The notes below the pieces were generated by a model. It saw only the letters and a program-made list of their open reading frames with translations, did not search any database and was not told the origin of the DNA. 43,844 nt of DNA from Chiloscyllium plagiosum (Eukaryota): NCBI RefSeq assembly GCF_004010195.1, contig NC_057719.1, positions 36,490,585 through 36,534,428 of the forward strand, written 5' to 3'. Position 1 is the first letter of the stretch; each line of letters starts with the position of its first letter. Positions 1-43,844 of this stretch are shown here, piece by piece. The position numbers and the translations under genes are program-made.

Positions 1-439
1 TCCTAGTCAGAAAATGTACTCTTTAAGCTACTAAGAGCAATAACTATGTATTACTTAAAGTACAAACTGATCTCAAATTATTATTCACCCTCCCTTTCTT
101 GTGTATTACTCTATGCATTAGCAACTATTCTTTACATGTAAAGTGCTTTGCAAGATAGCTTGCTTTTAGCTTAACTCACAAATAAACATTGATCCAAAAG
201 TGCAGTGCTATTTAATTATTCCATTTAAAATATCAACGAAATAGTCAAGGGCTATAAATGGGAATCACCAGGTCATTTCATTTCATATTGCTACCAGATG
301 CTTCAATAACATAACTAGATAAGTGAAGAGGATACTCATAGCACATAACTTCACTATGTTTTGTCAACTCAACATTATTTCACTTCCTTGAGGTTTTCAA
401 TGCCTGGTTGTAACGACTTTTAGCAGCAGTATGTTGTTT

Positions 440-565
440 GATAGGGGCCCAATGCAGTTTGGAGAGCACAGAGATAACAGGGGAACAGAACTTGCTGTGA
501 CTTAAGGCTGGGGCAACAGAATTTTACAAGATCTCAAATTTGATGACAGTAGAATGTGGGATACT
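440..565 (-). mobile_element. old L2-like LINE fragment
   Basis: ggcaacagaattttacaagatctcaaatttgatgacagtagaatgtggga resembles the antisense of an L2 ORF2 C-terminal region; recognition only. Confidence 0.35.
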
Positions 566-1255
566 TCAAGCTCAGCGAGCTAACTTACATACTTGTCATC
601 AACCTGAACTGCAAATCTTCTCAAAAATCACTAATATGGGATACATCTGCAAAGTGCAGAACTCAACTTCTACTTTTCACACAGTGTTCACTTCCCAAAC
701 TAGACAGAATTTATTTGAAGAAATACTTTATTTTTATTACCATTTTCCTTTGAAATATCACACATTTAGATTGACTTTTGAAACAGCATAAAATCAAAAT
801 GTAATCGCACAGCAGAAAGTAGTTGTGTTGATTGTATCTGCGCTGACATACGAAATAGCAATGTACTTAACTTTATACCTCCCTGTCATTTCCACACATC
901 CTTTATAGAATTTGTGCCAAATGTAATTAATTTTTAAAATTCTCATACCATATTAAATAATTGTTTCAATTCATTGAAAGCAACAAATCAGAAGACTTTT
1001 CCATTTATAGGCAGTGTTATTTTAAAGTACTCAAACTAAACCAACACCGATCTTAAATTGATCCTGCCATTTATCAGGTTCCAACAAAATATTATTTCTG
1101 AATATATAGTGCAAAGTAATATCTGCAAATTGTGGAAGTTAGTTCAAGGGTGAAGTAACTAAATGGTATTAAAAGAAATACTGAACCTCATATGCTTAAT
1201 ACACACAAATAATAAAGAAAAAATGGAAGTATTTAAGGAAAATAAATAACTTGCT

Positions 1256-1296
1256 TTTATTTTCAGCAAATAATTCATAGTTTATTTGATTTTATT
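1256..1296 (-). promoter_or_regulatory. candidate WDR25 polyadenylation signal cluster
   Basis: three minus-strand AATAAA hexamers (plus TTTATT at 1256, 1281, 1291) about 0.8 kb past the stop; AT-rich context, so weak evidence. Confidence 0.35.
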
Positions 1297-2107
1297 TTTA
1301 TATAGTCAGCTTCAACAATTAACAGTCATACTTTTCACAGAACAATAATTGAATCTGGTTATCTTGATTTTCAGATCAGACCAACAGGCATGTGGTTGAC
1401 CTTTCTGCTCTTCAATTTGTTTAATCAACGTTTAGCTGTAAGTTCTGGTTAGCATTTCCAGAGAGTGTTGTGCAAGCTAATCAAAATAGCACAAAAATGG
1501 ATTCACAAGTATTGACTATTTTAAAATATTATCCTATTGGAACCTGATAAATTGTGATAATGATATTGGAAACAGGATGATTGCATGTTGACTGTTATAA
1601 ATACATGTGGCATCATTCTTTTGATGTTATTGATACAATCATAGGATTCACTACAAAATCAAATATACACAAATCAGACAACTTGTTTAATACTGTAATC
1701 TGAAAGGTCATAGCTTGATTTACTTCTTCAGTGCTTTTTGAAACATTAAATAATCACTAAATGATAGTGATACTCCACAACATGCCCACAATTTATGTGT
1801 AAAGAACAATGTAGATATTTCAGATGTCTAATACCTTCCTTACAGCTACAAGAGGCTGGACATATTGGCCACAATGCATAAGTGCATTAATTGCACTAAT
1901 CTAGTGTGCAGAGACCTGAGCATTGTCTGATACTCATACCTGTTGTTAACCCAATAAATATTGCTGAATTAATCAGCAGATAAAGGGAAATGAAGACTGC
2001 ACTTTGTTGGTACTGTGGACAACTGTGACTTGTTTTGTAATTCAGGGACAGAATAATCAATGATAATGCACAATTGCTCCTCAAATACAGCTGCAATTTA
2101 CAGGTCA

Positions 2108-2329
2108 TCACTGCCATACTTTGACTTCTCCACCCCAATCACAGGTTGCAATAATAGATGGGTGCACAGGGTGAAATGAAACATCAATGCAGGCCTCCTT
2201 GTGGGCTGGCAAGGTTTGAATTAGATTTGAATTCAGATAGTTGTAAAAGCACAGTGTCCCATCAGCACTTCCTGTGGCAATTATAGTCCCATCAGGTGAA
2301 AATTCACAGCCCACTCCATATCCTTCCAC
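2108..2329 (-). CDS. WDR25: WDR25 last coding exon with TGA stop
   Basis: ttttacag|GTG GAA GGA...; VEGYGVGCEFSPDGTIIATGSADG...HPVHPSIIATCDWGGEVKVWQ*, the terminal WD40 repeats of WDR25. Confidence 0.96.
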   Translation of the reverse strand: MEGYGVGCEFSPDGTIIATGSADGTLCFYNYLNSNLIQTLPAHKEACIDVSFHPVHPSIIATCDWGGEVKVWQ

Positions 2330-3287
2330 CTGTAAAATAGAGAAAGAAAATTAATTTATCAAGTATAATGATAATAAACCCTGGTCATTGCAAATGTTTT
2401 TCTATTAAGAGTTATTTGTATTGAAACAAATTTTTACAATTTGGCTCGAGATCTGCAATGTGCAAAGCCAACTCTGAGCACTGATGTTGTTAAGTCTTGA
2501 TCTGTCACAAGGCATCCAAATAAAAAAAGAGAAAGTTTGGAAACTTAAGCTCCATAGGTAGGTGAAATGGTTCAAGATTCAGAATCATTATCAGTATTCT
2601 TGTCTCCATCATAAGATCATAAATTAGGCTGTTCGTTGATCATTTCACAATGTTCAGCTCTATTCATATGAAGTAGCCCACGCAACAAGAATAAGCAACA
2701 ACAACATTTAGGTTGCTGCTTCTATGTTAACATGTGTCACACAAATGTCAGGCCAATTCCAACAAGAGAGAGCAGAACAACAGTTTGCATTTATGTAGCA
2801 CATTTATATCATAAAATGTGGTCCGGGACTTCACAAAAGCGATTATTCATCAGATAGGCTGTTCCAATTACACATGCATATGCACATATTTTAAGGAAAA
2901 TTAGCATGGATTGTGCACATATATATTGGGCACAGCATTTCAAAAGTGAATGAACAAGAATGAAGGAAAGGTGGATAAAAACAAGGATAAGAAAGAAATA
3001 ATGACAGCAAGGAGCAAAGAGAAGGGAAAACAGTACAGCAATTAGAAACAATGCAGAGTGAAAAGAAAGAAGAAAAATATTTCATAAAATACCACCACAG
3101 AAATAAAATTTAAAAAGCACAAGTATAACACAGAAATCAAAGGAAAAAGAAATACAAAAATCATGAATGGGTCAAAAAAAATAGTTTTCACTGAAGTTCT
3201 GTGAGCATAGATTTGAAAACAATTGCTTAAATTTTCCAGCCTTCACTTTGTTGGGGACTGGATGTGTGACCCAGAATATGTGTCATA

Positions 3288-4099
3288 CTTCAATGAGCCA
3301 ACACACACTGCAGCCCAGAGGAACTATGCAGGGCAGAGGAAAATCACCTATACCGTGTATTCAAAAAGAATGGGTACCCAATGAACACAGTCTGCCCATT
3401 TCTCAGCAGCAAACCCAAACAAGCAGACAAAACATATCCAGAAACCCTAGCCACTCTCTCCTACATCAAAGACATCTCAGAAATGACTGCCAGACAACTC
3501 AGACCTCTTGGCATCATGGTAGCCCACAAACCCACCAACACACTAAAGCAATAGCTAATGAACTTGAAAGATCCTGTACAGACAACAAGCAAAACTAATG
3601 TCATTTACAAAATACTGTGCAAGAACTGTAACAAACACTACATTGGACAAACAGGCAGAAAACTAGCCACCAGGATAAATGAACACCAACTAGCCACAAA
3701 ATGACATGTCCTTCTCTCACTAGTATCCTTACATAAAGCTAAGGAAGGATACCACTTCGACTGGGACAACACATCCAGTTTAGGACAAGCCAAACAGAGA
3801 CACGCACGAGAATTCCTATAGCATGGCATTCTATCAGCAAACACATTAAGTTAGATCCCATCTACTACCCCCTGAGAAAAGGAACAGGAATTGACATCAC
3901 CACAGGAAATGACATCACCAACCCAAAGAAACCCAAACATATAAATAAAAAGCAGGAATCATGTATACTGCTTCGTCTGAAGCCCACTGAAAATGTTATA
4001 TAATAGGGTGATGAAACGTCTGGAAATGAACCTCCCAGCTCAGTGAGCAAACCTACATCCAGAATCTCAATCTGAGCTACAAATCTTCTCAAAACTCAC
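3288..4099 (+). mobile_element. 5'-truncated Penelope-like element (Poseidon-type), RT C-terminus plus GIY-YIG endonuclease, frameshifted
   Basis: HLYRVFKKNGYP..., NVIYKILCKNCNKHYIGQTGRKLATRINEHQ; homologous to 17690-18340 and 33432-33905; hammerhead-like motif in the 3' end. Confidence 0.85.
3984..4023 (+). ncRNA. degenerate minimal type I hammerhead ribozyme (PLE-associated)
   Basis: cca-CTGAAAA-(stem II)-GAAAC-GTC-tgg; stem I CCA/TGG; core G8 mutated. Confidence 0.6.
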
Positions 4100-4510
4100 C
4101 AAATGTTATTTTCTATGCTTTATCAAATAAACTAAGGCAAATGCTTTCAAAACAAGGGGTGGTAAAATACAAAAAGCGCAGAAATTTCAGAAGATATTTG
4201 AACAGCCTGAACTCTGTTCCCAATGTCTTTTCCAGACCTGAATGAGATAAAACTGTTATTTGTGCCCGTAGTTCCAATAACCAAATTCTGTTCTATGAAG
4301 TTCCTGTCGTCTATGAAATTACATTCACAGAAAAAGGTGAGAAATGATTTCAGATAATAAGAAATCAGTAGCAAGGGCATTCTTCCCTCCCTCAGAGCTT
4401 GTTTTGTGATTTAGGAACATCACAGCTGATCTTGTAACAAAGCTATACATTTAAGAACTATCCTTATACCTTTCGATTCTCTTAATACTCAAATATCTGT
4501 TAATGTGTGA

Positions 4511-4642
4511 TGTTATAAAGAGATGGGCTTACTGTACCGTTAAGAGAATTAAAAGTTACCTGACAGCACCAAGTGTTCTGAATAAGATACAATGTAACAT
4601 ATAGTCTAGCTACTGAGGTAGCTAGGGTAGCTGGTTGCCTGG
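4511..4642 (+). repeat. partial LTR (5' about 130 bp) of the Gypsy element
   Basis: starts TGTTATA and aligns to the start of the full LTR at 4768 (shared cctgacagcaccaagtgttctgaataagat). Confidence 0.8.
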
Positions 4643-4767
4643 TATATGGGAAGAAATTAAGGTGAACTTAGATTAAAGTTATCTGTATCAAGGGTAATGT
4701 GTTTAAAAAAAAGAAAAATAGCCATTTTTTTTCATTATGATGGTTCATTTCTTCTTAAGAGGGGACG

Positions 4768-5486
4768 TGTTATGAAGATGTGGCGTACTGTACCTTTAAG
4801 AGAGTTAAAAGCTAGCAGAACTACCTGACAGCACCAAGTGTTCTGAATAAGATTCAGTGTAACATGTGGTCCACCTACTGGGGTAGCGAGGGTAGCTGTT
4901 TGCCTGGAGGCAGAAACAGATTCGAATTAGGCCAGTCAGTTTAAATTATACCCCGAAAAACACCAAATTCCAATCAAGTTTGAATTTAGTATATCGACAA
5001 TCTTAAAAACCAATGGCACAATCTGATGCTGTGGGGGTATAAGACTGGGGAAAATTGAATAGTTGGGAGGAGAACTGCCATGCCACTAACATGCAGAGAT
5101 TGCCCAAAAAATAGTTCTCTTAAAGGTACCTTTATCAATCCATGACCTGTGAAGCATAATCTCTAAGAAGAAGAAAAGAAGATACAGGAAGATACAAATA
5201 GAAGATTCAACAGCTGGCTGGTTTTGAAAACTTGAATTTTTGGTAAATCTTAATTAGGAGATTTTATCAGACTAACATTATAGAAGGGAAAATAAAAGAT
5301 AGGTTAGAGGAAGGGGTTGTAAATAATTGTTAGTTCGTTATTCTCTGTTATACTTTAAGAAGTAAAGTTTTATTTTTTTATTTAAATAGTTCTTGGCCTC
5401 TCGAATTTTCAGATTGCTGCATGGGATAAATCTTTTCTGTGTTACTCATGTAAATTAAGGAGGAGAGTTTACCCAGTGTCATAACA
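4768..5486 (+). repeat. full LTR of Gmr1-like Gypsy retrotransposon
   Basis: TGTTATGA...TCATAACA 8-bp terminal inverted repeat; preceded by PPT aagagggga; followed by a degenerate tRNA-Pro-like PBS (cggggctcatcatcaggatt vs TGGGGGCTCGTCCGGGAT). Confidence 0.85.
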
Positions 5487-5663
5487 GCTTCGGGGCTCAT
5501 CATCAGGATTTCAACTGGTGTAGAAAGATTTGAATAGATTTGGGGGTATGAAAAATACCAGCAGATTTAAACACTTGCAGGTTAGTGTCCTAGATCTTTA
5601 AATAAAACATAGGTGAGGTAATTTGTTTAATTTCGGTGACTTGCGGTTGATTAAGTGAGAGAA

Positions 5664-8600
5664 ATGGCTCTTAAAATTGCTGAAGAGGTTCTGGGATTTG
5701 AAGGTGATTCTCAAATTTGCCAATAAAGTTTAGAAGGAAAGAAAAAGGCCATACTTTTAGAATTAGCAAATACGTTAGATTTGGGTTTCACCAAGGACAA
5801 AAGTAAAGCTGAAATTGTAAGGAATTTACTCAAACACTAAGGTGTGTCAGAAAAACAGACAAGTGCAGTAGAGGTAGAAAAACATCAATCACAATTGAGG
5901 AAAATGGAGTTAGAAGATAAACAAACGGAAACAGAAAGAGAGAGAGAAGAAAGAGCGACAGAAAAAAGAGAGACAGAGGTTCTTAGCTGAGCAAAGAGAG
6001 GCAGAAGAAAGGGAGAGAGAAAGAGAAAGAGAATTTGAACTTAGTCAGCAAAATTAGATTAACAGGGTGGAAATTAAGAGAAAAGGTAGTGGATATATAT
6101 ATAAATATGTCAAAACTCTGCCACATTTTGATGAAAAAGATGTTGAAGCCTTCTTTATTTCATTTGAAAAATTGGTTAGGCAGATGGAGTGGTTCAAGGA
6201 TTTATGAGTAATACCAGTTCAGACTAAACTGGTAGGCAGAGCAAGTGAGGTATTTGCCGCAATGTCAGATGAGGTGTCAAGAGATTATGAAGAGGTTAAA
6301 CAGGCTATTTTAAGTGCTTATGAATTGGTACCAGAATCAGTAAGACAGTGGTGCAGAAACACAAAGAAGGAACCAAGTCAGACTTATGTTGAGTTTGAAA
6401 GAATTAAACATAGTCATTTTGATTAATGGGTGCGTGTTATGAAAATAGATAGGACCTTTGAGGCTCTAAGAGAGATTATTCTGCTGGAGGAGATTAAAAA
6501 CTCACTTCCAGAAATGGTAAGAATTCACATGGAGGAAAAGAAAGTTCAGGAAGTGAGAAGGACAGCAGAATTGGCAGATGAGTACATGTTGGTGCATAAG
6601 ACAAGCGTCCGGCCAGAATTTCGTCCTGTGGGGGATGGAAGTTGGGAGAAGGGGAGATCCTACACTACAAAACCAAGAGTAAAGTGCACTGGTAAGAATT
6701 TACCACAGGATAAAAAAGAAGCCAAGAGGGTGGACAGGAGGTGAAAGGCCTCATGTGTTTTCACTGTAATGGAGTGCGACACGGAAAATTACTGTGCTGG
6801 TGGGTACAGAAGGGCACTGGGAAAAAGTGCCTTCACTGCCAGAAAGTGGGACACGTAAAGTCACAGTGCTGAAGGTTAAAGAAAGGCACTGTGGGAAAAC
6901 ATGTGGTAAAAGAAGCTAAGCCACTGGCATTAGTGAAGGTAGTAAAGGAGACCCCAAGAAGAGTCATGGAGTTGCAGGAGAGTGCACAGCCTAGGCAGGG
7001 GCTGGGTATGGAATTAGTACCTGACCTCCACAAAGAATTTTCCTCTGTGAGTAAAGTTTACTCAGAAAGAACAGGGGCAGAAGGACAAGAAGTTATACTT
7101 TTGAGAGATACAGGATCTAACCAGTAACTGATAGTAAGGGATTAGTGAATATATAGTCTTTCTGATCAGTTACCCGAGAGTGCAGTAATTCGTGGAATAG
7201 ATGGACAGAAATTTAGCATTCCCCTATGTAAGATCAGGTTGGATTGCCAGCTCAAGACTGGGGAAGTTAAAGTGGAAGTGATTGACAGAGTGTCAGTTCC
7301 AGGAATTCAGTTTGTTCTTGGGAATGATTTGGCAGGATCCAAAGTAGGAGTGACACCCCTTGTTGTGGAGAACCCCAAGGAAGACCAATAAACAGTGGAG
7401 ATAAAACAGAAATATTCTGGTATTTTCCAAGATTGTGTGGTAACAAGATCCCATTATCATAAGTTACAGCACGAGGCGAAAAGAGAAAGGTGAAAGCGTC
7501 GAGGTTCAGTTAGTGGATACCCTGTTTGACGTAATAGTGCAGAAAAACCTGAAGAGGCAGAGGGTCAGACAGAAGTGTTTGGTCCTGAAAGACTAAGAGA
7601 CTTGCAACAGCAAGACAAGATGATATCAGATATGTATGTAGATGCATATTCTGAAAAGGAGGCAGAGAATATTCTGGAGGGTTATTATCTGAAAAATTGA
7701 ATCCTACGGCAGAAATGGAGACCATGGCAGGTTAGTGCAGAGGAGAAACGGGCTGAAGTACACCAGATTATGTTGTTGGTAGCATACAGACAGGAAGTGT
7801 TATGGGTAGCACATGGACTACCTGTATGAGGTCACCTAGGGGTACGAAAGACTCAGGCTACGGTACAAAAACATTTAATTGGCGTGGAATGCACAAGGAT
7901 GTGGTTACCTTTTGCCATACATGTCATACATACCAAATGGTAGGTAAGCCACAGGCAGTAATAAAACCATCACCTTTGTTGCCAATTCCCACATCTGATG
8001 AACCTTTCACGCGGGTTATAATTGATTGTGTCGGTTCCCTCCCAAAAACTATAAGTGGGAACCAGTACTAGTTAACCATAATGGATGTGTCCAGCAGATT
8101 TCTGGAGGCAATTCCATTACGGAGTATCAAGGCAAAAAAGGTGATAGAGGAGTTAGTAGCTTTCTTCACACGGTATGGGCTACCCAGAGAGATTCAGTTG
8201 GACCAAGGGTCAAATTTTACTGCTAGGCTGTTTAAGGAGGTTATGGATAGCTTAGGTATACAGCACTTTAAATCCATTGTATATCATCCTGAATCCCAGG
8301 GAGCTTTAGAAAGCTGGCATCAAACCTTGAAGACTATGTTGAGAGCATTCTGTCAGGATTACCCGAATTATTGGGATAAAGGTATCCCATTCGTATTTTC
8401 TGCCATTAGTGACCCCCCAAATTGATTGACGCAGTTCACTCCCTTTCGGTCATGAACTGAGAGGCCCTTTGAAATTAATCAAAGAAAAATTGACAGGCCC
8501 AAAGTCGGAGATCTCACACTTAGATTTTGTATCAGAGGTGAGGGAGAGACTAAATCAAGTAGGTGAGTTAGCTAAACAGCACCTAATGAGAGCATAACAT

Positions 8601-9285
8601 AGAATGAAGTGATTAAAAAAATGAACAAGTCCTTGAGGAGTGGTATAGGTTAGTAAGCTATCTGTCTCAGGAGCATAGAACGCAGTTTGAAGATTTGTTA
8701 CATTAGTATAAGGACGTATGTAAGAAACAGATGGGGAGGACTAATGTTATTGTACATAAAGTAGACGTAGGGAATACTGCTCCGATAAAACAGTACCCCT
8801 ATCTGCTTAATCCTTTCAAAGCCAGACAGGTCCAGATGGAGGTGGAGGCCATGTTTGACGAGGACATCATCGAACCAAGCCAGAACGATCATCCTAGTTC
8901 CCAAACCGGATGGGATTCAATGATTCTGCATGGATTATCAAAAGGACAATGCCGTTTGCGTGGTTACTGGCAGGTACCTTTATTAGAGATGGCGAAAGAA
9001 ATTTCTGCATTTGTAACTCCAAATGGGCTATATCAGATTAAAATGATGCCCTTTGGAATGAAGAACGCACCTGCCACATTCCAAAGACTCATGAACAGAG
9101 TTGTGGCTGGGTTAATAAACTGTGCAGTCTATTTGGACGATGTAGTGATCTTTAGTAAGTCCTGGAAAGATCACATGGTACAGTTGGCAGAGCTCTTTGA
9201 ACGACTATGAGAAGCAAAACTGGTGATAAATTTAAATAACACTGAATTCACGAAAGCAGAGGTGATGTTCTTGGGACATGTTATA
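5664..9285 (+). mobile_element. decayed gag-pol of Gmr1-like Ty3/Gypsy element, order gag-PR-IN-RT, RNase H deleted
   Basis: SCAN-like capsid (LREIILLEEIKNSLP...AELADEY), two CCHC knuckles near 6755-6870, protease LRDTGS near 7100, integrase HHCC and D,D,E (IIDCVG, DQGSNF, YHPESQGALE) near 7810-8425, RT MPFGMKNAPATFQR and YLDD near 8950-9285; many stops and frameshifts. Confidence 0.9.
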
Positions 9286-9416
9286 TATACACAGGTATAT
9301 GGGAAGAAGTTAAGGTGAACTTAGATTAAAGTTATCTGTATAAAGGGTAATGTGTTTAAAAAAAGAAAAAAGCCATTTTTTCATTATGATGGTTCATTTC
9401 TTTTTAAGAGGGGATG

Positions 9417-9530
9417 TGTCATGAATATGTGGGCGCACTGTACCTTTAAGAGAGTTAAAAGCTAGCAGAACTACCTGACAGCACCAAGTGTTCTGAATAA
9501 GATGCAGTGTAACATGTGGCCTACCTATTA
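9417..9530 (+). repeat. truncated 3' LTR of Gypsy element
   Basis: PPT aagagggga then TGTCATGAA, matching the first about 110 bp of the 4768 LTR; similarity ends near 9530. Confidence 0.85.
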
Positions 9531-10206
9531 GTGGAGGGCAACTAGAGAGGAAGAAGCTGAAGGTCTGGAGGCCATCCTTTGAGGTATGGACATATATAAG
9601 GACTGCCAGTAAGCACTGAGCCCTGGAGCAGCGCATGAGCTGTGAGCCCCTGAATACCACAAGGGCTATGAGCCCCAGAACAGGGCAAACAGCGAGCCCT
9701 GGTCAAGTGCATGCAGTGAGCCCTGGTACAGTGCGTACAGAAAGCTCTAGTTCAGCACGTGGGCTGCAAGCCCCGGAACAGCGTGTGGGGAAGAAGTCCT
9801 GCAGCACCACGGAGGATTGAGTCCCAGGCAGAGAAGGGCGCAGGGGAGGGAGTCCTGGAATTTACCTGGAATAGCTGAATGTTGGTATGGAGTGTTCTAG
9901 GGCTTTGGGAGGAGCAGGGACGGCTGTTGGACTGGGTTCTGGTGCAGGCGGTCAGACCACGTGTGCTGGCCCTGCACTGAGCTGCTATACTAATGTCTAT
10001 TAGAAATTTCCTACGTTATTGTAATGTCAACCCTTTAATGATGTCTTATTTTTAACTTATTTTTCAACTCTGTAAATAATGCAACTACTTTTATTCCTCT
10101 GCTGTATTTGTATACAGATACTTGTATCGGAGATGTTGGCATAACAAGGCAGACATTGTAAAAGCTTTTCACTGTACTCCTATAATGGAGTGCACGTGAC
10201 AATAAA
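9531..10206 (+). mobile_element. non-coding SINE-like element with internal about 25-bp tandem array and LINE-type 3' tail
   Basis: GAGCCCYGG-core repeats at 9617-9860; ends aaagcttttcactgtactcc-tataat-ggagtgcacgtgacAATAAA, the same tail type as 36868-36905. Confidence 0.5.
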
Positions 10207-10448
10207 AGAATATTGTAAATCGCTAAACTCCTATCTGAGACTCTTAATTCTAGACTCAACATCCTAATGGAAATATTCTCTCAGCATCTATCTTGTCAAG
10301 CTCTTAAACATTTTATATGTTTCTATAAGATTATATCGTATTCTTCAAAACTCCAGAGAAAATCAACCTAATCTACTGCATCAATCCTCATTTTACAAAC
10401 TTCATCCCGTTATCAGTCTGGTGAATCTTTGCTGCATTCCTTTTAAAT

Positions 10449-10786
10449 CAGTGCTTCCAAAACTATTTTTCCATTGTGATTGCATTTCAGAGCTTTTGCA
10501 TTAGCACCATATCAGAGTTTTGAGAGATGGTGGGGGAGTGGTGATTATGAGAACTGGGAAAGGATCTCTCTCCCAAGTGCCACATGTTAATTATTGCTGA
10601 TTGAAATTCCAGTGGATCTCGCGATAACCAGCCAGAGTTTTGCCACACAGCACACCAGAAAGTTGTAGTTCAATCAATGTTGCCCAATGCTGTACAGTTA
10701 TTATTATAGCCTCAGATTTTGCAACCCCAAATTTTCATTCCCTTACCAGACTCTGGCAGTCATGACACACTTTTTGAAAATCTCTG
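10449..10786. mobile_element. probable hAT/Charlie-type MITE
   Basis: left end CAGTGCTTCCAAAACT, right end reverse-complements to CAGAGATTTTCAAA; interrupts a CR1 remnant; 8-bp TSD is degenerate. Confidence 0.45.
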
Positions 10787-11804
10787 ATCTAAGGTAATTG
10801 TAACTTTGCTTAGGTGAAGAATAAAATTGTCTTCAAAATTCGAGATATATGTCACAAAGATTACATACAACTGAATATACTTCCCAAGAAAATACAGATG
10901 GGCAATAAATTGCCTACCAACTGACAGCCGCATGCGATGAATAAATGAAAAAATCTCAATCGTTTTGTAAGAAAAGCTAATATACTGTTTACTATTCTGT
11001 TTGAATGCTCTACCTGCATTTTAACTTTATGATTCATGTCAAGCACATCCATCTGGATCCCTCTGAGATATCAATGTTTCCCATCTCTCACTCTGTAAAA
11101 CATTCTGCTTTTCTATCTGACCGACCAAAGTGGATAACTCATAGCTCCCCACATGATAACCATTTAACCTGTCTAAAATCCTTTTTCTGACGCTTAGAGT
11201 CCTCCTCATAGACTATTTTCAACTTAACGTATAATTATCAATACATTACAGTTGGCCCCTCATCCACGACACTTATTTAGATTGTGAATGGCTGAGACCC
11301 AAATACTGATGCTTGTGGTAGCCTATTCATTATAGCTACTAATCAAAAGTGACTTACTTATTCCTGCACTCTGTTTCTTTCTGAAGATTCTTCCGATCTT
11401 CAATCTACGCGAACAAATTGTCAATCGCATGAGCCACACTTTCTTAGAATAACATGAAGCACCTTAATGGTTGCAATTTGAAAAGCCAAATACATTATAT
11501 TTATAACATTGGTTCCCCCTTACCTCCTCCACAAATTTCATCCTCAAATTTGTTAAATATTATCTTCATTTCATAAATTAATGCTGACTCTGAGAATCAT
11601 AACAAGGTTGGCCAAATAGAGCAGTTACAATGTTTCTAAAAACAGATTCCAGCATTTTGCGTACTACCACTGATATTATAGTAAGTGGCTTATAATTTTG
11701 TGCTCTCTGCTTTCCTCCTTTTTTTGAGTGATAGGGTTACCTTTGTTACTTTCCAAATCCATGGGTGCAATTACAGAATCTAGGGAATTTTGAAAGATCA
11801 ATAT

Positions 11805-12310
11805 CAAATAAGACCATAAGACCTAGGGGAAGAAATTAGGTCATTCAGCCCATTGAGTTTGCTCCTCTGTTCAGTCATGGCTGACAAGTTTCTCATCCCC
11901 ATACTTCCACTCTCTCCCTTGATACTCCAGCACCTATCGACCTCAGTCTTGAATATGCTCAATGATCTGGCATCCACAGCCTTCTGTGACAATGAATTCC
12001 ATAGATTCACCACTCTCTGGCTAAAAACATTTCTCCTTATTTCCATTCTAAAAGGTCTTCCCTTTACTCTAAGGCAATGCCCTCAGGTCCTAGTCTCGTC
12101 TATCAATGGAAACATCTTCCCAATATCTACACTGTCCAGGCCATTCAGTATTTTGTATGTTTCAATTAGATCCCCTCCCTTATCCTTCTAAACTCCATAT
12201 AGACCCAGAGTCCTCAAACGTAACTCATAGGTTAAGCTTTTCATTCCTGGGACCATTTGCATGAACCTCCTCTAAATACACTCCAAGGCCAGTATGTCCT
12301 TCCTGACACA
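11805..12310 (-). mobile_element. CR1 LINE 3' end
   Basis: ORF MEIRRNVFSQRVVNLWNSLSQKAVDARSLSIFKTEVD is the CR1 ORF2 C-terminus; more decayed CR1 pieces at about 10230-10440, 11020-11800 and 13190-13520. Confidence 0.85.
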
Positions 12311-12514
12311 ATAAATTGTGTACAATAAATTGGCCCACCTCTTTTAAAGCTTTTGGCTGTGGGCTATCAAGGCAAAGGACTTTTGCATTTTTAAATAAAA
12401 ATCTATCTCCTCATTAAATTTACACAATGCCCTGGCACCTACCACACAGTAGAGTAGTGAATTCCACACAACTCATCTTAAAACTGTACCCATAATTCTA
12501 GATTGCCCCCACTC

Positions 12515-13190
12515 CTCTCTGCCTTTCACAAGGACCGTTCCCTTCGCAAATCCTTGGTTTGTGCTTCCTCTCCATGCATCGCTGTCACCTCCACTCCAAC
12601 ACCCTGTGTAAAACTCAGGGCACGTTTTACTGAGCATCTCAGCCCGGCCCGCAGGGTCTGACCTGACTTCCCAGTCACCGCTCATTCCGCTTCCCATTCT
12701 GACATGACCATCCTCATCGTCCTCCACTGCCACAGCGAATCAGATCACAAATTGGAGGAACAATGCCTTATCTTCTGCATGGGGCAGCCTACAGCCCGGG
12801 GGACTCAACATTGAGATCTCCAGTTTCAAATAACTTCTTTTCCCATCCCCCTATTCCCTTTCCAGCCCCTCCCCCTCCCTCTCACTCCTCTGACTGTCCC
12901 TTCCTCCAGCTACTAACTGGATTCATTCCTCACATCGACCAACAAGGTTGTACTTTCTATCTATGCTCACTTATTCCTACCTCACCACTCGGCGCCTCTC
13001 CCTACCTAAAACTGTCCCCCAACCTCCTTTATCTGCAGCTCCGTTACACCCTCCCCCAGTCCAGAAGAAGGTTTACACCCGAAACACTGACTTCTCCACT
13101 TCCTGATGCGGCCTGGCCTGCTTTGTTCTTGCAGCCTCCTGCATGCCTACTTTGGATTTCAGCATCTGCAGTTTTTTTTGCCTCTAACTA
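12515..13190 (+). mobile_element. Neptune-type Penelope-like element 3' fragment inserted in CR1
   Basis: PLSAFHKDRSLRKSLV, then KLEEQCLIF / GSLQPGGLNIEISSF C-terminal motif, pyrimidine-rich 3' UTR, degenerate hammerhead at 13058-13092 (agtc-CAGAAGA...GAAACACT-gact). Confidence 0.75.
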
Positions 13191-13880
13191 AGTTTGTACC
13201 ACATGAGGAATCATCCTTTCTATATTGACTTTGTCAATCCCCTTTAGCATCTTATAAACCTCAATACATCTCCTCTCATTCTTCGAAATTCCAGAGAGTA
13301 TGGGCTTAAATTGCTCAATCTCTCTCCAAAAGAAAAACCCTCATCTCTGGAATCAATGAAGTCAATCTCCCCTGAACCATCTCCAATGCAACCACAGCTC
13401 TCCTAAAGTAAGGGGACCAATATTCTAGGTGAAGTTTCACTAATGCCTTGCACAATTGCAGCAATACTTCCCACATTTTATACTCTATTCCTTTAACAAT
13501 AAATTCCAAAATTCAACTTGCCAAATCAATGGGAATACTTCTGTAATCTATACTAATACCTGATATATTTAAATTTATATTTTTTATTTGACACTTGATT
13601 TCTTAAAATTTTCAGAATTTTCTTTTACTCCTTCGGCCGTTAAGACAGATGCAAATATCCATTTAATATGTATTCTGCTTTTGTAGATATAGTTGAAGAT
13701 CTGTCAGATGTAAAAATTGTTTAGTAAACAATCTCTATGTTATCTAACTGTAAAATGGTGTGTTAAATCTGAGCTCCCAAGTAATGTTTTGGATTTTTTG
13801 ACAAATTATAAAATAGGCATATGCTAAACAAGAACAATAGTTTTTGTCTACTCCAATGTCAAAACCATCCATTAAAATAC

Positions 13881-14021
13881 CTTATGCCCTTCATATCGTT
13901 TCCTTTTGTTCATCCTGTATGGTCGCTGGGTAGAAAATAACACCATATAGTTGCCATTGGTTTGAGCAGCAAAGACGGGTTCTTTGGGATGAACAGCCAG
14001 GCATGGAATGGTATATCTTTC
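13881..14021 (-). CDS. WDR25: WDR25 coding exon (141 bp)
   Basis: ttccgatag|GAA...CAT AAG|gtattt; [47 protein letters not shown]. Confidence 0.95.
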
Positions 14022-15838
14022 CTATCGGAAAGGATGGAATTTTAAAATTCTATTACATTTTTTGTGGGTCCATAATAAAATTGAACAGTTTTAGCAGCTA
14101 AAGAAATACAACAATTTCTATTTTTTTCAGACTCTTCGTAATTTAGTCAATATTAGAGAAATGAATCTTTGGTATGTAATTGAAATCCCTTAAAAACTCT
14201 CACTAGCATTTTCCCATACTGACAAATGAGCTTAGTCTAGGCTGAAAAATTACATATGAAAATATATTTTGGCATTACATTTATCGTATCTTAAGTAATG
14301 AACTGATCCAAATTCAAAAATGTACCTTTCAGCTGTGCAAATCTGCACAAGTTATTTTGTAATGCATTATGGAAAAATCATTTTCTGTCAGTTTCAATTA
14401 CTAAATACTGCAAAGATGTAATTATCATTTCACAATGCAGACAGCAAGAATGCATCATTTACTTTCAGCAATTGCCATACTTGATATGAATAATCCATGC
14501 TAAATATCGGCCCAGGTTTTGCTGGAGTTTGAAACCTCAATGTGTTGATCTTTCCTCACCCTTCAGCTTTAAAACTCTTTCTCCTGCAAGCTGCTGAAAA
14601 TGTGCATTAATAATGACACAACAAGGGCAACCAAGAACCTGGAATCTTAATAAATGGCAGAAGGAACAGTTTATCTTCTTCACCAGAATTAAAGTTTGAG
14701 GAAGAAACAGAGAGACAACCGGTAGAAAAGGTGTGAATTAAGACCAAATCAGTACAAAAAGGAACAGGGAAAAAATAGATTTTGTGGAGAAGGATACTGA
14801 AAGGAAAGGAAATAAAGAAGTTCAAGTTTTACATTTTAGAATTGTCATAAATAGCAATTTTCAATCTGCATGAATGAGACTTCACAGTTTCTTTTTGGGC
14901 AGCAAGGTTTGTCTGGCGTTGCAGGAACATACATCTGGATATTAGAAAGGTGCTAACACTTTGAGGTGCAGCCTCAACCTTCTATGACAACTGTTTAATC
15001 AACAAATAATGTGCAAATGCAGCAGTTCAACAACATTCAAAGATCTTGAGGACAATCCGCCATTTTTGCAAGGCTAACAGTGCAATGACATAAACTGTAA
15101 TTTGTTATGATTCATAATTCACAGGCTTGCTCTTCCCTAACACAAGTTGTGTGCCATTTATACATTAATAATAGTGAGTACATTAAATACTCTGTTATCT
15201 TGGCCAATACTTTAGGTTGTAAAGCCTTGCATTGAAAAAGAAGAATTTATGGCAGAGAAAGAGGCCACTTAGCCATCTTGTCTGTGACAAATGAAAGAGC
15301 TGCTTAACCTAGTTTCACTTTACAGACTTTGGTCTATAGACCTGCAGGTTACAGCATTTCAAGAGCATATGAAATTGTGTTAAGCAAAAAATACAATGAG
15401 GGGTTTTTGCCTTAACTACCTCTCCAGGCAGTGAGTTCCACATGTCCACTGAACTTTGGTTAAAAAAGTACTTAACTGCACCCTCCCATCCCAAACCCAT
15501 CAATTCAAAAGTTTATTACTTAATCACCCCTCCTCCACCCCTCTAATTCTTCTATTAATTACTTTAAATATCTGCTTCCTGGTAAGTGACCTCTCTCTTC
15601 AGGTATCTTATGATTTGCAATAATACTTCAAATCTGATCAAAAGACTAAAAGTCAACTGGAAACATTTTACTGCAGTTCAAATAGTGGTTGCTATAATTA
15701 ATTAGGCAATTAAAGCACAACAGCTTAATTGCATTGTTACATCCGACTCCACAGAACCTCTGCAGTGTGACTTCACAGAAAATGTATGACATGGATGATC
15801 TCAATACAGAAATGAAAACGCACATCTGTTAAGCTTAC

Positions 15839-16009
15839 ATGGAATATTTGATTAGATATCTTTGCAGAAGTCTTGAAATCCCAGGCAATGATTGTACGAT
15901 CTGCTGAGTCTCTGCTTACAGCATCTGTGCTGGTAAGAAATTCTTTTCCACCCGGAAGAAAAAGAATGTCAAGTGTTTGCTGTATTCCAGCACTGTATTC
16001 GTTCACCAC
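15839..16009 (-). CDS. WDR25: WDR25 coding exon (171 bp)
   Basis: ttttctag|GTG...TTC CAT|gtaagc; [57 protein letters not shown], a highly conserved WDR25 segment. Confidence 0.96.
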
Positions 16010-16164
16010 CTAGAAAAAATAATGAATACAATTTACATGGCATATCTATTTTCCTTAACCCCAAAAAGAACATTCTGGTAAAATATTACTTTTCTTTCTA
16101 GTGATCAAAAAACTAGTGATTGTAGAATGGCATGCTTTCCAAAACTGAGGATAGCTTTTCTTTC

Positions 16165-16440
16165 AATTTATTCATGAGATGTAGGCATTATTGGCAAAAA
16201 GCCTTTGAAAAGATGAAGTCAATGCAGCTTCTTAAAGTACAACAGTTGATGTGGTAAAGGTGCTCCCACAATGTCGTAAGGGTTGGAGTTCCAGGTCTTT
16301 GGCCCAGCAACAAGGAAGGAATTCAAATATATTTTTGACAAGGTCATGTGCTAACTAAACGTGACATTGGAGTTCCCATGTGTCGGTTGCCCTTATCCTT
16401 GATGGATAATCAAGGATGGTTGATATCATAGAAGCATGAA
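16165..16440 (-). mobile_element. decayed LINE 3' end (tail shared with SINEs at 31330 and 32430)
   Basis: minus strand ends ...cctacatctcatgaataaattgaa, similar to the SINE tail catcccatgaataaaaa. Confidence 0.45.
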
Positions 16441-16781
16441 TTTTAAAGATTGTAAGTTACAAAGTTAAATTGTAAAATCAGCCTGCAATGTTAGACAGTT
16501 TTGCATTTAATTCAATAAACACAGTTCTGCTTATTGGTTAACAGTAACACAGTTTCTTTGGTCTTTAATACTATATTGAAACAATTCGAGTGCAATGAAA
16601 TCAAAATTCTGAGCCCCTTCATGTTGCATTTCACAACTCATGTTGAGTATCTTCAGTATTCAGTCCAGAATAAGGAGAATGTCACCAAAACTTCCAACTA
16701 GGTTCCAGTGGCAGTACCAACAGCCAAAAAACAGCAGAGATGGAATGCAAACTTTTCATCCTGATTTTTTTTTTAATTAAT

Positions 16782-17088
16782 GGGCTGCACGTTGGCACAG
16801 TGGTTAGCACTGCTGCCTCACAGTGCCAGAGACCCGGGTTCAATTCCTGCCTCATTTGACTATCTGTGTGGATTTTGCACATTCTCCCCGTGTCTGCGTG
16901 GGTTTCTTCCGGGTGCTCCGGTTTCCTCCCACAATCCAAAAATGTGCAGGTTCGGTGAATTAGCCATGCTAAATTGGCTGTAGTGTTAGATGTTGGGGAG
17001 TGGGTCTGGGTGGGTGCTCTTCGGAGGGTCAGTGTGGACTTGTTGGGCCGAAGGGCCTGTTTCCACACTGTAGGTAATCTAATCCAAT
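16782..17088 (+). mobile_element. HE1 SINE (tRNA-derived V-SINE of elasmobranchs)
   Basis: A box TGGCACAGTGG, B box GGTTCAATTCC, V-domain gtgtctgcgtgggtttc...cgggtgctccggtttcctcccaca, tail gggccgaagggcctgtttccacactgta then aatct repeats. Confidence 0.92.
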
Positions 17089-17430
17089 GGCTCTTTGGTT
17101 ATTCATGATTAGCTGCTGGTTAATAGTGAGAGAATTAAAACAAATGCTGATGATTGTATCATTATACAACAAGGAAAATGTATGCATCTTCCTGACCTTT
17201 TTCCTTTTGGGTGTCTTGAGGAAAGCTGCTCAGGTAGAACTTTGTTTATCCTTGGCCCAATTGCTTAAGTCACAAAGTTAACTCTGTGGAGAAGAACCGT
17301 ACATGGGAAAACCTGCGGTCAAGTTGAAGCTAACCAGTGCAGTTCAGGGAAGTCTGTTTTGAAATTGTCAGCTAATAGACAAGGTTCAGTCATTAATGAC
17401 TAAGAGCATTGGAAGTTGTTTAGTTATGGA

Positions 17431-17515
17431 GCTGGAAAAAGCACAGTAAGTCAAGCAGCATCAGAGGAGCAGGAGAGTCAACATTTCAGATAGGAACCCT
17501 TCATCAAGACCTGCT
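17431..17515 (-). mobile_element. PLE terminal-repeat fragment with degenerate hammerhead
   Basis: minus strand gtc-TTGATGA-agggttcctatct-GAAATGTT-gac then tctcctgctcctctgatgctgc, the same family tail as 13090-13140 and 36757-36830. Confidence 0.65.
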
Positions 17516-17689
17516 CCACCCTATATTGACTGACTTTCCAGTATTTGCAGTCCCCAATAACTTCAAGTTATTCAGTTATGGCTTGTTGTTTTCAGATTAT
17601 TACTTTTGAGCCTATCGGTTATAAGACATCAAATTTTGGACTGTGATGGGCATTCTAGATATATGACATCTTATTGATGTCCAGGTTTA

Positions 17690-18340
17690 GGGTGTAGGTT
17701 TGCTCTCTGAGCTGTAGGTTTGACATCCAGATGTTTCATTACCTGGCTAGGTAACATCATCAGTGGCGATCTTCAAGTGAAGCAAAGCTGTTGTCTCCTG
17801 CTTTCTATTTATATCTTTCTCCTGGATGGGGTTCCTGGGGTTTGTGGTAATGTCATTTCCTGTTCGTTTTCTGAGGGGTTGATAGATGGCATCTAGATCT
17901 ATGTGCTTGTTTATGGTGTTGTGGTTGGAGTGCCAGGCCTCTAGGAATTCTCTGGCATGTCTTTGCTTAGCCTGTTCCAGGATAGATGTGTTATCCCAGT
18001 CGAAATGGTGGTTTTTTTCATCCGTGTGTAGAGCTATGAGGGAGAGGGGGTCGTGTCTTTTTGTGGCTAGCTGGTGTTCGTGTATCCTGGTGGCTAACTT
18101 TCTTCCTGTTTGTCCTACGTAGTGTTTGTGGCAGTCCTTGCATGGAATTTTATAGATGACGTTGGTTTTGTCCATGGGTTGTACTGGGTCTTTTAAGTTT
18201 GTTAGTTTTTGTTTGAGAGTGTTGGTGGGTTTGTGTGCTACTAGGATTCCGAGGGGTCTCAGTAGTCTGGCTGTCATTTCTGAAACTTCTTTGATATATG
18301 GTAAGGTGGTTAGGGTTTCTGGCTGCGTTTTGTCTGCTTG
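17690..18340 (-). mobile_element. 5'-truncated Poseidon-type PLE with open GIY-YIG endonuclease frame
   Basis: 176-aa ORF NVIYKIPCKDCHKHYVGQTGRKLATRIHEH...HTDEKNHHFDW...REFLEAWHS (GIY-YIG with CCHH residues). Confidence 0.9.
17727..17766 (-). ncRNA. minimal type I hammerhead ribozyme, core nearly intact
   Basis: minus strand: CCA CUGAUGA U GUUACCU AGCC AGGUAAU GAAAC AUC UGG. Confidence 0.75.
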
Positions 18341-18724
18341 TCGACAATCTCAAGTGTAGCAAATATGATTTAAAGCCACTTTATTTTTCACCACTAATCT
18401 CAATAATAGAAGTTCATTCCTAAATGTCCTCCGCCTCCAATTACCATTCCCCATTTAATCATCCTGAGCAAATTTGCTCATTTAGGTCTGTATTAGGAGC
18501 ATTGGTTCTGTGCCCAACATCAATATTTAAAGCTGGCGGAAGCTGTTCATCACATCAATCCGGATCTGAAGCCAGCTTCCAAAAGGTCAAGTGTATTTTG
18601 CTGAACTAGTGAAGCAAATTAGATATGGAATCAAATCATGAGCATGTAATTGGAAAAAAGTCAGAAAATGTTAGTTAATTCAATTTTGTCAGCTAAAATT
18701 GTACTGTGGTAATTTCATCAAAGC

Positions 18725-19250
18725 CATAGTCATAGATCATATGGCATTGAAACACATCCCTTGGTTCAACTACCAGGTATTCCAAACTAACTAGTCCCAT
18801 TTGCCTGCATTTGAGCCATATCCCTCTGAATCCTTCCTATTCATGTACCTGTCCAAATGTCTTTCAAATGTTATGACCATATCTGCATCTAACACTTCCT
18901 TTGGCAGTTCATTCCATAAATGGACATCTCTGTGACAAAAGTTGTCCCTCGGATCCCTTTTAAATCGTTCCCCTCTCACCTTAAATCTATGCCCTCTTCT
19001 TTTGAACTCCCCTACCCTAAGGAAAACATCTTTGCTATTCAACTTATCTATATCCTTCATAGTTTTATAAACCTCTATAAGGTTTAAAACCTCAACCTCT
19101 TTCACTCCAAGAAAAACAAAGTTCGACAGCCTCTGCCTTTAACATCTTTGTAAATGCTTTCTATATTCTCCAGAACAAGTAACACCCTTGTGATTTTTTC
19201 TGTACCCTTTCCAATTTAATTACATCCTTCCTATAGCAGGACAACCAGAT
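18725..19250 (-). mobile_element. CR1/HER1 LINE 3' end
   Basis: LIEVYKTMKDIDK...RGHRFKVRGERFKRD...LWNELPKEV...FERHLDRYM. Confidence 0.85.
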
Positions 19251-19356
19251 TATATTGCTATGCAAAAGGAATATTAAATCACATTTCATCTTAGTTGCTA
19301 TAAATTACTTTACTTCAGATCAAAAGTGTGCATTACATGGTAAAGTATTACAGTAC

Positions 19357-19487
19357 CTTACAAGTTCTTATATCCCATGCTCTCACTGTTGAGCTGAATC
19401 CTCCACTCAAGAAGATATTTTGGTTCTCAGGATTGAAAGCTAAACAAGTGACTTGACATTCATTACGAACACTGATGATTTGTTTAG
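19357..19487 (-). CDS. WDR25: WDR25 coding exon (131 bp)
   Basis: tttattaatatag|CT AAA...TGT AAG|gtactg; (A)KQIISVRNECQVTCLAFNPENQNIFLSGGFSSTVRAWDIRTCK; phase joins the previous exon. Confidence 0.92.
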
Positions 19488-19713
19488 CTATATTAATAAA
19501 AATGAAACTTTATTAATTGCAAATTGAAGTGTTAAAAATCCTCTATGGTTTAATGCTCCAGATGCATCAGCTGGAAAACACAAAAGTAACATAACTGGAT
19601 ATTCCATTTAATGCAGAGATTTAAGTACATTTGAGGCTTCACCTCAGGTTTTACAGGTGACTGCAACATAGTACAAGACTCATTAGGGTAGATGGGAATA
19701 TATCTGAGGTCAT

Positions 19714-20736
19714 TGTAAAAGTTGATTTCAACTTTTGTATACAAAATTTCCCAATTTACCTGATCTTCAGACCCAGTTTGGTAAACAGCACCACCAGGTT
19801 TCTGAACTTCCTAAGAATTACTATTTATCATAAGTAATTAGATTCTAGCTACAGGCAAACTGTTATAAATCATCAACATATAACAGAATAAACTAAAACG
19901 CTAATCCGCTTACAAACTCACACTTACACACCAAAAAATAGGGAAAAGTAGATTATAGGCTGAAGAAAACTGGGAGGCAATTCAGTGGTTCCTCTTCCTG
20001 GTTTGTTGTGATGATCCTTAGAATTCCTGGTCAGAAGTCTGCTTTTCAGTCATGTTTTTCATTCCAGAAATTGTTTTACAAGAGACACAACATAACTGGT
20101 TCACTTATAAAAGTGGTAGTGGTCCCTTATTGCAAATACTGGTAGTGGCCAGGAGGCCCAGGTTCAAGTCCCACGTGCTCCAGAGGGGTGTAATAATATC
20201 TTTGAGTTGTTGATTAGAAAAATAGGTTAAATATAAAAAGAAAGTCTCTGACTTGTCAATGAAGAGTCACAGCTTACAACAACTGGTGAAGGAAAGATTA
20301 ACTAATTTTCTTCAGGTTTAAAATTGGTTTTGATTACAAAGAAGAGAAATACAACTTCTGTGCTTGTGGAGATCAAACACTTCTATCTTGTTCCCAGTCC
20401 CAAGACGTTCAGTTCCCTGAGAATCAATCACACTGTTGTTGGCAGGCTAAAAGACTTTTGTCATCGCAAAATGGGCACTGGTCCATAAAGCAATCAATCA
20501 ACTTCTTGTTGCCACCCAGTTACATCTGTACACAAAATCCCTTGGGTTCACATCACAACCCAAATGTCAATTAATGCTTGTTCAAATCACTGTATACGTG
20601 ATGCTTGCCTGAGTGTCTCAGCTTACTTGCTTTTCTAAACATGCAGCGATCCTTAAACACTTATTTTAAAACAGTTCTTTCTCATTTTAGTCCATGAGTT
20701 TAAAAAGCACAAAAGTAAAAACTCACTGTTTTTACA
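19714..20736. repeat. possible old solo LTR containing a short SINE fragment (about 20110-20225)
   Basis: bounded by TGTAAAA...TTTTACA inverted ends; no clear TSD. Confidence 0.3.
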
Positions 20737-21699
20737 CTAAGCAAAACAATTTGGGTTTGCTGCTATTTCATATTTACTTCGTATTTAACTAATCTCAACT
20801 GGGTGGCAGCAAGAGTAGAAAAGAACAGTGTTCTCAAAGTGGAGAAGGAAACTAAAATAAAATCAGCCCAACTTCTACTCTGATAGCTCATGCTGCAAAT
20901 TCCAAATGTGGATTTCAGACCGCAATAGTCAAAACACAAATGTCTCCCAATACATTCTATTGTGGCTCCCATAATAGTAATTATGTGTGAAGCTTTGTGG
21001 AATTGAATTGCTTGTGATAAATTTCTAAACTCTGTATATTATCAACTGGTGTGTTCATTGAATAACACTTAAAAATACTGTCATTTCTAAAGACATCAAG
21101 GTCTTGGCTACTGGGGAACTCAGGTGGAATTTAGCATGGATATTTAAATACAAACAATTAGTCATTATACAAATTGCTTTTAATGCCACTATATACAAAC
21201 TAAAGCAGTTAATATTTTGACAGAAATTTAAAAGTTGCCCGGAAAATATATAAATTGCACAGACGAAGTACTCAATGGGATTTGAAACACAACTATGCAT
21301 TCACAGTGAAATATGTGAAGGAATGTAATAAGGACCTGCAGTTCTGGAAGAAAAAAATTAAATAAATTATGTAGATTCTGTTGGGATATACTAATGAGAA
21401 ATTGTTGTCACTGGATAGCCTTTTTGATATAGGAAACCAGACACACTTGGCAGCCAGCATCAATCTATGCTGAAAAAAAAGTAAGAATTATAACTGCAGT
21501 TAATCACTGTCAGATGTCCATAAAGAAAAGAAGCTCACCATGTGAAGCATGCAGTACTGGAGCTGTGTCCCAGTAAGTGGCTGCATTCATACTCAAGACA
21601 AAGGGGGGGGGAAAAGTGACACCTGGATATTTTTCCAAATCTCAGGAAGAGGATTCATCAGTGATTAGAAGGAAATAGAGTAGGAAAGGAGTTTTTACA

Positions 21700-21860
21700 T
21701 TACCTACAGTGTGGAAACAGGCCCTTCAGCCCAACCAGTCCACACTGACCCTCTGAAGAGTAATCCATCCAGACCTATTTCCCTCTGACTAATTGACCTA
21801 ATACGATGGGGCAATTTGGCATAGCCAATTCACCTAACCTGCACATATTTGGACTGTGTA
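21700..21860 (-). mobile_element. HE1 SINE 3' half
   Basis: tacagtgtggaaacaggcccttc...ggactgtg, antisense of the HE1 tail. Confidence 0.8.
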
Positions 21861-21937
21861 AAAAAATTGCCACTCATGTCTTTTTTAAATCTTTCTTCTC
21901 TCACCTTAAAAATATGCTCCCTAGTCTTGAAAAAAAA

Positions 21938-22160
21938 TGTGGAGTTTGTGCGTTCTTCCCTTATCTATGAGGGTTTCCGCTGGTGCTCAGTTCCTGATCG
22001 TAGTCCAAAGATGTGAAGATTGGGTGGATTAGCCATGATAAGTAAGGGGTTATGAGGATAGGGTTGAGGGTGGAGTGGGATAGGGCTGGCTCGGGATAGG
22101 ATGCTCTTTGGAGGTTGAGTGTAGACTCAATGGCCTCTTTCAGCACTGTAAGGATTCTAT
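21938..22160 (+). mobile_element. older HE1-related SINE, 5' truncated
   Basis: tgtggagtttgtgcgttcttccc...gtccaaagatgtg...ggattctatga. Confidence 0.7.
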
Positions 22161-22399
22161 GATGTCCCTTTACTTCTATCTTATCTCTGACTGGTTTTAT
22201 ATAAAATGAACTGTCGAAATGGTTGGGCCAAATGCTACAATCAGTAGTGAGCAAGATTTTCACTTACACAGTGAAGGATTACATCACATTTGCAACGACC
22301 ATACGAGACTTACAATGCAGTATCCATGCGCTAGCCTATTCAACAATGTTGAACAATGTCACAGTCTGCACTCCAGCACCATTTCATGATATTCAGAAT

Positions 22400-23775
22400 C
22401 TGCCACCATTGTAACAAGAAATGTTCATTAAATTTATGAACTTAGCAACTCACACAGTTGGGTTCAATTTGAATACCATTACCTAAGCCCAAAAAAGATA
22501 GTGCTGCCATGGGATCCTCTGTAGGTCCAGCTCTTACAAATATCTCTGTGGGATACTATGAGAGACATGTCTTTGATGGAATGACACCAAGCCTCTTACA
22601 CCTTACATATTTCAGATATGCAAATGGGATGAATCTATGGCTGGATATAATGATGACCTTACATGTTTTAAGATTCTCCACCCTGCACTCAAATTTACTT
22701 TACAAATGCAACAATCAAATTAGCTTCCTTTCCTTAATAGTCCAGCTGAGAAATCAGAAGGGTGGTTTTCTACTGCAATTTGCTAAAAACATACCTTCAT
22801 TAGTCAGTGCACACATTGGGGACTCCAGTAGTTCCATATTATAAGACCGACCTTGTAACTAAGGTCCCAGCTTTGTTTTCAAAGAGCAAGCATAATTGTG
22901 AAAAATGACACATCAAACCCATCTTGTGGGATACCGACTACCCTGATCACATCATTTATCGCTGTGCAAACTCATGAATCGCTGCAAAGCAGTTACTTTT
23001 GTTCTTGAAAAGTGTCCAGCCAACTTCACATTACCCTCAAAGGCAAGGTATCTTAAAGTTTTGAGCAATAGGGGAAACCAGCTGCTTTGTCTGATGGTGT
23101 AATAACTAACAAGCCAAAAAATGTCAAGCCAAAAAGATGGCCTGCTAAAATGATAATATAGTTTATGAATTTTAATGCCAGTGCAATGCCATATGTGTAG
23201 GCCATACATCAAAGTGGATCCTCTCAAATAGCATGCTCCTTCAGTTGTTCATAACAAGCAAGATATTGACTGTACCAAACCAAACTTGGTCTTGTAATTT
23301 TTGCAACATAGTATTCAACATTAGGTGCAAATCCATAAAGGACAATATTTTCTGAATAATCCAGAGGATGCAAAGTAGTATGCTGACAACCAATTTAGGA
23401 TTGTCAATTGGGCACATTGGGTGACGCAGATATGTGTGTGCTGGAAGCTACATACACAAGGTTCTGTTCTTTGCAGACACAACAAACACGTACACACACT
23501 GTATGTAATTGAATGCAACAAAATAAGTCACAGCTGTTCCCTGGTTTAAATCTCAGGGCAGTGTTTTGACCAATCAAGATAACTGGTTTAAAATTTAAAC
23601 AAAGCTTAGCAGTTAACTATCAGTCATTCTCTAAGGCTATGCCTCTACCAATCAGAATAAACTTTGCAACCATCAGCAGCCTCCTCTGATTCAGTATAAT
23701 TATTCATTTGTCTCTTAAGGTAATATCCTCGTGAATTCTCCTGTTGATTGCAAGATGAAAAGTTTTGTCAAAATG
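22400..23775 (+). mobile_element. decayed third-family Penelope-like element (RT plus GIY-YIG plus hammerhead remnant)
   Basis: RT AMGSSVGPALTNISVGYYE...YFRYA; EN NIVYEF*CQCNAICVGHTS; C-terminal VLCRHNKHV; CTGTTGA...GAAA at 23741-23760. Confidence 0.7.
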
Positions 23776-23814
23776 TGTCTTTCTCTCAACAAGGCTCATG
23801 TTCAGCACTACCAA

Positions 23815-24160
23815 ATGACTAGGATTGTTGTAGTCCATGTTGGGACTAACAACATAAGCAAAGCTACGGTGGAGGATGTGTTTGGGGATTATCAAGCACT
23901 AGGAAGGAAATTGAAGTACAAGTCCTCAAGGGTCATAATCTCCGGATTACTGCCCGAGCCACGTGCCAATTGGCAGAGGGATAAGAAAGTTAGGGAAGTA
24001 AACACGTGGCCAAGGGATTGGTGTGGGCAAGAGGAATTCCGTTTCATGGGGCATTGTCATCAGTTTTGGAACTGGGGGGATCTGTACCGTTGGAACAGTC
24101 TCCACCTGAACTGATCTGGAACCAGTGTTCTAGTGAAAAGGATAAATAGGGTGGTCATTG
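23815..24160 (+). mobile_element. CR1 ORF1 SGNH esterase fragment
   Basis: VVVHVGTNNI...RVIISGLLP...LHLN, the GxN(D) block and catalytic-His motif of CR1 ORF1p. Confidence 0.8.
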
Positions 24161-26084
24161 GTATGAATAGTAATAATATAGAATGTAACATAAACCAATG
24201 CAGCAACTGTCTACCAAATGAAAGTATTTCTTCCACTGATGGTTAAAAACAACTACTCTGACACTCCCAGTCTAATTTTCTTTTGTATACAAGCCTAGAA
24301 AGCAAGGATTGACTACTACTATTCAGTCATGGAGGCAACACAGCCGTCCTGATCCTGTCCCCTCATCTGGATAAGAACACTTTCTAGTTGGCAAGAATTA
24401 TTGTACAGGAATCAGCATAGGTAGACGTGACTTCCAACTTGCATTGTTTAATTGTGCTGGGACTTTTTATTTTCAGATTAGAAGAGAACCAAACTACATT
24501 TTTTTGAAATACAGAAATTAAACATGGCATGAAAACTCCCAAACACTCTGCTGAACAAAAGGATTTGTGGAAGGTCTCACTCTAAAATTCAGGGAACTTG
24601 CAACATAGGATCTTGAGTTTATCCTAATATAAGCAATTCCAATTTAGCCAGCAAGTGAATCAGGAAACACCAAGTTTGATTCTACCCTCCTCAGGAACAG
24701 TTAGCTGTTGTGACAGAAATTAATTAGATATAATGAGAAACAGAACATTATTTTTAATGGCTTTCTTGATTTTAATTTGCCACAAAGCAGCAAAATAAAT
24801 TTCTATTTGAATGACACTTATCTCCATGCCATATAGTTTAGCGATGATCATGGCATCCAAATAAGATCACGTACGGTACTTAATCAAGACTTTTCCACAC
24901 TTCAGTCCTTCTTGTAATTTCTGTTTTAAGTACTATCATCATTGGCTTAAACTCACTGCCTGATGCTGCTCCTTAAAATAACCACACTTCGACAAGAATG
25001 AGCCTGACTAATGATCTCAAGTCAAGTTGTGGTAAAATAAATGAGAATCAACAAAGGTAATGAAAAGGCATTTTACAAGTCAGCTGTGCAACTGGCCCAT
25101 ACCTTCAAACTATAATGTATTTTCTTATCAATAAAAAAATGCCATAAACTCATAATGAGCTAACAAAAATACATTTCTTTCAAAAGGATGCAGTGTAGAG
25201 TGTAGATAAAGTCTGCATATTAAAATAACCAAAATTAAAATGAAATATTGTACATTATATTAACAAAATGCAATGCATTACACTGTAAAGTTAACCCCAT
25301 GATTTAAGAATGGAGGATGAAGGAGAATAGAGACCCCTAGACCTGTTAGTTTGTCATCAGTGATCAGGGGAATGATAGAAACTATTACAAAAGATGTGAC
25401 AACTGAATACTTAGAAAATAATGGCAAAATTGAGCAAGTTGCAAGGGACAAACCAGCTGAAGGTTTCTCAGAATGCTACCTGTGGCACAGTGTGATGAAG
25501 GTTCATAATATATTATTTTTTGGAAACTTGGGTTCTTAAGTCGAGGTAAATTCGTTTTTGATTTTTAGTTCTGTGAATGTGATTTTTTAAAAAAGGAATC
25601 AGAAATGTTTTTGTAAACATTGAGTCAAAACAGTATTTCCAAGAAATCATGCAAGTTATGTGAAGTAACTACACAAACTACCTGGTGAGACAACTGCTGA
25701 GTTTGCCACGGTGAACCTTTACGATCCAGAGAAAGAGTGGCCAGAAGAAGATTCCCATCAGAAGAAAATGTCCCTACCAGATGTGTAGCTCAGCATTCTC
25801 AATGCAGTCTAAGAAATTCATTCAGAGAAGTTGGTAAGCTAGCCTGTGTCTGTATGTCCCAAGAAAGGAGAGAATGACATCTGGTACATGTACAGAAAAT
25901 AATTGATAACTCGTCCATTAAGGTTGCATGTTTGTAGAAGACACCACTGGAAGAAAAAGAATAGAATCTTTGTTTTTGCTGTTTACAAGATGATCTTTCC
26001 AAACTGACTAATATATAGCTTTTTTAAAAAAAGACATTTTGTATTATAAACTTATGCTCTTTTCTTTGGTGTTAAAGCTGGGCA

Positions 26085-26455
26085 CCTCTGTGTTGAAGCC
26101 TTCAATATGTTAATAGGAAATGACTGTGTAGATAAAGATAAACTATTTCCACTGGCTGGGTCCTCTGAAACCATGAATAATCAGAGAATTAGAGCTAGAT
26201 TGTTCAGTGAGATGTTAGGAAGTACCTTTACATACAAAGGGTGTTAGATGTATTCCACAACTCTCTTCCACAAATGGCAATAGATGCTGGATCAATTGTT
26301 AATTTTAAATCAGTGAGATAAATTTTTATTAAGCAGAGGTATTACGAAATATGTGTCAAGGTATATGGAGTTAAGCTACAGGTCAGCTATGATCCCATTG
26401 AATGGTGGGACAGGGTGGAGAGGCTGAATGGCCTCTACTCTTGTTTCTATGGTCT
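26085..26455 (+). mobile_element. CR1 LINE 3' end, decayed
   Basis: tail gatcccattgaatggtggg...gctgaatggcctctactcttgtttctatg. Confidence 0.7.
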
Positions 26456-26689
26456 TCAGTATACTGGCAACTTCACGTAAATACGTTCAGTGGCTGACCT
26501 CCATAATAAACAAACTGCAAAAGTACTGTCTTGTCCAATATTACCATCAGCTGGGACCATCACAATAAATCAAAGGAGAACGAAAGGGTGTATTTTGGGA
26601 GGTCTAGTGAGGGAAGGATTATTACAACAAATAGAAGGTTCCTAGGGAATACTGAGGAACACAGGAACCTTCATGTACAAGCTCACAGA

Positions 26690-26880
26690 ATTACAGTGCG
26701 CAAACAGGCCTTTTGGCCCATCGAGTACACACCAACTCTCTGAAAAGCACCCGACCCAGACTCAACCTCCCACCCTATCCCTGTAACCCTGCATTTCCCA
26801 TGGTTAATCCATCTGGCCTATACGTCCCTGGACACTGTAGGCAATTTAGCATGGCCAGTCCATCTAACCTTTGGACTTTG
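26690..26880 (-). mobile_element. HE1-related SINE fragment nested in a CR1 fragment (about 26580-26945)
   Basis: tacagtgcgcaaacaggccttttggccc...ggcaatttagcatggcca. Confidence 0.7.
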
Positions 26881-26944
26881 GACGTAGATCCCTGAAGATG
26901 TCAGCACAGGTAAACAAGGTAGTGAAGAAGGCATATCAGATTCT

Positions 26945-27265
26945 TGTTGTGCAGCCTGCAACATATTATCAATAAGGATGAGCATTTCACCAAGACCTTC
27001 CCTATGTCTCCACTTCTCACCTTAAAACAACTACTGAACCTTAAACAGATGATCATTCACAGCAAATTGCCCAGCCTTCAAGACAAGATTGACCACAACA
27101 CCATACAACCCTGTCACGTCAGCCACTGCAAGACGTGTCAGTGTGTCCACACAGATACCACCATTATCCGTGGGGACACCACCCGCTGTGTGTGCAGCAC
27201 GTATTCATGTGACTCGCCCAATATTGTCTATCTCATAGGCTGTAGGTAAGGATGACCTGAGGCAA
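26945..27265 (+). mobile_element. Neptune-type PLE fragment (Cys-rich linker plus start of GIY-YIG)
   Basis: PCHVSHCKTCQ...YSCDSPNIVYLIGC. Confidence 0.75.
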
Positions 27266-27289
27266 GGTTGCTGTTTCTACCATCCTTTC

Positions 27290-28400
27290 CCTCCAGATTC
27301 CCATTACCTGCTCTGGGCGAAGAGAAACTTTTCCTCTTATCTCCACTAAACTTCCTGACCCTTGCCTTAAATCTATGTTACCTTGTCATTGATCACTCCT
27401 CCAAGGAGACAAGTTTCTTCCCATCTAAAATGTCTATGCACCTCATAATCTTATATACCTCAATCAAGTTCCCATTCAGTCTTCTCTGCTCCAAGGAAAA
27501 CAATCCCAATCTATCCAATCTCTCTTTAAAACTCTCCAGCCCAGGCTGCATCTTGGTAAATCTGTACCTTCTCCAGTATAATCATATCCCTCCTTCAATG
27601 TGGATTCTAGAACTGCACACAATACTCTAGCTGTGGCCTAACCAACATCTTATACAGTTCCAGCATCTTCTCCCTGCACTTTTAAACTCCTAATAAAGGC
27701 TAATAAAGGCAAGTATTCCACAAGCCTTCTTAATTACTTTATCTATCTGTCCTGCAACCCTGGTCATGTACACCAAGGTCCCTCTGATTCCTCAGTGCTT
27801 CCCAGGATGCTCATGTTTATCATGCAGTTCCTCGCCTTGCGTATCCCACCCAAGTGCATCATCTCAAACTTATCCGGATTAAGTTCCATTTGCCACCAAT
27901 AAGCCCATCTGATCAGGCTGTTTATATCGTCCTGTAATCTAAGGCTATTCTCCTCCGCACCAATCTGCATATCATCCTCAAAGTTACTAATTAACCCTGC
28001 TACATTCAAGTCTAAATCATTTATATATATAGTCTGTTCTGATATAACGCGATAGTTTCGTTTCCGTCCAATCCAACGTTCTAAGAAAATCACGTAATGG
28101 CTGCACCATTTAAACCAATGGGACTAGAATCACGTTTTAGCCAATACAGGCAAGGAAAGTTCATGTTCAACAAATAATGGCCTAAATTCTTCAATTGCAT
28201 CATAGCCAATTCGTGTTGAAGAAATGTGCATTATAGCAGAACCAACTGTACCATAAACTGCAAGAGCCCAACATTACTACCAGTGGAACTCCACTGGAGA
28301 CAGGCTTCCAGTTAAAAAAAACACCCCTCAACAATTACCCTCTGTTTCCCACAACTCAGTCAGTTCTGTATCCAACTTGCCAAAATTTCCTGGATCACTC
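27290..28400 (-). mobile_element. CR1 ORF2 RT fragment interrupted by a MITE
   Basis: IYINDLD...ISNFEDD...LQDDINSLIRWAYWWQMELNPDKFEMMHLG. Confidence 0.8.
28030..28248. mobile_element. Tc1/mariner (pogo/Tigger-like) MITE, 219 bp
   Basis: TIRs tagtctgttctgatataacgc / gcattatagcagaaccaactg, flanked by TA at 28028-29 and 28249-50. Confidence 0.75.
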
Positions 28401-28471
28401 CTTTACCTTCCCAAGTACCCAAAAAAAGTTGTGTAAAGCTGCCCATAATAAAGAGACCTGATAAGAATAAA

Positions 28472-28673
28472 GTTAAAAATCACACAACACCAGGTATAGT
28501 CCAACAGGTTTATTTGGTAGCACTAGCTTTCGGAGCGCTGCTCCGTCATTCACCTGATAAAGGAGCAGCGCTTGGAAAGCTAGTGCTTTCAAATAAACCT
28601 GTTGGACTATAACCTGGCGTTGTGTGATGTTTAACTTTGTACATCCCAATCCAACACCCACATCTCCAAATCA
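28472..28673. mobile_element. palindromic non-autonomous PLE-derived insert with hammerhead motifs and 13-bp TSD
   Basis: about 80-bp inverted arms; TGATAAGAATAAA at 28459-28471 and 28674-28686; cac-CTGATAA-aggagcagcgcttg-GAAAGCTA-gtg at 28551-28585. Confidence 0.8.
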
Positions 28674-29144
28674 TGATAAGAATAAAAATCTTTAATTACT
28701 AAACTCTTGGGTCTTCGGGTAAATGAAAGCTCATACCATCATTACATGTAAACTACATAAAGACTACATCTCCATTGTATATGATAGCAGAAACAGCCCT
28801 GTGAATTGGAGAAGGAAATCTAAGGAGAGAGATCTTTACAAGAAATTACTCAATTGATCCTTTCACACCAAAACCAAGAAAATATCCAGTGATTAAACCT
28901 GTGGGCAGATATGGTTTTCAACCATAATTACATTTTTAGTATTTCACAGCTAAAGCATGCAAAGCTTAAGACACAACCATGAAAACCAGAAATTTCAAAC
29001 TTGAAAGAACAATAGAATTGGATAGAAAAACATGTACGGATGGATTTATACCACATCCTTCACTATCTTAATTTTTTTCACGTAGGGGGTTACATCTAAG
29101 ATTAACATCTGAAAATTAAAACAAAAATCATAACAGCACTATAC

Positions 29145-29292
29145 CTGTTTCAATATCTGTCAGATGAATCATAGAATCAAATCCACCACTGAGGACATTT
29201 CTTCCACAGAAAGACCACTGAGCATCACGAACTGCCTCAGAATGGCACAGGTAAGTCATCAGGCATCTTCCTGTTTCAACTGCATCCCATAT
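29145..29292 (-). CDS. WDR25: WD repeat-containing protein 25, first coding exon visible in window (148 bp)
   Basis: ccttccaatag|ATA TGG GAT...GAA ACA G|gtatag; translates [49 protein letters not shown], matching recalled human WDR25 VWNAVDSGHCLQTY...ILSGGFDFALHLTDLETG; ends in phase 1. Confidence 0.93.
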
Positions 29293-29439
29293 CTATTGGA
29301 AGGTCAAACAATAGAAATGTAGTTTTAAAATTGAATTTGCATTCACTTAGTCAACTTCAAACCTACTACTTCATGAAATGAAAAAAGAAATGAAACAAAA
29401 CAGACCACACTAGGCACCAGAATTGACAGAAGCAAATGC

Positions 29440-31290
29440 AAGTCCTGTCAACTCTTAGAAATCTGTCTTATTTATATCTAGGGACATAAATCTATGAATA
29501 TGTTTTGTGTCAAAATTAGGAGAGTTATTCTACACACTCATCAAACAACAACCTGACATAGTCACAATCACAGAATCATACCTTACACCGATGTCGCAGA
29601 TACCGGCATCATCCCTGACTATGTGGTGTCCCACTGGCAGGACATATCCATAGAATAGTAGCATACACTCAAGAGAGAGTTGCCTTTGGAGTCTTCCACA
29701 ATAACTATAGACTCTACAAACTCACAGCATTAAGTCAAACATGGCAAACAAATCTCCTTCTAATTACTACTGAACAAACCTCCTTGTCCTCAAGCTGATG
29801 AATATTGTTAAATGTCACTTGAAATAAAAACTAAGGGTGGCAAGGGTCCAGAATACTCTGGGTGGGAGACTTCAACATCATTATCAACAGTGGCTCAGTT
29901 GCACCATTACTGAACAGGCTGGCTGACCTCGAAAGAACATAACTGCAAGACTGGATCGATGGCAGGTGTGAAATACAATGAGAGAAATAAACCCCACTTG
30001 CCAGTATCTTCATCAATATTTCACAGATGTAACTGCCCAAAATAGAATGGGTAGATACTGCTATTGGAAATAAAGTTTTCTTCATAATAATGTAACTCTC
30101 CATCATCTTGTTTGGCACTAGCTGCATAGTGAATGGGGTAGAGATCCTACAGATCTGACAACTCAGACTGGGTATCCATGAGGCACTGTGGACAAGGAGC
30201 AGCAGCAGAGTTGGATTCACCTACAATCTCTAACTTCATGGCTTGACATATGGCCACTTTACCATTACCATCAAGTCAGGGGTTCAACTCAGGCTCAATG
30301 AAGAGTGTCAGAGGGCATGCCAGCCGCAGTAGTACCGGGCACAACTAAAGATGGGGCATCATTTAGTGAAGCACACAGGGTTCTTGCATGATGAACTGTG
30401 GAAGCAGCTTGTGACAGATGGAGCTAAGCCCTCCCACAAACAGCAGAATAGATCAGAGTTCTGCAGTCCTGCCACATCCAATCTTAAATAGTGATGGATG
30501 ATTATACAAAAGGAGAAGAAATCCACCTGTATTCCTGTTCTTAATGATGTGTAAGTCCAGCATGTCAATGCACAAGGTAAGGCTGAAGCATTTGCAACCA
30601 TCTTCATCTACAAGTGCCGAAGGATGATTTACTTCAGCTTCTTGCTAAGGTTCCCAGCTTCACACATGGCAGTTTTCAATCACTCAATTCACATGGTATA
30701 ATGAAGGCACTAGATACTACAAACATTATGGGCCTTGACAACATTCTGGCAATGGTACTGAACACCTGTGCTCTAGAACTAGCTATGTCACTAGCCAAGC
30801 TGTTCAATACAACTACAATACTGCCAAACGTCCAACAATGTGGACAATTATCTCAGCATACCCTCTCCACAAAGAGAAGTCAAATCCAATCCAACCAATT
30901 ACTATCATATCAGTGTATTTATGATTATCAGCAAAATGATGGGTAAGGGTCATTGACAGAAATATGAAGCAACAGCTCCTTAGCAGTAACCTGCCCACTG
31001 ACACTCAAATTGCATTACTGACCTTATTACCCCCTGACCTTATTACAGCCTTGGTTCAAACTAGATCAAACGAGTGTAACTCCAGAGGTGAAATGAAAAT
31101 TCCTGTCTTCCATGTCATGCAGGAGTTCAGAGTATAGCATCACAGAACCCTAACAAGACTGGAGTCAATGGCAATCAGGGAAAACCTCTCCACTGGCTGG
31201 AGTCATACCTAGTAAAAAGGAAATGGTTTCATTTGCTGGGATTCAATCACCAACAGTTGCAATTTGTCATTGCGGAACCTCCCGAGGGTA
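29440..31290 (+). mobile_element. highly decayed CR1-group LINE ORF2 (APE endonuclease plus RT)
   Basis: KLGELFYTLIKQQPDIVTITESYL (EN start), WVGDFN-like motif near 29860, ALDTTNIMGLDNILAMVLNTCALELAMSLAKLF (RT N-terminus). Confidence 0.7.
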
Positions 31291-31334
31291 GAATCCCAGG
31301 GGATGCTAGTTATTGAGGAGAGGTGATGCCTTGA

Positions 31335-31629
31335 AGGATTTATACTAGGCTATTAATCTGGAGATTCAAAATGTTCTGGTGACCTGGGTTCAAATCCCAT
31401 TGCAGCAGATGGTGGAATTTGAATTCAACAAAAAGAAGTCTGAAATTAAGAGTCTAATGACCACCCTGAATTCTATTGTCGACCCCATCAGGTTCACTAA
31501 TGTCTTTTGCAAATCCCAACCTGGTCTAGCCTACATATGACTTTAGATCCACTGCCATGTGGTTGATTCTTAGAAAGGCAATAAATGCTGGCCTAGGCAG
31601 CAAAACCCTCATCCCATGAATAAAAAAAA
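31335..31629 (+). mobile_element. second tRNA-type SINE family, copy 1
   Basis: B box GGTTCAAATCCC; shares body and tail (catcccatgaataaaaaaaa) with 32430-32760. Confidence 0.7.
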
Positions 31630-31859
31630 GGAACTGTATACCATTTGTAAAGTGCAATCAGCAATTCACCCAAGCTCATTTAAGCATACAAATTAGGAGC
31701 AGAAGTGGCTCATTCACACCTTCAAGCTCCATAAGATGACAGCTGACCTTTTTATGTTCCAATTTCCACATTCCCATTCACTCTGGATAACCTTTTGATT
31801 ACCTTGCTTAAGAAGTATCTGGCAATCTCATCATTAAAAATGTTCAGTGGCCAATATTT

Positions 31860-32193
31860 GGGTGGCACGGTAGCACAGTGGTTAGCACTGCTGCCTCACA
31901 GCGCCAGAGACCTGGTTTCAATTCCCGCCTCAGGCGACTGACTGTGTGGAGTTTGCACGTTCTCCCCGTGTCTGCGTGGGTTTCCTCTGGGTGCTCCGGT
32001 TTCCTCCCACAGTCCAAAGATGTGCAGGTAAGGTGAATTGGCCATGCTAAATTGCCCGTAGTGTTAGATAAGGGTTAAATGTAGGAGTTTGGGTGGGTTG
32101 CACTTCGGCGGGTCGGTGTGGACTTGTTGGGCCGAAGGGCCTGTTTCCACACTGTAATGTAACCTAATCTAATGTAACCTAACCTAATCTAAT
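31860..32193 (+). mobile_element. HE1 SINE, full length, nested in a minus-strand CR1 tail
   Basis: complete A/B boxes, V-domain, HER1-type tail and aacct/aatct repeats. Confidence 0.93.
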
Positions 32194-32429
32194 ATATACC
32201 GTATTGAGGCAGAGTTCCAAAGTCACACAATACTCAGACAGAAATCTCCATCACCTGTCTTAAAAAGGTAGCCCTAATTTTAGTTCGAAATCTGTCTCAA
32301 AATGGAACATCCTTTCCACATTCACCTTGTCAAAAAAATTCAGGATCTTACAATCATCGACTCACTTCCTGCTTTTTGAAATAAGCACAGCCTGTCCAAT
32401 TATTCTTCACTGGATAACCAGGCACAATG

Positions 32430-32760
32430 GATGAGAATGTCACTGGATGAGAAATCCAAAAGCCCAAACTCTTGTTCTGGGGATGTAGGATTGAATTCCA
32501 CTAGGACAGATTGAGAAATATGAATTCAATAAACATCTGCAGTTAATTGCAAGCCTTATTGACTCCAGTTGACTGTTGTAAAAATCCAATTGGTTCATTA
32601 ATGTCCTTTAGAGAAGGGATTCCACTATCCTTACCCACTCTGGCCTACTCATGACTCCAATGTGGTTGGCTCATAACTGCTCTCCGGGCAGTTAGAAATA
32701 GGTGAATAAATGTTGGTATAGCTGACAATGCCCGTATCCCATGAACAAATAAAAAGAAAA
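32430..32760 (+). mobile_element. second tRNA-type SINE family, copy 2
   Basis: homologous to 31335-31629 (ggttcattaatgtcctttag, tggcctactcatgactcca, atcccatgaacaaataaaaa). Confidence 0.7.
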
Positions 32761-32769
32761 CCTGCACAA

Positions 32770-33420
32770 AGTATAAATCAAGTAAATGACCTCTGAAATG
32801 CCTCCAACATACTTACATTCCTTCTTAAATAAGACCAAACTGCACACAGTATTAGAGATGTGATCTTACCAATGCCGTGTATAACTGAAGTTCAATTCTT
32901 CTCATAACAATGGATAACATTCCATTAGACTTTTTAATTACTTGTTGTACCTGCATACTATTTTTTTCTTTCTTATACATGAGCTAATCTAGGTCTCTGC
33001 ATCTCAGAACTCTGCAATAATTCTCCATTTAATTAATGCTCTGCTTTTTTATTCTTCCTGTCAAAGTACAACTTGATATTTTTCCACATGATACTCCATC
33101 TGCCAGATTTTTGCCCACTCACTTAACATTGGTCTGCATCCTTGTTATGTAATCTTCACAACATGCGTTTCGACCTACCATTGTGTCATCTGCAAATTTA
33201 GCCAGGATGCCTCTGATCCCATAGTCTAATTCATGATTATAAATCGTAAAACATTGAGGGACCAGCATTGATTCCTATGGGTCACCACATGCCATATCCT
33301 ACAAATCTGAAAAAGACCCCATTAATGCAAACTCTGTTTTCTGCTAGCCAGCTAATATTCTCTGAAACAAGTATATTATCCCAAACATAACAAGCTCCTA
33401 ATTAGAGTAATAACCTTTCA
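32770..33420 (-). mobile_element. CR1 ORF2 fragment
   Basis: antisense KFADDT (tgtgtcatctgcaaattt near 33183); continues the CR1 at about 31685-32410. Confidence 0.7.
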
Positions 33421-33431
33421 TATGTAGTCTT

Positions 33432-33905
33432 GATGTAAGTTTGCTCGATGAGCTGGAAGATTCATTTTCAGACGTTTTGTCACCATACTAGGTAACATTA
33501 TCAGTGAGCCTCCAGTGAAGCACTGGTGGCATGGCCTGCTTTCTATTTATGTGTTTAGGTTTCCTTGGGTTGGTGATGTCATTTCCTGTTCTTTTTCTCA
33601 GGGGTGGTAAGTGGGATCCAAGTTAATGTGTTGTTGATAGAGTTCTGGTTGAAGTGCCATGCTTCTTGGAATTCTCGTGCGTATTTCTGTTTGACTTGTC
33701 CTAGAGTTGATGTGTTGTCCCAGTCGAAGTTTGTGTCCTTCCTCATCTGTATGTAAAGATACTAGTGAGAGGGGGTCATGTTGTTTTGTGGCAAGTTGAT
33801 GTTCATGTATCCTGGTGGCTAGTTTTCTGCCTGTTTGTCCAATGTAGTGTTTGTTACAGCTCTTGCAATGTATTTTGTAAATGACATTAGTTTGCTTGTT
33901 GTCTG
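33432..33905 (-). mobile_element. 5'-truncated Poseidon-type PLE, third copy, with degenerate hammerhead at 33468-33507
   Basis: NVIYKIHCKSCNKHYIGQTGRKLATRIHEH; minus strand TCA CTGATAA tgttacctagtatggtgac AAAAC GTC TGA. Confidence 0.88.
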
Positions 33906-34757
33906 TATACATTATCTGGGCATACTATAGGTGGTTGAGACTGGATGGGATGGTCTTTGGAGGGTTGGTACAGATTCGATGGACTGAACAGGCTCTTTCT
34001 GGAATGTAGAGATTCTACGCAAACCTGCTTAAATAGCCTCATCTTCTCTGAATAGGGACATAATTTTCTCAGTAATCAGTCCATGGTAAGGACATGGGCA
34101 ATATTGAAGTATTTAGAGAAATGTAAAAGAAAGTTCATGGAAAGTGTTTCACTTGTTAAGGCAGTTATAACACAGAATTTGAGAAGTCTTTGCCATGCAC
34201 AGCATATAAGTTGGAATTTCAATGACACATTAAGATCTATAGAACAAAGCACAGCCTCAATATAATGTGGTAACTGTGAGCACTCAAGCTCAATGCTATG
34301 CTGTAACTATGAGCTGGATACGAACCATTTTCATTGAAACATAACACTGAAACTTTACCTGTTTCTCTATCCATAGATGCTGCCAAGCCTGCTGATTTTC
34401 TCCAACACTGTTAACATTTTAGTTGTATTTTTTGCCCAAATTGTAAAATCAACAGTAAACTGTGGTCAAGCCCCAAACCTTGCACATTAAATGTGACCAA
34501 GACAAATCCCATAGATTTGCTAGCAATCAAACCCGATGTCAGTAATGACTAAGAGTCACAAAGTTGCACTGACACTTAGATGCTCCTTCAGATGTATTTC
34601 ACTCTTGTAGCAGATTTTTAATTCCCACTAATGTCACTCTAACTTGGAATGCCTGACCATCTTTCACCTCCCAAGGTTCACTCTTGTTTTCCAAATGGTA
34701 TTCCCACACAAACTGTACGCGTAACTTGAGGATCCTTCTCATCTCCTTCTGGTCTCT

Positions 34758-36069
34758 GCATACATCAGTATTTACTGTGGAAAAGAATATGGAAGATATA
34801 GACTGTAGGGAAATAGATTCATGTCTCACAAACTTGACTGAGTTTTTTGAAGAAGTAACAAAGAAGATTGATGACAGCAGAGCATAGATGTGACCTATAT
34901 GGACATTAGTAAAACATTCGACAAGGTTCCCCATGGGAGACTGATTAGCAAGGTTAGATCTCATGGAATGCAGGGAGAACTAGGCATTTGGATACAGGAC
35001 TTGCTCAAAGGTAGAAGACAGAGGGTGGTGGTGGAGGTTGTTTTTCAGACTGGAAGTCTGTCACCAGTGGAGTGCCACAAGGATCGGTGCTGGGTCCTCT
35101 ACTTTTTGTCATTTACAGAAATGATTTGGATGCGAGCATAAGAGGTACAGTTAGTAAGTTTGCAGATGACACCAAAATTGGAGGTGTAGTGGACAGCGAA
35201 GAAAGTTACTCAGATTACAAAAAGGATCTGGACCAGATGGGTCAATGGGCAGAGAAGTGGCAGATGGAGTTTAATTCAGATAAATGCAAGATGCTGCATT
35301 TTGGGAAAGCAAATCTTAGCAGGACTTATACACTTAATGATAAGGTCCTAGGGAGTGTTGCTGAACAAAGAGACCTTGGAGTGCAGGTTCATTGCTCCTT
35401 GAAAGTGGAGTCGCAGGAAGATAGTATAGTGAAGAAGGCGTTTGGTATGCTTTCCTTTATTGGTCAGAGTATTGAGTATAGGAGTTGTGAGGTCATGTTG
35501 CGGCTGTACAGGACATTCGTCAGGCCACTATTGGAACATTGTGTACAATTCTGGTCTCCTTCCAGAAAGATGTTGTGAAACTTGAAAAGGTTCAGAAAAG
35601 ATTTCCAAGGATGTTGCCAGGATTGGAGGATCTGAGCTACAGGGAGAGGCTGAATAGCCTGGGACTGTTTTCCCTGGAGCGTCGGAGGCTGAGGGGTGAC
35701 CTTATGGAGATTTACAAAATTCTGAGGGGCATGGATAGGATAAATAGACAAAATCTTTTCCCTAGGGTCGGGGAGTCCAGAACTAGAGGGCATAGGTTTA
35801 GGGTGAGAGGAAAAAGATATAAAAGAGACCTAAGGGGCAACATTTTCACGTAGAGGGTGGTAAATGTATGGAATGAGCTGCCAGAGGATGTGGTGGAGGC
35901 TAGTACAATTGCAACCTTTAAGAGGCATTTGGATGGGTATATGAATAGGAAGGGTTTGGAGGGATATGGGCCGGGTGCTGGTAGGTGGGACTAGATTGGG
36001 TTGGGATATCTGGTCCGCATGGATGGGTTGGACTGAAGGGTCTGTTTTCATGCTGTACATCTCTATGAC
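34758..36069 (+). mobile_element. HER1/CR1 LINE 3' portion (RT domain to 3' tail), frameshifted
   Basis: YMDISKTFDKVPHGRL, PQGSVLGPLLF, KFADDTKIGG, RRLRGDL; 3' tail ttggactgaagggtctgttt similar to the HE1 tail. Confidence 0.92.
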
Positions 36070-36756
36070 ATGGAGCTGGCTACAGCACTAACTCACTCTC
36101 TCGAACCACTTCCTCAGTTAGTATGGCACTGTTATCTCTTGGTGGTCTCAATTCACTCTCAGGCATTTTTATCTTTCCTCCTGGGCCCTGTAATCTTTGA
36201 TTGTTCCTGAGGGTGGAACTTTCCCAACATTAGAACAAAGTTGGGAGAATAAGGCGAGATTTAAAAAATGAGAACCTTGATACTGAGAAAACAAAAGTAT
36301 GATTTTTCCCTTAGGTTTTCAATAGTTAGGTAGGAATCTCACTAGTAAGTGGTGAGAGTTGACTTTGCATGCATTAGCATCTCATTATTAGCTAATCTTG
36401 CCTCATTTTATGCCAGTTGTTATTTTCCCAGGTAGTGGTGAGAAACTAAGCGGAGCCAATTCTCATTGTGAAAGTTACTTTGTGACTGCAGCTTGCTGGT
36501 ATTTTCTTCAGACATTCTTTAGGGCCTGCCTTCCCCATCATCTCTGGGCGCCTTCCCCATCATCTCTGGGCATACTCCAAGGGCAGGAACTACCTACACT
36601 CCTTGTACATGGAATCTGTCATCAGCAAATCACCAGTCTCAACACATCACCATGGCACATGTTGGACGCACTTATAATCCAGTTCAGCACTTCACAACTA
36701 CAATTTGAAGCAAAGCAACACCTTACAATATGATTTTGCTTTGTGCACAGCGACAG

Positions 36757-36830
36757 CCGAAACGTCGATTCTCTTGCTCCTTTGATGCTGCCTGACCTGC
36801 TGCGCTTTTCCAGCAACACATTTTTAAGCT
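36757..36830 (+). mobile_element. PLE terminal-repeat fragment starting inside the hammerhead (CCGAAACGTCGA)
   Basis: same tail as 17431-17515 and 13081-13140. Confidence 0.65.
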
Positions 36831-36924
36831 CCTTATGTATGTGATCTGCCTGTATTGCTCATAAGATAAAGCTTTTCACTGTGCCTCGGTACACTTGACA
36901 ATAAATTCAATTCAATTCAATTCA
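36831..36924 (+). mobile_element. LINE/SINE 3' tail with stem-loop, AATAAA and (TTCAA)n
   Basis: aaagcttttcactgtgcc-tc-ggtacacttgacAATAAAttcaattcaattcaattca. Confidence 0.6.
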
Positions 36925-36976
36925 GGTTGTATCACAGGTCTCTTGGCTTACTTTTGAGAAAGTTTATAGCCTTAAA

Positions 36977-37609
36977 TGTTGTCCTTAAACATTTAGACTA
37001 AAATGTAATTTTAAATTATAGAACACATTTGCGGCATACTAGAAAATGGTATGGCAGGGAAAATAAGATAAATAAGAACATTTGCCTTAACATCAGCAAA
37101 TCTGTATAAACAAGACACCGAGTGATAACATTCACGGCTGTTCCTTTGTGAAATTAATAAACAATGTTTAATTCTGATCTCGGAACGAAATCAGTATCAA
37201 ATTAACTTCTCTCCCGAATTATTGTCCTTCGTTATTATTTGTCTAGTTCGAACATGCAGTGCTTTCATTAACTTTTGTGTTTGTGACAGCAATGCCTTTG
37301 TAAACCTGTGTATAAAAATAGTTTGTTTTTGATAGTAGGACAGAGTAGCTGGCCAGGGCTCTTGAAAGAAGAGTGATTTCTCTCTCCTAGATTATTAGAA
37401 TCCAGTTAGCCTGACTTATAAGTGTCAGTGCTATGTTGTAACAGTAATGTTATTAATGATGGGGATAATTGAAATTAAACTAAACTGTCTGTAAGAATTC
37501 TTTTAATTCCAGACTTCCAAAGAGTACAATCTCCGTACGAACCGAGAGAGGCTTACAGGTCTGACTTCACAAGGGATTCTCTGGGCCATCTCATATCTGT
37601 ACGTTAACA
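36977..37609 (+). repeat. putative 5' LTR of endogenous retrovirus (left boundary uncertain)
   Basis: ends TTAACA just before the PBS; TATAAAA near 37311, ATTAAA near 37474; candidate TGTT start at 36977. Confidence 0.55.
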
Positions 37610-37612
37610 ATT

Positions 37613-37632
37613 TGGTGCTGCGAGCAGGGTTC
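37613..37632 (+). promoter_or_regulatory. tRNA-Ser primer binding site
   Basis: TGGTGCTGCGAGCAGGGTTC vs TGGCGCAGCGAGCAGGGTTC, the complement of the recalled vertebrate tRNA-Ser(TGA) 3' end; 2 mismatches. Confidence 0.75.
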
Positions 37633-38173
37633 CAACAAGGGCAACGCTTGAGTGAAACTGGAAAAGAGGAGCTTCACCTACAGGTCAGACCCAAGACTAA
37701 TGTGCCCACAAGGTAAGATTATACCTTGATTACTCTCAGTCTGTATCGTGTGTGGCTTCCCCCATTTCACTCTCATAGTACCCTGACGGAACCCTTTATG
37801 AGATTGTTTAAATAGGTACTAAAAACAGAAACTGTCAGGGTTTTAGAATGGCAAGAATGTTTTGCAGAAATAATTAGTCTTGTTGTTCATAGTCGCGTTG
37901 GTATCTTCTAAAATGTTCGTGGGTGTGTGGGAGAGAGAGAGTGAGAGAGTGCGAGCGGGACAGACAGACAGAAACTCAGCGCTGATTCCCTGCAGCTTGC
38001 AGAACATTTAACCCTTTGAGATTTGGTTCGGATGAACATTTGTTTGTTGGTGAGTGAATGTTTGTGTTTTGTGTCTGTTTTGCGATTTATGGGGTTGGAG
38101 CCCCTGTGTTTTGTGGGGTTGGAGCCCCTGTATATCAGTAGCTTTATGGAGATTTAAAGTAGGTGGGGTAAAT

Positions 38174-40131
38174 ATGGATGCAACTCTAGATAAGATGGAA
38201 GCTAAATGATAAAATAATAAGTCTGTATCCTAATTATGAGAAACAACTAAGGAGAATATCGGCTGCAGCTGCTCACCAGAATAAGGATTGGCCTCTAGGA
38301 GGCACACATGACTTAAATTAGATTAGATTAGATTACTTTACAGTGTGGAAACAGGCCCTTCGGCCCAACAAGTCCACACCGACCCGCCGAAGCGCAACCC
38401 ACCCATACCCCTACATTTACCCCTTACCTAACACTACGGGCAATTTAGCATGGCCAATTCACCTAACCTGCACGTCTTTGGACTGTGGGAGGAAACCGGA
38501 GCACCCGGAGGAAACCCACGCAGACACGGGGAGAACGTGCAAACTCCACACAGTCAGTCGCCTGAGGCGGGAATTGAACCCAGGTATCCGACGCTGTGAG
38601 ACAGCAGTGCTAACCACTGTGCCAATCTCCTCCGGTTCCCCCTCAAAACTCACTCACAATACGGCCTAGGCGAACACGCTTCATAAAACAAAAAGTCGCC
38701 TGAACTCCCCTCCCTAATCTGAGGACGAATGTGCCAAGGCCCATGTCCTTCCTCCAACTGTTCAGCTAAATAAGGATTCGGCTTACCATGAACCCGTAGC
38801 CCACCGCACTAGGAGTCAATTAAAAGTAAAACGTGGAGGAAACACTGAAGAGACTCCTTTGATTTCCACTGCCCCTATATTAATAAATCCCAAATTCATG
38901 GATGAATTGCAGTCAAAGTTTTGGGACCTTAATATCAGTCATTGCATTCACCCTGACGTGGGAGGGCCAAAGAGAAATGTCCCGAATAGAAGAGTTCCTA
39001 ACCCACAGGCCCTGAATCTGGGACAAGCCCAATTTGTGGATCTATATCAACCATGGAAACCTTGTGAACTCTCAAGCATTATCAATAAGGCTCCAGATTA
39101 TGGAAAGAATCCTGAGGGATTTGTTAATTACATTAATAGGACTAGGACCATTTATAATGCTGCCTCCCAAGACCTATTTCGCCTCTGAGAATGCACCCTT
39201 TCCCCTGAAAAATGGACGGAGTACAGTGTTATAATCATAGCCAGCTTGTAGTCTGACACAACGCCGAACCTAATAGATCTAATTGGATTATTACCTGTCT
39301 CCGCCAAGGAGTGCGTCATGCAGTTGATGTGGGTAAAGTCTTAACATATAAACCCAGCTTTGGCGAAGGGGTTGAGGAGTTCCTTACCTGTTTTAAGGAA
39401 TGCTAATGGCACTTAACTCTGTTGACGCTACCTACCCACAAGGGCAATCAACCCAATTTAATGCCCTATGTATGACCGTCTTACCTGATCAGGTACAGGA
39501 AGCTATTAAAACCCGCAACATCAGCTGGCAAGATGCCCGCGTTGCACATTTCAGCCGAGAGGTTTGTTACTTCTGGGAATTAAAGAATCCCAACAGTAAG
39601 GCTATCATTGGCAAAGTCAAGACAGAACATGCCCGAACTACAGGGGCTAAACCTCAACCCAGGATTCAAAATAGACGTTTCTGTCCGCAAGGTCAGTCAA
39701 ACTATCAAATGGAACCCTCATACTGTCATCCAGTATGGCAGGACAGTAGGCATGGTCCGTGTATTCACAACATCCCAATGGACCTTGGGGTCCTCCTATG
39801 TATCCTCTCCAACAGTCCATGATGCCCCTTACTCCCGATACATCCTCTCATTATTCTTCACTGCCTAGAGTCCCCCAGCAATCACATGTTTGTTTCAATT
39901 GTAATCAACCAGGACACTGGTCCAAGAACTGTTCTTTCCCAAAGCAGCCCCTGGTTGATCGCCGGAGTGGAAGCAACCTCTTGGTCGCCCTCCCCAGAGA
40001 CCTCAGCAGGTTGCCCCTTTTACCACACAAAACCCTTTTCCATCCTTGACACCTGTGTTACAGCTGTTCTTACCCAGCAATATGGCTCCTCTTGATGCCC
40101 AGTTGCATTTTATTCTACTAAGCTTGACTCT
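38174..40131 (+). mobile_element. decayed class I (gamma/epsilon-like) ERV gag plus short pol connection fragment
   Basis: matrix WPLGGT, PVAHRTRS, capsid PWKPCELSSIINKAPDYGKNPEGF...TIYNAASQDL, knuckle CFNCNQPGHWSKNC, then TKPF...AVLTQQYGSS*CPVAFYSTKLD. Confidence 0.8.
38318..38626 (-). mobile_element. HE1 SINE inserted in ERV gag
   Basis: antisense of 31860-32193, with a ttagattagatt tail; first about 10 nt missing. Confidence 0.93.
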
Positions 40132-40301
40132 GGGGATCCAAGATGGTGGCGACCCAGCAAGTCTGAGTCTACAGTGCTCTTCCCAAGACTTGGGCAAAGT
40201 GGGTCACCCACTCCCACCACACTCACTAAATCATTTAAAATAGCTGTTTAATTTAATTAGTTGCTTAGTATTAAGTTTAAACAATCTAATCTTCAGTAAA
40301 A

Positions 40302-41160
40302 ATGACTAAAGGGAAGGGAACCCGCAGCTCTCAGCAAGCAGGAACCCCTCCTCCACCCTCTCCAGCTGCAGCAGAGTCGTCCGCAGCCGCCCCGGGGGAC
40401 TTACCTACGGTGGCGAGCCTCGTGGAAATCATCTCCAAACTGGATGCGAAGATCGACGCTTTTATTGAAGAATCCCGAAGTCGATGGGACTCACTCTTGG
40501 CCGCGCTGCAAAAGCACGACCCGAGACATTAAGGAAATCAAGCGCCGAGTCAAAGGGGGGGAGCTAAAGGCCGCGACCTCCGAAACTACAACGCAATCGG
40601 CCGTGAATCGGGTCCGGACTCTCGAACAGCGAGTCCGAACCTTAGAGAATCATACTGATGACGTCGATAATCGAGGTCGCCGAAAAAATATTCATTTGCT
40701 GGGCCTTCCCGAACGGGAAGAGGAAGGCCAGCTTACAGCGTTTCTCGAACAGTGGCTGCCACAGCATTTAACTCTGGAGGCTGGATCAGGCCAGGTAAGG
40801 GTGGAATGGGCCTACCGGGTTGCAATACGCGGGCCCGGCTCGAACCAGCGTCCCCGCCCGGTCCTGTTCCGGCTGCAGAGCTATAAGGAGAGGCAGATAC
40901 TCCTAGAAGCCTCAAGAAATCTTGGAAAAGATTCCCAAGCCATGATCTATAAAGGATCCAAGATCATGTTATTCCAGGACTTTTCTCCAGCTCTGGTCCG
41001 AAAGAGGAAGGCATTTGATGAGGCGAAGAAGTGTTTAAGGGACTTAAATATTCAGTACTCCTTACACTACCCAGCGATGCTATGCTTTAACCATGAAGGA
41101 TCCGTATATAACTTCCGATCGCCAGAAAAGGCTAAGGAATTTTTGGACTCTCTTAGGTAA
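40302..41160 (+). pseudogene. L1 ORF1p (coiled coil, RRM, CTD), frameshifted near 40530
   Basis: DNRGRRKNIHLLGLPE...RPRPVLFRL...IMLFQDFSPALVRKRKAF. Confidence 0.88.
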
Positions 41161-41878
41161 ATTGTAAGAGATAAAGGATGTTGGTTTACCTTCTCCCCGC
41201 TCCGGTTTATATCCCTTTTTCTATCTTACTGTTTAATATTATCTTGGGGGGTGGGGAGAGGGATATATTTATTTGTTCTCTACTGAACGATTTTCTCCCC
41301 CCCCTTGGGTTTTTAAAAAATTATTCTATATATATATAAGCCGGAGGGTCTAGTTAATGTTGGTGGGGGGAGGCGGTTACCTTATTCTATTTTACCTCTG
41401 TCTCTAGGAGTGGGGTTGTTTTCCCTTGTTATTTTGTAGTATTATATTTAATTATTATTTGTTGAGGTTGTAATTTTACAGTTATATATGTTTATACATG
41501 GTATTAACATTACCAAATATATCCAGGTGTTGGTGTGGGTCGGGGGGTGGGGGTAGGGTACTTACTGTTAACTCTAGCTTTGTAGTATATTTGAATTCTC
41601 CTCATCCTATTGAGGTGCGCCTGGGTCAAGGGTAGGTCACTGGTTGGGAGAGGATACGATGGACCTTTGGAAAGGAAGTGACACCCCCGGGAACAAGGGG
41701 GAAAATCTTCATTTAAATACGTTTTATATTTATTTTATTATTTAGAAATAGTTTTTTATTATACTGTTGTGAGTGTATTAGAGAGCATTTATTTTTGTGA
41801 ATTTTATATGCTCTATGCTCGGCATGTTCTGCATAGGGTTTCCCCTCCCGAAGGGGTCTCGGATTTGCCCGGACGATT

Positions 41879-43844
41879 ATGGTTGATCAGTCGGTTAAGT
41901 GGTGCACCTGGAATGTCAAGGGGAGTAATTCGCCAGTCAAAAGGAAGAAAATATTATCAAATCTCAAGAAAGAAAGAGCTGATATAGCTCTCCTACAGGA
42001 GACACAGCTGTTGGATAAAGAACACTTGAAATTACGACAGGGTGGATTTGATCAGGCCTTTTTTTCTTCATTTAGCTCAAAAAATAGGGGAGTTGTTATT
42101 CTTATTCGGAATAATTTCCCTTTCAAAATCCAAAATCAGATAAAAGACGAATCTGGATGATATATTCTGATTAAAGCCCTTATAAATGGAGAGGAATATA
42201 GGATTTTAAATTTGTACTGCCCCCCCGGCACACCCCTTTAAATTTATAACGGAAGCCTTTTCAAAATTGATGGCTTTTGATGCCCGTCATATAATTATAG
42301 GGGGAGACTTTAATTGTATTATGGATCCGGAAATAGACAGGATTCCCAAGATTTTTCTTTTTACTCCAATCCACATAAATGTCATACCAGAATTAATATG
42401 TTTTTTGCCCCCTTGATTTTTAAAAATTCCATATCATCCTGTAAAATAGGTAGTATAGCAATTACCGACCACGCTGCTGTACATATGGAAATCAAGGCGA
42501 GGAACAACGGGACATCCCCTCAGCATTGGCGTATGGACCCCTTCCTGATGAAAGATAGTAAATTTGTAAAGTACTTCTCTCAAGAATTTAAAACTTTTTT
42601 AGAAATTAATTTAGGTACGGCTAGCAACCCATCAATGATGTGGGAGACCATCAAAGCTTACACGCGAGGTTTGATCATCTCATACTCAGCGACCCAGAAA
42701 AAATTAAAGGAAGAACAACAGCATCTGCTTGAAGCTCGCTTAAAAGCAGCTGAAACAGCATACGCTGATAGACCTTCTATTATCAAATTGCAAAGGATTA
42801 CGGCCCTTAGGACAGCTCTAAACACCAGGCTTACCCAAATGGCTAAGAGGGAAATAGTATTTGCAAAACGAAGGTTATATGAATTTGGCGACAAACCGGG
42901 TAGATACTTAGCATTTCTTGCAAAGAAAAAAAAGGCCCATCAAACTATCACGTCTATCAAGGAAAGTATGGGTATTTTGACTCATGATCATAAAAGGATT
43001 AATGCAATCTTTAGAAAATCTTATTCTGATTTATATAAATCACAGGATTGTGAAGACAGGACTAGGAGGATGCAATCATTTTTTAAAAATTTGACCTTTC
43101 CGGACCTAACTCCGGAACAGGTATCGGTCTTAAATGCTCCCCTAACAATCCAAGAAATACTTGACGCAATCAGGCAACTTCAGAGCGGTAAGGCACCTGG
43201 CCCAGATGGGTTTCAAGCTGAATTCTATAAAGAATTTACAGGAATATTGGCTGGTCCACTTATGGACATGTATAACTACGCATACAGTCAGGGATGTCTC
43301 CCGCCTTCGCTGAAAGTGGCAAATATCTCTCTTATCCTTAAAAAAGGGAAGGATCCAGAAGATTGTGCATCACACAGACCAATATCCTTGCTAAATGTAG
43401 ATTTTAAAATCCTTTCTAAAACGTTAGCATTGAGACTAGAAAGGGTATTGCCACATAGCATAAAGGAGAATCAGACAAGGTTTATTAACGGCCGTAGATC
43501 ATCTGATAATATTAGAAGGGTTTTGAATATGATTCAAGCCTGCCATCAGGGAAAGATACCAGGAGTAGTAGTCTCATTAGACACGGAAAAGGCATTCGAC
43601 AGGGTTGAATGGTCATATTTGTTTTACACATTGGAAAGGTTTGGCGTTGGAAAGGCGTTTATCAAATGGGTCTCAACATTGTATAGTGATCCCAAAGCAG
43701 TTGTGGTTACCAATGGATTAGGTTCGGATAGCTTCAATGTGGGTAGGGGCTGCCGTCAGGGATGTCCCCTCTCGCCATTGTTATTCACGCTAATAATTGA
43801 ACCACTAGCAGAAGCTATACGAGCTGATCCTAATATAACGGCCC
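41879..43844 (+). pseudogene. L1 ORF2p (APE endonuclease plus RT), stop at 42160, frameshift and deletion near 42350
   Basis: TWNVKG...IALLQET, GGDFN, KAPGPDGF, RPISLLNVDFKILSK, SLDTEKAFDRVEW, RGCRQGCPLSPLLF. Confidence 0.9.

Follow-up and report, generated by a model that had tools for sequence, protein, structure and literature searches.

Penelope-like elements (PLEs) are the described systems that come closest to the insert reported here, and inverted end pieces are a published part of their anatomy. In the portion of PMC3846280 considered here, rotifer examples have an inverted pseudo-LTR (pLTR), an optional 31-bp tail, a target-site duplication (TSD) of 8-10 bp and head-to-head junctions, and the accessible section of PMC8557442 describes in PLEs an 'inverted 5'-truncated copy immediately adjacent' together with a tail of 30-40 bp. 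According to the available part of PMC4209133, dual minimal hammerheads (min-HHRs) lie 100-700 bp apart on opposite strands, and the minimal consensus given in its Fig. S3 reads NNN CUGANGAH G..C GAAAN NU H NNN. Animal non-LTR retrozymes, as presented in the available part of bioRxiv 10.64898/2026.07.22.740005, consist of at least two consecutive units in the same direction with complete hammerheads. Insertion has been studied in vitro for PAc, a Poseidon element of Anolis carolinensis. Its protein favours A/T-rich DNA, cleaves both strands of the target and extends them, and begins to copy the RNA at two sites, one on each side of the tail; hammerhead cleavage is unnecessary, uncleaved RNA being used, and the protein is predicted to be a dimer (PMC11167929, in the sections considered).

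The window, that is the whole stretch of 43,844 nucleotides of Chiloscyllium plagiosum DNA that was analysed, contains an insert with a comparable layout next to an exon of the host gene WDR25. The features of the locus are as follows, in window coordinates.

28459-28471, no strand: left copy of the 13-bp TSD
28472-28549, minus: inverted, 5'-truncated end piece without tail; its minus-strand start lies inside the hammerhead core, its stem II is perfect and an AATAAA is present
28509-28514, minus: AATAAA of the inverted arm, in the direction of the host gene, predicted to be paired in the hairpin
28550-28556, plus: single-copy centre of the hairpin (inversion junction), with little family depth over it
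28551-28635, plus: direct, 5'-truncated end piece (pLTR-like), beginning 3 nt 5' of the hammerhead core
28551-28585, plus: relic of a minimal type I hammerhead, with stem I at 28551-53/28583-85, GAAA-GC-UA and the nominal cut after 28582
28554-28574, plus: core (28554-61, G8>A at 28559) and stem II (28562-74, closing pair broken at 28574) of this relic
28592-28612, plus: AATAAA (28592-28597) and poly(A) attachment sites of family RNAs, then a GU-rich stretch
28636-28673, plus: A/C-rich tail of 35-38 nt, at the right end only
28674-28686, no strand: right copy of the 13-bp TSD
29145-29294, minus: host WDR25 exon with one WD40 repeat, from a spliced contig, donor GT at 29144

The perfect 13-bp TSD around a 202-bp insert (28472-28673) that the initial annotation had proposed was recovered, the flanking repeat TGATAAGAATAAA being identical in 13 of 13 positions (28459-28471 and 28674-28686). 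Among exact 13-mer pairs spaced 150-300 nt apart in the window, the only others were 20 overlapping pairs within one other repeat, and the probability of a 13/13 match by chance at the given boundaries is ~4e-6, or ~3e-3 when five letters possibly derived from the element are discounted. The palindromic arms also stand, with their limits refined to 28472-28549 and 28557-28635; they are complementary in 70 of 79 columns and are separated by 7 single-copy bases. The unique tail of 35-38 nt is likewise present, running over 35 nt (28639-28673), or over 38 nt if it is taken to start at 28636. The insertion target is A/T-rich (34 of 43 bases), and the last AAA of the left flanking repeat matches the element's own TTT at 28636-28638. 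No second copy of the insert was found elsewhere in the window.

The plus-strand RNA of the insert is predicted to fold with -126.1 kcal/mol (z -17.4; 0 of 200 shuffled sequences were equally stable) and the minus-strand RNA with -127.6 kcal/mol. Hammerhead positions are numbered here in the usual way (C3, G8, G10.1, C11.1). A relaxed hammerhead scan of both strands of the window found four motifs, including the one on the plus strand at 28551-28585. This type I motif is built as had been described, except that it has two core lesions and not the change of G8 alone, since the C11.1 that closes stem II is also replaced, by G (28574), in addition to the G8>A change (28559). The minus-arm motif does have the perfect stem II and the truncation within the core that had been reported; however, besides C3, the 5' strand of stem I is absent as well, and the relaxed scan of the window did not pick this motif up. 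In the fold of the full insert, 28562-28585 pairs with the opposite arm at a probability of 0.99-1.0, the mutated 28574 excepted, and stem II, the GAAA and the cleavage site all lie inside the predicted pairing of the long hairpin. On neither strand does this copy combine the intact C3-G8 core, the G10.1-C11.1 closure and the freedom to fold of a working hammerhead, and neither of its two motifs can be expected to cleave. No Rfam hammerhead family was detected in the insert at the gathering cut-off or at E<=10. A match to MIR5070 (42.7 bits against a cut-off of 100) was rejected, as it reflects just the long hairpin. The fourth motif of the relaxed scan, at 17476-17511 on the minus strand, has a U at position 3 and is possibly a chance match.

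Sequencing pieces from four of 24 listed runs were aligned to 28100-29320 at 82% likeness: DNA of organism A (X1), of organism B (X14, about 85% of the run read) and of organism C (X16), and one RNA run (X21). The aligned contig pieces numbered 46,971 in X1, 44,398 in X14 and 6,083 in X16, totals to which a second repeat at about 28100-28250 contributes some pieces. Nearly all of the aligned depth sits on the insert, with a summed depth of ~1e6 in X1 compared to ~9 on the unique flank. The ratio of summed depth to unique flank is ~6e4 over the tail and ~2e5 over the hammerhead region, which corresponds to a family of very roughly 1e5 copies, the ratio being an order of magnitude and not a copy number. 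The second repeat, which adjoins the insert at 28100-28250, is less abundant, with a summed depth of up to ~1e4 in X1.

The initial annotation had suggested that a family consensus be checked for CUGAUGA, and the majority letters of the family indeed restore this core as well as stem II. G is present at 28559 in 34,184 of 54,383 depth units in X1 (63%), in 56,266 of 87,367 in X14 (64%) and in 550 of 615 reads in X21, about one third of the aligned depth at this position not being G, and in X1 position 28573 is C in 198,357 of 275,054 and position 28574, which pairs with G10.1, is T in 195,591 of 282,268, shares that are not family frequencies because pieces go to the better-fitting arm. The majority motif fits the Fig. 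S3 consensus of PMC4209133 in the part of that figure considered.

The family continues upstream of the point where the arms of this copy stop. In X1, 222 and 226 contigs run beyond 28549 and 28551, respectively, into a common upstream stretch (agreement 0.46 and 0.43). The X1 depth is 1,828 at 28549 and 1,686 at 28550 compared to ~1e6 beside them, about two thirds of it with upstream letters and not with this junction, and the junction of this copy is borne by at most ~680 of the ~1e6 depth units. The upstream continuation and the very low depth over the centre indicate that both arms are cut-down pieces, and the rarely shared junction indicates that the palindrome was probably made at insertion and not copied as a unit, although assembler contigs break at repeats and palindromes, which makes the low junction depth weaker evidence than whole copies. 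Strand-switch joints occur at three other places among the joints listed (15 of 306), and no empty-site joint is found among these same 15.

At the other side, two family right ends bracket the tail, one at 28638 without the tail and one at ~28673 with it. In X1 and in X14, 278 contigs each depart from the insert at 28638 and continue in dissimilar, A/T-rich sequence (agreement 0.34); the depth falls from 169,885 at 28660 to 2,432 at 28675. About 500 contigs per DNA run (X1, X14 and X16) exit at 28627 into a variant arm end followed by a tail, which points to a sister subfamily. The insert occurs in organism B, whose record 16 bridges the right junction with 16 differing letters in 693, and in organism C 23 letters of the insert were found at the left junction, below the bar of 31 letters. 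The insert, being present in B and probably in C, therefore predates the split between the two.

Taken as a whole, the locus agrees with an insertion of an endonuclease-bearing (EN+) PLE: a pLTR with a minimal type I hammerhead (in the family majority, this copy having its two lesions), a head-to-head inverted, 5'-truncated copy at the 5' side, a 35-38-nt tail at one end and a short duplication of an A/T-rich target. We thus consider the insert to be an inactive insertion of a Penelope-like end module that is strongly truncated at its 5' side, with a probability of about 0.85, and its mirror-image left arm was probably made during insertion. The Penelope-type anatomy that had been claimed (inverted end piece, end piece and tail) is borne out by the arms, the tail, the duplication and the upstream continuation of the family, and the claim of a single insertion event is supported as well. 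Membership of the PLEs is likely rather than proven, because the family's own ORF was not found. In a protein search, a 48-aa reading of the insert had 0 real matches among 16 candidates, and three protein matches to the reading of the insert (E 3.5e-5 to 6.7e-4) were rejected, all being to repetitive unrelated proteins. A long pattern of the insert had 0 matches in a pattern scan. The matches of an 18-mer pattern, 77 in metagenome contigs and 47 in prokaryote genome contigs, were discarded as chance in 124 of 124 cases, none of them aligning over 30 bases. A literature search (subscription journals and Repbase/Dfam outside its scope) found no publication on this shark family.

An analogue is present in the window itself, in a separate family with a GIY-YIG-like ORF at 17747-18349 (minus strand), which Pfam matches at E 0.0024 without reaching its curated cut-off. 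At 17727-17766 (minus strand), the stop of this ORF is overlapped by a hammerhead that is built alike and has an intact CUGAUGA, and this arrangement, in which a GIY-YIG-like ORF runs into a hammerhead, was counted in favour of the PLE reading of the insert. The PLE families of the window have no sequence in common with the insert. GIY-YIG-like ORF ends mark a second Penelope-like family, of which the window contains three copies with 5' truncation, at 17690-18349 (minus), 3419-4060 (plus) and 33428-33924 (minus), for none of which an inverted arm was found at E 0.05. At 26926-27264 (plus), a further Penelope-like ORF is represented by an internal fragment that has CxxC motifs and is bordered by a LINE-like piece on the opposite strand; its ORF piece 26926-27249 matched six PLE-like eukaryotic proteins at 59-71% identity, which in a tblastn search of the window matched just this piece and not the insert, and a rescan of the piece gave no Pfam family. 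For these window ORFs we take Neptune and Poseidon to be the clade labels. By eye, a decayed stretch at 22473-22844 (plus) resembles the RT motif region of a Penelope-type element, with no Pfam hit, broken pieces at 6427-9210 (plus) resemble the gag, integrase and RT of an LTR retroelement, a gag-like region with a zinc knuckle lies at 38718-40049 (plus), and an L1-like ORF1 with the start of an endonuclease at 40306-42939.

The initial annotation had taken the insert for a complete non-autonomous retrozyme-like unit, a view in which the palindrome itself would be mobile and both strands would carry a ribozyme. A single clean unit with a perfect duplication would agree with this, as would the derivation of animal retrozymes from pLTRs stated in the available part of bioRxiv 10.64898/2026.07.22.740005. 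However, no tandem of units in the same direction is present, the one direct and the one inverted piece carry motifs that face apart and are both broken, the segment from stem II through the cut site is paired in the hairpin, and the palindromic junction is found in a minute part of the X1 depth. Since both hammerheads are broken and their intact parts are paired, the insert is no retrozyme by this evidence, and such a unit appears highly improbable. The chances of a DNA-transposon MITE, or of a foldback element with long terminal inverted repeats, are smaller still and close to negligible, even though the insert is ~200 bp long, palindromic, non-coding and flanked by a duplication, and palindromic 200-bp DNA repeats occur in frog (PMC5625713, part considered). 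Its right arm ends 35-38 nt inside the insert, so that the inverted repeats are not terminal; in addition, the duplication measures 13 bp, the family has a hammerhead consensus, and members without the fold-back centre argue against a fixed unit. The initial annotation had also warned that such an insert could be mis-annotated as a MITE.

For the origin of the fold-back, and within the PLE reading, we lean slightly towards insertion with two primers, which we hold to be somewhat better than an even bet. The two target strands would be nicked 13 nt apart, the bottom-strand end would prime a copy from the far end of the tail, giving the right arm and the tail, and the top-strand end would start another copy at the near end of the tail, giving the left arm, aided by the AAA/UUU match. 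Both copies would halt at the 5' edge of the hammerhead and then be joined, and fill-in would yield the duplication; the enzyme would have been supplied by a full-length element elsewhere, and the copy would have decayed after insertion. Both arms extend 5' past the nominal cut site, from which the template RNA would have been uncleaved. The finding that PAc primes without homology to the target (PMC11167929, sections considered) counts against this mapping, and the inner ends of the arms are merely 7 nt apart, which with two primers needs both copies to have stopped at one RNA end. A literature search (subscription journals outside its scope) found no publication of a two-primer model for PLE inversions. 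The 7-nt loop and the nearly coincident inner ends would follow without further assumption, and the loop at least as simply, if one cDNA had snapped back (or an antisense RNA had primed itself) and copied itself, the endonuclease then trimming at the tail boundary; TCA and TGA triplets in the centre could seed the pairing. However, the TCA and TGA that lie closest together have 2 bases between them, which would not suffice for a single-strand loop, and the outer end of the left arm is a family right end that is seen independently (28638). This outer end also fits the two-start, both-strand activity of PAc (PMC11167929), whereas the interpretation of palindromic inverted junctions as self-priming (PMC3846280) and the attribution of the tail to endonuclease resolution (PMC8557442) speak for snap-back, each in the parts of these papers considered. 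We regard snap-back as possible but on the unlikely side.

A further explanation concerns only the source RNA and is compatible with the PLE insertion reading, namely that the template was a short ORF-less RNA reaching from the vicinity of the hammerhead to past the tail, from a SINE-like parasite of PLEs, the fold-back still being formed at insertion. Such a template would account for two arms that end within 7 nt of each other at the 5' edge of the hammerhead and for the very high depth limited to the end module. However, the 222-226 X1 contigs mentioned above run upstream into shared sequence, and a full-length transcript copied from the 5' pLTR would give the same product, PAc starting internally according to the available part of PMC11167929. 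Moreover, the polyadenylated family RNAs that were seen stop before the tail and so could not have been this template. The short template is thus doubtful, and a little more so than snap-back.

The RNA run X21 is a poly(A) 3'-end single-cell run of one sample, of which ~2% was read. At least 1,588 of its 3,134 aligned reads carry poly(A) or poly(T) (four loose-end rows listed), and the poly(A) is attached after 28609 or 28612, or at the mirror places on the 28495-28514 side, 12-15 nt behind AATAAA. The first mates are antisense to the pLTR direction. An accumulation of molecule ends at the nominal cut site was not listed, which says little in a library of 3' ends. Internal priming is disfavoured as the cause, as 1-3 A's are found in the 20 bases after the sites in this copy, although other copies could differ. 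Reads at least 99% alike to this copy number 5 of 3,134, and its private letters are rare (at 28518, 1,441 of 1,484 have A and not T), which indicates that nearly all of the poly(A) reads come from other copies. At 28520, 308 of 1,487 RNA reads have an insertion of two bases compared to 0.24% of the DNA depth, and this enrichment suggests that a few loci dominate; these are probably host transcripts that end in a family copy. In the part of Fig. S3 of PMC4209133 considered, several rows (frog, turtle) have an AAUAAA shortly after the hammerhead. No publication on poly(A) sites in PLE pLTRs was found, a weak negative, as the bracketed spelling escapes the search and subscription journals were outside its scope. 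It is conceivable, but improbable, that a working poly(A) site travels with the end module, in ~1e5 copies, and that the fold-back is its built-in silencer. The AATAAA arm is transcribed after its own complement in either direction and would therefore be zipped up, and intronic fold-backs would be tolerated, as they would not truncate the transcript. If so, single sense copies would be either exapted as gene ends or purged, and there would be a selective reason for inverted PLE ends, in addition to a two-primer mechanism that is readable from the copies.

The adjacent exon belongs to WDR25, with 96% identity over 49 aa to the Chiloscyllium punctatum protein, and the insert sits in the intron that follows it, with 471 nt between the exon and the end of the insert. 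As the exon is on the minus strand, the plus-strand hammerhead lies in antisense orientation to the host pre-mRNA, and the inverted minus arm is the sense arm within it, its AATAAA lying ~630 nt into the intron in the host direction and being predicted to be paired. The long dsRNA that had been placed in the WDR25 pre-mRNA about 470 nt from an exon is confirmed as a predicted structure, and this pre-mRNA would carry a hairpin of ~80 bp without ribozyme activity. Heavy editing of Penelope copies has already been reported in lizard (PMC5625713, part considered), and the dsRNA point is therefore not new. The A>G and T>C places are no more numerous in the RNA run X21 (12 and 15) than in the DNA run X1 (10 and 16), a comparison that does not bear on this locus because the X21 reads come from many loci.

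The insert itself matters little, as a single degenerate member of a shark repeat that is very common, and since its layout is already published for PLEs it is an ordinary one. In annotation, copies of this kind should be entered as Penelope-like ends and not as MITEs or retrozymes. A family of this size could decide between two primers and snap-back as the origin of inverted PLE ends, an origin that the available part of PMC8557442 lists as undefined, and if individual loci confirm that the family serves for polyadenylation, these ends would supply shark transcripts with 3' ends on a large scale.

Compared to the known systems, each in the parts of the cited sources considered, the insert resembles non-LTR retrozymes in being non-coding and pLTR-derived and in carrying a type I hammerhead (bioRxiv 10.64898/2026.07.22.740005), whereas retrozymes are head-to-tail tandems with complete motifs and the insert is a single head-to-head fold-back with broken ones. 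With PAc the family shares the two ends that bracket an A/C-rich tail, the A/T-rich target and copies that extend beyond the hammerhead cut site; in contrast to PAc, no ORF opens at stem II in any of three frames, a 3-nt match between target and element is found at the left junction, and inverted products are unreported for PAc in the sections available. The minimal hammerheads of PLE pLTRs (PMC4209133) and those of the family have in common a 3-bp stem I, an extra base before stem II, G10.1 and the palindromic AGCU, and opposite-strand pairs are reported there as in the insert, although the rows of Fig. S3 considered include no cartilaginous fish and, unlike its motifs, both motifs of this copy are broken. 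The EN+ PLE units (Penelope/Poseidon and Neptune; PMC3846280, PMC8557442) differ in that the insert is an end module alone, of 202 bp and without a trace of an ORF, and its TSD of 13 bp, compared to 8-10 bp in the rotifer examples of PMC3846280, counts against the PLE reading. With these same units, however, the insert shares the head-to-head inverted piece at the 5' side, the tail at one end, the TSD and the 5' truncation.
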